NCBI GenBank assembly: GCA_963701025.1
Contig: OY969557.1
Span: 442,042 to 506,041, forward strand
Source of the DNA: an uncultured bacterium
GTDB taxonomy: Bacteria > Patescibacteriota > Minisyncoccia > Phycocordibacterales > PALSA-1337
DNA: 64,000 nt
Direction: 5' to 3'
Numbering within the stretch: position 1 is the first letter of the stretch; the number at the start of each line of letters is the position of its first letter. The notes beneath the pieces are model-generated. The model saw nothing but the letters and a program-made list of their open reading frames with translations. It was not told the origin of the DNA and ran no database searches. The position numbers and the translations under genes were made by a program. This document shows, piece by piece, positions 1-64,000 of the stretch.

Positions 1-136
1 TCCGCTCCGTCGCGCTCTTGCCTATGGTCGGAGCGCCACGGGCGTCGCTTTCCCATACCGGTCGTCGCCGGGCGAGGACAGAAGTCCGTGAGGAGAAGCG
101 GAAGTCGGCCGCTTCTCGGCGGAATACCGACAGCTC

Positions 137-164
137 TTGACAAGAGTCCTTGCATACATATAAT
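137..164 (+). promoter_or_regulatory. sigma70-like promoter, TTGACA-16 nt-TATAAT
   Basis: Consensus -35 (137-142) and -10 (159-164) with a 16 nt spacer, about 70 nt upstream of a GGAGGA-ATG gene start at 234. Confidence 0.45.
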
Positions 165-233
165 AGTAATGCTTACCGAAACGGTAGGCTTCCAGAAAAA
201 ACTTCTAGGTAAACTCCATGAATTGGAGGAAAT

Positions 234-707
234 ATGTTCGCAAAAAAGAAAAGATCCTCGACAACCCTAACGGCCTCAACGGCATACGTGACTTACGCCA
301 TAAACCACATTATGGCCTTCGTCACCAACGGTCACTCGCGATGGCCTCATCAGATGGTGATCCGATTCAACGAGATCGATGACATCGATGACATTGAACA
401 GGTGGAAGGTAATGGATTCCTACACAGTGGAATTCATGTATGGGTCGATGTGGGAGATCGGATTCGCATGGAATTCTTATTGACCTCGACATTATGCGTG
501 ACACCACTGATCGTTGGATATGGGCGCCTGAATCTATTTGCATCACGACCCATAGCATGCCCAGCTTCTACATCATCTGCACCGATAATCAAGGCAATTT
601 CCGTCCGCTCAGTGGCGCAGACAAAAGGTGCTTACCTATTATCGAAAGAAGTATGCTCTCACCGAACGTACGCCGTTTGTCGTCCGCTAAACCAGCTCTT
701 TCAATGA
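234..707 (+). CDS. hypothetical protein (possibly frameshifted; alternative frame 440-742)
   Basis: ORF preceded by a strong RBS (GGAGGAaatATG). No recognisable domains and an odd composition. Lies in a lower-GC segment at the left edge of the window. Confidence 0.3.
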   Translation: MFAKKKRSSTTLTASTAYVTYAINHIMAFVTNGHSRWPHQMVIRFNEIDDIDDIEQVEGNGFLHSGIHVWVDVGDRIRMEFLLTSTLCVTPLIVGYGRLNLFASRPIACPASTSSAPIIKAISVRSVAQTKGAYLLSKEVCSHRTYAVCRPLNQLFQ

Positions 708-738
708 GCACGAATGTGCTCACAAACATAAGGAAATT

Positions 739-917
739 ATGAGTGATGATCACGAATTGGGTCACGAAGCACGGATGATTGTCTTCAACCTGAAGAAGGA
801 ACAGCTTGAAGCTGAACAACTTCGTAGGGAAAGAGATCAAGTCACGAAAGACGAACTGTGGAAGAAGAAATGGTATGTTCGTCTCACCCGATGGGCAATC
901 AGTCTGTTTCGCAGATA
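739..917 (+). CDS. small K/E-rich hypothetical protein (59 aa)
   Basis: AAGGAA RBS 5 nt upstream of the ATG. Followed by a hairpin terminator. Shorter than the ORF-track cutoff. Confidence 0.3.
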
Positions 918-966
918 GTGGTATCTCCACCAAAGAGCCAAGATAAGTGCTCATCACAAAACTTTA

Positions 967-1001
967 CCCCGCAGACTTGTTCCAGCGGGGTTTTAACTTT
1001 T
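967..1001 (+). terminator. rho-independent terminator (CCCCGC..GCGGGG hairpin plus T-run)
   Basis: Inverted repeat ccccgcagacttgttccagcgggg followed by ttttaactttt. Confidence 0.5.
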
Positions 1002-1030
1002 ATATAAAAATGATTTTGAATTTTTCCTTC

Positions 1031-1056
1031 TTGACTTCACTGAAAAATGGTAAAAT
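1031..1056 (+). promoter_or_regulatory. promoter TTGACT ... TGgTAAAAT (extended -10) driving the recombinase, near-leaderless
   Basis: -35 at 1031-1036. TGn-extended -10 at 1048-1056. The ATG at 1063 lies about 7 nt downstream of the -10. Confidence 0.5.
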
Positions 1057-1062
1057 TACCGC

Positions 1063-2677
1063 ATGACCGCAAAAAAATATTTTATCTACACCAGAAAATC
1101 TACCGACACCGAGGATCGGCAAGTCAGAAGCCTTGCCGACCAGCTCTCCGAGCTGCGCGAGCTCGCCAGAAAGGAGCAGATCGAGGTCATGGATACCTTC
1201 ATTGAGAAGCAGACTGCCAAGATTCCTGGTAGGCCAGTATTCGCGGAGATGTTAGAGCGTATAGAGGCCGGCGAGGCCTCCGGTATCCTCGCTTGGCACC
1301 CCGACAGGCTCGCTCGCAACTCGGTTGATGGAGGAAAGATCATCTACTTAGTGGATACTGGGCATGATCACAGACCTGAAGTTCCCGACATTCTGGTTTG
1401 ATTCGACACCACAGGGTAAATTCATGCTCTCGATCGCTTTTTCACAGTCGAAATATTATGTCGACAACCTATCGGAAAATGTTAAGCGCGGTTTCCGCCA
1501 GAAATTGAAGAACGGCATCTGGCCACAGAAGGCTCCGATTGGATATTTGAATGACAAAAAGACCAAGCTCATCACCATTGACCCCGATAAGGCTCCTCTG
1601 ATCAGGAAAACCTTCGAGGCCTACGCCACTGGCACATATACCCTCTCCGGATTGCGTAAGGCTATGGGCGAGCTTGGTCTCACAGGTCACGGTGGCAGAG
1701 ATCTTTCCATTTCAAACTACCAGTATCTTCTCAAAAACCATCTCTACTACGGCCTCATATATTTCCATGGAGAGTTTTGGGAGGGCAAACATGAGCCCAT
1801 CATCACAAAGAAGCTGTATGACACGGTTCAAGAGGTCATGACGCATAAAAGCAAGCCTCAACATGAGGGAGGATTGAAACCATATGTATATCGCGGACTA
1901 TTCAAGTGCGCCGAGTGCGGATGTTGCATCACCATTGAGACCAAGAAAGGTCATAACTATTTGAGATGTACAAAGCGCAAAGGACCATGTTCGCAAAAGT
2001 ATGTCCGCGAGGAGGCTATGACTGATTTGATCAAAGAGGAACTGAAGAAAGTATCTTTGTCTGATGCTGTAGCAGATTGGCTCATCGCAGAGGTTGAGAA
2101 AGACCGCGCCATAGACGACAATTCATCGAAAAACCAGATTCAGAAGGTCAGTGACGACGTTGTGGCAATCAACACTAAGCTCGACAAACTCATGACGGCG
2201 TACCTTGAAAACGCTCTCACACTAGAGGAATACCAGACTACCAAGAACAAATTAGTGACCGAAAAGCAGATTTTGAAGGATAAACTGGCATCTTTCGGGC
2301 GGGTCTCGACCAGTCGGTTCGAACCGGTCATCGATTTCCTAAACGACTGTAGACAGGCCGGTATTTTGGCGGAAAGCACGGATGCGGCGAAAATTCGCTC
2401 ATTCTTCCAAAAAGTCGGTTCGAACCCACTCGTCCGCGACCGCGCCCTCGTTTTTTCGCCTCGGGCACCCTTCGCCTTCGTCACCCAAATCCCCAAAAAC
2501 ACCAGCAAAGAAGCGGGCGGGGCGGAAGGGGGGTTTCAGGGGGGAATTCCGCCCCGCCCTCCGCACGTGCGATGCATCTCGCCTTTTTCGGGCGATTTTG
2601 AGTTTTCTGAAAAATTGCTGCGGGACTTGGACTCGAACCAAGATAACATCCTCCAGAGGGATGTGTCCTACCATTAG
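1063..2677 (+). CDS. large serine recombinase (resolvase domain + recombinase domain + zinc ribbon), frameshifted near 1380; 3' end uncertain
   Basis: N-terminus YTRKSTDTEDRQVRSLADQ ... LAWHPDRLARN is a serine recombinase catalytic domain. It continues in the +1 frame as ITDLKFPTFWFDSTPQGKFMLSIAFSQSKYY plus a CxxC..C zinc ribbon. The ORF tail overlaps the antisense tRNA-Gln and is probably spurious beyond about 2480. Confidence 0.8.
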
Positions 2678-2688
2678 ACGATCCCGCA
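2618..2688 (-). tRNA. tRNA-Gln(CUG)
   Basis: Cloverleaf with a U1:A72 pair, a G73 discriminator, a GGTTCGAGTCC T-arm and anticodon loop CUCUGGA. Confidence 0.85.
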
Positions 2689-2758
2689 AAATGGAAAAGT
2701 GCACCTTGCAGAATAACCCAAAAAGAGCTATAACACAATAAACCAACAAGGAGGACAA

Positions 2759-3370
2759 ATGATCGAAACTATTGAAACGACAGCGCTCTCGCCGGAGAGC
2801 GTCATTGAAAGATTGGCCCAGGCCAAAGTGCGCACCGATAACTGGGGCAAGCGCCCAGGAACAAAATCTCTCGAAGAATTCATCGGGTACTGTCAGACGG
2901 GCGAATACGAGCTTGATGACGACGGTGACATATTGAAAGTCCGGGTGAATGTCGCCACGGCCTTCGTGCGTTGTATCATCCTCCCCCGCCTATGGGAAAT
3001 GTACGAGGACGGGAGGTATCGGGTCGACACCCACGTGGCCAATCGGAGGAACCGGTTCGAGGGCAGCGTGGCGGCTCGCATACGAACCCTCTGGGGCGAG
3101 GACGCGGAGGGGGCCATCCGCCGCGGGATCGCCAAAGAGCTTGGCCCGATGGAACCTCGGTTCGAGGATCCGAACGAATACGAGCTCCGGTACGATCGTG
3201 AAGAATCAGTGAACGCGGTGGGCGCGGAGGGGTTTCCCGGTATTCCCGCCACGTACCTTGTCCGACGGCATGTCTGCATGGTCCCTCCCGACATGTGCCA
3301 CCGCAGGCATATTCTCGCTTGCGATGATGGAACTGCCATCGTGTTCAAATGGAACGAAATGAGGATGTGA
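2759..3370 (+). CDS. hypothetical protein
   Basis: Strong SD (AAGGAGG, 6 nt spacing). 203 aa. No recognisable motif. Confidence 0.6.
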   Translation: MIETIETTALSPESVIERLAQAKVRTDNWGKRPGTKSLEEFIGYCQTGEYELDDDGDILKVRVNVATAFVRCIILPRLWEMYEDGRYRVDTHVANRRNRFEGSVAARIRTLWGEDAEGAIRRGIAKELGPMEPRFEDPNEYELRYDREESVNAVGAEGFPGIPATYLVRRHVCMVPPDMCHRRHILACDDGTAIVFKWNEMRM

Positions 3371-3445
3371 TCGGCGGCTCGACACGGTATCCCATCGCTA
3401 TCGGAGCGGCGGGATTTTTTTATTCCCGTATGCTAGCATGGCTAT

Positions 3446-3994
3446 ATGAGATATTTCATCGGTTGCCATATCCGCGGCGAAGCCGCCGAATATTACAAAG
3501 CCACCTGCGCCGACTTGGCCGCCCGCTTCGGCGTCGAAGACGTCTCGGCCATCGTGCCGCCGCATATCACCGTCAAAACAGCCTTCGAAAGGCCGTCAGT
3601 GGAGACCGTCGACGACGTGGTTTCTCTCATCGCCTCCGCGTCTCCGGCCCATTCCATAGGGCTATCAGGGTGGAACCATTTCGGAACGCGCACCATATTC
3701 ATCGACGCTCCGGCCGCGCCGTCGGAGCTCAAGGGTCTCGTTGATGGCCTCCTCGGTAAGCTCGAGGGCGCCGGCATCGCCATCTCTCCCCAGGACCGGG
3801 CCTTCCAGGTGCGCCTGTCCGTGGCCCGCTTCCTCAAGCCGAAAGAATGCGAAGATATCTGGCGCCATCTCCAGTTATCGCCCGCGCCGAAATTCGATCT
3901 GTCGTTCGACAATCTGACCATATTCGTCAAAGAGAACCGTGACGACAAGGCCTGGAAGATATTGAAGACTTTCCCGCTCATGGGGAAGAAGTAG
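3446..3994 (+). CDS. 2H phosphoesterase superfamily (LigT-like) protein with degenerate second HxT motif
   Basis: First motif PPHITV is present. The LigT 'HITLAR' position reads RLSVAR (H->R). Size (182 aa) is typical for LigT. Confidence 0.5.
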   Translation: MRYFIGCHIRGEAAEYYKATCADLAARFGVEDVSAIVPPHITVKTAFERPSVETVDDVVSLIASASPAHSIGLSGWNHFGTRTIFIDAPAAPSELKGLVDGLLGKLEGAGIAISPQDRAFQVRLSVARFLKPKECEDIWRHLQLSPAPKFDLSFDNLTIFVKENRDDKAWKILKTFPLMGKK

Positions 3995-4072
3995 AGACCT
4001 TACGCCGAGGTGATGGCGGCCAAAGCGATAGCCGCGACGAGAGCTATTCCGATTCCGGCAGTCATGTATTCT

Positions 4073-5838
4073 TTATTCCTTTATTCTTTTATTCCTTGCG
4101 TTCATTCCCTTCGCCGCTTTGATAAATTCAGTGAACAATGGGTGCGGCATGAGGGGCCGAGCCAGGAATTCCGGATGGAACTGGGTGCCGAGAAAGAACG
4201 GGTGCGCACTGCGCGGCAATTCGGCTATTTCCATGAGAGTGCCGTCGGGAGACTTGCCCGAAAATACAAGACCGCCCTTTTCAAGCTTTTCTATGTATTT
4301 CGGATTGACCTCATAGCGGTGGCGATGGCGCTCTTTGATGGTGGTCGTCGGCTTCGACAATTTCTTGCCTTGGAAATAAGAATAGGCTTCCTGGGCTATA
4401 GTGCCCTTGCCAAGCTTAGCCGGATAGAGACCCAGTCGCATGGTGCCGCCGTAATTCCCCTCTGCTATCTTCTTTTTTTGGTCGGGCATGATGTCTATGA
4501 CCGGATGCGGTGACTTAGGGTCTATCTCCGCCGTGTGGGCGCCGTGGAGTCGCAAGACGTTCCTGGCGAATTCCACAGTCATGAGCTGCATGCCGTAGCA
4601 CAGGCCGAAATACGGTATACCCTTCTTCCGGGCGTAGTTGATGACTGCGAGCTTGCCCTCGATGCCGCTCTCGCCGAAGCCGCCGGGCACGATGATGCCG
4701 TCGAACGAAAGGAGGTTGGAGTAAGGAGAATGAGGCAAGGATGATTCGGTTTCCGAGTTTTTTCTTCTTTCTCCCTGCTTCCTGCTCCCTTCGCCTTGCC
4801 CTCAAAATCGCGGGCATTCACCGTATGGATGACCGCCTTGACCTTGTTGGCGTAAGCCGAAAATTTGATGGCTTCCAAAACCGAGATGTATGAGTCAGAC
4901 AAGATGAAATCCCCTGTATTGAAATATTTGCCCACGATGGCGATGTTGACGATGTTCTCGGAATGATCCTTGATGCCCTTTGCCATCTTTTTCCAAGCTT
5001 GGAATCTTTTATCCGTCTTCCGTGCATCCAAACCTATAGATTTCAAAAGCAACTCCGCTAAGTGGTCTTTTTCAAAATTTATCGGAACGTCATATATGCT
5101 TTCTATATCAGGCGCAGATATGACATGCTTTGGCAGAACATTGCAAGTAAAGGCGATCTTATCCTTGCGTTTCTGATCCAATGCGATCGGTCCTCTGGCT
5201 ATGATGAAATCGGCCTGCACCCCGTAGCTGTTCAACTGCTTCACGGCATTTTGGGTAGGCTTGGATTTCATCTCGCCTATCGTGCCCGGTACCGGAAGAT
5301 AAGAGACCATGATGAAGACCACTTCATGTGGATGCCTTATTTTTAGAACGCGCGCCGCCTCGATGAACATGACATTCTGGTAATCTCCTACCGTCCCTCC
5401 GATCTCGACAATCGTGACATCAGATTTATTTATCTTGGCGCTATGTTCTATCCGCCGGACAATCTCTTCACGGACATGGTCCGCATCGACGAATCGACCG
5501 CCGTATTCCAACGCTCGTTCCTTATCGATTACGCGCTTGTAGACCATGCCACTGGTGATGTAGTCGTCGGCGGTCAGGTCGCGGCCCAGGAAGCGCTCGT
5601 AATTTCCCATGTCCTGGTCCGTCTCAAGACCGGAATCGAGGACGAAGACCTCGCCGTGCTCGGTCGGATTCATGGTGCCGGCGTCCACGTTCAGGTATGG
5701 GTCCACCTTGACCAGATTGACCTTGTAGCCTTTGGCGGAAAGGAGCGTGCCGATAGAGGAAGTGGCTATGCCCTTGCCGACGCCGGACATCACGCCGCCG
5801 ATGACGAAGATGTATCTGTGGGGACTCGGCTTCTTCAT
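4073..5838 (-). CDS. pyrG: CTP synthase, interrupted by a 1-nt frameshift inside a GA-rich insertion (about 4745-4800)
   Basis: N-terminal synthase domain (GVGKGI..., DPYLNVDAG) in one frame. GATase domain (GIIVPGGFG, LCYGMQ, HPEF) in another. The shift falls in gaagaaaaaactc. Confidence 0.9.
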
Positions 5839-5877
5839 GGGGTCATTCTAGTAGAGAACCCCGCGGATTGTCTATGA

Positions 5878-6420
5878 TTGACCGATAAACACCAATGTGT
5901 TAAGGTTCGTCCGAATATGAGCACACACAAGCGAGTTGGCCTCCTCCTTTTGACCGAAAGCGAGGATGGACAAACGGCGGTCGCGCATCTTGAAAAACGA
6001 GTACCGGGATTCGGGGGAAACACCGCTCCGACGTGGCCGGGGATACACCTGGTCAGCGCGGGAGGAAAAGTCACGGATGACGAGAATGAGCTTATGGCGC
6101 TACATCGCCAGCTCAAAGATAAGTTCGGCGAGTTGCCTGGCAGGTTGCTCACCATAATCCTTCTGGAAAATGACCCGGAGAAGCAGATCCTGTTCAAAAA
6201 TGACCGGATCACTCTGTTCGGGTTGATCATGCCCAGGGAATTGTTGGAAATGACTCATTCCAAGGTCAGAAAAGACGGGTTTACCCGCGTCACCGAGGAG
6301 GATCTTTCGCGTCTCATCAAGGCGGAAAGCAGCTGGAAACACCAGCCTCACAAGAAAGACGGCATCGTCGTCTTTCCTGAAACCGAAGAGGCCCTCCGAA
6401 GAGCGTTTCGAAAGCTCTGA
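5878..6420 (+). CDS. NUDIX-like hydrolase (degenerate Nudix box)
   Basis: WPGIHLVSAGGKV followed by GKVTDDENELMALHRQLKDKFGE approximates Gx5Ex7REUxEExGU. Confidence 0.45.
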   Translation: MTDKHQCVKVRPNMSTHKRVGLLLLTESEDGQTAVAHLEKRVPGFGGNTAPTWPGIHLVSAGGKVTDDENELMALHRQLKDKFGELPGRLLTIILLENDPEKQILFKNDRITLFGLIMPRELLEMTHSKVRKDGFTRVTEEDLSRLIKAESSWKHQPHKKDGIVVFPETEEALRRAFRKL

Positions 6421-6442
6421 TAGACACAAATCTTTCCGATAC

Positions 6443-6470
6443 GTCGCCGAACCCCGTTCGGCGATTTTTT
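6443..6470. terminator. bidirectional rho-independent terminator between a NUDIX-like gene and ftsX
   Basis: gtcgccgaaccccgttcggcgat hairpin followed by TTTTTT. Confidence 0.6.
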
Positions 6471-6481
6471 ATGCCTGATTT

Positions 6482-7439
6482 TTACACCCTCAAATATCTC
6501 CTCGCCGCTATGTAGCTCGACACGCCGCCGAGGACGATGCCGGAGCCCATGATCATGACGAATATCTGCCCGAAATTCTGGACGAAATACGAGGAGAAGA
6601 CGTTGACGATGAGGGAGAAATTCGAGGCCACCTCGACGCCGGCGAGCTTGAGGATGACTGTGTCGCTCCAATAGGCGAAGACCGCCATGAGAACGAGGGT
6701 GATCACTGCCGAGACGATGCCGTACATGATGCCGGAGACCACGAACGGCCCGCGGACGTAGGTGTTGCTGGCGCCGACGAGCTTCATGACGGATATCTCG
6801 TCCCGCGCGGCGTATATGATGAGCCGGATGGTGTTGAAGACGACGATGAGGGCCACCAGCACCAGAAGAGCGGCGATGATCGAGCCCGACGTCTCGACCG
6901 TGGGTATGATGGCGCTCAAGCGGTCGATGATGAGCTTGTTCTCCTGATAATTGACGCTGTCGATGATGGGCGTGCCGGAAGCGTCCGTCGGATTCTTGCT
7001 GGTCAGAAAATCGGCGATATTGGCGTATTGGCCGGGATCCTTGGCTTTGATATTGAGCGAAGCGGGAAAAGGATTGCCGCCGACTTCCTGGAGGCCCTGC
7101 ATGATGAGGGCGTTGTTCTGCCACTTGGCCTGGAAGGAGGCCAGGGCGTCGATCGGCCGAGACATAGGTGGTCGAAGCCACTTCCGGGAGATTGTTGATC
7201 TCCTTTTGCAGAGCCAGGATGTCCGGTTCCTGGGCAGTCAGACTGAAATAGACATTGATGTCCACTTTATCCTTGACATCTGCCAAGAGCGAGCGGCCGA
7301 AAGCGCTGGCGAAGACGATGCCGCCGAAAGCCGACAACGACAGCGTGATGACGAGCACGGCCGCGAACGACAGGAAGCCATTGCGCCAGAAATTGACGAA
7401 ACCCGTCCTCGTTATCCTTTTAAAAGTGGTAAAAATCAT
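6482..7439 (-). CDS. ftsX: cell division permease FtsX, 1-nt frameshift near 7160
   Basis: The N-terminal periplasmic domain and the C-terminal 4-TM permease are in adjacent frames. Deleting one C in gatcgac restores ...YVSADDALASFQAKW. Confidence 0.8.
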
Positions 7440-7448
7440 TTTAGATAA

Positions 7449-7481
7449 TTAGGTCAATTAGAAATTAGATCAATTTACAAA
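7449..7481 (+). repeat. intergenic repeat TTAGGTCAATTAGAAATTAG(ATCAATTTACAAA), copy 1
   Basis: The same 20-33 nt motif recurs at 8191-8210 (reverse complement), 8602-8643, 25236-25250 (reverse complement, partial) and 46218-46238. Confidence 0.7.
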
Positions 7482-8155
7482 ATGTATTTCCCCGTCTTGC
7501 TGTCGTGGATGACCTTTCCCTTCTCCATGGTGATGACCCGCCCGCCGACGGCGTCGACGACGCCTTTGTTGTGGGTGGTCAGAAGGACGGTGGTGCCGAG
7601 CTCGTTCACCTTCTTCAGGATGCGGACGATCTCGAAGGTGTTCGTCGGGTCGAGATTGCCGGTCGGTTCGTCGGCGATGATGATGTCCGGCTGGGTGACG
7701 ATGGCCCGGGCGATGGCCACCCGCTGGCGCTCGCCGCCGGAGAGCTCGTGGGGAAAGTTCCAGATCTTGTTACCGATATCCACCAAGCCGAGGACGTGCG
7801 GCACGTCCGCCGCCACCTCCGCGTCGCTCCGGCCCGAAGCTTCCATGGCGAAGGCGATGTTCTCATAGACGGTCTTTCCCGGTATCAGGCGATAGTCCTG
7901 GAAGACCGTGCCGATCCTCCGGCGGAGCTTGCTCATCTGCCGCTTATTCAGGCTGTGCACGTCTGTCGATTCCAGATAGACCGTGCCCTCTGTCGGATAA
8001 TCCTCGGCGATGAGCATCTTCATCAGTGTCGTCTTGCCCGCGCCGCTGTGGCCCACGATCGTGACGAATTCCTTCGGCTCCACGCCGAAGCTGACGTTGT
8101 CGAGAGCGACGGAATTGTCGGGATAGATTTTAGAGACTTTGTCGTAGTAGATCAT
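7475..8155 (-). CDS. ftsE: cell division ABC ATPase FtsE
   Basis: Walker A GHSGAGKTT, ABC signature LSGGERQR, Walker B IIIADEPTGNLD. Confidence 0.9.
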   Translation of the reverse strand: MIYYDKVSKIYPDNSVALDNVSFGVEPKEFVTIVGHSGAGKTTLMKMLIAEDYPTEGTVYLESTDVHSLNKRQMSKLRRRIGTVFQDYRLIPGKTVYENIAFAMEASGRSDAEVAADVPHVLGLVDIGNKIWNFPHELSGGERQRVAIARAIVTQPDIIIADEPTGNLDPTNTFEIVRILKKVNELGTTVLLTTHNKGVVDAVGGRVITMEKGKVIHDSKTGKYIL

Positions 8156-8190
8156 GGGATATCAATCATTCAATAATACCATGAAGTAGA

Positions 8191-8229
8191 CTAATTTCTA
8201 ATTGACCTAATTACCTAATTGACCTAAGG
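8191..8229 (-). repeat. intergenic repeat copy 2 (reverse-complement orientation, 1.5 copies)
   Basis: ctaatttctaattgacctaa plus ttacctaattgacctaa. Forms a perfect 20 bp inverted pair with 8602-8621. Confidence 0.7.
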
Positions 8230-8290
8230 AGTGATTAATGACATTGACATGGATAATTTCAAGTGTAATATCTAATTAGGAGAACATATT

Positions 8291-8539
8291 ATGAAAAATA
8301 GAGAAAACCGCATGAAGACGGTGAAAAGACAGCAATGCGTCGTGACGAAGCGTGCCATAAGGTGCGGTCGCGACCTGTTTCGTGTCACGGTGGAATACCT
8401 TGATCAGAGAAAGGAAGTGCATGCACAGGAGTGTCTTACTGGTGACGGCACCTTACGCCCCGGCGTCAAATGCTTGTTGAGGACGATTGAGAATGTCGGC
8501 GATGAAGTTAAAGTCGTCGAAAGGCCACATTTATTTTAG
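8291..8539 (+). CDS. small hypothetical protein (82 aa) bracketed by the inverted repeat pair
   Basis: AGGAG RBS. Followed by a strong terminator. No recognisable domain. Confidence 0.4.
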   Translation: MKNRENRMKTVKRQQCVVTKRAIRCGRDLFRVTVEYLDQRKEVHAQECLTGDGTLRPGVKCLLRTIENVGDEVKVVERPHLF

Positions 8540-8557
8540 TTCTGTTCCTTGCAGTAT

Positions 8558-8585
8558 GGCGGCCTTCATTGTGCCGCCTTTTTTC
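8558..8585 (+). terminator. rho-independent terminator
   Basis: ggcggc cttcattgt gccgcc followed by TTTTTTC. Confidence 0.6.
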
Positions 8586-8601
8586 TTAGAACTTAGATCA
8601 A

Positions 8602-8643
8602 TTAGGTCAATTAGAAATTAGTTTAATTAGATCAATTTACAAA
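8602..8643 (+). repeat. intergenic repeat copy 3 (with 9 nt internal duplication)
   Basis: ttaggtcaattagaaattag tttaattag atcaatttacaaa, immediately 3' of the prfB stop. Confidence 0.7.
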
Positions 8644-9545
8644 TCTCTTTCAGCTTCTATAAACCCCTGAATGTCACCATCTAATATTTTGTCTACGGAT
8701 GATGTCTCAAAATTCGTCCTATGATCTTTTACCATCTTATACGGATGCAAAACGTATGAGCGGATCTGATTGCCCCATTCGATGGAGGTCGTCGAGGCGA
8801 GCTGCATGCCTTTTTCGCGGGCCATGCGCTCGTCTTCCATGCGCTTCCAGAGCTTGCCGCGCAGGATGTCCATGGCTTTCTCGCGGTTCTGGGCCTGCGA
8901 ACGCTCGGAGGTGACATGGATGGAAATGCCGGTCGGCTTATGAAGGAGGCGCACGGCGGTCTCGCGCTTGTTCACGTTCTGGCCGCCGGGACCTCCCGAC
9001 TTGGCGATCGAGACTTCGACGTCGGCGTCCGGAATGGCGATATCGCTCTCGGAGGTCTTCTCGAATTTCGGCAAAACCTCTACCAACGAAAAAGAGGTGT
9101 GACGCTTTTTATTGGAATCGAACGGCGATATGCGGACCAAACGGTGCACGCCAGACTCGTTCTTGAGCGTGCCGTAGGCGCCTAGGCCGCCAGCGCCGCC
9201 ACCTTTGCCGCCTATCTCGATGGTCAGATTCCTATAGCCGCCGTGGTCATTTTCATTGGAATGTATGACCTGCCAAGCCCACCCCTTGTTATCGCAATAC
9301 TTACGATACATCTTGAGAAGCATAGCCGAAAAATCCTCCGCGTCATCACCGCCGGCGCCGGAGAGGATGGAGAGTATGGCATCGCCTTTGTCATATTTCC
9401 CCACTCCTTCAAGCTCGGCTTTGAGATTGGCCAGCTCCTTGATCGTGGCCTGGGCCTTGTCCTTGTTAGACCAGAAATCCCCCGCGGCCATGGCGGCCTC
9501 GAGAGCGGTGATCTTCTCCTGAATTTTTTCTTTATCGTTTTTCAT
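8637..9545 (-). CDS. prfB: peptide chain release factor 2 (SPF motif), short N-terminus
   Basis: GGQ motif ([11 protein letters not shown]) and SPF tripeptide (RISPFDS). 303 aa. No canonical CUU-UGA +1 frameshift site upstream. Confidence 0.85.
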
Positions 9546-9565
9546 GCTTCTTGCTCCATGCTTCT

Positions 9566-9641
9566 TGGAGCCAAAGCCCGGGATCGGACCGGGGACCTTC
9601 GCTTTACGAAAGCGACGCTCTACCAACTGAGCTACTTTGGC
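9566..9641 (-). tRNA. tRNA-Thr(CGU), CCA encoded
   Basis: GCCAAAGTAGCTCAGTTGGTAGAGC...CTTTCGTAAAG (anticodon CGT)...GGTCCGATCCCGGGCTTTGGCTCCA. Confidence 0.85.
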
Positions 9642-10087
9642 ATCATTTTCATCAACATGCGCCCTTCCAAGATTCTACTACTAACAACTCTATCAACGCG
9701 ACCATACCCCTTGTTTGACCCTCCATACGTAGGGGTAAGAGAATCGCAATTTGGACACAATAACCTGAGATTATTTTCAATGTTATTACGCCAATTGCCA
9801 TCTATATGATCGGCCACAAGGGGAACTATACCAGTTTTTATGTTCATAATCGACCACCCACATAAGACACATCTATTATCAAACTTCTCACGTAAATATT
9901 TCTTAACATGTACCGAGACAGTGCCGATGCTACTTAAACCGCTGACTTCACCCGATTTCCATCTCTTAATGTATTCTCTGCGCTGGAATTCCTGTTGACA
10001 GGTATTGCTGCAGTATTTGTACGCAGCTTTAGCGGGTTCTCCGCCACAGACGAGACATTTCATTCTTATTTTCTTAGGCATTGGCAT
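9632..10087 (-). CDS. free-standing HNH endonuclease (151 aa)
   Basis: CxxC...CxxC zinc-knuckle pairs plus a [25 protein letters not shown] core. Sits between the two tRNA-Thr genes and overlaps the 5' end of tRNA-Thr(CGU) by about 10 nt. Confidence 0.75.
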
Positions 10088-10139
10088 AATGCCGAGTATA
10101 TCTAATCTATGAAACCCCGTCAAAAAATAATTTCTATTG

Positions 10140-10405
10140 TGGAGCCGTTGATCGGGATTGAACCGATGACCTCGCCATTCGTTTACACCTCTCCTTACGG
10201 GAGGACTAGACTGTATCTTTCTCCGCCTATCGTGGAGACCCTTGTCAGTCGTTCGGGCGCTATGCATAGCAAGCGCCACGGTCTTATCCATCGATAATAC
10301 GTCGGACTTTAACCGTTATTCGGGATTCACATATATGTTACCAAGTATGTGGGCAGGGTCTTACGACCTACCAATGGCGTGCTCTACCAACTGAGCTACA
10401 ACGGC
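10140..10405 (-). tRNA. tRNA-Thr(GGU) interrupted in the anticodon loop (after U36) by a 190 nt intron
   Basis: Exon 1 (10370-10405) is GCCGTTGTAGCTCAGTTGGTAGAGCACGCCATTGGT. Exon 2 (10140-10179) is AATGGCGAGGTCATCGGTTCAATCCCGATCAACGGCTCCA. Together they give a canonical 76 nt tRNA. Confidence 0.7.
10180..10369 (-). ncRNA. candidate group I intron (no ORF) in tRNA-Thr(GGU)
   Basis: The 5' exon ends in U and the insert ends in G (omega-G). There are GNRA hairpins (GGUC-GUAA-GACC; CUCC-CGUAA-GGAG). The stretch AAGAUACAGUCUAGUCC resembles the group I S element/P7 (UAGUC) with a partner GACUG. Confidence 0.5.
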
Positions 10406-10470
10406 ATGATCTGGTTTAACTACCAAAACAGCTACAACGGCATTTTACTTTAAAAATAAAAGAACTTCTG

Positions 10471-10544
10471 CGCGCCCGATGGGACTCGAACCCACGACCT
10501 CTCCCGTGACAGGGGAGCGTTCTAGCCAGCTGAACTACGGGCGC
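10471..10544 (-). tRNA. tRNA-Asp(GUC)
   Basis: GCGCCCGTAGTTCAGCTGG...CCTGTCACGG...GGTTCGAGTCC, G73 discriminator. Confidence 0.9.
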
Positions 10545-10610
10545 ATATGCGTGCGACTCCAGCGCACGGACAGCCAGTAATGTAGCAGAAACGGGACGAA
10601 AAACAAAGGG

Positions 10611-10684
10611 TGCCGAGGGTGGGACTCGAACCCACAACCTGTCGCTTATGAAACGACTGCTCCAACCGATTGAGCTACCTCGGC
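10611..10684 (-). tRNA. tRNA-Met(CAU) (elongator, or Ile2 if lysidinylated)
   Basis: GCCGAGGTAGCTCAATCGG...anticodon loop TTCATAA...GGTTCGAGTCCCACCCTCGGCA. Confidence 0.8.
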
Positions 10685-10791
10685 AACATTGGATACAATA
10701 AAGGAAAAACGGCCGATGCGCAATCATCATTTGCAATCAGCCTGACAAAGTGGCATACTAGGCCAATCGTTTCGTCGCTGTTTCGTCCCAT

Positions 10792-10863
10792 CGCGGGGTA
10801 GAGCAACGGTAGCTCGTCAGGCTCATAACCTGAAGATTGCCGGTTCGATTCCGGCCCCCGCAA
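10792..10863 (+). tRNA. initiator tRNA-fMet(CAU)
   Basis: Near-identical to E. coli tRNA-fMet (CGCGGGG...CTCATAA...CCGGCCCCCGCAA) with the C1:A72 mismatch. The anticodon stem has A:U at 29:41. Confidence 0.85.
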
Positions 10864-10879
10864 CAAGTTGTAACCACCC

Positions 10880-11539
10880 TTACTTTATATAGTAAAACTC
10901 CTCGAAGACTTTCCGGTACAGATTGACGACTCTGTTGGCTTCGTGCTGTGTCAATGGATATGCCGACCCGTCATGGGCGATGCGATTGCGGACGCCGTGC
11001 GCCTCGCCTGCCTCATCCAGAGTCTTCATGTCGCCGGGAACGACGCGCTTGAGCTTCTCGCCGATGCCTTCGCCCTGATAGCCGAGACTGGTCAGGACGT
11101 CGTCGAGCATGATATCCGCCTCGAGGATGGCCTGGCGCCAATCGTTCGGATTGGTGGAAGAGATGTGGGTCTGAACGGTCTCCCAGCGATGGGAGAGAGC
11201 GTTATTGTCCGGCGCGACCGCTTCGAAAGCCGGCTCGACTTTGACGTCGAACATCTCGGCTTCCTTCCTGCGGATATGCTTCAGCCGTTCGACGCAATAT
11301 ATGATGCCGATCAGGAAGAAGAGCGACAGAGGCAACGAGAGGCCGACGAGAAGGCCGACGAATGAGCTGAGAGCGTGGAGGGCGGAGGACTGGTCTATGT
11401 GCAGGAACGATATGAGCGGAGCGAAAGCGACCGACAGGAATTCAAGGATGCCCTGCCATAAGAATATGACGACGGCAAGGACGATGAAGAGGACGACCTC
11501 TATCTCCAGCTCTACGGTTTTTTTCTTGTCGTCATCCAT
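10880..11539 (-). CDS. membrane-anchored protein with C-terminal HEPN/DUF4145-like Rx4H motif
   Basis: Two N-terminal TM helices. C-terminal GVRNRIAHDG...LTQHEANRVVNLY. Confidence 0.4.
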   Translation of the reverse strand: MDDDKKKTVELEIEVVLFIVLAVVIFLWQGILEFLSVAFAPLISFLHIDQSSALHALSSFVGLLVGLSLPLSLFFLIGIIYCVERLKHIRRKEAEMFDVKVEPAFEAVAPDNNALSHRWETVQTHISSTNPNDWRQAILEADIMLDDVLTSLGYQGEGIGEKLKRVVPGDMKTLDEAGEAHGVRNRIAHDGSAYPLTQHEANRVVNLYRKVFEEFYYIK

Positions 11540-11543
11540 GGCA

Positions 11544-13043
11544 TTATTCTATCTCGCCGAGGAAATCTTTGCCCGCCTCGAAAAGGGTTTTCTCATCCCC
11601 GTGCCTGGCCGTCAGCTGGAGTCCCATTGGCAGAGGCGGGTTTTTTCCTTCCTGCTTCCTGCTTCCTGCTTCCTGTCCCATCGGCACTGATATCGCCGGC
11701 ATGCCAGTCAGGTTGGCGGTCACGGTGAATATGTCCTCGAGATACATGGCCATAGGATCGCTCGCTTTCTCGCCGATCTTGAAAGCCGGAGAAGGCGCCG
11801 TCGGCGTGAGGATGAGGTCGGCTCCTCCGCCAGCCGGATCGAACGCTTCTATGAAATCATCCGTGATCATCCGGCGCACTGCATTGGCCCGGTTGTAATA
11901 TGCGTCGTAATATCCGGACGAGAGGACGTAGGTTCCGAGAAGGATGCGCCTGATGACTTCCCTGCCGAAGCCCGCCCTCCGGCTCTTGAAATAATCGTCT
12001 ATGCCGTCTTTGCCGTCCACGTGCAGGCCGTATCTCATGCCGTCGTAGCGGGCCATGTTGGAGGAGACTTCGGCGAAGTTAAGGATATAGTAGACCGGCA
12101 GGGCGTATCCGTTGGCCGGCAATTCTATGTCTTTGATCTCATAGCCGAGGCTTTTGAATCTTTCTTCGGCCGCTTCAAAAGATTCTTTTACGCGTGCGTC
12201 TATGCCGCCCATAGCCAAAAAAGCTCGCGGGATCCCAATGATTGGTTTTTTTTCTCCTTTCTCCTTTCTACTTTCTACTTTCTCTTTTATAGTCGTGCCG
12301 TCGTGGGCGTCTTTGCCTCGGATAGCATTGAAAATTATCTCGGCGTCTCCCACTGTCTTGGCTATCGGACCGATCTGATCAAAAGAGGAAACCGCGGCCA
12401 TAAGCCCGTACCGGGAAACGGCTCCGTACGTCGGTTTCAATCCGACGACTCCGCAGAAGCTCGACGGCTGTCTGATAGAACCGCCCGTGTCCGATCCGAG
12501 AGCGGCCAAAGCCATGCCCGAAGCGACTGCCGCAGCCGAGCCGCCGGAAGTGCCTCCGGGCACCCGTGAAAGATCATGCGGATTCTTGGTCGGCCCGTAG
12601 GCGGAATTTTCCGTGGAGCCGCCCATGGCGAATTCGTCCATGTTGGTCCGGCCGAGGAACACCGCTCCTTCCCTGCCGAGTTTGGCGATGACGGTGGCAT
12701 TGTATGTCGCTTGGTATTTCTCCAGGATCTTGGAAGCCGAGCTCGCGATCTTGCCCTGTATCAGGATATTATCCTTGATAGCCAATGGGATGCCGCACAA
12801 TGCCGGTATCGGCTGGTTATTTTTCTTGCACTTGGCGATCATGGCGTCGGCTTTTTTCGCGGCTTCGATCGCGTCATCGAAGACTTCCAGGTAGGCGTGG
12901 ATGTCTTTATTTTTTGCGGCAATTTGGTCCAGATACGCTTGCGTCAATTCGACCGCCGTAAAGTCGTCATCGACAAGATGTTCGTGGGCTTTTTTGATGG
13001 TGAAGGTGGTGATGTCTATCTTCATGGTATTCGAAAGTGTCAA
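11544..13043 (-). CDS. gatA: Asp/Glu-tRNA amidotransferase subunit A (two in-frame GA-rich inserts)
   Basis: Amidase signature GGSSGGSAAAVA. Full-length 499 aa. Confidence 0.95.
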   Translation of the reverse strand: MTLSNTMKIDITTFTIKKAHEHLVDDDFTAVELTQAYLDQIAAKNKDIHAYLEVFDDAIEAAKKADAMIAKCKKNNQPIPALCGIPLAIKDNILIQGKIASSASKILEKYQATYNATVIAKLGREGAVFLGRTNMDEFAMGGSTENSAYGPTKNPHDLSRVPGGTSGGSAAAVASGMALAALGSDTGGSIRQPSSFCGVVGLKPTYGAVSRYGLMAAVSSFDQIGPIAKTVGDAEIIFNAIRGKDAHDGTTIKEKVESRKEKGEKKPIIGIPRAFLAMGGIDARVKESFEAAEERFKSLGYEIKDIELPANGYALPVYYILNFAEVSSNMARYDGMRYGLHVDGKDGIDDYFKSRRAGFGREVIRRILLGTYVLSSGYYDAYYNRANAVRRMITDDFIEAFDPAGGGADLILTPTAPSPAFKIGEKASDPMAMYLEDIFTVTANLTGMPAISVPMGQEAGSRKQEGKNPPLPMGLQLTARHGDEKTLFEAGKDFLGEIE

Positions 13044-13085
13044 CTTTTTTGACGGTTTTCAATAGTAGTCCTAGCAGTCCATCTC

Positions 13086-13379
13086 TCACTCTTGCGCGAT
13101 GATCTTCTTGACGGCGATAAAATCGCCCTCCCTGTCAGGCGCTTCGTCCAATAACCGCTCTCGGTCTTCAGCCGAAATCGACTCGACCTTGTCTTCACGA
13201 AAAACGTTCTTGACTGCTCCGACTCGGCCTTCGGCGTCCATTTTTACATCGGCTTTTTTGAGCTGGTCTATATAGCCTAGAATGGAGTCGAACTCCTTGA
13301 TCAGCGATATCTTGTCATCGACGGAAAGCTCGACGCGCGCCAATGTCGCCAGATTATCGAGTTCTTTCGGAGTGATCAT
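13086..13379 (-). CDS. gatC: Asp/Glu-tRNA amidotransferase subunit C
   Basis: 97 aa GatC-like, immediately upstream of gatA. Confidence 0.85.
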   Translation of the reverse strand: MITPKELDNLATLARVELSVDDKISLIKEFDSILGYIDQLKKADVKMDAEGRVGAVKNVFREDKVESISAEDRERLLDEAPDREGDFIAVKKIIAQE

Positions 13380-13410
13380 GATGCGATTTTAACACTAAAA
13401 AAGGGGTGTC

Positions 13411-15537
<2,127 letters not shown>

Positions 15538-15581
15538 CTAAGTATAGGGTATGAGGGGTGAAGTATAAAGATGTCGAGATC

Positions 15582-16121
15582 CTAGAGATAATCAAGACGG
15601 AGTGCGCGTTCCACGGTACGAGGGCTTGTGGAGTTCGGGGTATACGATCCGGCTGAACCGACGCAGAGATTGTAGCCGCGGGAGACAACGATGGCGTGCC
15701 AGCCTCCGCCTGTCTCTTGGTAGGTATCTATCTTTATCACCGCGCAACCAGTGAGCGAATTAGAATAACCCTGTGGATAAAAGCCTATGCTGAAGTTTGC
15801 TTCCGATATCGGTGCGCCGCTTGCCTGGTCGGGGAATGGCGTCGAGATGGGAGGATTGGGATTTCCATATGAGATCGACGGAATCTGGGTATTGCAATTG
15901 ATCGCGGTCGGAGCGGTAGACGAAGGGACCCCGCTTGCCGCCACGCATTCGATGCCGGAGTCAGCTGCATAAAAGGCATACATCGAATCCAATGCCGTGG
16001 ATGAGAGGATGTATTGCTTGCGCGCTATGCCCGAGATGAAAACCGCCACGCCGAGGATGAGCACGGAGACCAGTACGGCGAAGAGAAGGGTGTAACCTGA
16101 TTTTTTTCCTGGTATAGACAT
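15582..16121 (-). CDS. putative minor pilin/pseudopilin (N-terminal TM, no Glu5)
   Basis: KKSGYTLLFAVLV hydrophobic N-terminus within the pilin gene cluster. Confidence 0.45.
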   Translation of the reverse strand: MSIPGKKSGYTLLFAVLVSVLILGVAVFISGIARKQYILSSTALDSMYAFYAADSGIECVAASGVPSSTAPTAINCNTQIPSISYGNPNPPISTPFPDQASGAPISEANFSIGFYPQGYSNSLTGCAVIKIDTYQETGGGWHAIVVSRGYNLCVGSAGSYTPNSTSPRTVERALRLDYL

Positions 16122-16122
16122 G

Positions 16123-16692
16123 TTATGGAGCGACGTTAAGGAGCTCGCTCGACAAGGTCACGGCATTTTGGACCGTGCCTTCGTACCAGGACACGACGAC
16201 GGTGGCTTGACATTCGGATCCGCCGACACTGCAACTATTCGTGGTTGGAGAGGTCAGAGAGAAGCTCCGTGAGAATATCGTCTTGACCCCATTGGAGATA
16301 TGATCGTATCCGTTAGACCCGCTGTACAAGGGGCACCCTCCGTTATTGCATGAATAATCGAAGCTCGGCTGCAATGACGGCCCCGATGTATTGATGCTCA
16401 CGTCGCAGTGGGCATTAGCTGGTGAAGACACGATGCAATCTGAAAGACCCCCGGATGAACCGAGCCAGTTCGGCGTACCACCGTTATTATCTTTGAGATT
16501 CTTGATGATCTCCATCTCTTCCTGGGCCAGAAATGAAGCAGTAGACTGATCTTTGGCATAGAGAGAAGCAGTCAGGGCTTTGTTGGCTACGGCAAGCGGC
16601 CCGGAGACAGAGATCATGAGGATAGCGATGGCCACCAAGGTCTCTACCAAGGTAAATGCTCTGAAATCTTTGATGGAAAATCGTGTGTGCAT
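16123..16692 (-). CDS. prepilin-type N-terminal cleavage/methylation domain protein (minor pilin)
   Basis: RAFTLVETLVAIAIL prepilin N-terminus. Confidence 0.7.
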   Translation of the reverse strand: MHTRFSIKDFRAFTLVETLVAIAILMISVSGPLAVANKALTASLYAKDQSTASFLAQEEMEIIKNLKDNNGGTPNWLGSSGGLSDCIVSSPANAHCDVSINTSGPSLQPSFDYSCNNGGCPLYSGSNGYDHISNGVKTIFSRSFSLTSPTTNSCSVGGSECQATVVVSWYEGTVQNAVTLSSELLNVAP

Positions 16693-16696
16693 ATTA

Positions 16697-17308
16697 TTAT
16701 TGTACGCTACGCGACGATACGGCCGTCTCTATGTCGACATATGTCTTGTCTTGGGCGCGCTGTCCGGCGTAGCCGGTGAGTCGTATGAAAGCGAGCGGGT
16801 AGCTCGAGGGAACGGGATAGAACAGGCCAAGCTCGTACCCGGTAATACTCATGTCTGATGCAGATATCAAATCCGTGAGACTATAACCAGAACTATCACA
16901 CGACGTTTGTTCTGCTTTTTGAAGGTGTATGACGCCTCCGGTATCCGTAAAGAAGCCATAGGCATTGATAAGATTGTGGTCACACGAAGTATTATTAGGA
17001 TCGACGCGGGTAGAATTGAAAGCGATGAACCGGCCCTGTCCTATAGCGCAAGCAGAAGGAGTGAGACCAAGAGATCCGGGCATCTGACCGGGAATCGAAG
17101 TTGAGCACTCGATATCCGTCCCGGTTCGGATATCACGCGACATGGACTCGAGGGCGAAGTTAAGGTTCGTGACAGATGACTGGATGCTCTGGGCTTTCTT
17201 ATTGGCGTCAATGACTTTGAGGAGAGCGCCGATGGCGATGACCGCCACGACGGAAAAGATGGCGAGTGAGACGATCATTTCGACGAGAGTAAAGCCGCGA
17301 GTGTTCAT
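16697..17308 (-). CDS. type IV pilin-like protein
   Basis: MNTRGFTLVEMIVSLAIF. Confidence 0.8.
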   Translation of the reverse strand: MNTRGFTLVEMIVSLAIFSVVAVIAIGALLKVIDANKKAQSIQSSVTNLNFALESMSRDIRTGTDIECSTSIPGQMPGSLGLTPSACAIGQGRFIAFNSTRVDPNNTSCDHNLINAYGFFTDTGGVIHLQKAEQTSCDSSGYSLTDLISASDMSITGYELGLFYPVPSSYPLAFIRLTGYAGQRAQDKTYVDIETAVSSRSVQ

Positions 17309-17323
17309 TGAATGTATTATATC

Positions 17324-17950
17324 TTACTCCTGAACCGACACTTGGCCGGTATTTCTGATGATGACCTGGCGGGTACTGCCATCAGTGCCTTTGATGGTGA
17401 TCTGGGCGTAGGCATATGGACATGGAGTCCCTATGCCATTGATGCAAATGACTGCGTCCGGATTGGGGCGCTTGAAAGTTATGTCGACAACGTTCGGAGA
17501 TGCTTTGAGAGTCCCCGTATTGCAATCGGATCCATCCGAGACGCACATCGCGCTTATGATCGCCCCGCGAGTGATCGTATATGCGCTCACCAAGGAGTCT
17601 TTTCCCGCCCCGCTTTCATAAGCCCCATCGGGGCTACCGCTCCATGGCAGCGTTGCCGGTCCATAAGTATCGGCGAACAAAGTCAGTATATTTGCAGGAG
17701 CCGCGGTCGAGAAGTCGACACCGTAGGCATAATTGAAAGGCGTCGTTCCGACATTGGAGCTCTGCACGCTCAAGCCGTAGGTCTGGGCCGTGCGGATGGT
17801 GATAGCCGTATCGTAGGCCAGGTCGGTGAGGAGAACGCTCTGGTTGAACGTGCCGTATTTGGCAACGAGGAGCGAAGTCATCATGGCGAAGATGGCGACG
17901 CAGACGACCAGTTCGATGAGGGTAAAACCGCGCGTGTTCATCGCTATCAT
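17324..17950 (-). CDS. type IV pilin-like protein
   Basis: MNTRGFTLIELVVCVAIF. Confidence 0.8.
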   Translation of the reverse strand: MIAMNTRGFTLIELVVCVAIFAMMTSLLVAKYGTFNQSVLLTDLAYDTAITIRTAQTYGLSVQSSNVGTTPFNYAYGVDFSTAAPANILTLFADTYGPATLPWSGSPDGAYESGAGKDSLVSAYTITRGAIISAMCVSDGSDCNTGTLKASPNVVDITFKRPNPDAVICINGIGTPCPYAYAQITIKGTDGSTRQVIIRNTGQVSVQE

Positions 17951-17954
17951 TATA

Positions 17955-18758
17955 CTACATATATGAAAGGATAAGGTCCTTCAAGAGGTGCGTATCGATG
18001 ACCTGTATATGGAATAAGAGTACGATATAGAAACCGAGGATGAGGTACGGGCCGAACGGCACTTCCGTCTTTGGCTTGAATCTTTTATACGTCACGAGGA
18101 GCCAGACGACGGAGACGACCGCAGCTATCCAGAAGGCGAGGACGATGGCGTTCACGCCGGAACCAAGGCCGAGCATCCAGCCGAGGCCGAGAACTAGTTT
18201 GGCATCGCCGAGGCCCATCCATGTCCCCTTCGAGATAGCCCACAGAAGGGCGAACGGCAGAGCCAGGATGGGACCGGCGAGGATGGCAGAAAGACCCGGC
18301 ACATGCCACCACGATGAGCCGCCGATGAATATGCTGATAAGTGCGATGGCATCAAAAGCGTAGACGAGGACGTCGGGGATGATCTTGTGCTTGATGTCAT
18401 AGACGGAAATGACCAGGAGCAGGCAGGCGGCGATGGTCTGGATGAGGGTGACGAAAGCGGTCAAAGAGCTGAAGGGTGGAAAGGTCAAAAATATGAGAAC
18501 AAAGATCGCGCCGGCGATGAATTCGACCAGCGGATATTGCCAGGATATCTTGCTTTTGCACTTCTTGCATCCGCCTTTCTGGACAACGAAGCTGAATATG
18601 GGCACGAGCTCTTTCCAGGTCAGAGTCTTTCCGCAGGACATGCACATCGATCGCCCGTTGAGGCCGACGCCGGTGTTCCAGCGCAGGGCGACGACATTGA
18701 GGAAGCTGCCGACGATGGCGCCGAATATGAAGGAGAAGACGAGCGAGAGAGGGTCCAT
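17955..18758 (-). CDS. pilD: prepilin peptidase (A24 family) with N-terminal Zn-binding CxxC pairs
   Basis: GSFLNVV..R, CMSCGKT..CKKCKS, polytopic membrane protein with catalytic Asp regions. Confidence 0.85.
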   Translation of the reverse strand: MDPLSLVFSFIFGAIVGSFLNVVALRWNTGVGLNGRSMCMSCGKTLTWKELVPIFSFVVQKGGCKKCKSKISWQYPLVEFIAGAIFVLIFLTFPPFSSLTAFVTLIQTIAACLLLVISVYDIKHKIIPDVLVYAFDAIALISIFIGGSSWWHVPGLSAILAGPILALPFALLWAISKGTWMGLGDAKLVLGLGWMLGLGSGVNAIVLAFWIAAVVSVVWLLVTYKRFKPKTEVPFGPYLILGFYIVLLFHIQVIDTHLLKDLILSYM

Positions 18759-18771
18759 GAAGGCCGAAGTC

Positions 18772-19299
<528 letters not shown>

Positions 19300-19492
19300 G
19301 CCTGAATTATAGCAGACAGGGGCGCGCGAGCGCCATATGCTGATCTTTGCCATATTTTGCCACATTCCGAACATTTCAAGGTCAAATCTTCATCGTTTCT
19401 TGAGCGGAATTTCATCAGTTCTTTATCGTCTCTGAGACAGGAGGTAAAGGCCAAAAAGAAGTTGGCGGGGTCAGTAAAGTAAGCCTGCTCAA

Positions 19493-19545
19493 TATCCCCC
19501 ATACGCAACCCCGCCCGACCGGTCGAGGTGAGCGGGGGATATTAC
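19493..19545 (-). repeat. GC-rich hairpin repeat family (copy 1)
   Basis: CCCCACGCAAACCCGCCC..GGGCGGG-like hairpin. Minus-strand reading is hairpin + TTGCGTATGGGGG. Copies also at 19891-19926, 20417-20439 (half copy) and 20971-21006. Confidence 0.6.
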
Positions 19546-19667
19546 AAGTAAAACAATTCGTGTATAGTTTCTTAAGGAATACAGGAGGACACCGAACGGA
19601 CTATCGATATTCATCATAATGGAACCCGGAGTAGATTTCTTCCGGCGCGAAGAGCCGAAGATCTCAT

Positions 19668-19820
19668 TCAAGCTTCTTCCGTTTCTTCCTTAACATTGCG
19701 CAAAAGCCTCTCAAAGGTATTGCCCTGGGTAAAAATGTTGAATGCTTCATTGGCGGCCACGTAATAACCGACTTCGCCTTTGAAGACTAGGAAAGTGACG
19801 ATTTTATTGCTTATTTTCAT
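19668..19820 (-). CDS. HicB-like antitoxin fragment (50 aa), orphan
   Basis: MKISNKIVTFLVFKGEVGYYVAANEAFNIFTQGNTFERLLRNVKEETEEA resembles the HicB/UPF0150 N-terminal domain. No hicA partner. Confidence 0.35.
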   Translation of the reverse strand: MKISNKIVTFLVFKGEVGYYVAANEAFNIFTQGNTFERLLRNVKEETEEA

Positions 19821-19890
19821 GGCTCCAATATAGCACAGAGTCGGACTTTCGGCACGCGTTTTGCGAGTACCGATTCATATTTGGTAATGT

Positions 19891-19926
19891 CCCTACGCAA
19901 ACCCGCCCACCGGAGGGGCGGGCGGG
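19891..19926 (-). repeat. GC-rich hairpin repeat (copy 2)
   Basis: ccctacgcaaacccgcccaccggaggggcgggcggg. Confidence 0.6.
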
Positions 19927-20014
19927 AATCTTAGGCGTTTTTTTATCGAAACTTCATCGTTTCTTGAGTGCTTTTTGAGCGTTTCTTTATCTCGGCCATA
20001 TAAGATGTGGGTGT

Positions 20015-20236
20015 ATGAAGAAATTCATCAAAAGATTCTCAAAATGGATGCTGATTGCCGAACGATTAGACGACAGCGAGCATGTGCCGCCGCTTTTCAA
20101 GGAAAGCGATATTTGGTGGTGCCATTTAGGCGATAATATAGGCACTGAAATAAGCGGCAAGGGAGATATGTTCGACCGACAGTCTTCCTGGCCCAAGTTA
20201 AGTATATGGATTATAGAAGGATGGACAATCTCATGA
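20015..20236 (+). pseudogene. truncated MazF/PemK-like toxin fragment
   Basis: ESDIWWCHLGDNIGTEISGKGDMFDRQSSWP resembles the MazF N-terminus (RGDIWxVDLDPTxGSEQxGxRP). Stops after 73 aa. Confidence 0.3.
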
Positions 20237-20970
20237 CATCAATCAGTGATGCGGAAATGACGATGGTGCGTGAAAATTTCATAAGGCTTTTCTCCATAAA
20301 CATTCCTCGCCCGCCTTCCGGAGAAGAACGGGCGGACGTGGGGAATCCCCAAAACATATAGGCATTGTGATCCAAGCAATAGTTTTTTGTCAACTATCTG
20401 TCTCAAACCATTTTCTCCCCACGCAAACCCGCCCACCGGATTGGTTGCACCATCAACATGACTGTGGTATTACATGAGGCATAAAATTCCTATCGAGACT
20501 TAGCATAAACTTAAAGACGTGACATTCATTTTCGCTTCTTTATTCGACCTGATAATGTAACTTGTTGTAAAAGGGATTGCGGTAGATAATCTATTTCAAA
20601 CCGGAATTAATTAACTCATTGGATTGGATCAAAAAGGTCTAATGCTATGCCTGAAAGCAGACGTTACGTCACCGATAGTATTTATCAACACGATAGGTGT
20701 GCTTGGCATGAAAGAGACGAAAAAGGAAGTAAGGATGGTCTAAATTTATTGCTTTCTTCATGGGCAATATGAATCACCTGCTTATGTATATATGTTACCC
20801 TAGCCCTCATATATTATTACCAGACATATGTGTTTCAAATATCTTTGCTCGTTGATCTTCTCCTGTTCATTTCAATCGAGATCGTCTGCTTTGCTTGTAG
20901 CGTATAGCCAAGAGAGAGAATACAAGAAGGGAATCGCAAAAGTAGAAAAGAAACCGGTCTAAAGATATAT

Positions 20971-21006
20971 CCCCACACAAACCCGCCCACCGGAGAGGCG
21001 GGCGGG
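20971..21006 (-). repeat. GC-rich hairpin repeat (copy 4); likely terminator of pilin gene 21099-21548
   Basis: ccccacacaaacccgcccaccggagaggcgggcggg. On the minus strand this is hairpin + TTTGTGTGGGG. Confidence 0.6.
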
Positions 21007-21098
21007 TAGAGAACAAGGCTACTTGCTACTATACTAGTAAACTCCATTGTTCGCGGGACAAGTAGCACTGGCGCGAGTGAAAGTACCATTAGTTCCGG

Positions 21099-21548
21099 TC
21101 AGATAGTAGCAGTATTTCCTGTAGAGTCTACACAGTAACCACCATTATTCGGAAAAGACACTTCTATAGAATAAGCCGTGCAGAGAAGACCGCTAGCGTT
21201 ACAGCCAGAGTCATATACCTTCAAGTATCCTGATTGAGTAGTAATGTCGGTTTTTAATGTCCCGAGAGTCGGAGTAGTACCTACCCAATTACCAACACTA
21301 TAATCGTCGACTGCGGCGGCGGCGTTACCAGTTGCGTGAAGATCGGAATAACTACTCGTATAATCAGTTTCCAATTGTGTCCTAATATTCGCCGCGTCTT
21401 CCTGAATGCGAGTTGCAACACCTTTACCCCTAGCGCTATTCAAGCTCACCAACACGACGGATGACAAGATACCGATGATGGCGATGACGACGAGCAATTC
21501 AATGAGGGTGAAGCCTCGGCCACCGGCGAATTTTGTATACCTTTTCAT
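21099..21548 (-). CDS. type IV pilin (PilA paralog)
   Basis: GRGFTLIELLVVIAIIGIL. Confidence 0.85.
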   Translation of the reverse strand: MKRYTKFAGGRGFTLIELLVVIAIIGILSSVVLVSLNSARGKGVATRIQEDAANIRTQLETDYTSSYSDLHATGNAAAAVDDYSVGNWVGTTPTLGTLKTDITTQSGYLKVYDSGCNASGLLCTAYSIEVSFPNNGGYCVDSTGNTATI

Positions 21549-21658
21549 GTATTATTGATTAAAATTACTAATAACTTATTAATAAACAGACCCTTTACGG
21601 TTGTTATTATCAATTATAGCACGCGTCAAAGTCGCAAAAGCGCTCCTGTGGATAACGA

Positions 21659-22783
21659 TTAGACCAGGAAATCCTTGATGGTACTCTTGTTCACTACGCT
21701 ATACGAGGCCTTATATCTCTCTATGAACTCCCCGGGCGGCTTGGTCTTGGATTCCGACCACTTGAATTCAAAGCCGGATATGGAGCCGCCGCTTTCTTCG
21801 ACATAATCGACTTCCGCCCCGCGCCTATTGCGCCAAAAGAATTGGCCGACTCGCTTCATGCCGTATTCCAAGGCCTTTTTCCGTTCGATTATGCAGAAAT
21901 TCTCCCATAGGGCACCTATATCGTCGCGCCGGGCGAGCGGCATGAGCCTGCTGATGACGCTATTGCGGATGCCCAGATCGTAGAAATATATCTTGTTCTT
22001 CCTGCCGATCTCGTTGCGGGGATTGCGCGACAGAGGATATAGCGTGAAGATGACGAATGACTTTTCCAGAAGATCGATATATCGGGCGACGGTTTTTCTG
22101 CTCGTTTCCAATCTTACGGCAAGCTCATTCATGGATACTTCCCTGCCGACTTGCAAGGCTAGAAGCTGTAAAAGATTGGTCAATAATTTAGGCTTCTTGA
22201 TTTCTTCAAATTCGAAGATATCCTTGAAGAGATAATTGGAAGCCAGATTATTCAGGAATACGTCAGCCGAGACGAAATCATTCTTGACTACCTCAGGATA
22301 GGAGCCGTAGACCAGCAGGGAATCGAGACGCGCCGATGAAAGCCATTCGGGAGATTCTCCGCACATTTCCTCATATGAGATCGGATACAATCTGAATTCG
22401 ACGGATCGGCCCGTAAGGGGCTCGTTGAGCTTGTTCGATAGATCAAAACTGGAGGAGCCTGTGGCGACAATCTGGATATCCGGATAAGTATCGACGAGCA
22501 ACTTCAGAGCTAGACCTATATTATCCACTTTTTGGGCTTCATCGAAGACGAAAAAATTTCCGTCGCCGAGGAATGACTTGAGCTTTGCGGGATTCTGGAC
22601 TTCCAAGGCCTGGCGATTCTCGATGATCTCGCAATTGATATAGCTCTTTTCATTTCCATACTCATCGACAAGTTCTTTGACCAAGGTAGTCTTGCCGACT
22701 TGCCGCGGTCCATAAACGATGACTACTTTTCCCTTGAAAAGCCATTTCTCTATATTTGCCCTTATTTTCCTGGGTATTTGCAT
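21659..22783 (-). CDS. AAA ATPase with DUF4143 (COG1373-type)
   Basis: Walker A GPRQVGKTT and Walker B VFDEAQ. A paralog lies at 56228-57361. Confidence 0.8.
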   Translation of the reverse strand: MQIPRKIRANIEKWLFKGKVVIVYGPRQVGKTTLVKELVDEYGNEKSYINCEIIENRQALEVQNPAKLKSFLGDGNFFVFDEAQKVDNIGLALKLLVDTYPDIQIVATGSSSFDLSNKLNEPLTGRSVEFRLYPISYEEMCGESPEWLSSARLDSLLVYGSYPEVVKNDFVSADVFLNNLASNYLFKDIFEFEEIKKPKLLTNLLQLLALQVGREVSMNELAVRLETSRKTVARYIDLLEKSFVIFTLYPLSRNPRNEIGRKNKIYFYDLGIRNSVISRLMPLARRDDIGALWENFCIIERKKALEYGMKRVGQFFWRNRRGAEVDYVEESGGSISGFEFKWSESKTKPPGEFIERYKASYSVVNKSTIKDFLV

Positions 22784-22895
22784 AATATGTCATCAAAGGT
22801 ACATTATAAGTGTACTTATTGCACCTTTGGGTACATTTTACTCAAAAAAGAGACTCTGTCAAGAGGATACTAGGTAAAATTAATGTACAAAAGTG

Positions 22896-24110
22896 TTACG
22901 ACGTCGACGACGCAATGCTGTATATGGGGATAAGCACGGAAGCCAGCAATATGGCCACGCCGCCGCCCAATAGGACGATCATGGCAGGTTCGATCAAGGA
23001 AACGAGGGACTCGACGGCATTTTCCACTTCCCTGCTGTAAAAGTGCGCCACGGTCTTCAAGATGCTACCGGATTCGCCGGTCTCTTCGCCGACTTTCATC
23101 ATCTGGACCATGATGCCGGGCAACTCGCGCGGATTGTTGGACAAGGAATCGGACAAGGTCTTGCCGCCTTTCACCGCTTCGACGGCCTGGGTCAGGATGT
23201 CCTGATAGACGCGGTTGTCTATGACGTGCGAAGTGAGCTCGAGGGCCCGGACCATGGGGATGCCGGACGAGAGCATGGTGGACATGTTGTCGGACAGGCG
23301 GGACAGGTAGAGCTTTTTATACAGAGAGCTGATATAAGGGATATCGAGCTTGAAACGGTCGAAAGCGATGCGACCGGCGGGCGTGCGGATGAAACGGACG
23401 AGAAAGAAGCCGGCTACGATGAGCACGGCCAAGAGGACGAAGCCGTCGTTGACCAGAAAAGCACTGATGCCCATGATGACACGAGTGTAAGACGGGATGT
23501 CGCCGCCATTCTCTAGCAGGATAGAGCTGATGTTCGGGATGACCATGGTGAACATCAGGATCATGACCACCACGAAGGTGACGACGATGAAAGCCGGGTA
23601 TATGAGGGCGCTTTTGACCTTGGACGAGAGCTCATAGGCGCGGTCGAGGTAGTCGGCCAGGTATTGGAAAGTCTCGTCGAGCTTGCCGGATTCCTCGCCG
23701 GCCTTGACCATGGAGACGTAGAATTCGGAGAAGACCTTTGGATGTTTGGATAGGGCGGCGGATATGGAATTGCCGGCTTGGAGATCGTCGGCGATGGCCA
23801 GAAGCTTTTTGCCGAGGACGGCGTTCTCGGTCTCACTGCCGAGGAGCCGGAAGACGCGCAAGGCTGAGACTTGGGCCTCGAAGAGGGTGGAGAGCTGGCG
23901 GGACAGTATGACCACGTCCTTGGTCGATACGCGATCGAAGATGGCGATATTGCGGGACAGGATCGACGAGGAAGCATCGGCTTCCTTGATGGACGTCAAG
24001 ACCAGGCCGCGCCGTTGGAGAGACGATATGGCGACGTCGGTATTGATGGCATCGATGGAGCCGGTCTTTTTGGCGCCAGTATCGTCGACGGCTTCGTAGT
24101 TAAACAACAT
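22896..24110 (-). CDS. pilC: type IV pilus assembly platform protein PilC (GspF family)
   Basis: Two T2SF repeats; 404 aa polytopic protein. Confidence 0.85.
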   Translation of the reverse strand: MLFNYEAVDDTGAKKTGSIDAINTDVAISSLQRRGLVLTSIKEADASSSILSRNIAIFDRVSTKDVVILSRQLSTLFEAQVSALRVFRLLGSETENAVLGKKLLAIADDLQAGNSISAALSKHPKVFSEFYVSMVKAGEESGKLDETFQYLADYLDRAYELSSKVKSALIYPAFIVVTFVVVMILMFTMVIPNISSILLENGGDIPSYTRVIMGISAFLVNDGFVLLAVLIVAGFFLVRFIRTPAGRIAFDRFKLDIPYISSLYKKLYLSRLSDNMSTMLSSGIPMVRALELTSHVIDNRVYQDILTQAVEAVKGGKTLSDSLSNNPRELPGIMVQMMKVGEETGESGSILKTVAHFYSREVENAVESLVSLIEPAMIVLLGGGVAILLASVLIPIYSIASSTS

Positions 24111-24140
24111 AGGATTATTATAGCAGAGGCGATAGGTTGT

Positions 24141-25199
24141 CTATAGCATCCGTTCTAGATTCTTCGGATTGAGTGAGTTCAGATACGCACTTTCCACTGT
24201 GATCTCTCCCGCCCTGACGAGCTCGGCCAATGACCTGTTGAGGTCAACCATGCCTTCCTGGGAGCTGGTCTCGATGACGGTATTGATCTCGTGGGTGCGC
24301 TTCTCGCGGATGAGATTGGAGACGGCGCTGTTGTTGATCAGAAGCTCATAGGCTGGCACGAGGCCGCCGGATATGCGCGGGATGAGGCGCTGGGAGAATA
24401 TGCCGGTGAGGGACCCGGCGAGCTGTATCCTGATCTGGTCCTGCTGGGTGGACGGGAATGAGTCTATGATGCGGTCGATGGTCTGGGCGGCGTTGTTGGT
24501 ATGGAGGGTGGAAAAGATGAGATGACCGGTCTCGGCGGCGGTCACGGCCGTGGCGATGGTCTCGATATTGCGCATCTCGCCGACCATGCAGACGTCGATG
24601 TCCTCGCGGAACATGGCGTTCAAGGCGTTGGCGAAGTCCGGCGTGTCGATCCTGACCTCGCGCTGGTCTATGATAGACTTTCTGGACTCAAAGAGATATT
24701 CTATCGGGTCTTCGATGGTCAGGATGTGCTCGGTCCGGGTCTGGTTGATCATGTCGACCATGGTGGCGAGGGTGGTCGTCTTGCCTTGGCCGATCGGGCC
24801 CACCACCAGAAAGAATCCCTGCGGCTTGCGGGTGAAGGTCTCGAGGATAGGCGGCAAGTTGAGCTCGGCCAAGGTCCGGATGGCCTTGGGAATGAGACGC
24901 AGAGCGATGGCGAGCGAACCTTGGCGATGGTAGGCGTTGCCGCGGAAGCGGGCATTGGTCAGATTGTATGAAAAGTCGACGTCGCGGTTCTTCTCGAGGA
25001 GCTCCTTGTTGGCCGGGGAGAGGAATATCGTCAGGAACCCCTTCATGTCCGCGTCGGAGAGCACGGGCCGCTTGACCAGCGGTATCAGGTTGCCAGAAGA
25101 GCGGATGATAGGCGCGCGTCCGGCGGAGAGGTGCAGGTCGGACGCTCCTTCCTTCAGGATGAGGTCCGTCAATGCTTCGATTTCTTTTTTGTAGTCCAT
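24141..25199 (-). CDS. pilT: twitching motility ATPase PilT
   Basis: GPIGQGKTTT Walker A, DPIEY, HLIFSTLHT. Confidence 0.9.
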   Translation of the reverse strand: MDYKKEIEALTDLILKEGASDLHLSAGRAPIIRSSGNLIPLVKRPVLSDADMKGFLTIFLSPANKELLEKNRDVDFSYNLTNARFRGNAYHRQGSLAIALRLIPKAIRTLAELNLPPILETFTRKPQGFFLVVGPIGQGKTTTLATMVDMINQTRTEHILTIEDPIEYLFESRKSIIDQREVRIDTPDFANALNAMFREDIDVCMVGEMRNIETIATAVTAAETGHLIFSTLHTNNAAQTIDRIIDSFPSTQQDQIRIQLAGSLTGIFSQRLIPRISGGLVPAYELLINNSAVSNLIREKRTHEINTVIETSSQEGMVDLNRSLAELVRAGEITVESAYLNSLNPKNLERML

Positions 25200-25235
25200 G
25201 TCTTGAAAATTTCTAATTTCCGCCAGCTGGCGGAC

Positions 25236-25250
25236 TAATTGACCTAATTC
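25236..25250 (-). repeat. intergenic repeat copy 4 (partial) next to CCGCCAGCTGGCGG palindrome
   Basis: ctaattgacctaatt preceded by the 14 bp perfect palindrome at 25220-25233. Confidence 0.5.
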
Positions 25251-25251
25251 C

Positions 25252-25650
25252 CTAAGCCTTCTTCGATGCAGTTATACTCTCCACTTCCGCCAGGACCTCT
25301 GACGGTATGGTCGTGGCCTTGACGATATATCCGTCCACGTCGAGCTTATGCGAACGAGCCACGTCGTCGGACGATCCCTGATTTGTGAGCATGATGACGA
25401 TCGCGGCGGGAGCCAGCTTCTCGGCGCGGACAGTGGAAACAAACTCCAGGCCGTCTATGCCCGGCATGACGATGTCGACCAGCATGATGTCGGGAACGTA
25501 TCCGTCGCGGACGAGCTTTAGCCCCGCATCGGTGGAATCGGCGGTCTTGACATCATAGCCAGACTTGCGAAATTTTATGGCGTACATGTCTAGAAGGAAC
25601 GTGTCGTCGTCGAGAAGGAGGATCTTTTTTGGTGATGTGGGATCGGACAT
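25252..25650 (-). CDS. response regulator receiver domain protein (CheY/PilH-like)
   Basis: LLLDDD ... D(54)-like MLVDIVMPGIDG ... K. Confidence 0.85.
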   Translation of the reverse strand: MSDPTSPKKILLLDDDTFLLDMYAIKFRKSGYDVKTADSTDAGLKLVRDGYVPDIMLVDIVMPGIDGLEFVSTVRAEKLAPAAIVIMLTNQGSSDDVARSHKLDVDGYIVKATTIPSEVLAEVESITASKKA

Positions 25651-25662
25651 GGCTCAAGTATA

Positions 25663-27424
25663 CTACAATTTGTTCACTTCCTCAAAAGGAATGGTCTTCT
25701 GGAATGCTTTGATGATGGCGTCTTCCTTGAGGGTGAGCATGCCCTTGCCGCGGGCGATCTTGAGGATCTCCGATTCTACCGGATTGGTCAGGATGGCGTG
25801 CTCGATATCCTTGTCCATAGTGAACATCTCGAAGACGGCCATGCGGCCGCGGGTACCTTTGGGACAGTCCGGAGTGGGCTTCACTTTCATGACCGTGTCT
25901 GCGAACGGTATGTCCTTCTTGTATTGAGCGGGAAGGTCGGCGAAAGACCGGTCGATGAAGGCTTTCATGCTGCCGTCGACCGGCACCTGTTCGCCGCCGC
26001 CGGGGACGAGGATGCCGACCAGGCGTTGGGCTACTGCGAGGATGAGAGTCGGGGCGATGAGGTATGGGTCGACGCCCATGTCGATCAAGCGTGGGATGAC
26101 GCCTGCCGCGTCGTTGGTGTGCAGGGTGGAGAAGCACAAGGTGGCCGGTCAAGGCGGCCTGGACGGCGAGCTGGGCGGTCTCTTTATCGCGGATCTCACC
26201 CACCATGATGATATCCGGGTCCTGGCGCAAAGTCGTGCGCAAGCCGGTATCGAACGTGTAGCCGATCTCCGGTCTGACTTGGGACTGGCTGACGCCTTCT
26301 ATGGTGTATTCGACCGGATCCTCCAGCGACAGGACGTTGTAGCTCTCGCGGTCCATTTCCGAGAGCAAGGAATAGAGGGTCGTGGATTTTCCGGAGCCTG
26401 TGGGCCCCGTGATGAGGATCATGCCGTAAGGCTTGTTGATGGCCTCGCGGAGCATGGCCAGATTCTTCGGCGACATGGCCAGCTGATCCACGGTGCGGAC
26501 TCCTTTGGCCTGATCCAATATGCGCATCTCGACCTTCTCGCCGTAGTACGAGGGAAATGTAGACACGCGGAAGTCGATACGACGGCCGTCGATCCTGGCG
26601 GAGAAGCGTCCGTCTTGAGGCTTGCGCTTCTCGTCCAAGCGCATGGACGAGAGGACTTTGATGCGGGCGACTACGGCGGAATGGACTTGCGGCGGCAAGA
26701 CGAGCGACGTGTTCAGGATGCCGTCGACGCGGAAGCGGACGCGGACTTTGTCCCGCATGTGCTCGATATGAACATCGGAGGCCTCCCCCTCCACGGCATA
26801 GCGGACGATTGTGGCGACGATCTTTACCACCGGAGCGTCCTCGATGATGAGGGACTCGTCGCCGGCGGCATTGCCCGCGGCATCCGTCTTGCTTTTCACG
26901 CCCCTACCGCCTTTTGCCTGGGCCATGTCTTCCCTTTTCAAGCTGTCGGTATCGACTGAAAGCTCCGTTTCGAGCTCCGAGAGGGCCTGGGTCACTTCGC
27001 CGGTCATGCCTTTGTACATCTCTATGACCTTGTTGAAATCGTCGAGAGTGATGAGGAACATCTTGTACGGGATATTCTTCTTGGCCGCCACGAAATTGAT
27101 GGCGTCGCGCGCCTCCATGTTGTCCGGATCGACGATGCCGACTTCGAGGACTCCGTCCTTGAGGCCGACCGGCGCGAAACGGTAGTGGACGGCAGATTCT
27201 TCCGGTATATAGTCGAGGGCCTCGAAGGGTATGGGAGACTCGGCGATGGACCGTATGGGCATGTTCAAAAATTCGCCTCGGGCGGCGAGTATATCGTCCG
27301 GCTTGACGCCGCGGGCGATCAGAGCCTCGTCGAGCGAAGCGCCGGAACCGGTCTGCGCTCGGATGGCGCGGATGTCATCCTTGGCAATAAGGTTCTTCTT
27401 GAGGAGGATGTCTATGACGCTCAT
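25663..27424 (-). CDS. pilB: type IV pilus assembly ATPase PilB (GspE), 1-nt insertion frameshift near 26145
   Basis: T2SE_N domain, Walker [10 protein letters not shown], then ALTGHLVL | STLHTNDA split across frames (extra C in gtgcttCtcc). Confidence 0.85.
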
Positions 27425-27502
27425 GGTGAGGGTATATGGTTCAGGGTATAGGGTTCAGGGTATAGGGTTAGCGGTTTGCTATACCCTCCACCCTATACCC
27501 TT
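27425..27502. repeat. nested direct/inverted repeats GGGTATAGGG(TTCAG) x3 / CCCTATACCC
   Basis: ggtatatggttcagggtatagggttcagggtatagggttagcggtttgctataccctccaccctataccc. Hairpin-forming, lies between a small membrane gene and the pilB start. Confidence 0.6.
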
Positions 27503-27880
27503 TTAAGGGGATTTGAAGCCGGGCAGAGGAGCGAACGGATTTGGGCGGCCGACATTGACCGGAGGGATGGCTACCGAATAATCGCGCAGAGTCAGATAGC
27601 CTGGATCGGAGAAGATGGATGTGTCGATCTTGAGTGACTGGATCTGATTGAGTAGAGTCAGGACTTGGGCGCCGACATCGGAGCCGGAAGTATTCCCGGC
27701 GGAAGTCTGGACCAGGCCGGAAGAGGCCGGGGTCGTGCCGCCATAGAAATAGAAGTAACCGATGCCGGCCACGACTATGATGATCGTGACCCAGATCCAT
27801 GTCCTATGCGGTGTTGATTGAGTGTTCATGGTGATATCATTGGCGGAGCCAATAGGTGGAAAGCTGGACGGTGTAATCAT
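27503..27880 (-). CDS. small membrane protein (pilus-cluster associated), hypothetical
   Basis: Single TM helix (WIWVTIIIVVAGIGYFYFY). Probable start at MNTQST. Confidence 0.5.
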   Translation of the reverse strand: MITPSSFPPIGSANDITMNTQSTPHRTWIWVTIIIVVAGIGYFYFYGGTTPASSGLVQTSAGNTSGSDVGAQVLTLLNQIQSLKIDTSIFSDPGYLTLRDYSVAIPPVNVGRPNPFAPLPGFKSP

Positions 27881-28442
27881 ACGTTCCGGTATCGTTGGCG
27901 GAAAGGGTCAGATGGGTGACATCCATGATGCGCAGGCTCGCTTCCAGATCCTGGAGGAAGCTCGTGAACTGGTTGTACGGGGCGCTCGCCGAAAACGAGA
28001 CAGTGACTGTGTCCAAGGTCGGCGCGGATATCGATAGGGCCGACGAACCGACGCCCGAGAGAGCCGCTTGTGTGCTCTGCGCGGATGACGGCCCGGACGA
28101 AGGAGACGAGTTGGAGCCGGTATCGGTCGTGGCGGTGATATTCTTCAAGGAGAAGCCGTGCTGGAGAGCTACGCTGTTCAAGTCTATGATCAGGCGGATA
28201 TTGTCGACGGTATCCGGTATCATCTTGTCGATGCGATCGCGGTCGTTGGCCGATATGTTGTTGTATGACTTGAGGACTTGGTCGCGCACGGCGATGAGCT
28301 TGACGGCATTGTCGATGGCGGACGCATAGGTATCGTTCACGGCCTTGACCGAAGAGGCGTCGGCCCAGACGCCGCGGGTATACGTGGCGTATATGCCGAT
28401 AGCTAGGACGATCAGGATTGTGGCGGTGACGTTGCGGTTCAT
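27837..28442 (-). CDS. pilO: PilO-like pilus assembly protein
   Basis: N-terminal TM, coiled coil, position downstream of pilN. Confidence 0.6.
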   Translation of the reverse strand: MNRNVTATILIVLAIGIYATYTRGVWADASSVKAVNDTYASAIDNAVKLIAVRDQVLKSYNNISANDRDRIDKMIPDTVDNIRLIIDLNSVALQHGFSLKNITATTDTGSNSSPSSGPSSAQSTQAALSGVGSSALSISAPTLDTVTVSFSASAPYNQFTSFLQDLEASLRIMDVTHLTLSANDTGTYDYTVQLSTYWLRQ

Positions 28443-28451
28443 GGTGGTTGG

Positions 28452-29120
28452 TTATGGAGTACTCGTCGATCGTGGCGTGCCGGTCGCGGCGGTGGACGGG
28501 GCGACGGACTTTTCATACGAAAGGCTCGCCGGGTCTATCGTAGCGGTGAAGCCGAATGAGACGGCGCCATTCGATCCAAGAGCCGGATTGGACAGGATAG
28601 GATTCTTGACGATCGAGCGCAGACCATACTGGTCGAGCTGATTCAGGACGTCGGACTGGAAAGCCACGGCGCTGAAGCTCGTGCCGTATCCCTGCATGCC
28701 GACCGTTATTCCTCCGCCCGGAGTCTTAGGCGCGGACACGTCCATGCTCATAAAGCGGACGTCTTCGGTCGTAAGGGTTGAGATGATGGGAAATATCTGA
28801 GACAAGGCGAGGTGATTCCTGATGAGCTGTTGCGCCAAGTCTATCTTCTCGCTCTCGCCTTTGAGCTGGGCGATCAAGTCCACGTTGAACTGCTGTTCCC
28901 TGGCGGCCAGGTCTTTCTGGTATGAATCCTGGGCCGAGATCAGATACTGTTTCCATGCGTAGACAGCCCCGGCGGCGACGAGAGACAGGATGAAGATGAC
29001 CGTGCCAAGCGTCATGAATATGCTCGCGCCGTGATGATGCTTCGGCGCGGAAGACGCTCCGCCGATCGTCGAGGCGACGGGCTTCTTGGGAATGAAGGAG
29101 GTTTGGAATCTGGTTTCCAT
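28452..29120 (-). CDS. pilN: PilN-like pilus assembly protein
   Basis: Single TM with the conserved order pilM-pilN-pilO. Confidence 0.6.
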   Translation of the reverse strand: METRFQTSFIPKKPVASTIGGASSAPKHHHGASIFMTLGTVIFILSLVAAGAVYAWKQYLISAQDSYQKDLAAREQQFNVDLIAQLKGESEKIDLAQQLIRNHLALSQIFPIISTLTTEDVRFMSMDVSAPKTPGGGITVGMQGYGTSFSAVAFQSDVLNQLDQYGLRSIVKNPILSNPALGSNGAVSFGFTATIDPASLSYEKSVAPSTAATGTPRSTSTP

Positions 29121-29142
29121 GTTTCCCTGGAATTATAGTATG

Positions 29143-30252
29143 CTATTCCAATTCAGACAAGCGGCGCAAGGCGACGCCGATGGCCACGGCGAACTCCGGC
29201 CCGGCCGTGGCGAATTCGTCGGCCAGGAAGGCAGGCGTCTCCAGCTTGCCGAAGGGATCAGCGTAGACGACGTCCGTCTGGAAGCTCACCTTGGCCAAGT
29301 CGGTGAAGCCTTTGAGGAGCACTCCGCCGCCGACGAGGACGACTTTGCCGATGTTCTTCTGGTACTTCTTCTGATAATTGAGCAAGGCGGCGTTGGCCTC
29401 GTAGAATATGTAGTCCAGATTGACGGTGATGATCTCGATCGACTCTTTGTACTCCGGGCCACCTTTCAAGCCGAACGAGCGTTTCATGGTCTCGGCGTCG
29501 CCGACCGATATGCTCAAAGTCTTGGACAAAGCGAGGGTGATGTCTTGGCTGCCTTTGTTGATGGTATGAGCCGCGCGCAGTATGCCGCGCTCGATGATGT
29601 AGAGCTTGGTCGAGCGCGCGCCGAAATCGATGATCATGTTTGTGGCGAGGCCCTGGTCGATGACGGCACGGATGGCGCTGAATATCTCTATCTCGTAGAA
29701 GCTAGGGCTGAGGCCGCTCCCTGTCATGATGGCCTGGTAATTGGCTATGTATTCGTTGTGGATGGCGACGACCAGGACGTCGGAACCGGCCTTCTCCGTC
29801 TTCGAAGCGTCGTCGCTGGTGACGTAGGATTCTTCTTTGGGGATGATGGACCAGTCGAGAAGGACTTCGTTGAGCGGGACGGGAATGTATTTGCGCGCTT
29901 CGATGGCCACCACGTCGCCGATCTGCTTTTCCGGCACCGGCGGCACAGAGATGAAGGTGATGAGCGATGATGAGAGAGGCAATGCCGTTCCGCAGGCGGT
30001 GGTGGTCGTCTTCGCTTCGCGGAGGATGTCTTTGATCGCTTCGATCGTCTTGTCGGCGGACAGCGAGACGGCCCGGCCGATCTCGATACCGGCGTAAGGT
30101 CCCAAAGCCAATTCCCCGTATGTCTCGAGGACAGCCCTACCACGTTTCTTCTTGATCTGGACGACTTTGATGGCCGACGAGCCGATGTCGAGGCCCAGGA
30201 TGCTGGTCTCTTTCTTTAAAAACGAGGTGAAAAACGAGCCGATGGATGCCAT
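29143..30252 (-). CDS. pilM: type IV pilus assembly ATPase-fold protein PilM
   Basis: Actin-like fold motif ILGLDIGSSAIKVV. Start at MASIGSFF. Confidence 0.85.
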   Translation of the reverse strand: MASIGSFFTSFLKKETSILGLDIGSSAIKVVQIKKKRGRAVLETYGELALGPYAGIEIGRAVSLSADKTIEAIKDILREAKTTTTACGTALPLSSSLITFISVPPVPEKQIGDVVAIEARKYIPVPLNEVLLDWSIIPKEESYVTSDDASKTEKAGSDVLVVAIHNEYIANYQAIMTGSGLSPSFYEIEIFSAIRAVIDQGLATNMIIDFGARSTKLYIIERGILRAAHTINKGSQDITLALSKTLSISVGDAETMKRSFGLKGGPEYKESIEIITVNLDYIFYEANAALLNYQKKYQKNIGKVVLVGGGVLLKGFTDLAKVSFQTDVVYADPFGKLETPAFLADEFATAGPEFAVAIGVALRRLSELE

Positions 30253-30254
30253 GA

Positions 30255-30349
30255 TGACATTATATAGGCAAGCGAGGACGCATGCCAACTGGTTAACATA
30301 GCGTACGAGCGAAGACTATATATGAGCGGAGCGGTTATATAGTACAATT
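30255..30349 (-). promoter_or_regulatory. about 90 nt promoter module shared with ftsH: TTGGCA-18-TATAAT then N6-ATG (leaderless)
   Basis: Near-identical sequence at 44385-44469 upstream of ftsH. The -10 TATAAT lies 6-7 nt from the ATG of pilM. Confidence 0.55.
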
Positions 30350-30355
30350 GCGGGC

Positions 30356-31087
30356 ATGTCCTTGTTGAAAACAATCGCCGCAACCTTCACTGAAGCCCTT
30401 TTCCCTGTCCCGGCCGCGGAGCGGGAGGTTATGGCCCTGGGCGGTCAAACGGCGTTCACCGCCTTGCCGCGGGCCGCCCGTTCTCCGGTGCCGGAAGCCT
30501 GTTCGGTCTTCTCGTACAAGGACGAACGGGCCTGGCGCCTCATTTGGAGCGTTAAATACAAGAAGTCCGCCGAGGGGACGGCCATCGCCGGATATGCCCT
30601 CTATCAGGCGGTACGGCTTTTCTCCCGAGCGCTCGAAAATGATGACGGAGCCCTGTCGCGGATCGTCATCGTGCCAATGCCCATGACCGCCCGTCGTCGG
30701 CGCGAGCGCGGCTTCAATCAGTGCGAGCTCATGGCTGATGAGATGGAGAGGCTTGATGCGATTGGTGGACTCGATGCGCCAAAAAATGCCGGCGCGAGAT
30801 TGGTCGTGGCTCGCGATCTGTTAGTCAGAAAAGTGCATACGTCGCGGCAGACTTTGAAGGATCGGGTGGAGCGCCTGGAAAGCGCCAAGGATATCTTCGC
30901 CGTCAATGAAGAAGCGGCGCGAAGATTTATGAATGAGGATTTAGGATTTAAGAAAGAAGACAGGAAAGCGGCGATGATCATCGTCATCGATGATGTCATC
31001 ACCACCGGCGGGACCATGAGAGATGCCGTTGGCACTTTACGCAAGGCGGGATTCGAGAATGCATGGGGACTTTCGGTGGCACATTAG
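30356..31087 (+). CDS. comF: ComF family phosphoribosyltransferase (competence protein ComFC)
   Basis: ERGFNQCELMA and IVIDDVITTGGT PRTase motif. Confidence 0.8.
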   Translation: MSLLKTIAATFTEALFPVPAAEREVMALGGQTAFTALPRAARSPVPEACSVFSYKDERAWRLIWSVKYKKSAEGTAIAGYALYQAVRLFSRALENDDGALSRIVIVPMPMTARRRRERGFNQCELMADEMERLDAIGGLDAPKNAGARLVVARDLLVRKVHTSRQTLKDRVERLESAKDIFAVNEEAARRFMNEDLGFKKEDRKAAMIIVIDDVITTGGTMRDAVGTLRKAGFENAWGLSVAH

Positions 31088-31389
31088 TGAGGTTCGGTTA
31101 TGGCGATTTAATGGAGGGTGAGCGCTTCTCTTTTTCCTATCTTTTTCTAATTGGGAATTAAGGTTATTTTTTCAACAGGAATAAGCCATATTATCAAAGC
31201 TGAAGAGCCTTAATTCTCATTTAGAAAAACATACCCTTCCAAGCATCCCGCACCCCCCAGAAACGACTTAAATCTCGAAAGCGTGTCTGTTAAACAACCA
31301 CCTTCACGAACCTCCGCTTCCCTATCTTGAGCACGACCGTCTCGGATGGAATGAAATTCGGATCTGTTATTTTTTCGTCTTTCTCCGTT

Positions 31390-32491
31390 TTAACAGCACC
31401 ATCGAGCGACTAACCGCCGCCATTCTGCCTTCGACGGCACGATCTTCGCCTTGATGAGCGCGTCGGCAAGCGCTTCGCCTGAAGCCATCTTTATTTCCAT
31501 GACATCTTCGGGAATACCGCCTTTGGCGAACGTATTCTCGAACGCTTCCTCGGCGGCCGCTGCGGCTTTTTCTCCGTGGAATCTCTTGACGATGTCGGCG
31601 GCGATGACAGCTTTGGCCGCGCGCGGACCGCGAGCCATGATGCTGTCCTTCTCGGACATCGGGATCCGGGTGCAATTCAGGAACAGAGGCTCGATCATCG
31701 GGTCGGGCAAAGCCATGAGCGCGCCGAAGAGATCGTTAGCCGGCTGATCGATGAAGACGCCGGTGCCGTTGGACTTGGACATGAGCTCGACCCGTGGTCG
31801 GATTGGCGACGAGGTTGAGGGCGATGACGAACTTCTCCTTGTTCTTCAGTTGTTTTGAGCAATGTGCGTCCCGCCAAAGCGTTGAATATCTGGTCGGTGC
31901 CGCAGAGCTCGGCATCGACGTCCATGGCCACGCTGTCATAGCCCTGCATCAGAGGGTACATGAATTCATGGAGATGGATCGGCGCGCCTTCCTTGAGGCG
32001 CTTTTGGTACATGTCGCGCTCGATCATCTGTTGGACGGTGAAATTGGAAGCGATATCGAGGATGTCGGCGAATGAGAGCTTGGCGAGCCATTCGGAATTG
32101 TATTTGACCAAGGCGGGGTTCACGTTATCTTTGAAATCGACGATCGGACTTATCTGCTCGCATCCAACCGGCCATGTTCTTCTTTACTTCTTCGGCGGAA
32201 AGTTGCTTGCGCGCGGCCGTCTTGTCCGAAGGATCGCCTATCAGTGCCGTAAAATCGCCGAAAAGAATGATGATCTTCATGGCCAAGCTGACGCAACTCC
32301 TCCAGGAATATCAGATTCTTGGCATGGCCTAGATGGATGGCGGTGAATGTCGGGTCAAGGCCGTAATATATGCGCATGGGTTCGCCGGATAGAAGCTTGC
32401 TCGTAAGAGCATCCTTGGACGGAAAAGCTTCCACGACCGTGCCACGGGCGAATATTTCGTCTATCTTCTTTTGGTCGGTGACTATTTTCAT
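31390..32491 (-). CDS. tyrS: tyrosyl-tRNA synthetase, about 4 single-nt frameshifts
   Basis: HIGH motif (TAIHLGH) and KMSKS in different frames. Junctions at about 32275, 32152, 31850 and 31795. Confidence 0.8.
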
Positions 32492-32739
32492 GCTTTCTTC
32501 GGCCAGACCTTGGCCACGGCCAGAAGATATATGATCTCCAAAATACCCAGCGTATTCACGATGAGAAGGATAACGAACCACCACTTCTCGTTGCGGCGAG
32601 CCGCATGCCAGAGCGCATACCCTTTGAGGACAATAACGACTAGGAATAGCAGGCCGAAGAGTGCCCCGAATGTGCCGAAAGACATGAACGGGCTCATGCC
32701 CCAACCGCCGTATCCGCCGTAATAGAGTGAATGCATCAT
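32488..32739 (-). CDS. small membrane protein with PLDc_N-like motif
   Basis: KWWFVILLIVNTLGILEIIYLL. 4 nt overlap (ATGA) with the tyrS start. Confidence 0.5.
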   Translation of the reverse strand: MMHSLYYGGYGGWGMSPFMSFGTFGALFGLLFLVVIVLKGYALWHAARRNEKWWFVILLIVNTLGILEIIYLLAVAKVWPKKA

Positions 32740-32795
32740 GATAATGATATATGCGCGTTTATGATAATAACGCCCATTATATCATGAATGAGAGA

Positions 32796-33706
32796 CTAGA
32801 AGCCGAAGAGATGCATGAAGAACTGGCCTATGCTTCCAAAGAAACCGCGCTTCTGTCCTTTGTCCATATTGGCATTGGCTGTTCCGTTAGCGGGGCCGGA
32901 TTGATCGATGACCGTCGAGGCAGTGATGGATGTGCCATTGACCGTGCCCTGAACGAGAACCTTGTTGCCGACGACGACGCTCGAAAGAGCGATCGTATTC
33001 TGGCCTTCCAGGATCTTTGCGTTCGAGGCATCGACGGTATACGTCACACTGCTAGTCGTCGTGACGGTAAGAGTCGTGCCGTTCACTGCCGAGACCGTGC
33101 CTTCGACGATCGGTTGTCCGTTCCCGACGAAAGGCGGAGTCGAGGTGGCTCGTTTGCCATCGGTGCCCGGACCGCCCATGCGGCCCATGACGCCGTCAAA
33201 GATGGCTGTGGCTGTGACATTCGTGCCTGTGACCGTGCCTTGGACCGCGACCGTGTCGCCGATGGCGATCGACGAGACCGTGCTCGTGGCATTGCCCTTT
33301 CTCACGGTGGCATTAGTAACATCAACGGTATAGCTGACGGTAGCCGTCGTAGAGCCGAAGCCTTGGCGACCGCTCACGGTGATGATATTGCCGTTCACCG
33401 CCGTGACCGTACCGAATATGCCCGGCTTCATCATGCCAAAACCGCGGCCTCCAATACTGGGATTGCCCTGACCGTGACCTATTCCCGGACCGCCGCGGAC
33501 CATACCGGCGGGATTGACGGTGCCGGTGGCGCCCTTCATAGGACCGTTCCAAACGCCTTTGGGTTGGCCGTTATCACCTGATTGATCGTTATAGCCATTC
33601 TGTTGTTGCCAGAGCCGTTCGTCTCCGCAAAGGCCGGAATGGCCAAAGCCATGCTGGTGACGAGAGCGATGCCCGTACTGATAGAAATGATTTTTTTAGC
33701 GTTCAT
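32796..33706 (-). CDS. secreted repeat protein (two roughly 90 aa beta-rich repeats), frameshift between signal peptide and body
   Basis: Sec signal MNAKKIISISTGIALVTSMALAIPAFA|ET in one frame, then G/N/Q-rich linker and body in the -1 frame. Confidence 0.6.
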
Positions 33707-33819
33707 AACAAATATGCAAGATTAAGCGGATAAAAAGAGAAGGTTCGATAGGCCTTCGTGGGTTATGTACGACACATGTCGGTCAGGGGGTGCAGGATAT
33801 TACGAGGAGGCACAAGACA

Positions 33820-34773
33820 TTATGCAACCTGCAAGATAAATAACTCGCCGGGAAAATGCGCCGACTTTTCAACAGAACGATCCTTGCGCAAGATGACGTA
33901 TTCAAAGTCATAGGCATCGGTGAGCGCGGAAGCGGGCACGAAGAACAGGCATGTCGCAAGGCCGTCGGCGATGAGAGCTGTCGCGGATGTGACCCACACG
34001 GCGATGATATCGGACGGCGAGATGAGAGTCTTCGGATTGATAATATGGGTGAACGTCCCCCATTTCCGCCGGTTGCCGGCGGAGCCACAAATGCTTCCAC
34101 CTTCAAGGACGCACACACCGATGACTTTCTCTGCATTGTCCGGATCTTCCAGGCCGACGCGGATCGACGTCTTATTCACGTCGGCCTTTTGGTCCGTATC
34201 CGGCTTTTTATTTTTATACAGGATATCCCCTCCCGCGTTTATGCCGTAATGAAAAATACCGTTCGCTTCGAGCACGCCCCCCACGAGGTCGATGAGATAC
34301 CCTTTACCCGCGGCGCCAAAATCGAGCAATACCGGCTGTCTGACGACCATGATCGGAGGTCGAGCGGGCCCGGAATTGTGCCTGCCGGATTTGGAAGGAC
34401 GATATTCGATAGCCTCATCCCAGGCCGGCGGCGTCTTCAATTCCCCTTTTTTCCGCAACGAATATCGCGCGTCATATCCCGCATCGGAGATGAGATCGCC
34501 GATCATCGGCGTGACGAGGCCATTCGTCTTTATATAAAGGTCATGATAGAGCGAGATCATGGCATCCGCGTCGAGCGGCAATTCATACGTCCCCGCTTCT
34601 TTCGACATCTTCGTGACGAGCGAGTCGGGGCGAAAACGTGAATATGCCAGGTCGAAAGCATCGATGCGAGCCTTGATCCTGGACAAGAGCTCGGCTTCCC
34701 CGGCTACATCAAGCTCCTCGAATATATCTATCCGCCAGGTCGTGCCTATGGCTTGGAAATCGAATCTGGCCAT
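33820..34773 (-). CDS. apbE: FAD:protein FMN transferase (ApbE family)
   Basis: LDFGAAGKGYLIDL, INAGGDI, HIINPKT motifs. Confidence 0.8.
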   Translation of the reverse strand: MARFDFQAIGTTWRIDIFEELDVAGEAELLSRIKARIDAFDLAYSRFRPDSLVTKMSKEAGTYELPLDADAMISLYHDLYIKTNGLVTPMIGDLISDAGYDARYSLRKKGELKTPPAWDEAIEYRPSKSGRHNSGPARPPIMVVRQPVLLDFGAAGKGYLIDLVGGVLEANGIFHYGINAGGDILYKNKKPDTDQKADVNKTSIRVGLEDPDNAEKVIGVCVLEGGSICGSAGNRRKWGTFTHIINPKTLISPSDIIAVWVTSATALIADGLATCLFFVPASALTDAYDFEYVILRKDRSVEKSAHFPGELFILQVA

Positions 34774-34803
34774 AACAATGTTATTATCGCAGGATTTTAT
34801 TTT

Positions 34804-35412
34804 CTACGCTTTGGCCTGCGCCTCTATCTGCGAGAGAGCGTCATCGAAGCCGATGGGAGTGAGCGATGAGCCGGAGACGTAGGTCAGGTTGACGCTGGCG
34901 ATATTATAGCCGATGACGTATTGCTTGTAACCGGAAATGAAATAGTTCTGATACCTCTCTGAAGTCCTGTCGCCCGCGGCCGGAGTGACGGAGACCGAGG
35001 TGATGACGTCGTTCGTGAGAGTGAGCGTGACCATGATCTGATCTTCCCCGCCCGGGGACATGTATGAGCCGGTCGCCGAATACGTTCCGTCCTTGTAGAC
35101 GGAGGCGGTCTGTTTCGGAACCGTCGCCGGAGGAAGCGTCGAAACAGTCGGCGCAGGGGTTACCGGTGTAGGCGTGGTGGACACGGGAATATTCACACAC
35201 TTTTGATCGTCGTCATCTCCTGAACATTTGAGGACGTAAGTGGTCTTGGAAGTGACAATTGGAGAAGGCAGTAGCACCTGGGCAGTGGTAATCGGAATAA
35301 ATGCAGAAGTGTTCGACCTTTCTGACACAAAAGTAACGCCGCCGACTCCGCCGATGACGAGCAGAGCGACGATGATGCCGACGAGCCTGTGTGTTGGATT
35401 GAATGGTTCCAT
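34804..35412 (-). CDS. membrane-anchored FMN-binding domain protein (ApbE substrate)
   Basis: N-terminal TM, FMN_bind domain with flavinylation-type motif YVSGSSLT and SATGSY. Confidence 0.7.
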   Translation of the reverse strand: MEPFNPTHRLVGIIVALLVIGGVGGVTFVSERSNTSAFIPITTAQVLLPSPIVTSKTTYVLKCSGDDDDQKCVNIPVSTTPTPVTPAPTVSTLPPATVPKQTASVYKDGTYSATGSYMSPGGEDQIMVTLTLTNDVITSVSVTPAAGDRTSERYQNYFISGYKQYVIGYNIASVNLTYVSGSSLTPIGFDDALSQIEAQAKA

Positions 35413-35417
35413 AGGGT

Positions 35418-35855
35418 CTATACGAATCTTTTAGGAGGCGCCGACGGCGGTTGCGCGGATATGCGCTTTTTCTTGCGCTGGATGCAAAGCGGATCAGGGC
35501 CATTCATGAATACGACGAGCAGAGCGACGGCCAAACCGAAGTCCCTGACACCGATCTCCCCGTAACCGATGACGTACATGATGTCAAATAAGTGAAGTGC
35601 CAGGAGCAGAGCCGCGAGCCGCGTTTGCCAGCCGAAGACCAGCATGAGGCCAAAGACCAATTCGAAAATCGCATTCACGGACACCAGGACGCCGGCGCTT
35701 ATACCAGTCAAAGCGACAAGCGAAGGCGGTATGTACGCCGTCCAGAGGCTGTTGTGCAGGAATTGCTGTAGGCTGAACCAGAGGACGACGGCCGCTAGGC
35801 CATAGCGGAGCACGCTTGACGCGTATCGTTCAAGGAATAAAGTCAGTCTTTGCAT
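35418..35855 (-). CDS. DoxX family membrane protein
   Basis: 4 TM helices, DoxX-like. Confidence 0.6.
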   Translation of the reverse strand: MQRLTLFLERYASSVLRYGLAAVVLWFSLQQFLHNSLWTAYIPPSLVALTGISAGVLVSVNAIFELVFGLMLVFGWQTRLAALLLALHLFDIMYVIGYGEIGVRDFGLAVALLVVFMNGPDPLCIQRKKKRISAQPPSAPPKRFV

Positions 35856-35992
35856 ATATGAAATATCGGCCTTATGCCGTCACATATATACGAAGAAGAG
35901 GAAAAAAGGGTGCCTGAAATGAGGTGTGCGAGTCGGAGGTATAAAAAGAAGGGTGCCCGCGCAAGCGAACGCCCTTCGGTGGTTTTCTTCAT

Positions 35993-36550
35993 TTAGAGGC
36001 TTTCGATCGTCTTGCAGAGCTCTTGCCACGAACCGACCCGTTTCGCAATCGATCCTTCGTCAATATGACTGTTGTAGCCCCACGAGAATAGAAAGCGGTG
36101 CGGGACGATGCCGACGAGCGGCTCGAGCTTTTCGAGATCGTCGTCAATGTAGACATTGAGTCCGGCACATGCGCTCGCCTTGCTCACGCCGTAACCGACA
36201 CCGATGAAATCGAGAGCGAGACCCTTCTTCACGCTCCATTCTTTGGCGATCTCAAGTTCGACTTCGCCACGGGAAGTAACGATGAGAAACTTATGCCCTA
36301 AAGCAAGCAATTGAGGGACGGATTCAAGCATTCCAACGACAGGTTCCATGAGAAAGCCGACTTCCCGTGTTCCGTAGATGATCTTTTGGAGATTGCGGTA
36401 TTGTTCGGCGGTCAGGTGTCCCTCGCCGATTACGATTTCCTTCTTGAACTTCTCCGGAGGAATGTCTAGCCCATAAATTTTTTTGGCGGCATCTGATTTA
36501 AGTTTTCCACAGTCAGATATCACGCCGTCAAAATCGAGTCCGATTTTCAT
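35993..36550 (-). CDS. HAD-superfamily hydrolase (5'-nucleotidase-like)
   Basis: Motif I DFDGV at the N-terminus. Confidence 0.6.
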   Translation of the reverse strand: MKIGLDFDGVISDCGKLKSDAAKKIYGLDIPPEKFKKEIVIGEGHLTAEQYRNLQKIIYGTREVGFLMEPVVGMLESVPQLLALGHKFLIVTSRGEVELEIAKEWSVKKGLALDFIGVGYGVSKASACAGLNVYIDDDLEKLEPLVGIVPHRFLFSWGYNSHIDEGSIAKRVGSWQELCKTIESL

Positions 36551-36667
36551 TCGTTTCTTCTTTCTTTTTATGGTTCAGGTTTGTTTATGGACATTAGAGC
36601 ATATAGGCTCAATATTTGAAAGCTTAAGATGAGGTAGTAATGACACACAAATGCTTACTTGTCAATG

Positions 36668-36754
36668 CGGAGACGGTGGGATTCGAACCCACGAGGAGGT
36701 TGCCCCCCTAACACCTTAGCACGGTGCCGCTTTCGACCGCTCAGCCACGTCTCC
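36668..36754 (-). tRNA. tRNA-Ser(GCU)
   Basis: Long variable arm, anticodon loop GUGCUAA, GGTTCGAATCC T-arm. Confidence 0.85.
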
Positions 36755-36818
36755 AACGCACGAGCGCGAACCTGGCCATTCTTGCATAAAATCCGTCATT
36801 TATCAAAAAGAAAAATAA

Positions 36819-39149
36819 ATGTGCGATAATGTCGGCATGATATTGGACGCCTCGATATCCGAACAATTCCGCATCACCCCGATGCAGAAAGCGGCTCTGA
36901 AGAAGCTCGGCATGGAGACGATCCGCGATCTGCTCTATCACTTCCCCGTCCGCTACGGCGACACGGCCGAAGCAAGGAACATAGATTCGCTGGCCCAAGG
37001 CGATACGGCTGTCATATTCGGGAAAATAACTGGCCTCAAGGCGAGCAAAGGATTCAAGACAAAGATGACCATGGCCGACGGCTACGTGGAAGATGAGACT
37101 GGCCGAGTCCACTGCGTCTGGTTCAACCAGCCCTACCTGGCCAAGATGACGCCCGAAGGAGTGCTCGTGCGCATTGAGGGAAAGATATCGCAGAGGAGAA
37201 AGAAGCAGGTAGAAGGAAGTATGGAGAAAGAAGAAAGCGGTAAGGAGAAAGGGGGTGGCGAACTGTACTTCTCCAACCCAAAGCTGGAAGTGGTGAATAA
37301 AGTGCCCATAGGCGTCGGTGATTCGCTTTTCGGCGCGGAAGGCGAAGACCATGCCCTATATCCGGTGTATCCGGAGTCGCGCGGCATCACTTCGAGCTGG
37401 CTTTACCACGCCATCCAAAAGATATTCAAAAGCGGCATATTGAATGAGATGGCCGACACTTTGCCGGGACACATCCTGGTCAAGTATCACCTGCCGAGCC
37501 TGAAGACCGCTCTCGTCTGGATACACGCCCCGCACAAGCGCGAAGACGCCCTGTCGGCCCGCAAGCGTTTTTCATTCGAGGAGATATTCACCATCCAGCT
37601 AGGGAAACAACAGGCGAGGGCGGAATACGAAGCCCATCCGGCATTCGCCGTGGAGACCGACGACGCTCACGTGGATGAATTCATCCGGCGCTTCCCCTTC
37701 CAGGCGACCGACGCCCAGCGCCGGGCTATCGGCGTCATAGTAGACGACATGCGCCGCGATCACGCCATGTCGCGCCTCTTGGAAGGAGACGTTGGCTCGG
37801 GCAAAACGGCCGTAGCCGCGGCAACGGCGTACGGCATCATCACTTCGAAGCCGCCGAAAAATACCGCGAATGTATTGGCAAAAGCGGCGAGCGGATCCGG
37901 CTTCACTCTGGCCAAGTCAGCCAGCGCCGCTGGCCGCGGAAATCTCCAAGTGGCCTACATGTGCCCGACCGAGATCCTGGCCACCCAGCAATTCGAGTCG
38001 TTCATACAATACTTTTCATACATGCCCATCCAGATCGGTCTCATCACCGGCTCCGGGTGCCGCAAATTCCCCTCCAAGGTCAATCCAAAGGGCTCGACGG
38101 ATATATCGCGTGCGCAATTATTGAAATGGGTCGAGAGCGGCGACATCCACGTCCTCGTCGGCACCCACGCTCTCATCCAAAAATCCGTCAAATTCAAGAA
38201 CCTAGCTTACTCCATCATCGACGAGCAACACCGGTTCGGCACGGCTCAACGGGCGGCGCTCATCAGGAAAAATCAATCGTCCTCCGGCGCAGGCACGAGC
38301 GGCGCTCTCGCCCCGCATCTTCTTTCCATGACCGCGACTCCCATACCGCGGACGCTCGCTTTAACCTTGTATGGCGACCTCGATCTGACCCTGCTCGACG
38401 AATCGCCGGCTGGCAGGAAGCCTATCATCACTGAACTGGTCCTGCCGGACGGCCGCCAAGAGGTCTACGAGAAAGTCCGCCGCGAATTGGCCGGAGGCCG
38501 TCAGGCATACGTCATCTGCCCGCGTATCGATGAACCGGACCCGGACAAGGAGCTCGCTTTGAACGCCAAATCGGTCAAAGAAGAGGCCAAACGATTGAAA
38601 AGATCTGTCTTTCCAGAATATGAGATCGGCGTACTGCACGGCAAGATGCCGGCCGCGGACAAGGAAAGCGTCATGGCCGATTTCAAAGACGGAAAGATAC
38701 GGATCCTTTGCGCCACGTCCGTGGTCGAGGTCGGAGTGAATGTGCCGAACGCGACCGTGATATTGATCGAAGGAGCAGAACGATTTGGCTTGGCGCAATT
38801 GCATCAATTGCGAGGCAGAGTGATGAGAAGCACGCATCAGGCCTATTGCTACGCCTTCACCGAGACTGACTCGGCTAAGTCCATAGAACGGCTGAAAGCC
38901 CTGCGGAATGCCAAGAACGGCTTCGAGCTGGCCGAGCTAGACCTGGCACAGCGCGGCTCCGGCGCCCTTGCCGGCATGCGCCAATGGGGCGTCTCCGACG
39001 TCGCCATGGAAGCTTTGAAGAATTTAAAGATGGTCGAAGCCGCCCGGACAGAGGCTATACGCCTCATAGAAGAAGACCATGAATTGTCCCGCTATCCCGA
39101 CCTCAAGAAAGAAGTAGCCGCGCGAAAGAAAGATCTCCACTTCGAGTGA
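36819..39149 (+). CDS. recG: ATP-dependent DNA helicase RecG (with GA-rich in-frame insert)
   Basis: Wedge domain, DEAD-like helicase motifs (GDVGSGKT, DEQHRFG), C-terminal helicase domain. Confidence 0.9.
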   Translation: MCDNVGMILDASISEQFRITPMQKAALKKLGMETIRDLLYHFPVRYGDTAEARNIDSLAQGDTAVIFGKITGLKASKGFKTKMTMADGYVEDETGRVHCVWFNQPYLAKMTPEGVLVRIEGKISQRRKKQVEGSMEKEESGKEKGGGELYFSNPKLEVVNKVPIGVGDSLFGAEGEDHALYPVYPESRGITSSWLYHAIQKIFKSGILNEMADTLPGHILVKYHLPSLKTALVWIHAPHKREDALSARKRFSFEEIFTIQLGKQQARAEYEAHPAFAVETDDAHVDEFIRRFPFQATDAQRRAIGVIVDDMRRDHAMSRLLEGDVGSGKTAVAAATAYGIITSKPPKNTANVLAKAASGSGFTLAKSASAAGRGNLQVAYMCPTEILATQQFESFIQYFSYMPIQIGLITGSGCRKFPSKVNPKGSTDISRAQLLKWVESGDIHVLVGTHALIQKSVKFKNLAYSIIDEQHRFGTAQRAALIRKNQSSSGAGTSGALAPHLLSMTATPIPRTLALTLYGDLDLTLLDESPAGRKPIITELVLPDGRQEVYEKVRRELAGGRQAYVICPRIDEPDPDKELALNAKSVKEEAKRLKRSVFPEYEIGVLHGKMPAADKESVMADFKDGKIRILCATSVVEVGVNVPNATVILIEGAERFGLAQLHQLRGRVMRSTHQAYCYAFTETDSAKSIERLKALRNAKNGFELAELDLAQRGSGALAGMRQWGVSDVAMEALKNLKMVEAARTEAIRLIEEDHELSRYPDLKKEVAARKKDLHFE

Positions 39150-39162
39150 CCTTGACAAATCA

Positions 39163-39759
39163 ATGGAAAAGAGTATCTTTTCACCTTGGAGGTCCTGGAT
39201 CGTACATTCAGGAAAAATGTTTGAAATAAAAAACGTAGTCATATGTCGGAGGACAATCATTATGCAAAAGATACACAGGAAATTGCCGAACCCCGTCAGC
39301 ACATTGAACAAGATTAACGGGATGTTCCATCAACTGCTTTTGAGACACCAGAACCTGAAAGCATACCTGAAGAGGAATGCCGAGCCGTTTTGGGAGTTAC
39401 TGACCTCGAAGGCGGCCGCGAATCACATGCGGAGAACCGAGCTTATTTATGTGCTCGAGCGCTTTGATCTGAACGACGGCAGCAGCATCACCATTTCCAT
39501 CGTCTTTCCTCTCGCGGGCATGCCGAGCATCATTCTGACGAAATTCGAATTTGACGCGAACGTTGAAGCGATGGTCCATCACCAGATCGGCTACGAGAAG
39601 CTGCAGACCATCAGCCGTTTCATCTGGCAAAAATTGCTCTTTCTCAGCAAGGGGACGTCGGTCCTTCTCGGAAACATCGTCGCACACTTCAGCCTGCATA
39701 AAGTGTGCCCGACTCTGATGGCGTTCGTGAATCCCCTGTTAACGACCTCTGTACCTTGA
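39163..39759 (+). CDS. hypothetical protein (AT-rich island)
   Basis: ORF in a lower-GC segment; no motif recognised. Confidence 0.4.
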   Translation: MEKSIFSPWRSWIVHSGKMFEIKNVVICRRTIIMQKIHRKLPNPVSTLNKINGMFHQLLLRHQNLKAYLKRNAEPFWELLTSKAAANHMRRTELIYVLERFDLNDGSSITISIVFPLAGMPSIILTKFEFDANVEAMVHHQIGYEKLQTISRFIWQKLLFLSKGTSVLLGNIVAHFSLHKVCPTLMAFVNPLLTTSVP

Positions 39760-40020
39760 ATACTGGACGTATTTCCGGTTTCCACCAGACTGTCACTGCG
39801 CACTGCGCGGCGACGGTCTTTTTTAAATGTCCCCCAGAGCGAGCCATACCTCGAACTTGGGACAGAATTCTTACTACTTTGGCACGGTTAAATGAGCAGG
39901 GTTTGCTTCCTGATTTAAGTGCAATCGCTGGTTTACAGGGGCATGATAGCAAAGAGGAGATTTAGTTGAAGACGTGGAGGTTTGTCGGAAGGGGCAAAAG
40001 AAACACTCCTTGTCTTTAAA

Positions 40021-40674
40021 TTACTTGATAACCATGGCCGTTTTATCTCCGTGGCAGATTAAGCTTTTCATATCCCAGGCAAGATAACGCATATATGTTT
40101 GATCATCCTCAGTCGCCTCGCTGGTAATAAGTTTCTGGATGCTTTTGAGAAAATACCCCCGTGCCGATATCGTAGCCTCGCCGGCAGTATGACCCTTGGC
40201 CAAGGAGACGATGACGTGATTAGCCGGTGTCAGAAACATATCTGCAGTTTTGTCTCCGAGTGGCCGGCTCATTTTGTCCGGTGATATGAAGAATATGAAA
40301 TCCTCTTCATAGCCAATATAGGCGCTAGCACCAGCTTTGATAGCAGCCGGTCCAAGCATTTGACCCGAACTGCAGGACAAGGCGTATGTGACCATGTCCT
40401 TCAAAACACCTTCGTTCTTACCGGCCACAACGAGTATTTGATTGTTATGTCCGGTCACAACATCGGGACCACCGTGACCATTCAGGAAAATCAAGGACGG
40501 ACAATGCTTCTGGATCATACTATCTAGAACCGAGGAGATGGCTCGTTCTTTGGCAAGAACAATGAACTGAAGGTTCTTTGACTTCAATTCTTCGATAGTC
40601 TTCACAGCCCAAGCGGAAATGTATCGTGTTGTCGAGTCAGATTTAGGAGTTGTTACTAGTGCTATATTGCTCAT
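40021..40674 (-). CDS. caspase-like (peptidase C14/CHAT-fold) domain protein, putative
   Basis: LIFLNGHGG (His) and, about 44 aa later, YALSCSSG (Cys), matching the caspase His-Cys dyad spacing. Confidence 0.35.
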   Translation of the reverse strand: MSNIALVTTPKSDSTTRYISAWAVKTIEELKSKNLQFIVLAKERAISSVLDSMIQKHCPSLIFLNGHGGPDVVTGHNNQILVVAGKNEGVLKDMVTYALSCSSGQMLGPAAIKAGASAYIGYEEDFIFFISPDKMSRPLGDKTADMFLTPANHVIVSLAKGHTAGEATISARGYFLKSIQKLITSEATEDDQTYMRYLAWDMKSLICHGDKTAMVIK

Positions 40675-40885
40675 AGAATATGCCTTCTTTCATTGACCGC
40701 AGAAAATCCATCTCGATTGCAACAATCTTCTTGCCAACCTCATCGTCTTTTTTGACATGTTCAATAAGTCTGTCCTTAGTGAATTCACCGGACGAACCAA
40801 TTGACATCTCCTTGTCTGCCGGGAGTTTCTGCAGACGGGCTATTACCAAATCAATGATTTCTTTTTCTGTGTCCGTAGTATTCAT
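40643..40885 (-). CDS. small hypothetical protein (80 aa), operon partner
   Basis: Overlapping start/stop with both neighbours. Confidence 0.4.
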   Translation of the reverse strand: MNTTDTEKEIIDLVIARLQKLPADKEMSIGSSGEFTKDRLIEHVKKDDEVGKKIVAIEMDFLRSMKEGIFYEQYSTSNNS

Positions 40886-41073
40886 ATAATTTTAAGCTCT
40901 ATTAGCTTCTCGACAATGATATCGCCTAATTTGGTGTCGTTGCTCACTTCAATATACGCGACATTCCAGGTAATTGGCCCTTTATCGGGCAACACGAGAA
41001 TTACTTGGTCCCGTAGACCAATAGGCAGGTTGGCATACACACTGAAAAATTTGTCCTTGGGAAGTGTTGTCAT
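40882..41073 (-). CDS. small hypothetical protein (63 aa), first gene of 3-gene operon
   Basis: ATGA overlap with the downstream gene. Confidence 0.4.
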   Translation of the reverse strand: MTTLPKDKFFSVYANLPIGLRDQVILVLPDKGPITWNVAYIEVSNDTKLGDIIVEKLIELKII

Positions 41074-41296
41074 ATCCTTTGTTGCTCATATTATACCATG
41101 TGTAGCTATTGGTCAAAGACGGTAAATCACATATGTGCTTACAAAAAATATTAGGGGAAGGGTGCTAAGAACGACACTCTTCTACGAGTTCAATTGTTCC
41201 CTGTGATGTTCTCTTGATAACATTTTTGCGGATGAGTGCGTCCACTACTTTCATGCCAGACCAACATCTCATAGACTTTGAGATCGTGTAATCAAG

Positions 41297-41350
41297 TGTT
41301 TACCTGTTTACCTACTTTTACCTCATTTTGACCCTATGCTGTTTACCTAA
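41297..41350 (+). repeat. iteron-like GTTTACCT x4 direct repeats adjacent to tRNA-Ile
   Basis: gtttacctgtttacctacttttacctcattttgaccctatgctgtttaccta. Confidence 0.5.
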
Positions 41351-41423
41351 AACATCGAACCTGAATTTCATTCCATTGTTGAGCCACTTATGGAGTGAAT
41401 ATTTGCCGTTTCTACCAAGTTTG

Positions 41424-41497
41424 TCCGCCCTCTTGGATTCGAACCAAGGACCGCAGAGGTATAAGCTCTGTGCTCTAACCAACTGAGCTAAGGGCGG
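41424..41497 (-). tRNA. tRNA-Ile(UAU)
   Basis: Anticodon loop CUUAUAC. GGTTCGAATCC T-arm. Acceptor stem CCGCCCT/AGGGCGG. Confidence 0.75.
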
Positions 41498-41594
41498 CTA
41501 TCTATAGCGTTCGCTTATCATAAGTCAAAGACCCTTCATACACAACTGCGGAGAACAAAAAGCCGCACCATGGTGCGGCGGCGGGAAGAAACTC

Positions 41595-42368
41595 TCACGT
41601 GACACGGAGGACGATGCCGGCGTAATTGTCATCCGATTTCTCCTTGCAGAGATCACTCAAGACGACAGTGGCTTTTGCGGCACTCATGCTCAAAAGACTC
41701 AAGAACGTCATGCCCGGGGAGAGCAACGCGTCCCACAAGCCGTCGGTGCCGACGACCAGAACCTCGCCTGGTTCGATGGATTCGTCGGTGCAGATCGACG
41801 GCTCATGTATGACTCCGGCTGATCGGAAACGACCGTCGCCGATGCTCCTGGTGAGCATCAAGGCACATTCGTCGCCGAGACACAGCTTGCCGAGACAGAC
41901 TTCAGCCTCGGGTATGCGCTTGAATGACTGTTTCGCCCGTTCCCGCTCGACCTCTACGGAGAATCGGTGCAAGGTCGTGATCTTCGCTGTCCTGGAAGGA
42001 TCCTTTGAGATCCGATGAACCTCGACATCTCCGACATTCGCCGAACACATCTTATAATCCGATATACGGATGACGGTCGCGGCAACGCCTGTGCGTTCTC
42101 CGAATGATTCATCGACGGCTTTATCAAGCTCGGCGAAAGCCGGGCCTGCGACGAGACCAAAGCCTTCGGGATCGCAAGACATAAAACGGACGGCTCGGCC
42201 GGCGATGCCTTTCAAGACCAGGTCGGCTGCTTTTTTGCCATTTTCCCCGTGTCCGTCGCATAGGAGCACGCAAATGCCGTCTTTGAAGTCAATGACCTTC
42301 ATCTGATCCTCCATCGTCGGTCGCTGTCCTTGGCCGAAAAACAAACCGCGTTCGATCTTCATTGTCAT
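41595..42368 (-). CDS. PP2C-family Ser/Thr protein phosphatase
   Basis: LLCDGHG, TDGLWD, DDNYAGIVL motifs. Confidence 0.8.
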   Translation of the reverse strand: MTMKIERGLFFGQGQRPTMEDQMKVIDFKDGICVLLCDGHGENGKKAADLVLKGIAGRAVRFMSCDPEGFGLVAGPAFAELDKAVDESFGERTGVAATVIRISDYKMCSANVGDVEVHRISKDPSRTAKITTLHRFSVEVERERAKQSFKRIPEAEVCLGKLCLGDECALMLTRSIGDGRFRSAGVIHEPSICTDESIEPGEVLVVGTDGLWDALLSPGMTFLSLLSMSAAKATVVLSDLCKEKSDDNYAGIVLRVT

Positions 42369-42454
42369 GAGCTTTCCCTTTCACATTGTTAAACTTTCAC
42401 ACTATTCAAGATGTTCGAAGGAAAGCTTACTCCTCTCTCTACTCAAAATCAATA

Positions 42455-44377
<1,923 letters not shown>

Positions 44378-44384
44378 GGTGTGA

Positions 44385-44469
44385 TTATATAGGCAAGCGA
44401 GGACTAATGGCAACTAGTTGACATAGAGTCCGAGCGAAGACTATATATGAGCGAAGCGATTATACATAA
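44385..44469 (-). promoter_or_regulatory. second copy of the pilM-type promoter module, upstream of ftsH
   Basis: gtgattatataggcaagcgaggact..caact.gtt.acatag.gt.cgagcgaagactatatatgagcg.agcg.ttata. Confidence 0.55.
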
Positions 44470-44541
44470 AAACGCCGCAAAAGAAAGAAAAATACCGCGC
44501 TGCCAATCAAGGTGCGCGGCGGTGAAAAAGAACAATGACCT

Positions 44542-45006
44542 TCATCCCGGTCTCAAGACATAGGAAGACGGAAAACGAGACGCTTTGAACTCGAGAGACC
44601 ACAGGCCGATACGACCGTACACACGCCGGTATTTCTTTTCCGGATGTTTCTCGCCGCAATTCTCGCAATCGCCGTCTTCGATGACGATATACCAGATGAG
44701 AAGATCCGCTTGTCCCATAGAAGGCTTGAGAGGGTCAGGCGGACAAGGCGGTGATACGAGCCATCCGAGTCCGACGAATCGCCAGGCGGGGTGGTCCGAG
44801 CACCGCGGATTTTTGATCGGAACATTGAAGCAATCCTTTTCAGCCATGGGTCCGATGACTGTTATGCGGCGTTTTTGCTTTTTTCCGCACTTCCGACAGT
44901 ATTTTGCGCTGTCTTCCTTGGGACGCGGGGGATACGGAGCAGGCTTATAAGAAGCCCTGTAATGCCAAGCCAACGGACTTTCCGGCGGCGGGGTTAGTTT
45001 TTCCAT
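44542..45006 (-). CDS. Cys-rich hypothetical protein (zinc-ribbon-like CxxC pairs)
   Basis: CRKCGKK ... CENCGEK. Confidence 0.5.
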   Translation of the reverse strand: MEKLTPPPESPLAWHYRASYKPAPYPPRPKEDSAKYCRKCGKKQKRRITVIGPMAEKDCFNVPIKNPRCSDHPAWRFVGLGWLVSPPCPPDPLKPSMGQADLLIWYIVIEDGDCENCGEKHPEKKYRRVYGRIGLWSLEFKASRFPSSYVLRPG

Positions 45007-45064
45007 AATTCATGTCTGGTTTTTTGCTTTTTGGAAAACAACAGTGATTTCGTTGAATAGAGTA

Positions 45065-45315
45065 TCATCAATACAGAAAAAGGTCAATCAGTGATAGGCA
45101 CGGATGAACTTGCAAAGACGAAGTACACACGCTATATTGAGTCCGAATCTCGCTGTTCATTCAAGGGTAGCATAGAGGTTTTGCTCGTGGCGTGGCATTG
45201 AACAGCGACCTGTATGTTGGTCGCGCCACTTTTACTGAGCGCCTCGGTGAAGGCGTATAAAACCTCGTCACCGGCTGGAGGGGTCGAAGCAAGTGCTTCG
45301 GCCCCCCTTATTGTT
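45065..45315 (+). ncRNA. candidate small RNA ending in an intrinsic terminator
   Basis: 10 bp stem TCGCTGTTCA/TGAACAGCGA, then GGGGTCGAAGCA..TGCTTCGGCCCC hairpin + TTATTGTT. No CDS. Convergent with tmRNA. Confidence 0.3.
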
Positions 45316-45332
45316 CATAGGCTGATCAAAGA

Positions 45333-45698
45333 TGGTGGAGATGCGCGGAATTGAACCGCGGTGCAATCGAAGTTAGGTCGGCTGATTCTACGACGGTAGT
45401 ATCATTTGAAGTTTAATAGCCGTGGTGAAAAATAATACAAAATACACAGCCACGATCTCTAAGTTTCGGAGAAGAGGAGTGAGAAGCTCCCCTGCCCTAC
45501 ATCCGGGTTATTACGCCCGCTCTAGCGTATGGATCCCGCTAGAGAGACGCGCCCTTATACAAGAGCGAATGCGAAGTCCTTTGCTCCGAAATACGGAGAA
45601 ACAGAAGATTTAGCAATTAGGATTTCCGGCGGATTTACGAGTCACTGGCGCTCGCGCCGCGCGGCCGAAAACTGACGATTGTCGATGCCTGTCATCCC
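45333..45698 (-). ncRNA. ssrA: tmRNA (ssrA)
   Basis: 5' GGGGATGACAGGCATCGACA pairs with 3' ...CCGCGGTTCAATTCCGCGCATCTCCACCA (tRNA-like domain with CCA). Immediately downstream of smpB. Confidence 0.85.
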
Positions 45699-45757
45699 CA
45701 AGTATGAATTGAGAGATTGGGAATTGAATATTGATCTCCAATTTCCAATACCAATCC

Positions 45758-46198
45758 TCAATTGTCTTTCAATGTCCTCCTCATCTCGCGGTCGCTCTCG
45801 CGCTTCTTGATCGACGTCCTTTTGTCGTATTTCTTCTTGCCACGGACGAGGGCTACCTGAACTTTGATGAGATTGCGCTTAGTATATATCGAAATTGGTA
45901 CTATTGTCAAGCCTTTGCCTGCGTTGGCGAAGCCGGCGATCTCCTTCTTCGAGAGCATGAGGCGGCGCGGCCGGCGCGGATCGTAGTCCTTCGGCGTATT
46001 CTTCTCCTGATACGGCGGCACGAGCATATTCTGGACGAACGCCTCGCCGCCACGGACGATGGCGTATGAGCCTTCGAGCGAGCCGCGCTTCAATTTCAAT
46101 GATTTCACTTCGAAACCGAGCAACTCGATGCCAGCCTCGAACGATTCGAGGATCTCGTAATCGAAGCGGGCCTTGGAGTAATCGATGAGGGTGGGCAT
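45758..46198 (-). CDS. smpB: SsrA-binding protein
   Basis: 146 aa SmpB with basic C-terminal tail. Confidence 0.9.
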   Translation of the reverse strand: MPTLIDYSKARFDYEILESFEAGIELLGFEVKSLKLKRGSLEGSYAIVRGGEAFVQNMLVPPYQEKNTPKDYDPRRPRRLMLSKKEIAGFANAGKGLTIVPISIYTKRNLIKVQVALVRGKKKYDKRTSIKKRESDREMRRTLKDN

Positions 46199-46217
46199 GA
46201 AGCAAGTATAACGGATA

Positions 46218-46238
46218 TTAGGTCAATTAGAAATTAAG
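46218..46238 (+). repeat. intergenic repeat copy 5
   Basis: ttaggtcaattagaaattaag. Confidence 0.6.
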
Positions 46239-46254
46239 AATTATACTTATTCCC

Positions 46255-47340
46255 ATGTCCCCTTCCCCCGTCTCCTGGACGCTCTACGCTTCGAACGAAG
46301 AAGTCTGGGCGGCCATACTGGCCGATTGCGCCGCAGCCAAAAAGTCGATCGTCCTGGAACAATACATATTCGTCAACGATGAATTCGGCAAGAAGCTGAT
46401 AGACGTATGCGTGGAACGGGCCGGGAAGGGCGTGCGCGTGCGTTTCCTCTGGGACGCCGAGGGCAGTTTCACTCTGTGGGGTTCGAATATCGCCGACGAC
46501 TTGAAGAAGAAATGCGTGGAGCTGGTTTTCTGGAAAACCCTGGTTCCTGATTACAGCAAAGTACCGAATTGGAAGTCATGGTTCCTGCGCAATCATCGCC
46601 GCACTTTGGTCATAGATGAAAAAATCGGCTACACAGGCAGCATGTGCGTATATGAAAAAATGAAAAACTGGCGCGACACCAATGTACGTTTGGAGGGTGG
46701 GGTCGTACGCGAGATGGAGAACGCTTTCGACAGGATGTGGGCCAGAGCGACGAAGACCCATAATATCATGCCCAAGCGCCTCAAGGTCCGAGATCCGGAA
46801 TTTAGATACATCACCAATTATCCCGCTCCCGGTCGACGCCACATATACACCGAGATGATCGAAGCGATAAGGTCAGCCAGACATTATATCTATGTAACGA
46901 CTCCGTATTTCGTCCCTACGCACAGATTGATCCGGGTCTTGCGCCTGGCCGCCCGGCGAGGCGTAGAGGTTAGACTCATCATTCCGCAGATATCGAATTA
47001 TTTCGCGGTTGACCTGGGCGCGCGTTCATATTTCAATACATTGCTCGAATCCGGCGTCCGTATCTTCCTGTATTCCGGCAACATGATCCACGCAAAGACC
47101 GCGGTCATCGACGGCGACTGGGCTACCGTAGGCACCATGAATCTGGATCGTATCAGTTTGCTCTACAACTTCGAGGCCAACATAGTCAGCTCCAATACAA
47201 AGTTTGCCGAGGAATTGGCGGCGCTCTTCGTCAGGGATATGGCTGAATCAAAAGAGGTTGATACCAAAAAATGGCACAACCGTTTCTTCGTGGAAAGAAT
47301 ACCGGAAATGCTCATCAGGCTGGTCAGGAAGTTCCTGTGA
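46255..47340 (+). CDS. cls: phospholipase D family protein (cardiolipin synthase-like)
   Basis: Two HKD-type motifs: HRRTLVID (K->R) and HAKTAVID. Confidence 0.7.
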   Translation: MSPSPVSWTLYASNEEVWAAILADCAAAKKSIVLEQYIFVNDEFGKKLIDVCVERAGKGVRVRFLWDAEGSFTLWGSNIADDLKKKCVELVFWKTLVPDYSKVPNWKSWFLRNHRRTLVIDEKIGYTGSMCVYEKMKNWRDTNVRLEGGVVREMENAFDRMWARATKTHNIMPKRLKVRDPEFRYITNYPAPGRRHIYTEMIEAIRSARHYIYVTTPYFVPTHRLIRVLRLAARRGVEVRLIIPQISNYFAVDLGARSYFNTLLESGVRIFLYSGNMIHAKTAVIDGDWATVGTMNLDRISLLYNFEANIVSSNTKFAEELAALFVRDMAESKEVDTKKWHNRFFVERIPEMLIRLVRKFL

Positions 47341-47391
47341 CAAGGCCTTGCGGATAAGTCCTCGTCATGCTATAAATAACCCCTGTAATCA

Positions 47392-47898
47392 TTGATGAAA
47401 GCACGTATCAATCACCAGATAAAGGCGCCCGAATTGCGCGTCGTCACCGCGGAAGGCGAGAATCTCGGCGTCATGCCCACGGACAAGGCGCTCGCGGAAG
47501 CCAGGAACCGGGACCTCGACTTGATCGAGATATCCCCGAACGCGGCGCCTCCAGTGGCCAAGATAATGGATTACGGCAAGTATCAGTACGATGAAAAGAA
47601 GAAGTCCAAAGTAGCCAAGACCAGGACCAAGACGAGCGAGCTCAAGACTGTCCAAGTCAAGATAGGCACCGGCGAGCACGACCTTGAGCTCAAGGCCAAA
47701 CGCGTATCCGAGTGGCTCGGCGAAGGCAACCGGGTCAAGATCGACCTCTATCTGGTCGGCCGTTCCAAGTACATGGACTTCAATTTCTTGAAAGAGCGCC
47801 TGGAAAGGATATACAAGCTCATCAGCGTCGAATTCAAGGTCGCCCAGGAAGCGGTAAAAGGACCTAAGGGGTTGACGGTTTATGTGGAGAAAAAGTAA
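47392..47898 (+). CDS. infC: translation initiation factor IF-3
   Basis: Conserved IF3 N and C domains. Heads the infC-rpmI-rplT operon. Confidence 0.9.
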   Translation: MMKARINHQIKAPELRVVTAEGENLGVMPTDKALAEARNRDLDLIEISPNAAPPVAKIMDYGKYQYDEKKKSKVAKTRTKTSELKTVQVKIGTGEHDLELKAKRVSEWLGEGNRVKIDLYLVGRSKYMDFNFLKERLERIYKLISVEFKVAQEAVKGPKGLTVYVEKK

Positions 47899-47907
47899 CA
47901 AAATTTT

Positions 47908-48099
47908 ATGTCAATAAAAACCACGAAGTCATACGCCAAGCGCCTGAAGGTCACCCGCAACGGCAAGATTCTCGCGCGCAAGCCAGGCCAGAATCATTTC
48001 AACGCCAAGGAGCGTAGCCGGACGAGCTCGAATAAGCATCGCATGCAGTCTATAAAAATGGGCGCCAAAGATATGGGGCGCTTCCTACCGAATCTCTAA
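47908..48099 (+). CDS. rpmI: 50S ribosomal protein L35
   Basis: 63 aa basic protein, operon context. Confidence 0.85.
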   Translation: MSIKTTKSYAKRLKVTRNGKILARKPGQNHFNAKERSRTSSNKHRMQSIKMGAKDMGRFLPNL

Positions 48100-48117
48100 T
48101 ATATAAATTAAACTAAC

Positions 48118-48468
48118 ATGACCCGCGTAAAGAAATCCGTCAATGCCCTGAAGAACCGCCGCAATGTCCTGCGTCAAGCCAAAGGCTTCCGCTTCCGCCG
48201 CTCGAATACCGAACGCGCCGCCAATGAAGCCCTGGCTCATGCCGGAGCCTATTCGTTCGCCCACCGCCGCGACAAGAAAGGCGATTTCCGCCGTCTCTGG
48301 AACGTCAAGATAAACGCGGCCCTGCGCCCGCTCGGCTTCACTTACTCCAAGTGGATCGGCGTGGCCAAGAAGAAAGGTATCGCTCTGGACCGCAAAGCTT
48401 TGGCTCACCTAGCCGAATTCAAGCCCGAGACTTTCAAGAGGATCGCGGAGTCGGTGAAACAAGGCTAG
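48118..48468 (+). CDS. rplT: 50S ribosomal protein L20
   Basis: MTRVKKSVNALKNRR ... typical L20. Confidence 0.9.
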   Translation: MTRVKKSVNALKNRRNVLRQAKGFRFRRSNTERAANEALAHAGAYSFAHRRDKKGDFRRLWNVKINAALRPLGFTYSKWIGVAKKKGIALDRKALAHLAEFKPETFKRIAESVKQG

Positions 48469-48528
48469 GAAGATTATCAATTGGACCGATAATACATCGG
48501 TGTACCTCGTTGGTATGTCTGTTGACGT

Positions 48529-48560
48529 GCCCAAAATTTCCCCCTAGCTACAGCTAGGGC
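48529..48560 (-). terminator. hairpin CCCTAGCT..AGCTAGGG + GGAAATTTTGGG (minus strand)
   Basis: Palindrome downstream of the MBL-fold gene. Confidence 0.35.
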
Positions 48561-48767
48561 AAAAACAGATACCTTCAGACAGGCGTCTTCCCCTTTGGTA
48601 TCTTTCTACGTACCAATAGTAAGATCACAATAAACAAATTTGTTACTACCAAACAAGCCATGAATAAATATGCGGAGTTGTCTTTTTACGAAAAATGTCC
48701 CTCAGATAAGGAATGAATGATATCAATCCTGCAACAACCGCAAATATTCCAAATAACGCCTTAAAAT

Positions 48768-50129
48768 TCATAACCGATATTGCCTCAACCGCTCCGGCAC
48801 TATGGCCTTCACGCCCGCTTCGTCATTGATGCGCTGGACCAGATGCATCGAGGCGCCCGGCTCGCCCATAACGACGAAGACCCGTTTTAACCTGTCCGTA
48901 GCCGTTGAGACAAACTCAACTAGGTGATCCCCATCTTTATGCGCTGAATAACCGTATAATGTTTCGATTTTTGCCTTGACCGCGATATTCTCGCCATGGA
49001 TGCGGACCTTTTTTGCTCCGTCGGCCAATTCCCTGCCGAGCGAGCCGGCGGCCTGATAGCCGACAAGAAGTATGGTGCTTCGTGGATCGGGCAGAAAATG
49101 TTGTTCGTGGCTTATGATGCGGCCGCCGACGGACATGCCAGAACCGGCCAATATGATCTTGGCTCCTTTGAAACGGTCTATACCGCGCGATTCGCTTTGA
49201 GTTTCTACGAACGTTAGGTGCGGAAATGAGAATAGGTCGTCGCCGGAAGCGATCTCGGCCTTGGCAGTGTCATTGAAAAGGGCTTCGCTCCCCTTGTATA
49301 TGGCCGTGACTTTTTCCGCCAATGGCGAATCGAAATAGACCGGCACGGACGGTATCCTCTTGTCTTTGACCAGATTGTTGAGCTCATAGAGCAGGACCTG
49401 ACTCCTGTCAACGGAGAAAGCGGGGATGACGAGCGTGCCGCCGCGGCTTAAGGCTTCTTTGATGATCTTCTCGAACTGCGGCAATCTCGTCTCGCGCGGA
49501 TCGTGGTTGCGGTCTCCGTAGACGCTTTCCATGACCAGGTAGTCGACGTCACCGACCGGTTCGGTGTCGCGGAGCAAGGGAGCGGGCGAATTGCCGAGGT
49601 CGCCTGTGAATAAAATCTTTTCGCCACCGGTCGTTACTTCTACCATGGACGAGCCGAGGATATGCCCCGCGTCTTTCAAGAAAATAGAGACTTCTTCGCT
49701 TATCTTGAAACTCTCGTGATACGGAACGGTCTTCCATAGCGGAAATACGCGCGCGACATCGGCGGCGACATAAATCGGTTCGCGGCCGTCTTCCCGGGCT
49801 TCTCCGGCGAGGATGCCGACCGCGTCATTCAGGACCAATTCGGCCAGCGCGCGCGTCTCCGGTGTTGAATAGATCGTTCCTTTGAAGCCGTCTTTGACCA
49901 GCTTGGGGATGCGGCCGACGTGATCCAGGTGGGCATGAGTGACGATGAGCGCCGAGATCGAGCCAGTATCATAAGGAAAATCCTCACGATTGGTTTCTTC
50001 GGCCACACGCTCGCCTTGGACCATGCCACAGTCGATGAGGATCTTGGTGCCGCCGGTTTCCAGAAGAAAATTGGCGCCCGTGACGGTGCCGACGCCGGTT
50101 ATGAAGGTGAGCTTGGCCGCTTCAGACAT
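48768..50129 (-). CDS. MBL-fold beta-CASP ribonuclease (RNase J/CPSF-like)
   Basis: HAHLDHVG motif, beta-CASP and C-terminal RNA-metabolising MBL domain, 453 aa. Confidence 0.7.
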   Translation of the reverse strand: MSEAAKLTFITGVGTVTGANFLLETGGTKILIDCGMVQGERVAEETNREDFPYDTGSISALIVTHAHLDHVGRIPKLVKDGFKGTIYSTPETRALAELVLNDAVGILAGEAREDGREPIYVAADVARVFPLWKTVPYHESFKISEEVSIFLKDAGHILGSSMVEVTTGGEKILFTGDLGNSPAPLLRDTEPVGDVDYLVMESVYGDRNHDPRETRLPQFEKIIKEALSRGGTLVIPAFSVDRSQVLLYELNNLVKDKRIPSVPVYFDSPLAEKVTAIYKGSEALFNDTAKAEIASGDDLFSFPHLTFVETQSESRGIDRFKGAKIILAGSGMSVGGRIISHEQHFLPDPRSTILLVGYQAAGSLGRELADGAKKVRIHGENIAVKAKIETLYGYSAHKDGDHLVEFVSTATDRLKRVFVVMGEPGASMHLVQRINDEAGVKAIVPERLRQYRL

Positions 50130-50439
50130 ATGCGTGTTTCATTATAGGTGAGAATGGGGCAATAACCAAGAAAAATCCTGGATTGAAAAACACCTGCTCC
50201 GCCAGTCGGCGTACAGATGTCCTTCAAGGATTGCGAAAGTATATAACCTGGATATACCAGGTGGGATGCCTCACCCCGAACGCCAAGGCGCCGGAGAATG
50301 TGAACACGAGTGTTCGTCGGCTTCCCGTTTTAAATTGTTATAGGGTTTTACTTTCGCAACCTGACTTAATTGTAAACCTCTCGAAGCGCAATGCAAGGGT
50401 GCACAAGCGTTCCAACATTTTTTTGACAGACAGACAACA

Positions 50440-51048
50440 TCATTCCAGAATGCCCTTCCAATCGACGTCGTAGAGTATCTTTTCCTGAACGGTCTTGTAT
50501 TTCATCAGTTCTTCCGGCTTGAACCAGTGTTTGATCTCGTCATTCGCCTCTTTGACGGATCCGGAGGCGTGGACGACGTTGCGCATGGCTCGACCGTCAT
50601 TGTCCGACATCTGATATGAGTCAAGAACGAAATCCCCGCGGATAGTGCCGACATCCGACATGAGAGGTTCCGTGCCGCCGACGAGCTTGCGGACGATCGG
50701 CACGGCATAGGCACCCTCGAGCACGATGGCTACTATTGGACCGGCCGTCAAATATGAAACGAGGTTTTTGAGGATGCGCGCGGTGAGTTCATGAGGATCG
50801 TTCGATGGAGGCACGAGACCCTTGCTTACATAGCCTTTTATGGACTTCTCACCAGTTATGCGACGCCATTCAGGATCAAGAGTATAGTGTTTTTCTATGA
50901 GTTCCGGCGTAGCCATCATCATCTTCATGGCGACGAGCTTGAGGCCAACGCGCTCAAAGCGACCGATGACTTCGCCGATGAGACCGCGCTGTATGCCGTC
51001 AGGCTTTATGATGAGGAGTGTGCGCTCGTGCTTGGGATGGGACTTCAT
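50440..51048 (-). CDS. ndk: nucleoside diphosphate kinase (with insertions)
   Basis: LLIIKPDG, NVVHASGS active-site His. Confidence 0.7.
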   Translation of the reverse strand: MKSHPKHERTLLIIKPDGIQRGLIGEVIGRFERVGLKLVAMKMMMATPELIEKHYTLDPEWRRITGEKSIKGYVSKGLVPPSNDPHELTARILKNLVSYLTAGPIVAIVLEGAYAVPIVRKLVGGTEPLMSDVGTIRGDFVLDSYQMSDNDGRAMRNVVHASGSVKEANDEIKHWFKPEELMKYKTVQEKILYDVDWKGILE

Positions 51049-51095
51049 ATGAAGGATACATCATACAGGGAGCGGACCATTAGGACAAGATGACT

Positions 51096-52838
51096 CTAAT
51101 GAAACAGATTGTTGAACCAATCGACGATAGCATTCCAAACACTAGCAGTTGCCGCAGTTGTATGAATCATGGATGTTGTTTGAATCGAGCAGGTATGATC
51201 CGTTGTATTGAGCGCATAACCAGATGGGCATGAATACGCAGCCCTAGCCGGTGCAGTGGTCGTCGATGCTGCCGATGTCATGGAGCATGTATTATTCGAC
51301 ATCAAACCATATCCCGTCGGAGTCGGGCACGATTTGGAAGCGATGGCAGAAATCGTGCTCGTCTGACCGCCTATCACAGTTATGCAGGACTCTCCGGAGA
51401 GAGTGGCCCCGGTCGAACATGAGTATGTGACCGTGGCTGGCACAGTTATTGTCGTCGGTTGCGTCGACGATGATGCAGTCGGTTGTGTCGGTGCGGGTGC
51501 GGGTGATGCAGTTGCGGTTGTCGTCGAAGTCGCCGTGCTTGCGGGCGGAGTCGGAACTGTCGTGGTCGTCGCGACTGGAGCCGTCGGAGCCGTCAGCGCG
51601 GTGTCGAGCGTAGGAGCCTCTGGAGCCAATATCTGAACCGGCGGAGGCGACGCCGTCATAGCTCGGGGCGTCATAACACAGACAGCGGTGCTCGTCGCGG
51701 AGATGTTCAACGGATTGATCGACGCTGACGCGGCAAAGCAATAATTCGTCGAAGCGGACGGGCCGGTTGTCTGATACGACATGACGGCCGCGGTGACAAG
51801 AAGCATCCGGATCGATGGGGACGTTTGGGCCAAAGTATATCCGGATATGAGCGCGGAATCGCTGTCAGTCCACGAGATGTTGATCTGGCCGGATGAATTG
51901 ACGCTGGCCGTCAACACGGGAGCGGCCGGAGCGCCGAGAGTCAACAGATATGCGATCGGCGAATATGCCGAATATGTGCCGTCGGCGTACTGCACGCGCA
52001 CGCGATATTGATAATATATCGACGGAGCCAGACCGGTATCGGTGTATGATGCCGTATGCGCCGGCAGGCTGGCTATTTGCGATTGATAATATATCGACGG
52101 AGCCAGACCGGTATCGGTGTATGATGCCGTATGCGCCGGCAGGCTGGCTATTTGCGCTCCGTACGGCGCTCGTTCCACAAGGGCTGCACTCTCGACGGGA
52201 GAATTATCCGTCCATGTGAGAGTTCCGCCTCCTTTCACCTTCGCTACTGCCGTAAGCCCGGAAGGCGCTCCGGAAGCGGTCGTCGCGCACACCGGCGCGG
52301 TGGCCGCCGAACCGTTCACTGGATTGACGTATGACTGGACGGCGAAGCAGTACTTGGTGCCGGGCGAAAGGTTGGCGGTGTAGTACGTTCGAGCCGAGTA
52401 ATTCGCGACTGGTGATGACGGTACGGTGGCGAGAGAGGTGGAAGCGGGAGAGACTTCCGAGACCGCGTAGGAAGCGATGCCGGCGTCATAGTCGTACCAG
52501 GTGAGACCAATGGCTGACGAAGTGGTGGCGGAGGCGGAGAGAGATGGGGTGGAAGACTTGGCCGTCGTCACGGTCGTGGTAGCGGCATATGGTCCGTATC
52601 CCAATAACCCATATTGCAGGCGAACATTGTAGTAATAGGTAGTCGAGTTAGGAAGGCCTGTGTCAGTGTATGTCGTGCTCGTGGCTGTGCCAATGGAGGA
52701 ATATCCGGATGATTGAGAGGTCGAACGCTCGACATCGATACCTGTTATACCGGTCGCTCCGTTGTTGCTCCAAGTGAGCCTGACCTGGCCTTGGGTCGCA
52801 TTGGAAGATGTGAGACTGGTAGGTGTAGTGGAACTAAA
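51096..52838 (-). CDS. FN3-repeat segment of giant surface protein (continuous with 52745-54200 after a 1-nt shift)
   Basis: VRLTWSNN...YYYNVRL and YQYRVRV fibronectin-III signatures, T/S/P-rich linkers. Perfect 75 bp tandem duplication at 52006-52155. Confidence 0.6.
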   Translation of the reverse strand, partial: FSSTTPTSLTSSNATQGQVRLTWSNNGATGITGIDVERSTSQSSGYSSIGTATSTTYTDTGLPNSTTYYYNVRLQYGLLGYGPYAATTTVTTAKSSTPSLSASATTSSAIGLTWYDYDAGIASYAVSEVSPASTSLATVPSSPVANYSARTYYTANLSPGTKYCFAVQSYVNPVNGSAATAPVCATTASGAPSGLTAVAKVKGGGTLTWTDNSPVESAALVERAPYGAQIASLPAHTASYTDTGLAPSIYYQSQIASLPAHTASYTDTGLAPSIYYQYRVRVQYADGTYSAYSPIAYLLTLGAPAAPVLTASVNSSGQINISWTDSDSALISGYTLAQTSPSIRMLLVTAAVMSYQTTGPSASTNYCFAASASINPLNISATSTAVCVMTPRAMTASPPPVQILAPEAPTLDTALTAPTAPVATTTTVPTPPASTATSTTTATASPAPAPTQPTASSSTQPTTITVPATVTYSCSTGATLSGESCITVIGGQTSTISAIASKSCPTPTGYGLMSNNTCSMTSAASTTTAPARAAYSCPSGYALNTTDHTCSIQTTSMIHTTAATASVWNAIVDWFNNLFH

Positions 52839-54200
52839 TTACATGTCGTACCTGAAAGAGCATACCCTGCCGGACAAGCGTATTTCATGATCGCCAACGA
52901 TGTCGGGAGGGTACTACAGGTATTATTAGACGACAGGGCGTAGACTATGTAAGCGGTGTTGGGACATGAATAAGTAGCTGTGGCCGGTGTGGAAGTCGCC
53001 GAAGATATTCCCCCGCCAATGAGGTTGCATGTATTGCCTGATGGAGCATACCGATTATCAGGACATGTGTATCCGAGCACTGTCGCCAATGAAGTCGGGG
53101 TCGTGTTGCATGTATTCGATGATGAAAGGCTGTATATAGCGTAGCTGGTGGATGGACATTTATAGACGCTAGTGGCTGGCATGGTAATGGCAGTCGGAGC
53201 CCCTCCGTTCAAATTACATGTCGTACCGGAAAGCGTGTAGTTGCTGTCGGTGCACACGTATCCGAGTACATTGGCAAGCACAGTCCCATTAGCGCCGCCA
53301 TTGCACGTATTCGAGGATGTGAGACCATAAATGAAACCATTACCAACAGGACAGGCATATACGACAGTTGCGGGCTTACTAGTCGCCGTTGTGACTCCGC
53401 CATTGATGAGATTGCATGCCTTGCCTGACGGAGCATAGCGAGTATCAGAGCAGGTATAGCCTAATACCGACGCAAGAGTGAATTGTTGTGATGCATTTAG
53501 AGGAACGCAGACGTCTGATTGGATGATGGTCGCCGTACCGGTAGGACATGTGTACATGGTCGTGGCTGGTTCAACGATGGGTGATGGCGTTGCGTTGATA
53601 AGACATGTCGTGCCGGAAAGCGTATAGTTTGTGTCAGGACAGCTGTATCCGAACGCTACGGCTGGTATTATTGGTTTGCTGGTATCTATCTGACCAGAGC
53701 TAGTATATGGGGTGCATGTGTTTGACGACGAGCTGAATCCATAAATGAAACCATTACCAACAGGACAGGCATATACGACAGTTGCGGGCTTACTAGTCGC
53801 CGTTGTGACTCCGCCATTGATGAGATTGCATGCCTTGCCTGACGGAGCATAGCGAGTATCAGAGCAGGTATAGCCTAATACCGACGCAAGAGTGAATTGT
53901 TGTGATGCATTTAGAGGAACGCAGACGTCTGATTGGATGATGGTCGCCGTACCGGTAGGACATGTGTACATGGTCGTGGCTGGTTCAACGATGGGTGATG
54001 GCGTTGCGTTGATAAGACATGTCGTGCCGGAAAGCGTATAGTTTGTGTCAGGACAGCTGTATCCGAACGCTACGGCTGGTATTATTGGTTTGCTGGTATC
54101 TATCTGACCAGAGCTAGTATATGGGGTGCATGTGTTTGACGACGAGCTGAATCCATAAATACCGGCGGGGCATCTGTAGACGGGTGTTGCAGCTGCTGAC
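52745..54200 (-). CDS. Cys-rich repeat segment (Y.CP.GY.LSGTTC units) of giant surface protein
   Basis: Repeated CPxG...C modules. Two identical 414 bp tandem copies at 53326-53739 and 53740-54153. Confidence 0.6.
53326..54153. repeat. 2 x 414 bp perfect in-frame tandem duplication
   Basis: 'cataaatgaaaccattacca...' recurs at 53326, 53740 and 54154 (period 414 = 138 codons). Confidence 0.8.
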
Positions 54201-54672
54201 CACTAACGATCACTTGTATGTCCCCAACCTCGGTCGTCGGGTCTCCTGCCCCGTTGCCAGTTACTGTTATAGTGTACGGTGTATCAGTCCAGTCGCTATC
54301 AAATCCACTGACACTTACTTTATATGTTCCATTAGGTGTCGTCGTCGGTACGGAAAATATAAGAGATGATCCATCACTGAGGAACATCATCTATTCCATA
54401 ATATGTACCATCGCTTGTTGTCTGACCGTGTGCTTTTGGTATCAGATTATTCAAAAAATTCCATACAGCATCAAACGTTGAATGTACATTTGCTTCAAGG
54501 ACAGAAGACGGGACCAATGAGGTCGGAGAAACTGGGGTAAGCTTGATCATATTACCAGATGTATCGAATCCTGAACCGGAGACTTTGAAAGTGTTAGTCG
54601 TGGCTCCAGTTACGGGGATGACGCCGCTTACAGCAGGTGGCGCTAAAAAAGTACTGTGATGGTAGAAAAATA
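54100..54672 (-). CDS. N-terminal Ig-like/beta-rich fragments of the giant surface protein (two frames)
   Basis: TNTFKVSGSGFDTS...GTYYGIDDVPQ (54374-54672) and GTYKVSVSGFDSDWTDTPYTITVTG (54100-54390) are related beta-strand repeats in different frames. Confidence 0.4.
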
Positions 54673-54688
54673 ATTATTTATTGCACTG

Positions 54689-56119
54689 CTATCTGGAGGT
54701 GCCGCGCATGAAGCTACTGGTGGAGTCTTCGTCATGCTGTAAGTCGAATGTGCCTCCATAACTAAATGAGTTAATGGTGAAAGGTGCTTCATTCGTTACC
54801 ATTCCTTGAAACAATATATTTATTTCATTACTATTCAGACCATATTTCGTACCGATATCATTGATAGCTTCCTTGATATATTTGACGACTTTCAATCTTG
54901 ATTTAGTACTTATCTGTTTAATACTAAGCGAACTACCTACCTGTACGTCTGGACCGGGATTTAATAATAAGGCCATTCCTAACGATATACTATCAGATAG
55001 ACTCCGCCCGGGAAGAGCCAGGGCGCTTATTATTTTTTTTATAGAATCACTCGGAGTATCTAGGCCCACTAAACCAACAAGGCTTCCAACATTGATGAGG
55101 GCGCTAATATACCATGGGGTAGAGACACTCCCTATAAGCTGATTGGGTAATCTGTCATATATGGCTTTCAATTGTTGGGAAGAAGTCGTATCTGAACCAC
55201 TCGGACAACCCATGGTCACACTTGCGACATTACTATAACCAGTGAATGTGCCATCCGAAAAAGACGTTCGAACACGATATTGATAAGACGTGCCACCGAC
55301 GACGTCTAGATCATTAATAGATTGCACCAGCTTTGAAACTTTCTTGATTTCGGAAAAAGAACCGCCGGACGTAGAGCGCTCGATGCTAAAGTAATCTGCT
55401 AGACCTGATGAATTATCTTTCCATGAAAGAGTCACTTGTGTCGGCGAGGTAGCAATCGCTGTCAAGTTCGATGGAGCATTCGATGCCAGCGCGCTTGCGG
55501 GAATAATCATCGTCACGGAACCGATGGTAACACTGATACTGCCTTTGCTGGCGATATCGTTGGCTACAGTCTGGTTGTATGGGATTTTCAAAGTAAAACT
55601 GTTCAATTTTACAGGCAAGACATTGAGAACAGTTGTGGCTCCTGTAACACTTGTCGGTGTTGCCCCTGAATATATAGCAGTAAGACTTATAGAAAAATCT
55701 GTCGACGATATGGAAATATTGAGTCCGTATGGGCCGTCCGGCTGACCTGTGCCACCGCCGTTTTGTACATGGGTAGGACCATAAGAAATAGCGCCTGGAG
55801 CCAAAGAAATTTGTCCTGCAGAGGAATTTATATAGGCCTGAGTCCAATTCGTGCTTGCGGGACACCATGAAGAACCCGGCCCAACGCTTACTCCGCCAGA
55901 GAACGTGAATGTTCCATTGACAGAGTAGCATGTCGAAACATTGACGCTCATTGGCGATGTTTGAACGCAATTGCCATATTTATCATAGACTCCTTGCGCG
56001 GATGTTCCCACATAACAAGGAAAACCGAGTTGGGCATTCGCTACCCTTGTCGGTGTGAAAAATGAAACCGCAAGCATCAGAACAAAAACCATCGGCACAA
56101 CCGCCACATATTTTTTCAT
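54689..56119 (-). CDS. secreted FN3-domain surface protein
   Basis: Sec signal MKKYVAVVPMVFVLMLAVSFFTPTRVANA. Internal LSWKDNS...YQYRVRTSFSDG FN3 signature. Confidence 0.7.
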   Translation of the reverse strand: MKKYVAVVPMVFVLMLAVSFFTPTRVANAQLGFPCYVGTSAQGVYDKYGNCVQTSPMSVNVSTCYSVNGTFTFSGGVSVGPGSSWCPASTNWTQAYINSSAGQISLAPGAISYGPTHVQNGGGTGQPDGPYGLNISISSTDFSISLTAIYSGATPTSVTGATTVLNVLPVKLNSFTLKIPYNQTVANDIASKGSISVTIGSVTMIIPASALASNAPSNLTAIATSPTQVTLSWKDNSSGLADYFSIERSTSGGSFSEIKKVSKLVQSINDLDVVGGTSYQYRVRTSFSDGTFTGYSNVASVTMGCPSGSDTTSSQQLKAIYDRLPNQLIGSVSTPWYISALINVGSLVGLVGLDTPSDSIKKIISALALPGRSLSDSISLGMALLLNPGPDVQVGSSLSIKQISTKSRLKVVKYIKEAINDIGTKYGLNSNEINILFQGMVTNEAPFTINSFSYGGTFDLQHDEDSTSSFMRGTSR

Positions 56120-56162
56120 AAAAATTAATTTGTTAGTGATGATGACATACTACAACCAATTA

Positions 56163-56173
56163 CCCCCCCCCCC
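56163..56173 (-). promoter_or_regulatory. homopolymeric G11 (C11 on plus) tract in promoter of surface protein gene
   Basis: tacccccccccccgcaaatg lies 44-54 nt upstream of the ATG at 56119. On the minus strand it reads TTTGCG-G11-TAATTGGTTGTAGTATG. Confidence 0.6.
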
Positions 56174-56227
56174 GCAAATGGGCGGTTATTAACATGCCAT
56201 CTGCTACGCCGGACCTCATAGTGAATA

Positions 56228-57361
56228 CTATACACCGATAAATTCTGAATAATTATCGCGATTGATTACTTTCAATTCTTTCCCTTTTATATCATCCTCA
56301 AAAATCTCCCTCGTCGCACGGCTTATACTGCCTTTGGTGAACTTGAATTCATAGCCGTTTAACACACCGCCCTCATCTTCGAATAGATCGATCTCTTGCA
56401 TGTCATACGAGCGAAAGAAATAATACGCCGGATCAAAATTATTGGCGGAGTTTCGTTTCATCCTCTCGAGGATCATGTAATTCTCCCATAGGGATCCGAC
56501 GTCATTTCTCGTGGCGAGAGAATTGAAATTATTGATGAGGGAATTCCTAATGCCAAGATCATAGAAGAAATATTTTTTGAGCTTGGATATGGATTTCCTT
56601 TTATTGGAAGCATAAGGAGATACGGAGAATAGTATGTAAAGCTTTTCGCATATTTCGAGATATCTTTTGACTGTGTTTTTATCTATGCCGAGAGTCCCGG
56701 CCAGCTCTGAAAGCGAGACTTCATTTCCGCTTTGCAAGGCCAGTGCTTGAAGAAGCCTCCTCAAATCATCGGGGTTTCGTATGATGCCGAGAGCCAGAAT
56801 GTCTTTGAACAGATAATTCGTCGTGATGTTTTTTATAATCTCTTTTTTCGTTTCAGCGTCAGGGGCCGTGATGACTTCGGGGTAAGAGCCGTATATCAAA
56901 CGGCTTTCCAACGATTCGCGAAGTTCGATGGGGTTCTTGCCGAGAGAGAGCTCCATTTCCGCGATCGGGAACATGGTGTATGAAAAAAATCTTCCGGTCA
57001 GAGGTTCAGAGACCGACTTTGCCAGATCAAAAGAAGAAGAGCCGGTTACTATGTAATTTTTTTGCGGAAAATTATCAAAAATTATTTTGAGCGATAAGCC
57101 GATATTAGCCACTTTTTGCGCCTCATCGATCACGACAGTATCGTATTTTTTTACCAACGAGCCGAGCTTCTCGAGATTCGCCGATTCGAACAAGACGCGT
57201 GTTTCATCTAGATCGCAATTATAATAAACACTATCTTGTCCTGAAAGAAATTCTTTTACAAGAGTAGTTTTCCCAACTTGCCGTGGTCCATAGATAATAA
57301 GGATTTTTTTCTTGCCTAAATTATTCTTGATTTTCTCCTGTAAATATCTGTGTATTTTCAT
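56228..57361 (-). CDS. AAA ATPase with DUF4143 (paralog of 21659-22783)
   Basis: GPRQVGKTTL, VIDEAQ. Confidence 0.8.
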   Translation of the reverse strand: MKIHRYLQEKIKNNLGKKKILIIYGPRQVGKTTLVKEFLSGQDSVYYNCDLDETRVLFESANLEKLGSLVKKYDTVVIDEAQKVANIGLSLKIIFDNFPQKNYIVTGSSSFDLAKSVSEPLTGRFFSYTMFPIAEMELSLGKNPIELRESLESRLIYGSYPEVITAPDAETKKEIIKNITTNYLFKDILALGIIRNPDDLRRLLQALALQSGNEVSLSELAGTLGIDKNTVKRYLEICEKLYILFSVSPYASNKRKSISKLKKYFFYDLGIRNSLINNFNSLATRNDVGSLWENYMILERMKRNSANNFDPAYYFFRSYDMQEIDLFEDEGGVLNGYEFKFTKGSISRATREIFEDDIKGKELKVINRDNYSEFIGV

Positions 57362-57548
57362 ATGTTTTTGTGTTAAATCACCATTTTTATACTAATTTGG
57401 TGGTTAGATTCACTATATTATACAGAAATCGGTGAATCGGTCAAATACGGTTGCTATTTTATATAATTAACTGGGTTATTTTAACACCATATCATACACT
57501 TAACCCTGTTAAATATAGAGCCAAACTCGTGGACAGTGTATGGTAATA

Positions 57549-58316
57549 TTACGCCGTCAAAATCTCCGCATCGCTTTTGGTGATAAGCACCGTGTGCTCG
57601 AAATGAGCAGATGGTTTGCCGTCCGCGGTGCGATAGGTATAGCCATCCTTACCGAGAGTGACGTGCCGCGCGCCCTGATTGAACATGGGCTCGATGGCTA
57701 TGACCATGCCGGGCTTAAGGGCGGCGCCTTTTCCAGCATCTCCGTAGTTAGGCACATAAGGATCTTCGTGGACGTCGTAGCCGACGCCGTGGCCAGCAAG
57801 CTCCTCGACGATGCCGTACTTGCCGGCTGCGCCGACACGCTCAATGGCGGCGCTTATGTCGCCGACTTTCTTGCCGCCCTTTGCGGCTTTGATCCCAGCC
57901 GCGAGCGCTTCTCTGGTCACGCGCAAAAGTCTTTCCAGATCGGCCGATATCTTCCCCACCGGCACGGTCACCGCCGCATCGGTGATAAGCCCGCGATGGA
58001 CAAGGCCGAGGTCGAGCGTGACGATGTCCCCTTCCTTTAGGACCTTATTGCTTTCATTCGGTATACCGTGGACAACCTCGTCGTTGACGGACACGCATAG
58101 GGCCGCCGGGAATGGACGACGCGCGCCGGAAGGTTTGTAATCGAGAAATGCCGGCCTGTCCCCGTTATCGGCGATGAGCTTCCTGGCGCGGTCTTCAAGC
58201 TCCGCGGCACGGACGCCCGGCTTCACCAAAGCCGCTAATTCCCGCAGGATAGCCGCATGTCGTTTGCCACCTTCGCGCAGGATGGCGATGTCTTCCTTTG
58301 TCTTTATGGTTATCAT
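57549..58316 (-). CDS. map: type I methionine aminopeptidase
   Basis: Metal-binding D/D/H/E/E pattern (DLG, HGVG, EPM, HFEHT). Confidence 0.85.
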   Translation of the reverse strand: MITIKTKEDIAILREGGKRHAAILRELAALVKPGVRAAELEDRARKLIADNGDRPAFLDYKPSGARRPFPAALCVSVNDEVVHGIPNESNKVLKEGDIVTLDLGLVHRGLITDAAVTVPVGKISADLERLLRVTREALAAGIKAAKGGKKVGDISAAIERVGAAGKYGIVEELAGHGVGYDVHEDPYVPNYGDAGKGAALKPGMVIAIEPMFNQGARHVTLGKDGYTYRTADGKPSAHFEHTVLITKSDAEILTA

Positions 58317-58347
58317 GAAAAGCGCCGAAACGGCGCGCATGTACACA

Positions 58348-58944
58348 CTAGCTCAAACCGAGCCGCTTCACAATGTCGGCATGGATTTCTTCAATGGAGC
58401 GTTCACCGTTGATATCGACAGAAAATTGACAATCCTGGTTGTCGCGATAATATTCCACTACCGGCACAACTTCAGTCTCATACCATGAAAGACGCTCTTG
58501 TATGTCTTCTTCGCTATCATCCGCACGCTTGCGGAGCAATAATCGTTTCAACGACTCTTCCGGACCGATATCAACATGTATGACCCATGGATTGTCCAAG
58601 CCATAAAAACCGAATACGGAGTCAAGCACTCCTGCTTCATGTAAACGCCTCGGCGTACCGTCAAATATGATGTGTTGATCTCCCGTAAAATGCTCGTTGA
58701 GAATTTTAACCCATAGATATGTAGCCACAAACTCCGGTTCAAGTTCGCCGGCGTCGTATATCTTCTTGGCGATCTTCTCAGTATACGTGTCACCTTTGAT
58801 GAAGTTCCTGAATTCCTCGCCGGTCTGCACGTAGAGACTGCCGTGGGAAGGATCAACCTTCTTCAATGCATCAATCAGAAGCCCCGCCTGCGTTCCCTTG
58901 CCCGAACCGGAACGGCCAATGAAGATAAAGGGTTGAGGTTTCAT
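58348..58944 (-). CDS. adk: adenylate kinase (short, no Zn lid)
   Basis: P-loop GRSGSGKGTQ. Confidence 0.85.
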   Translation of the reverse strand: MKPQPFIFIGRSGSGKGTQAGLLIDALKKVDPSHGSLYVQTGEEFRNFIKGDTYTEKIAKKIYDAGELEPEFVATYLWVKILNEHFTGDQHIIFDGTPRRLHEAGVLDSVFGFYGLDNPWVIHVDIGPEESLKRLLLRKRADDSEEDIQERLSWYETEVVPVVEYYRDNQDCQFSVDINGERSIEEIHADIVKRLGLS

Positions 58945-59216
58945 TGCGAACTATTATACCCTATATGCGAAAGAGCCGGGGGAGAAAATCTTTGAATCAT
59001 GGGTGAAGGATCTTATTCCTTTCTAGAAAATTTTTATATACATTCAATCCAATCTATGTTTTAAAATACCTACGTTTAGAGGCATGCTTTGACAAACTAC
59101 ACAACAAAATAATGACACACCGTGTCAAGCGGAAATATGCCGATGGGACATCCCCGTCCCCTTCGGTTCTTTGCTTTAAAAGCGCCGGTTTTTCTCCCTG
59201 CTTCTTTCTTCTTATC

Positions 59217-60488
59217 CTAATACTCCCTCATCGCCACTTGCGCGTCTATCTTCTTCAAGAGGTCGAGAACGACGGAAACGACGATGAGAAGGGCCGTGCC
59301 GCCGATGGCGAGAGTGGTGCCGCCGGTGAAGGATTGCATGGCGAGCGGCAGGACGGCCACGATGCCGAGGAAGAAGGCGCCGACGAGAGTGATGCGGGTG
59401 ACGATATTGGCGAGATAGTCGCGGGTATGGTCACCGGGACGGACGCCGGGGATGAAGGCGCCTCCCTGCTGGAGATTCTGGGAGATCATGGCGGGATCAA
59501 AGGTGACCGCGGTATAGAAATAAGTGAAGGCCACGACCAGGAGGAAGTAGAAGCCGCCGTAGACCCACGGGTTGTTGAAGAAAAGGGCGAACGACGTGGC
59601 ATACGCGGCGACGGTGGCGTTCGAGGCGTGAGTCAGGAAATTAGCGATGATCTGGGGGAAGAGCAGAATGGACAGGGCGAAGATGATGGGGATGACGCCG
59701 GCCTGGTTCAGGCGCAGAGGCAGATAGGTGGAAGCGCCGCCGTAGACTTTGTTGCCGCGGACCTGTTTGGCATAGGTGACCGGCACAGAACGCTCGGCTT
59801 CGGTTACGTAGACCACGCCGGCGACCACGATGAGAGCGATGACCAGAACGGCGAGATAGACGGCGACTTGGGAAGGATCGAAGGTCGTGGTGAATTGGAT
59901 GGCGTCCTTGGGCAGGCGGGCGACGATACCGGCGAAGATGATGAGGCTGACGCCGTTGCCGATGCCAAATTCCGATATGAGCTCGCCGACCCACATGAGG
60001 AGCATGGACCCGGCGGAGACGACGATGACTGATATGGCGAGAGAGGACGTCGAAAGGTGCGGCAGGACGTTCTGATTCTCCAGAAGAAGTATGAAACCGA
60101 TCGCCTGGATCAAAGCCAAAGGAGCGGAGAGGAGGCGCGAATACTGCGAGAATTTCATGCGGCCGGCTTGGCCCTCTTCATGCATGAGGGCTTTCCACTT
60201 CGGGAACATCATAGTGAGGAGTTGGATGATGATGGACGCAGTGATGAAAGGTCCCACGCCCAGCATGACGATGGAAAGGTTGGAAAGGCCACCGCCGGAA
60301 AAGATGTTCAGGAAGCCGAAGAACTGGCTGGACGAGAGCAGTTTGGCCAGATTGGCGGCATCGACACCGGGGATCGGGATGGCCGCCAGAACGCGGAAAA
60401 CGACGAGAGCGGATACGGTGAAGCCGATCCTTTTGCGTAGGATCGGATCTTTGAAGGCCATCGTCATTTTTTGCCAGAAGTTTTGCAT
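59217..60488 (-). CDS. secY: preprotein translocase SecY
   Basis: 10-TM SecY. GA-rich polypurine tract immediately 3' of the stop. Confidence 0.9.
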   Translation of the reverse strand: MQNFWQKMTMAFKDPILRKRIGFTVSALVVFRVLAAIPIPGVDAANLAKLLSSSQFFGFLNIFSGGGLSNLSIVMLGVGPFITASIIIQLLTMMFPKWKALMHEEGQAGRMKFSQYSRLLSAPLALIQAIGFILLLENQNVLPHLSTSSLAISVIVVSAGSMLLMWVGELISEFGIGNGVSLIIFAGIVARLPKDAIQFTTTFDPSQVAVYLAVLVIALIVVAGVVYVTEAERSVPVTYAKQVRGNKVYGGASTYLPLRLNQAGVIPIIFALSILLFPQIIANFLTHASNATVAAYATSFALFFNNPWVYGGFYFLLVVAFTYFYTAVTFDPAMISQNLQQGGAFIPGVRPGDHTRDYLANIVTRITLVGAFFLGIVAVLPLAMQSFTGGTTLAIGGTALLIVVSVVLDLLKKIDAQVAMREY

Positions 60489-60517
60489 GATTTGAGGCTG
60501 ATTCCCTTAAGTATACC

Positions 60518-61075
60518 CTATTTTTTTACCGGCTTGGCTTTAACAGCCTTCTTCGCCTTGGCAGGAATGACAGCCTTCGGAGTGCCGACGATGCCGCCGG
60601 CGCCGGGATTCTTCACGATGACCTTATCGGCGAGGACGACGACTTCCCCCTTTGCCTTCTCGATCTTCTCCTTGGCCGAAACGGAGATGAAGCAGCCGGA
60701 GACTTTGAAAGCCTTGGTGATCTCGCCGTCGCCAAGGATCTTTATCGCGGGAATGCGGCCGGACTGCGTTGATACGACGCCCTTTTCGATGAGCGTCGCC
60801 GGAGTGACGGCGTCGCTGGCCTTGAAGGCGTCTTCGAGGCGGCCGACATTGACGACGGTCATGTAGTCGGAGACAGGCTTGTTCTGATTGACGCCGCGAC
60901 CGCGCAACTTGGGCAATTTCTTTATGATGTCGCGCCATTCGGGACGGCGTTTGTTGCCGGCGCGAGCTGATTGGCCTTTGCCTCCGCGTCCAGCGGTCTT
61001 GCCGCGCTTGCCGCCGCGGGCGACGATCATGCGCGCTCTGTTCGGATGAATTCTTTTGAGTTGGTGGGATTGCAT
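60518..61075 (-). CDS. rplO: 50S ribosomal protein L15
   Basis: GRGGKGQ... basic protein. Follows S5 directly (no L30). Confidence 0.85.
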   Translation of the reverse strand: MQSHQLKRIHPNRARMIVARGGKRGKTAGRGGKGQSARAGNKRRPEWRDIIKKLPKLRGRGVNQNKPVSDYMTVVNVGRLEDAFKASDAVTPATLIEKGVVSTQSGRIPAIKILGDGEITKAFKVSGCFISVSAKEKIEKAKGEVVVLADKVIVKNPGAGGIVGTPKAVIPAKAKKAVKAKPVKK

Positions 61076-61092
61076 GGTATTGGAAATGACGC

Positions 61093-61911
61093 CTAGGCCT
61101 GATCCTTGTCGGCATTCGTAGCTTCTTTGATCTCTTTCGGCTTTTTACCGCGCATGGTGGCGCGGGATATGCGGGAGAGCTTGTCGAGGGCGGCTACGGC
61201 GGCCCGGGCGATATTGATCTTATTCTTCGAACCGGACATGATCTTGGCGGCTATGTCGCGGATGCCGGCCAGCTCGATGACCACGCGGGCAGATGAGCCG
61301 GCGACTACGCCGCTACCGCGGGCCGGGAAGATCATTATGCGGGCCGAGCCGAACTTTGCCTCCGTGGCATGCGGGATGGTCATGGCGGCGGACAGAGGGA
61401 CTTTGATGAGGTGCTTCTTGGCTTCGCGGGTGGCCTTCTCTATGGCGAGCGAGGTGTCGCCGGCCTTGCCGAGACCCACGCCGACGCGGCCTTTTTTGTC
61501 TCCGGCTACCACGGCCACGCTGAAACTGTAGCGACGGCCACCGGAAGAAACACGGGTGACGCGACGGATGTCTATCATCTTGGCGTCGAACTCCGGTTTG
61601 ACGCGCTCGCCGCGATCATTACCGCGGTTTCCGGAACGGCCTCCCCTGCCTCCGCCGCGAGAGTCACGGCCGACGCCTGAACGGCCTCCCGAACGAGCTG
61701 AATCGCGCATCTTGCGGCCTGGAGTGATCCTATTCGGAGCCACGGGCGCTGCGGAAACGGCGGCATCCAGCGGAACGGCGACCGGCTCCGTCCTTTCCGA
61801 GACTGCGGCTTGCTTGGCTGCGGCGTCCAAAGCCGCCTTGCCTGCCTGTCCGGTAGGCAGGTCATTCAAAGCGATGTCATCCGTATTGGTCTGTATGTCT
61901 TGTTTTGGCAT
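61093..61911 (-). CDS. rpsE: 30S ribosomal protein S5 with about 100 aa RGG-rich N-terminal extension
   Basis: C-terminal two-thirds is canonical S5. N-terminus is low-complexity (GGRSGVGRDSRGGGRGGRSGNRGNDRGER). Confidence 0.8.
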   Translation of the reverse strand: MPKQDIQTNTDDIALNDLPTGQAGKAALDAAAKQAAVSERTEPVAVPLDAAVSAAPVAPNRITPGRKMRDSARSGGRSGVGRDSRGGGRGGRSGNRGNDRGERVKPEFDAKMIDIRRVTRVSSGGRRYSFSVAVVAGDKKGRVGVGLGKAGDTSLAIEKATREAKKHLIKVPLSAAMTIPHATEAKFGSARIMIFPARGSGVVAGSSARVVIELAGIRDIAAKIMSGSKNKINIARAAVAALDKLSRISRATMRGKKPKEIKEATNADKDQA

Positions 61912-61926
61912 GATCTTATTAATGCA

Positions 61927-62280
61927 TTAAAATTCCAATCCTCCTTCGCGGGCGCCCTCGGCCACCAGCTTGATCTTGCCGGCATAGAGATAGCCTCCGC
62001 GGTCATAGACGACTTTCTTCACTTTGGCGGCGACGGCCTTCTTGGCTAGGCCCAAGCCGACTTCCTTGGCCCGATCGGCCGGACTCTTGCCCTTGGCTTC
62101 CTTGGAAGAGAAGGCCACCAGGGTGTTGCCTTTCGTATCGTCGATGAGCTGGGCGTAGATGTAACGGTGAGATTTGAAGACGGACAGGCGAGGACGCTCT
62201 GCTGTGCCGGCGATCTTCGCGCGCACACGAGCCGCCCTACGGGCGAATCGTGCGTTCTGGGTTTTGATGATTGATTTCAT
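61927..62280 (-). CDS. rplR: 50S ribosomal protein L18
   Basis: ...[20 protein letters not shown]... Confidence 0.85.
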
Positions 62281-62318
62281 GGTATTTGTGACATTCCTTA
62301 GCAAGTATTCGTATTATA

Positions 62319-62867
62319 TTACGCCGCCTTCTTGCCTTGTTTCCTGCGGATGACCTCGTCGGAATAGCGGATACCCTTCCCCAGATACGGCTCCGGCTTC
62401 TTCATGGCACGCACGACGGCCGCGAATTGCCCGACTTTCTCGCAGTCGATGCCGGAAATGGTCACCGTATTCTTCTCGGAGGTCACTTTGAGATCGGCCG
62501 GCACGGGCACGTGGATCTGATGCGAGAAACCGACGTTCAGCACGAGATCCTTGCCTTTCACGTCGGCCTTGAAGCCGATGCCTTCCACGATGAGCTTCTT
62601 TTCGTACGGCTTCGATACGCCGGCGATCATGTTCCTGATGTGGGAAGCGTAGGTGCCGATCATGGCTTTGGCCTGGAGCGTATTCCTGGTAGTAACCAGA
62701 GCGATTTCCTTGCCCCCGGCTTCGTTTGCGGCTACAGTAACCGACACATCGTCGCGAAAATTCTTGGACAATGTTCCGAGCGGACCCTTGACCGTCATGA
62801 CGCCAGCGGCAAAAGCAGCTTCTGTCTTGGCTGGGATCAATATTGGTTTCTTGGCGATTCTGGACAT
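62319..62867 (-). CDS. rplF: 50S ribosomal protein L6
   Basis: Two L6 alpha/beta repeats, 182 aa. Confidence 0.9.
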   Translation of the reverse strand: MSRIAKKPILIPAKTEAAFAAGVMTVKGPLGTLSKNFRDDVSVTVAANEAGGKEIALVTTRNTLQAKAMIGTYASHIRNMIAGVSKPYEKKLIVEGIGFKADVKGKDLVLNVGFSHQIHVPVPADLKVTSEKNTVTISGIDCEKVGQFAAVVRAMKKPEPYLGKGIRYSDEVIRRKQGKKAA

Positions 62868-62904
62868 GGCGGTTAATTGGAGATTGAGTATTGAAAATTG
62901 GAAA

Positions 62905-63294
62905 TTACCATATCTTGAATAGAATCTCGCCGCCGAGCTTGTTCTTCTTGGCCTCCATGTCGGTCATGATGCCTTTGGAAGTGGAGAGAACTAGATTGCC
63001 GAAGCCGCTCCTGAATGAACGGATATCGCTGGCTTTCTGATATAAGCGGCGGGACGGCTTGGACAAGCGCTCTACCCCGTGGATGCGCGGCTCGCCGTCG
63101 AAGTAGACCAGGCCGAGCTCGATCTCTCGCCTGGTCTTCGACTTCTCGACTGAAGATAAATAGCCGGCCTTCTTCAGGCTGTGGGCCACGTTCTCGGCGA
63201 ACTTCGAGGCGAGGACCGCAACGGATGCTTTCTTGGCGTCGCTACCGTTCTTGATGCGGATGATGAGGTCTGATATAGGGTCGGTTACCATGAT
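62905..63294 (-). CDS. rpsH: 30S ribosomal protein S8
   Basis: MVTDPISDLIIRIKNG ... FKIW. Confidence 0.85.
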   Translation of the reverse strand: MMVTDPISDLIIRIKNGSDAKKASVAVLASKFAENVAHSLKKAGYLSSVEKSKTRREIELGLVYFDGEPRIHGVERLSKPSRRLYQKASDIRSFRSGFGNLVLSTSKGIMTDMEAKKNKLGGEILFKIW

Positions 63295-63326
63295 AGTAAT
63301 TGAAAATTGGAATTGAGAATTGGTGA

Positions 63327-63512
63327 TTACCACGAAGACTTCTTGATACCGGGAATGGCGCCTTCGTTGGCGAATTCGCGGAAACAGATGCGGCACATGT
63401 CGAAGTCGCGCATATAGCCGTGCTTCCTGCCGCAGCGGAAACAGCGCCGGACCACGCGCGACTTGAATTTCGGCTTTTTCTTGGAGCGGGCTATGACTGC
63501 TTTTGTGGCCAT
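63327..63512 (-). CDS. rpsZ: 30S ribosomal protein S14 type Z (zinc-binding)
   Basis: 61 aa, CFRCGRKHGY...CRICFRE. Confidence 0.9.
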   Translation of the reverse strand: MATKAVIARSKKKPKFKSRVVRRCFRCGRKHGYMRDFDMCRICFREFANEGAIPGIKKSSW

Positions 63513-63735
63513 GTGTATTTCCGCAAAATAAATCGGACTGGTCAGCTATTCGGCCGGTCTTTCGAGCCGGGCGCGACGTGCTTCCAATCATTTCCTCATA
63601 AAAACCTGGTTTTGAGAGGTAAGGATGATACTAGCAGATGGGTGAAAAGGAGTCAAACCAGCGGGTAAGAAAGCGTCCGGGGAATCGTCTGGATTTAATG
63701 GGAAAGCACCTATTACCAATATTAAAATAACCAAC

Positions 63736-64000
63736 ATGAAATACAATCTCATTCGTACTTCCATAGGCATAGGGTCGGCGGGTATACTCGGAGCGCTCGC
63801 GTATTGCTGCGCCGCCGCGTTCGTCCAAGCACAGGCCTTCAATCCGATCTCATCCCAGGCCGGAGCCGGTTCGACAGGCGTCGCAGTATCCGCCCTCCAG
63901 AGATTCCTGGCGAGCGACCCCGCGGTTTATCCGCAAGGGCTCGTCACCGGCTATTACGGACCGCTGACCGCCGACGCCGTGACGAACTTCCAGATCGGCT
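63736..64000 (+). CDS. secreted peptidoglycan-binding (PG_binding_1-like) domain protein, 3'-truncated by window edge
   Basis: Signal peptide MKYNLIRTSIGIGSAGILGALAYCCAAAFVQA, then LQRFLASDPAVYPQGLVTGYYGPLTADAVTNFQ. Confidence 0.5.
   Translation, partial: MKYNLIRTSIGIGSAGILGALAYCCAAAFVQAQAFNPISSQAGAGSTGVAVSALQRFLASDPAVYPQGLVTGYYGPLTADAVTNFQIG

Follow-up and report, generated by a model that had tools for sequence, protein, structure and literature searches.

A cassette of ~1.1 kb, comprising a predicted promoter and three overlapping genes for proteins of 63, 80 and 217 aa, was found between recG and tRNA-Ile(UAU) in the 64,000-nt stretch of DNA analyzed here (the window). Structure prediction gives the 217-aa protein a caspase/CHAT protease fold with an essentially invariant candidate His/Cys dyad, and the three genes occur together, in the same order, in unrelated genomic contexts of bacteria and archaea. 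No model of Pfam, NCBIfam, PADLOC or PHROG matched any of the three proteins, and full-text searches of the literature found no description of the family of the trio. We give an even chance to the reading that positions 41143–40031 represent an autonomous, horizontally mobile three-gene cassette acting as a protease-based conflict module.

Organization and Extent of the Cassette

The recG gene and tRNA-Ile(UAU) were separated by 2273 bp. The features of this region were as follows:

36819..39149, + strand: recG (776-aa ORF), the conserved left boundary of a variable slot
39262..39759, + strand: orphan ORF, 165 aa from 39262 (198 aa if the start is at 39163), slot content outside the cassette
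40021..40674, − strand: gene of the 217-aa protein, predicted to be a stand-alone mini-CHAT protease (caspase/separase-like, clan CD) with the candidate dyad H67/C101
40643..40885, − strand: gene of the 80-aa protein, with an acidic product, overlapping the protease gene
40882..41073, − strand: gene of the 63-aa protein, first of the operon, its stop codon overlapping the start codon of the 80-aa gene in ATGA
41088..41116, − strand: predicted cassette promoter from a consensus scan, TTGACC (41116..41111) plus TGGTATAAT / TAATAT (41098..41088)
40031..41143, − strand: transferable cassette (promoter and three genes, ~1.1 kb), from the extent of DNA homology to the nearest relatives
41165..41272, − strand: 35-aa ORF of doubtful significance, outside the cassette
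41298..41348, + strand: GTTTACCT direct repeats, three exact copies and one copy with one mismatch, local to this genome
41423..41497, − strand: tRNA-Ile(UAU), anticodon tat (ARAGORN and Rfam), the conserved right boundary, with its 3′ end facing the cassette
41595..42368, − strand: PP2C phosphatase gene (Pfam PP2C, 1.4e-15) in a second variable slot, from tRNA-Ile to ftsH

The tightly overlapped operon recognized in an earlier note on this DNA was confirmed. All three genes were on the minus strand, and the overlaps were 4 nt (ATGA) between the 63-aa and 80-aa genes and 32 nt between the 80-aa and 217-aa genes. An AAGGA Shine-Dalgarno sequence was located 3–4 nt ahead of the ATG at 41073. This first start codon of the operon was 350 bp from the 3′ end of tRNA-Ile, which lies on the upstream side. 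The block TTGACC...TGGTATAAT was kept together with the genes in four other loci (L098, L099, L100, and L001). At the level of the domains, the boxes were TGnTAnAAT in the bacterial trio loci and TTTATAA in the archaeal ones. No operator-like conserved repeat was found beside the promoter among the nearest relatives compared by blastn.

The boundaries of the cassette became apparent from the nearest relatives. The window shared 79.5–81.5% blastn identity with L098 and L099 over 41143–40042 and with L100 over 41123–40042, and 75% identity with L018 across 41063–40031, and the flanks of these four loci were unrelated to those of the window. The DNA homology reached to the promoter upstream and to ~10–20 nt short of the stop codon of the 217-aa gene downstream; it comprised only the promoter and the three genes. 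The lower GC content reported earlier for the stretch between recG and tRNA-Ile also held, with values of 0.481 in 39150–40020, 0.444 in the trio and 0.384 in 41074–41422, compared with 0.527 in the window. The deviation of the trio was moderate, because ~7% of the intervals of the same size had a GC content as low.

Insertion Slot Beside tRNA-Ile

Metagenomic relatives with RecG proteins 56–83% identical retained the synteny of recG, tRNA-Ile(tat) and ftsH. The gap between recG and tRNA-Ile in these relatives ranged from 13 bp to 5.9 kb and contained unrelated cargo, including NYN, Fic, TraG-like and pilin-like genes among others. Three slots were nearly empty (L106, 13 bp; L123, 19 bp; L110, 26 bp), and the trio was missing from all but one of ~40 close RecG relatives. 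In four relatives (L122, L131, L136, and L116), a 35–45-nt copy of the 3′ half of tRNA-Ile was located 81–82 nt downstream of the tRNA, and this duplication looks like an att scar. Based on the variable gap, the unrelated cargo and the tRNA 3′-half copies, the slot can be regarded as a tRNA-linked insertion hotspot.

An islet adjoining tRNA-Ile, as had been proposed from the window itself, is therefore borne out by the relatives in which the slot is 13–26 bp long or carries other cargo. The further proposal that the islet was targeted to the tRNA stood only in part. The tRNA 3′-half copies in the four relatives and the empty sites argue for it; however, no integrase or recombinase ORF was present between 39150 and 41422, the whole window contained no integrase gene, and the tRNA 3′ end occurred only once in the window even when 3 mismatches were allowed; no flanking att repeat was found. 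The PP2C gene on the other side of the tRNA had no counterpart in any RecG-relative locus. The ftsH gene of this genome contains frameshifts, which may be assembly errors. The tRNA alone was recognized by Rfam; a "Plastid-ycf2" match opposite the tRNA strand scored below the gathering threshold and was rejected as spurious.

The slot contained three more elements that had been pointed out in the earlier note. The isolated hypothetical gene does exist as an ORF (39163..39759), and in L017, an independent contig with the identical sequence, this putative orphan was called as a gene starting at 39262, but its 90% cluster had a single member, it had no family match in Pfam, PADLOC, PHROG or NCBIfam, and it was missing from all related loci. 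The short ORF on the minus strand was present as well, but its likeness to the N-terminus of a DNA-binding protein or antitoxin was not substantiated: no Pfam, PADLOC, PHROG or NCBIfam model matched it, its exact sequence was missing from a collection of 15 billion proteins, and it was not kept upstream of the trio at other loci.

The repeats, previously read as four iteron-like copies, comprised three exact copies of GTTTACCT (at 41298, 41306, and 41341) and TTTTACCT at 41316, which was read by eye from the sequence as a fourth copy with one mismatch. They were clearly clustered, since three exact copies were observed inside 51 bp and ~0.83 would be expected on both strands of the 64-kb window. 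The term iteron was not supported. Iterons are several direct repeats of ~17–22 bp beside a rep gene or origin, whereas the GTTTACCT unit is 8 bp, and no rep gene was found near it. In the nearest relatives, the DNA ahead of the trio lacked the repeats, and no relative had them downstream of tRNA-Ile. Judged by this comparison of loci, neither the GTTTACCT repeats nor the 35-aa ORF belongs to the cassette.

The 217-aa Protein

The AF2 model of the 217-aa protein (pLDDT 94.5, pTM 0.92) consisted of one domain over the whole length. In the Foldseek search against the PDB, ranks 1–7 were all SAVED-CHAT, separase or TPR-CHAT structures (probability 0.98–1.00, TM (query) ≤0.61), and the subsequent ranks dropped to a probability of ≤0.44. 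The matches included SAVED-CHAT 8tl0 (E 2.6e-7), separase 5u1s and 9hn5, and the Craspase TPR-CHAT 7y84. The His and Cys residues that the earlier note had likened to those of caspase/CHAT proteases were located in the motifs FLNGHGG (H67) and ALSCSSG (C101). In the model, H67 follows strand 61–65 (IFLNGHG), and C101 follows strand 95–99 (TYALSC). The spacing of 34 residues between them falls between those of the separase dyad (H2003/C2029) and the TPR-CHAT dyad (H585/C627; PMC9729208). Among 270 full-length relatives, C101, G66, G68, and D/E13 were each found in all 270, H67 in 269 and D141 in 268. The profile search with this family recovered 2283 clusters at 50% identity.

The sequence searches gave a different picture. 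No protease family was found in Pfam at E ≤1, although the CHAT model was included, and FG-GAP_3 was the sole match and due to chance; the profile of the family matched no CHAT chain among the PDB sequences at E ≤10. The membership of CHAT rests on structure, not sequence, and on the model this is a separate sequence family. A non-protease fold would have spoken against the proposed protease, and the structure search instead found a protease fold: the 217-aa protein is predicted to have the caspase/CHAT fold with H67 and C101 as an essentially invariant candidate dyad.

Conservation, Distribution, and Genomic Context of the Trio

HMM scans of 97 loci showed that the three genes were on the same strand and abutting or overlapping at every locus with upstream DNA. 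The order 63-aa, 80-aa, 217-aa was kept in ~90 loci, which belonged to Patescibacteria, to DPANN archaea and, in two cases, to Bacteroidota. A fourth conserved gene was not found, and none of the flanking families was shared by more than 7 of the 78 loci compared. The co-occurrence of the three genes, on which the earlier note had made its proposal depend, thus extended to all related loci examined. The three proteins diverged in a correlated manner, with the highest correlation for the 80-aa/217-aa pair (rho 0.48), and the mean pairwise identities of the three families were 44–52%. CPR bacteria and DPANN archaea were the main carriers of the family, and a motif scan hit at least 163 of 185,579 GTDB species. 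The archaeal copies were approximately as near to the bacterial copies as to one another. Among the carriers was a cultured Bacteroidota isolate, Nemorincola caseinilytica JCM 32105.

The genomic contexts of the trio were unrelated among loci, and its GC content was under that of the flanks at 60 of 74 loci. A tRNA was found within 400 bp at 6 of 60 loci, compared with an estimated ~4% by chance, so that the enrichment was at most slight. At 76 loci, most of the immediate neighbors had housekeeping functions (e.g., LepA/RecJ, DHO dehydrogenase and tRNA synthetases). No Pfam family occurred more than three times among 139 immediate neighbors, and defence or mobility families were few (ResIII and Phage_integrase, twice each). 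The trio was not enriched in defence islands, and no PADLOC model matched it; none of the three proteins had a relative on the IMG/VR viral contigs. In Nemorincola, the trio was located inside a serine-recombinase element beside an AAA_15 and UvrD pair (Gabija-like). Other defence-like contexts were AbiEii and an N6_N4 methyltransferase with ResIII (R-M).

Housekeeping proteolysis offers one explanation of this pattern: in maturation or quality control, the protease, steered by the two small proteins as adaptors or chaperones, would process a specific cellular protein in the ultra-small CPR/DPANN symbionts. It would account for the housekeeping neighbors, the good conservation of all three proteins, the small ones included, the lack of matches to known defence models and of viral copies, and the concentration of the family in organisms sharing a lifestyle. 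We nevertheless consider it unlikely, because the trio is sporadic both among GTDB species and among the close RecG relatives, occupies a hypervariable slot, has a different context in every lineage and a GC content under that of its host, spans two domains with no deep divide between archaeal and bacterial copies, and is carried inside a recombinase-bearing element in the Bacteroidota isolate.

The 63-aa and 80-aa Proteins

The partners of the 217-aa protein had been called uncharacterized, and after the remote-homology searches they still represented unnamed families. The 63-aa protein had 63 homologues, nearly all of which finish with an identical C-terminal LKII. Its AF2 model (pLDDT 93) has the topology α1-β1-β2-α2-α3, and the fold search against PDB and BFVD returned nothing at E < 0.9. 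The 80-aa protein had 76 homologues, none with a Pfam domain. The profiles of both families had no meaningful match among the PDB sequences, and their alignments (63 and 22 members) gave scattered chance matches and no HTH or RHH in Pfam at E ≤10. Neither a DNA-binding nor an antitoxin domain was recognizable in either protein. The mean family charges were −1.2 (63-aa), −3.1 (80-aa) and +3.9 (217-aa). Paralogy of the two small proteins was not significant (hhalign probability 3.8%, E 0.011); the alignment covers a G-x-(I/F)-T...D-x-x-G motif that had previously been spotted by eye.

In the closest relative (L167), the small-gene pair was found without the protease. A3-like (E 5e-18) and A2-like (E 1e-18) genes were located directly after tRNA-Ile(UAU), followed by genes for a 262-aa protein, Dcm and Vsr. 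The 262-aa protein had no NCBIfam or PDB match, and the possibility that it is a diverged CHAT was rejected (hhalign probability 0.1%); from its position beside Dcm and Vsr, it is a putative restriction endonuclease. Because in L167 a putative restriction-modification operon, and not the protease gene, follows the pair, the pair may serve as a portable regulatory front end, a suggestion based on this one locus.

The small proteins might alternatively be transcriptional controllers that govern when a dangerous downstream enzyme is expressed once the cassette has entered a new cell, and that do not touch the protease. Such controllers are known as the C proteins of restriction-modification systems and the omega of omega-epsilon-zeta. 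The position ahead of the putative REase-Dcm-Vsr operon in L167 would suit a controller, as would the location of the genes immediately downstream of a conserved promoter, and the helix-rich pattern loosely resembles three-helix DNA-binding domains (from a by-eye reading and the AF2 model of the 63-aa protein). However, both small families are acidic on average, no HTH or RHH was matched across their members, the 63-aa model corresponds to no winged-helix or other DNA-binding fold, and the promoter carries no conserved operator-like repeat, which together make such a role quite unlikely. It is more improbable still that the 217-aa protein performs transpeptidation, ligation or partner processing with the small proteins as substrates or tags and not as regulators: the invariant Cys/His dyad, the strict co-encoding, the near-invariant LKII C-terminus and the presence of transamidases in clan CD (MEROPS C13, e.g., legumain and GPI8) would agree with it, but the nearest structural relatives are hydrolytic CHAT/separase proteases and not C13 enzymes, no Gly-Gly or other known tag terminus was found, and the pair without the protease in L167 is hard to square with the role of a mere substrate.

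Proposed Function and Significance

In the conflict module proposed here, the basic 217-aa protease would be the effector, a bare catalytic domain without any part for sensing or regulation. Its obligate bound regulators would be the two small, mostly acidic proteins, acting either as an inhibitor or adaptor (cf. securin-separase) or as a cleavable substrate or switch (cf. Csx30-Craspase). A trigger, e.g., infection or loss of the cassette, would release or activate the protease, which would then cut cellular targets and lead to growth arrest. A promoter of its own and translationally coupled genes would make the cassette self-contained.

We infer the defence or addiction role of the trio, and several observations agree with a conflict module: the strict gene order with no other constant neighbor, the correlated divergence, the sporadic and mobile contexts, and the charge complementarity between the small families and the protease. 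On the other side, housekeeping genes predominate among the neighbors at the 76 loci, which showed no enrichment in defence islands, no PADLOC model matched the trio, copies on IMG/VR viral contigs were not found, and the mean identities of the families indicate a slower evolution than that of typical antitoxins and immunity proteins. In addition, the small proteins have no antitoxin or DNA-binding domain, the swapped effector was seen at one locus, and the window lacks an integrase and att repeat. A more extended reading is that the trio is an unrecognized minimal protease immune or addiction system crossing the CPR-DPANN boundary, in which the small pair is a portable sensor or regulator wired to unrelated toxic effectors, namely a mini-CHAT protease in the window and a restriction-modification unit in L167; we regard this as possible, though rather doubtful.

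The CHAT/caspase-like effectors of CRISPR type III-E, SAVED-linked and gasdermin systems are large sensor-fused proteins. The cassette would represent a known fold in an unnamed family, i.e., a protease core of ~215 aa with two dedicated small proteins from families likewise unnamed. To our knowledge, few conflict systems have been described from CPR bacteria or DPANN archaea. If the trio is a conflict module, it would be among the smallest protease-based ones. In that case it would also serve to trace the exchange of genes between episymbiotic bacteria and archaea, and would offer a compact system for studying the restraint of a caspase-like protease. The cultured carrier Nemorincola caseinilytica JCM 32105 makes its function accessible to experiment.

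Comparison with Known Systems

Like tRNA-associated islands, the cassette is located on the 3′ side of a tRNA, has a lower GC content and corresponds to an empty or otherwise filled site in relatives. It differs from them in that the islet is just 2.3 kb and the window contains no integrase, flanking direct repeats or mobility genes.

The tripartite toxin-antitoxin (TA) systems (omega-epsilon-zeta and toxin-antitoxin-chaperone) likewise consist of a pair of small genes followed by a larger one for an enzyme, and the three are overlapping and translationally coupled. They are also mobile and sporadic, and their small and large components carry net charges of opposite sign, as in the trio. The TA architecture of small upstream genes overlapping a larger one was observed here, with overlaps of 4 and 32 nt and with ~90 loci of the same organization. 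In contrast to these systems, the trio has no homology to TA families in Pfam, NCBIfam, PADLOC or PHROG, the fold of the 63-aa protein is unmatched, no DNA-binding domain was detected, and the conservation is above the usual level of antitoxins.

Separase, a eukaryotic cell-cycle enzyme of >1400 aa, was among the best structural matches of the 217-aa protein (5u1s, 9hn5). It is inhibited by securin (PMC9729208). The parallel with the trio would be a small co-expressed protein restraining a CHAT-like protease, with the inhibition in the trio suggested by analogy; however, neither of the small proteins resembles securin in sequence or structure.

The CHAT immune proteases (TPR-CHAT/Csx29 of the type III-E Craspase, SAVED-CHAT 8tl0 and the gasdermin-associated ones) have the caspase-hemoglobinase/CHAT fold in common with the 217-aa protein, and in their His...Cys dyad each residue follows a β-strand, as in the 217-aa model. 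CHAT proteases have dedicated co-encoded proteins as targets or controllers, e.g., Csx30 (PMC9729208). The Craspase and SAVED-CHAT systems are characterized by a fusion to a TPR or SAVED sensor and by adjoining CRISPR-Cas or cyclic-oligonucleotide genes, and the cassette has neither: CRISPR and cyclic-nucleotide genes were not observed beside the trio, whose neighbors in the window are recG, tRNA-Ile and the PP2C gene. Compared with the CHAT immune proteases, the 217-aa protein would be a bare core of ~215 aa without TPR, SAVED or another sensor, its partners are two novel small proteins, and its family is found chiefly in CPR bacteria and DPANN archaea.

Organization of the Region between recG and tRNA-Ile(UAU)

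The recG and tRNA-Ile(UAU) genes were separated by 2273 bp, which contained the following features.

to 39149, plus strand: recG, left flank
39163 or 39262 to 39759: isolated hypothetical gene, an orphan
40674..40021, minus strand: 217-aa ORF
40885..40643, minus strand: 80-aa ORF
41073..40882, minus strand: 63-aa ORF
41098..41088, minus strand: TGGTATAAT / TAATAT, promoter-like site (consensus scan and sequence)
41116..41111, minus strand: TTGACC of the same site
41165..41272: 35-aa short ORF
41423-41497, minus strand: tRNA-Ile(UAU), right flank

The GC content was 0.481 in 39150-40020, 0.444 in the three genes and 0.384 in 41074-41422, all below the window value of 0.527. The lower-GC DNA described in the earlier note was therefore present, and the deviation of the trio was moderate because ~7% of same-size windows were equally low. 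The overlapped operon was also recovered, with an ATGA start/stop overlap of the 4-nt type between the 63-aa and 80-aa genes and a 32-nt overlap between the 80-aa and 217-aa genes. The predicted His and Cys motifs were found in the 217-aa protein as FLNGHGG (H67) and ALSCSSG (C101), and the isolated hypothetical gene to the left of the operon corresponded to an ORF (165 aa from 39262) that is a putative gene. The promoter-like site lay 15-20 nt upstream of the AAGGA-ATG start of the 63-aa gene. The four copies reported for GTTTACCT held as a cluster, of which three were exact (41298, 41306, and 41341) and the fourth, at 41316, read by eye from the sequence, carried one mismatch; ~0.83 exact copies would be expected in the whole window.

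To the right of the islet, ftsH (minus strand, ~42455-44413) contained three frame changes at 43330-43530, in the order 2 to 0 to 1 to 2 within the AAA+ domain. Because the gene was intact in relatives (a single ORF in the related locus L103), indel errors in the assembly are possible. The broken ftsH reflects either such an error or the decay of an essential gene into a pseudogene, and ORF calls in this record should be read with caution for that reason. A contig listed independently (L017) had the islet sequence without any difference.

Conservation and Distribution of the Trio

HMMs of the three families were compared with six-frame translations of 97 loci, each retrieved via any one protein. 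The order 63-80-217, on one strand and abutting or overlapping, was found in all scanned loci having upstream DNA, and two further loci (L178 and L181) had the same arrangement. The co-occurrence that the earlier note had proposed to look for was thus observed, and the genetic association of the protease with the two small proteins is obligate. Pairwise divergences of the three proteins were correlated (rho 0.29-0.48), most strongly between the 80-aa protein and the protease. No fourth recurrent gene was detected at the trio loci; the largest flanking cluster occurred in 7 of 78 loci, its position not fixed, and among 139 immediate neighbours Pfam recognised 147 families, mostly housekeeping and each present at most three times.

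The trio was carried by many Patescibacteria lineages, DPANN archaea, including the complete chromosomes CP066684 (Aenigmatarchaeota) and CP010426 (AR20), and two Bacteroidota, including the cultured Nemorincola caseinilytica JCM 32105. Some MAG taxon labels, such as 'Gammaproteobacteria', are taken from the records and are provisional. Two contigs of one MAG (L077 and L086, CAWDHP01) each carried a trio with equal gene lengths (66/73/214 aa), which could reflect either a second genomic copy or duplication in binning.

The Protease and the Two Small Proteins

The 217-aa protein matched no Pfam, PADLOC, PHROG or NCBIfam model, and its 72 close homologues (~215 aa) were all unannotated. Against 1.84 billion representatives, its profile recovered 2283 clusters at 50% identity, of which 350 had E <= 1e-30. 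The AlphaFold2 model (28-sequence alignment) had a pLDDT of 94.5 and a pTM of 0.92. In the Foldseek search against the PDB, the top seven matches were CHAT or separase proteases only, comprising SAVED-CHAT (8tl0; E 2.6e-7, probability 1.00, TM-query 0.61), yeast and human separase (5u1s, 9hn5) and type III-E TPR-CHAT (7y84), and lower ranks had a probability of <= 0.44. In the predicted model H67 directly followed strand 61-65 and C101 followed strand 95-99, as in clan CD. At 34 residues, the spacing of the dyad was intermediate between that of human separase (H2003/C2029) and that of TPR-CHAT (H585/C627; PMC9729208). Among 270 full-length family members, C101, G66, and G68 were invariant, position 13 was always D or E, H67 was present in 269 and D141 in 268. 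These results upheld the caspase/CHAT-like assignment, and the model shows a predicted CHAT-type protease core free of further domains, its dyad intact.

No domain annotation was found among the 76 homologues of the 80-aa protein and the 63 of the 63-aa protein, and no consistent Pfam match at E <= 10 among all aligned members of both families. The 63-aa model (pLDDT 93; topology a1-b1-b2-a2-a3) had no fold match in PDB or BFVD, and paralogy of the two small proteins was not significant. The small proteins were acidic on average (mean charge -1.2 and -3.1), and the protease was basic (+3.9; pI 8.3).

The Insertion Slot and Mobility of the Cassette

Relatives were retrieved from metagenomes via RecG. 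Those with 56-83% RecG identity kept the order tRNA-Ser - recG - tRNA-Ile(UAU) - ftsH, and the distance between recG and tRNA-Ile ranged from 13 bp (L106), 19 bp (L123) and 26 bp (L110) to 5.7 kb (L115) and 5.9 kb (L120). The cargo was unrelated from locus to locus (L101-L136), as in these examples.

L101: membrane proteins
L113/L114: 925-aa TraG/VirD4-like ATPase
L115, L173, L119: type IV pilin-like gene runs (pseudopilins)
L120: Fic/DOC protein, C-terminal winged-helix domain
L133: NYN-domain protein

The 165-aa ORF, the 35-aa ORF, the GTTTACCT repeats and the PP2C gene were absent from all RecG-retrieved relatives. In four relatives the tRNA-Ile 3' half, anticodon loop through 3' end, recurred as a direct copy 81-82 nt downstream of the tRNA gene.

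L122:10562-10684 and L131:1808-1930: perfect 41-nt copy, 82 nt downstream
L136:10327-10453: 45-nt copy, 96% identity
L116:4255-4390: 35-nt copy, 89% identity

By eye, the ~41-nt spacer looked similar in the four. The duplication looks like an att-type scar common to diverged relatives. The variable gap, the unrelated cargo and the tRNA copies marked the slot as a genuine tRNA-linked hotspot. Of the tRNA-targeted islet, the hotspot stood, with near-empty sites in relatives; the window itself had neither a second tRNA 3'-half copy nor a recombinase gene, and the arrival route of the cassette is not visible there.

On the 5' side of tRNA-Ile, a PP2C phosphatase gene (41595-42368) between the tRNA and ftsH had no counterpart in ~30 syntenic relatives, where this gap was 26 bp to about 700 bp; the site looks like a second variable slot. 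An Rfam 'Plastid-ycf2 5UTR' hit on the plus strand of 41423-41497 was spurious (37.5 bits, below the gathering score of 65.7; antisense of the tRNA).

DNA identity to the nearest trio relatives was 79-81% (L098, L099, and L100) and 75% (L018). The similar stretch began ~70 nt ahead of the first start codon, taking in the TTGACC...TGGTATAAT block, and broke off ~10-20 nt short of the last stop codon; the flanks were unrelated. Bacterial loci usually had an upstream TGnTAnAAT box (extended -10), and archaeal loci a TTTATAA box (e.g., L039 and L054); the upstream element changed with the host domain while the coding part remained collinear. The GC content of the trio was below that of its flanks in 60 of 74 loci (mean difference -3.2 points, Wilcoxon p 9e-10) and followed host GC only partly (slope 0.68). 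Archaeal copies shared identities of 0.53-0.55 among themselves and 0.50-0.52 with bacterial copies, and therefore there was no deep split between the domains. IMG/VR viral contigs yielded no copy of the trio.

Some contexts were mobile or defence-like. The Nemorincola trio (L010:1-12192) was part of an element that also encoded a large serine recombinase, HTH regulators, ArdC and a Dcm methylase, and directly downstream was an AAA_15/AAA_21 ATPase and UvrD-like helicase pair (Gabija-like); other trios were accompanied by AbiEii and Imm5 (WWE3), by an N6_N4 methyltransferase and ResIII, or by a Zn_ribbon_recom protein. Taken together, these comparisons show a cassette with a predicted autonomous promoter, apparent mobility and residence in a hotspot.

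Possible Function and Comparison with Known Systems

The protease may act as the effector in a self-contained conflict module, of either the abortive-infection or the addiction type, in which the small acidic proteins would bind it and restrain or direct it. We consider the chances of this proposal as a whole to be even. Counted against a defence role were the lack of defence-island enrichment among neighbours, the lack of a PADLOC match for the trio and the comparatively slow rate at which all three proteins evolve; that the enzyme is instead a housekeeping maturation protease seems rather unlikely.

The locus with the closest RecG (L167; 93% identity over the C-terminus) bears on the small pair. 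Its gene set (L167:416-3312) starts ~25 nt past the tRNA-Ile(UAU) 3' end, in the same orientation and convergent with recG, in the following order.

61-aa homologue of the 63-aa protein (E 5e-18)
89-aa homologue of the 80-aa protein (E 1e-18), 4-nt overlap with the 61-aa gene
262-aa protein, unrelated to the protease
C5 DNA methyltransferase (PF00145, 2.6e-74)
Vsr

The pair thus heads a putative restriction-modification operon and not a protease. This single case suggests that the pair can serve another dangerous enzyme, and it is easier to reconcile with regulation or neutralisation by the pair than with the two proteins being mere protease substrates. It is improbable that the small proteins are transcriptional controllers only, and more doubtful still that the 217-aa protein, with its CHAT/separase-type model, performs transpeptidase or tagging chemistry.

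For the proposed conflict module, small proteins that bind an effector and restrain or direct it have analogies in securin-separase, Csx30-Craspase and omega-epsilon-zeta. Searches of full-text literature found no description of the trio family. The catalytic domain is already known in kind, since in its predicted structure it belongs with the CHAT/separase proteases. The minimal, stand-alone architecture with two dedicated, previously undescribed partners, the cassette-like mobility and the concentration in CPR and DPANN are new.

Follow-up and report, generated by a model that had tools for sequence, protein, structure and literature searches.

A large surface-protein gene with a G11 tract, perfect tandem duplications and several frameshifts in the assembled genome of an uncultured CPR bacterium

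In Neisseria meningitidis, the porA, opc and fetA promoters carry poly-G or poly-C homopolymers between the -35 and -10 elements. For the porA-type tracts, which are ~9-13 nt long, one-base slippage alters the spacer length and hence the promoter strength. Homopolymer and repeats occur together in the Vlp system of Mycoplasma hyorhinis, where a promoter poly-A tract serves as a phase switch and in-frame tandem repeats lead to size variation; the Vlp proteins are small lipoproteins encoded by a multigene family, and their many repeats are short, at about 36-39 bp each. Gram-positive surface proteins of the alpha C/Rib, Esp and Bap type have many identical repeats with documented copy-number polymorphism. 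CPR bacteria have a host-attached way of life, and their means of surface variation are largely unknown. A full-text literature search for papers tying phase variation to Patescibacteria or CPR returned none (zero to one irrelevant matches). Here we describe a surface-protein gene in a 64-kb window (the whole stretch of DNA analyzed) from an uncultured CPR bacterium, the features of which are listed in Table 1.

Table 1. Features of the surface-protein locus and its surroundings in window coordinates
Feature	Position	Strand	Description
AAA_14/DUF4143 ATPase gene	56228..57361	-	Low GC (0.41); between map and the surface-protein gene
-35-like hexamer TTGCGG	56172..56177	-	Weak, 3/6; overlaps the first two G of the run
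G11 homopolymer	56163..56173	-	C11 on the + strand; 44-54 nt upstream of the ATG at 56119
-10-like hexamer TAGTAT	56147..56152	-	TAATAT in relatives; inferred from conservation
Surface-protein gene	51096..56119	-	Colinear with P0064 (intact, 1313 aa) and with further homologues of 1000-1570 aa
ORF1	54689..56119	-	476 aa; sole part translatable from the start codon as assembled
Frameshift 1	54744	-	+1, inserted A: TTCGaCTTAC vs TTCG-CTTAT (L065)
Frameshift 2	54645..54650	-	Net -1, in or beside a T6 run
Frameshift 3	54382	-	+1 base: TTCCTCAG vs TTTC-AAG (L065)
Frameshift 4	54195..54205	-	-1, variable linker just 5' of the Cys-module array; exact base ambiguous
414-bp duplication	53325..54160	-	Tandem Repeats Finder: period 414, 2.0 copies, 100% match
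Frameshift 5	52830..52838	-	-1 at AATTTAGTT, junction of last Cys module and first C-terminal FN3
75-bp duplication	52007..52156	-	Tandem Repeats Finder: period 75, 2.0 copies, 100% match

Anatomy and relatives of the gene

As judged from its intact homologues, the locus is a single ancestral gene that encoded a large, multi-domain secreted protein. Frame repair by five single-base edits gave a 1,674-codon ORF free of internal stops, with, in this order, a signal peptide, an N-terminal beta domain, FN3, a helical domain, an IPT-like domain, a Cys-module array, an FN3 array, a Thr/Pro linker, Cys modules and an aromatic C-terminal tail. ORF1, whose final ~18 residues and stop codon lie outside the ancestral frame, begins with a Sec-type signal peptide (MKKYVAVVPMVFVLMLAVSFFTPTRVANA/Q, judged by eye). 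Its Pfam fn3 match at residues 215-300 reached 23 bits, just under the cut-off of 25, and segment D matched PF00041 fn3 above that cut-off (E 8.1e-13, 48.8 bits). The AlphaFold model of ORF1 has beta-sandwich domains at residues 60-300 (pLDDT 75-88) and a helical domain of low confidence; its Foldseek matches were generic only, consisting of FN3/Ig tandems with FN3 tandems at the top. The multi-kb gene with FN3 and Cys-rich modules of a preliminary description of this DNA is thus real, and colinearity with the homologues points to one secreted product.

By sequence comparison, the gene belongs to a family of large secreted proteins that are associated with the cell envelope and restricted to Paceibacteria, the intact members of which are P0057, P0059-P0062, P0064 and the L075 protein. 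P0064 is colinear with all segments of the window gene and 50% identical over 1,250 aligned columns. The features by which we define the family are all found in the window gene, namely the colinear architecture, the internal motif FxxVWNFxxNLIPxAHGQ (here STFDAVWNFLNNLIPKAHGQ) and the C-terminal tail SVWxxIxxWFxxLF[KRH] (here ...ASVWNAIVDWFNNLFH), the last of which is present in all intact members. The family was found by a full HMMER scan; word-indexed homology searches with ORF1, repaired A+B+C and the helical-plus-IPT region gave self or FN3-only matches, a scan of genome contigs with ORF1 gave no match, and a metagenome scan added one further member, L075. Neither the homology searches nor the HMMER scan recovered a member as short as the 476-aa form, and the window holds no paralogue. 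The idea of a silent cassette or mosaic, raised by a tail-like motif inside segment A, was rejected, given that the motif is conserved at an internal position in every intact member and that P0064 is colinear with the locus.

The gene sits between map and ndk, in a slot whose content varies. The adk, map, ndk and mbl genes of the window align full-length to those of relatives, and in a related Paceibacteria genome the positional orthologue, P0062, is intact in a slot ordered map, gene, ndk, mbl. The ATPase gene is absent from this position in the orthologous locus.

Frameshifts and tandem duplications

In the assembled sequence the gene is split by five frameshifts into six frame segments, and so is more broken than the at least four segments counted at first. 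Frameshifts 1-3 were pinned by nucleotide alignment to the gene for P0064 (80-83% identical). As a consequence of the five frameshifts, the repeat-bearing protein cannot be made as assembled, and the N-terminal 476 of ~1,674 codons remain. The reading frame is disrupted relative to the intact orthologues, as in a pseudogene, and the assembled sequence lacks the intact controlled gene expected of a phase-variation locus. Of the phase-variable, adhesin-like gene proposed in the preliminary description, the anatomy holds, whereas a working gene is at odds with the assembled sequence, which gives 476 aa at most. The damage is local, the remaining ~59 kb of the window being densely packed with intact ORFs and holding no second broken gene.

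No nonsense codon was present in any ancestral frame of the gene, and a relative-rate test detected no excess of amino-acid change in ORF1 to B (41 vs 41 and 48 vs 37). The asymmetry for the whole protein (101 vs 58) arises solely in segments C and D, poorly alignable repeat regions for which the module alignment is unreliable. A long-standing pseudogene is not supported, given the zero nonsense codons and the lack of a rate excess in the alignable regions. By a rough estimate from typical indel-to-substitution ratios, neutral decay with five indels should show about 2-4 stop codons. The absence of both nonsense codons and accelerated substitution suggests that either the decay is very recent or the lesions are not real.

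The two perfect in-frame tandem repeats reported previously (2 x 414 and 2 x 75 bp) were recovered by both Tandem Repeats Finder and exact self-matching, the latter giving 2 x 414 + 8 nt and 2 x 75 + 0 nt; each period is divisible by three. The 414-bp unit, bounded by the 8-nt microhomology ATTTATGG and present in single copy in the homologue P0057, encodes 138 aa with four two-Cys hairpins, so that whole Cys modules are duplicated. The 75-bp unit encodes 25 aa (QIASLPAHTASYTDTGLAPSIYYQ) within one FN3 domain, and upon removal of one copy the fn3 profile alignment became full-length, covering positions 2-78 of 84 as compared with 34-77 when both copies were retained. Because the 75-bp duplication lies inside and interrupts this domain, it does not represent modular length variation. 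The suggestion that the repeats mark length variation would fit the 414-bp unit but not the 75-bp unit, and recombinational variation at the gene may be ongoing. With repeats 100% identical, no nonsense codon and no rate excess in ORF1 to B, the lesions as read from the assembly are recent.

The G11 tract and the region upstream of the gene

The G11 tract is the sole G/C homopolymer of at least 8 nt in the window, and no such run was found in 595 kb of relatives' loci; among dinucleotide shuffles, 2 of 100 matched the G9-match count of the window. By its length the tract falls among hypermutable homopolymers (G/C runs of ~8 or more), and runs of this type are intrinsically hypermutable. It lies at the distance from the signal-peptide start at 56119 that was first reported, and lies directly after a TTG and 10 nt upstream of TAGTAT. 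The flanking hexamers TTGCGG and TAGTAT agree with the earlier placement of the run between putative -35 and -10 elements. The -10-like element is conserved in the upstream regions of two homologues and stands 27 nt from the ATG in both the window and the homologue L066. Conservation of the -35 region among relatives is poor, and a consensus promoter scan called no promoter there; we know of no established promoter rules for CPR bacteria. We infer from these elements that the region is a putative promoter. The spacer between the two hexamers measures n+8 bp, that is, 19 bp at G11, predicted to be sub-optimal, and 17 bp at G9, 17 bp being the optimal -35/-10 spacer. A phase switch driven by the G run is conceivable on this arrangement.

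The region upstream of the gene shares homology, including the conserved block TTGGTGTAATAT / TTGGTTGTAGTAT, with the corresponding regions of L066 and L073. In the alignment the G11 falls on interrupted G-rich stretches, GGCGG in L066 and GGGGAGG in L073, the window being 2-4 nt longer there. Two other roles for the run were considered and set aside. RNA folding in the G-run region was not significant (z = -0.31) and no terminator was called, making a terminator or hairpin role unlikely, and the idea of a junction scar left by the ATPase insertion was rejected, because all 108 nt of the intergenic region align to the spacer between map and the gene at the orthologous locus.

In an independent k-mer assembly of run ERR11718638, Logan contig L001 was 100% identical to window positions 58343-55080, G11 included. 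Two short Logan contigs were recovered, both from this run, and they end at 55080 and 50474, outside the frameshifts and repeats. The window sequence was found in one sample only, of which two assemblies both read G11. One intact family member was invariant across four samples and had no comparable G tract. Exact-protein look-ups for other strains found no record for ORF1, ndk or ten small or alternative-start candidate ORFs, the missing matches being uninformative for the GTG/TTG-start candidates, which were queried with V/L instead of M.

Possible explanations and comparison with known systems

The five frameshifts, the fresh duplications and the promoter G11 together make the gene appear recently silenced or decaying. 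Our preferred explanation, to which we give an even chance, is that this is a recently silenced, inactivated (pseudogenising) surface-protein gene marked by slippage-type lesions, and at best a contingency locus in the OFF state. One gene would then have suffered very recent lesions of three kinds, all of slippage or indel type. The five +/-1 frameshifts, which we take to be true DNA lesions, would leave a 476-aa N-terminal product; the two perfect in-frame duplications would have lengthened the Cys-module array by 138 aa and interrupted an FN3 domain; and an interrupted G-rich promoter stretch would have grown to G11, so that the -35-like/-10-like spacer now measures 19 bp. The G11 would occupy the site proper to a slipped-strand switch, at which G9 would give the 17-bp optimum. 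As a contingency locus, the gene would at best have been caught, or locked, in that OFF state, and on/off switching is possible.

The main rival to an inactivated gene is that the gene is intact in cells, the frameshifts being long-read consensus or polishing errors combined with strain heterogeneity, and the G-run switch and 414-bp size variation being real; we consider this somewhat unlikely. Five indels with no nonsense codon and no rate acceleration are also expected from consensus errors in a long-read metagenome assembly, and disruption here is by indels alone, with stop-free ancestral frames and no amino-acid excess. Frameshift 2 coincides with a T6 run, the nearest relatives are long-read MAGs, and an 876-kb contig in which both perfect 414-bp copies are resolved points to long reads; the position of the G run between -35-like and -10-like elements would suit a working switch. 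However, frameshifts 1 and 3 lie outside homopolymers, the ~59 kb of the rest of the window are without another broken gene, the Logan contig matches the assembly base for base over the 3.26-kb overlap, and the 75-bp duplication disrupts the FN3 domain irrespective of the frameshifts.

Two further readings concern what would still function. That the locus is the first simple-sequence contingency locus in CPR/Patescibacteria, with a poly-G switch on a giant episymbiont surface protein and lesions that reflect a heterogeneous, rapidly slipping population instead of a dead gene, we regard as unlikely. That the truncated 476-aa ORF1 is the present functional unit under control of the G run, everything downstream being a dead remnant, is quite improbable: the start codon, signal peptide and conserved upstream region are all kept, the domains are modelled with reasonable confidence and ORF1 shows no rate acceleration, but the truncation takes away some of the helical domain together with all conserved elements downstream, the C-terminal tail included, and no short-form family member was found. 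Least probable of all is that the tandem duplications, the G11 or both arose in assembly and correspond to nothing in the organism; an artefactual duplication would likewise be perfectly identical and nanopore data are classically weak at long homopolymers, yet the independent k-mer assembly reproduces G11 exactly, both periods are divisible by three, and the clean in-frame 8-nt microhomology junction between homologous modules fits unequal crossing-over.

If a slipped-strand switch were confirmed for this giant surface protein, it would be the first of its kind in CPR bacteria. Should the locus prove to be a fresh pseudogene or a fault of the assembly, the case is an ordinary one, and mainly a warning that long-read MAGs combining perfect repeats with a homopolymer need a check at the level of reads. 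As by-products, the analysis defined a Paceibacteria family of surface proteins that share a conserved internal motif and have similar C-terminal tails, and identified the region between map and ndk as a variable site of insertion.

Among described systems, the locus resembles Neisseria porA, opc and fetA in having a G homopolymer in a putative -35/-10 spacer (17 bp at G9, 19 bp at G11) ahead of a surface-protein gene. It differs from them in its weak -35 element, broken downstream ORF and uncultured CPR host, and is known here from sequence alone. It recalls the Vlp genes of M. hyorhinis in that a surface-protein gene of a host-attached bacterium with a reduced genome combines a promoter homopolymer with perfect in-frame repeats; unlike Vlp, it is one 5-kb gene with two copies per repeat, one repeat damaging a domain, and no paralogue in the window. 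As in the alpha C/Rib, Esp and Bap proteins, identical DNA repeats correspond to whole modules, here a 414-bp unit with four two-Cys hairpins, and unequal recombination would account for them, but there are two copies, in one genome, and no LPXTG signal. Finally, several +/-1 frameshifts in one accessory gene within a variable slot recall the frameshifted surface-protein pseudogenes of reduced or host-associated genomes, from which the gene differs in showing neither nonsense mutations nor accelerated substitution.

A split member of a surface-protein family

The minus-strand surface-protein gene, 80-83% identical in nucleotide alignment to the L065 locus that carries the gene for the homologue P0064, is divided by five frameshifts (see table) into six segments; the preliminary description, which had put the number at no fewer than four, was right about the broken frame and short in its count. 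By this alignment, the indels relative to L065 make the stop of ORF1, the first segment, an out-of-frame stop, and past it the ancestral frame runs on as ...YSMTKTPPVASCAAPPDSSAINNYFS..., like P0064. Five single-base edits regain a 1,674-codon ORF without an internal stop. Colinearity of the entire locus with the intact P0064 (1313 aa) bears out the earlier view of a single multi-kb FN3/Cys-module gene. The FN3 content likewise claimed was clear by Pfam in the last segment (E 8e-13) and slightly under cut-off in ORF1 (23 bits), whose AlphaFold model has beta-sandwich domains, whose Foldseek matches were FN3/Ig tandem only and whose N-terminus resembles, by eye, a Sec signal peptide.

Positions of features in the window
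Feature	Position	Strand	Remark
Four-tRNA gene cluster	9569-10863		Rfam scan
Type IV pilin-like genes (region 18772-21548)	18772-19374, 21099-21548		prokaryotic N-terminal methylation motif
Stretch between pilin-like genes	19375-21098		1.7 kb, low GC
tmRNA gene	45333-45699		Rfam scan, 92 bits
map-ndk junction	51049-57548
Aromatic C-terminal tail	51099-51150
75-bp tandem repeat	52007-52156		Tandem Repeats Finder
Frameshift 5	near 52835	-	-1
414-bp tandem repeat	53325-54160		Tandem Repeats Finder
Frameshift 4	near 54200	-	-1
Frameshift 3	54382	-	1-nt insertion; alignment with L065
Internal motif	54430-54490
Frameshift 2	54650-54645	-	net -1, at or adjoining T6 run; alignment with L065
Frameshift 1	54744	-	1-nt insertion; alignment with L065
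ORF1	56119-54689	-
G11 run	56173-56163	-
AAA_14/DUF4143 ATPase gene	56228-57361		GC 0.41 vs window 0.53; between map and surface-protein gene

Word-indexed protein searches with window sequences returned self matches or FN3-only matches and nothing else, and a full HMMER scan that took the Cys-module segment as query gave 17 relatives, intact proteins of 1,000-1,570 aa among them. P0064 and the window share the order signal peptide with Cys-containing N-terminal domain, FN3, helical domain, IPT-like domain, two-Cys module array, FN3 array, Thr/Pro linker, more Cys modules and aromatic C-terminal tail. A peptidoglycan-binding domain (E 6e-18) in the family member at L075 (754-4329) is evidence that the family is located at the cell envelope.

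All intact members (P0057, P0059-P0062, P0064 and the L075 protein) have the motif F(D/E)x(V/I)WNF(F/L)xNL(I/L)Px(A/V)HGQ inside the IPT-like domain and a similar tail, S(V/L)W(D/N)xIxxW(F/L)xx(L/W)F[KRH], which could be a signal, specific to CPR, for anchoring, sorting or processing; the motif and the tail both lack a Pfam family. P0059 and P0060 (L077-L080, L073) carry an HExxH...DEY segment, a weak, below-cut-off match to Peptidase_M64 (IgA peptidase), where others have the helical mid-domain, which suggests a family with a conserved stalk on which a variable "head" domain is exchanged. The two-Cys module, Y-x-C-P-x-G-Y-x-L-x-G-x-x-C, is not confined to the core family, being found also in secreted proteins unrelated to it (P0063, P0065-P0073); no Pfam model fits it, with weak Sushi and cEGF matches only.

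The map-ndk slot and other loci

The Map protein groups the organism with Paceibacteria/Parcubacteria (CPR) MAGs (best match 81%, MFD01223.bin.2.47). In most of the relatives the order is adk-map-ndk-mbl, and map and ndk are immediate neighbours. Across Paceibacteria the map-ndk junction serves as an insertion slot of varying content, empty in most relatives (slot loci noted: L002, L011, L018, L020-L022, L025, L028-L030, L066-L068); cargo elsewhere includes a HerA/TraG-like 926-aa ATPase and an rve integrase (L002). Because the intact 1130-aa family member P0062 fills the same gap in L066, L067 and L068, it is by position the orthologue of the window gene. The AAA_14/DUF4143 ATPase gene, being low in GC, inserted and missing from the orthologous locus, was probably acquired horizontally; the 187-nt spacer upstream of it has a weak likeness to the orthologous map-gene spacer.

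Elsewhere in the window, the stretch between the two pilin-like genes holds small ORFs only (35-84 aa), some of which resemble toxin-antitoxin fragments by eye, and could represent a further insert, degraded or mobile. The tmRNA gene and tRNA cluster are ordinary housekeeping features.

Tandem duplications and the upstream G11 run

Both perfect tandem repeats of the preliminary description were recovered, each at 2.0 copies with 100% identity and no indels; exact self-match gave 2 x 414 + 8 nt and 2 x 75 + 0 nt. The 414-bp unit, of which P0057 has one copy, encodes 138 aa with four two-Cys hairpins and is bordered by an 8-nt microhomology, ATTTATGG, common to two homologous modules, which is a signature of unequal crossing-over or slippage. 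The 75-bp unit doubles 25 aa within one FN3 domain. With both copies kept the fn3 profile aligned partially (positions 34-77), whereas deleting one gave a full-length alignment (positions 2-78 of 84); harm is a likelier effect of this duplication than adaptation.

The G11 run was present where described, 44-54 nt upstream of the ATG at 56119, and is the only G/C homopolymer of at least 8 nt in the window; such runs were absent from 595 kb of loci from relatives and homologues. The same G9-match count was reached by 2 of 100 dinucleotide-preserving shuffles. The 108 nt upstream of ORF1 align with the regions upstream of P0062 (L066) and P0060 (L073), reading CCCATTTGC-G11-TAATTGGTTGTAGTATGTC...ATG in the window, CCCTTTATGTAAGGCGGTATTTGGTGTAATATATC...ATG in L066 and GCAGGGGAGGCTTTTGGTGTAATATATG...ATG in L073. 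All three conserve a TTGGT(T)GTA(A/G)TAT block, the -10-like hexamer lies 27 nt from the ATG in both the window and L066, and G11 replaces an interrupted G-rich stretch of L066/L073, the window being 2-4 nt longer there. With TTGCGG in the role of the -35-like hexamer, a run of n G leaves a spacer of n+8 bp; G11, G10 and G9 correspond to 19, 18 and 17 bp. Since the upstream alignment and this arithmetic fit, the proposed location of the run between -35 and -10 elements is reasonable; the promoter-spacer part is one that we infer, because TTGCGG is a poor match and is not conserved in the homologues. The G11 length predicts a weak or OFF putative promoter. A consensus promoter scan confined to 16-18 bp spacers called none at the run, and RNA structure in the region was not significant (z = -0.31). 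The gene for the family member P0059 was invariant across four samples (0-2 mismatches), with no homopolymer.

Possible inactivation or consensus error, and known switches

The most likely reading, to which we give an even chance, is that the gene, a member of this Paceibacteria family, has lately been silenced and inactivated, in which case three kinds of slippage-type lesion would mark it and G11 would be positioned like a classical promoter-spacer switch but at an unfavourable length. That the frameshifts are real is favoured by their confinement to this gene, as the remainder of the window holds intact, tightly packed ORFs and neighbouring genes align full-length to relatives. Frameshifts 1 and 3 lie outside homopolymers, and a Logan contig, from an independent k-mer assembly of the same run (ERR11718638), agrees base for base over 3.26 kb, G11 included. 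These observations count against the main rival reading, which we regard as less likely and under which consensus errors would account for the frameshifts and the gene would encode a functional surface protein varying in phase and size, as originally proposed. In its favour, the ancestral frames contain zero nonsense codons, and Tajima-type relative-rate counts for ORF1 through segment B against P0064 (41 vs 41 and 48 vs 37) reveal no excess change, rate asymmetry being confined to poorly alignable repeat regions. Moreover, resolution of the perfect 414-bp repeat within a contig of 876 kb implies that long reads were assembled, and the Logan contigs end at 55080, short of the frameshift sites, and at 50474, with the critical sites outside both. 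On these grounds the frameshifts may be artefactual or at least very recent.

Full-text literature searching turned up no account of phase variation for Patescibacteria or CPR; were switching true, the novelty would be the host lineage, not the mechanism, whose class is already known under either reading. Promoter homopolymers of the porA/opc type are one such known class, to which the window G11 may be likened whether inactivation or consensus error is preferred, and the Vlp type, a promoter homopolymer plus repeats, would be the counterpart of G11 together with the duplications.
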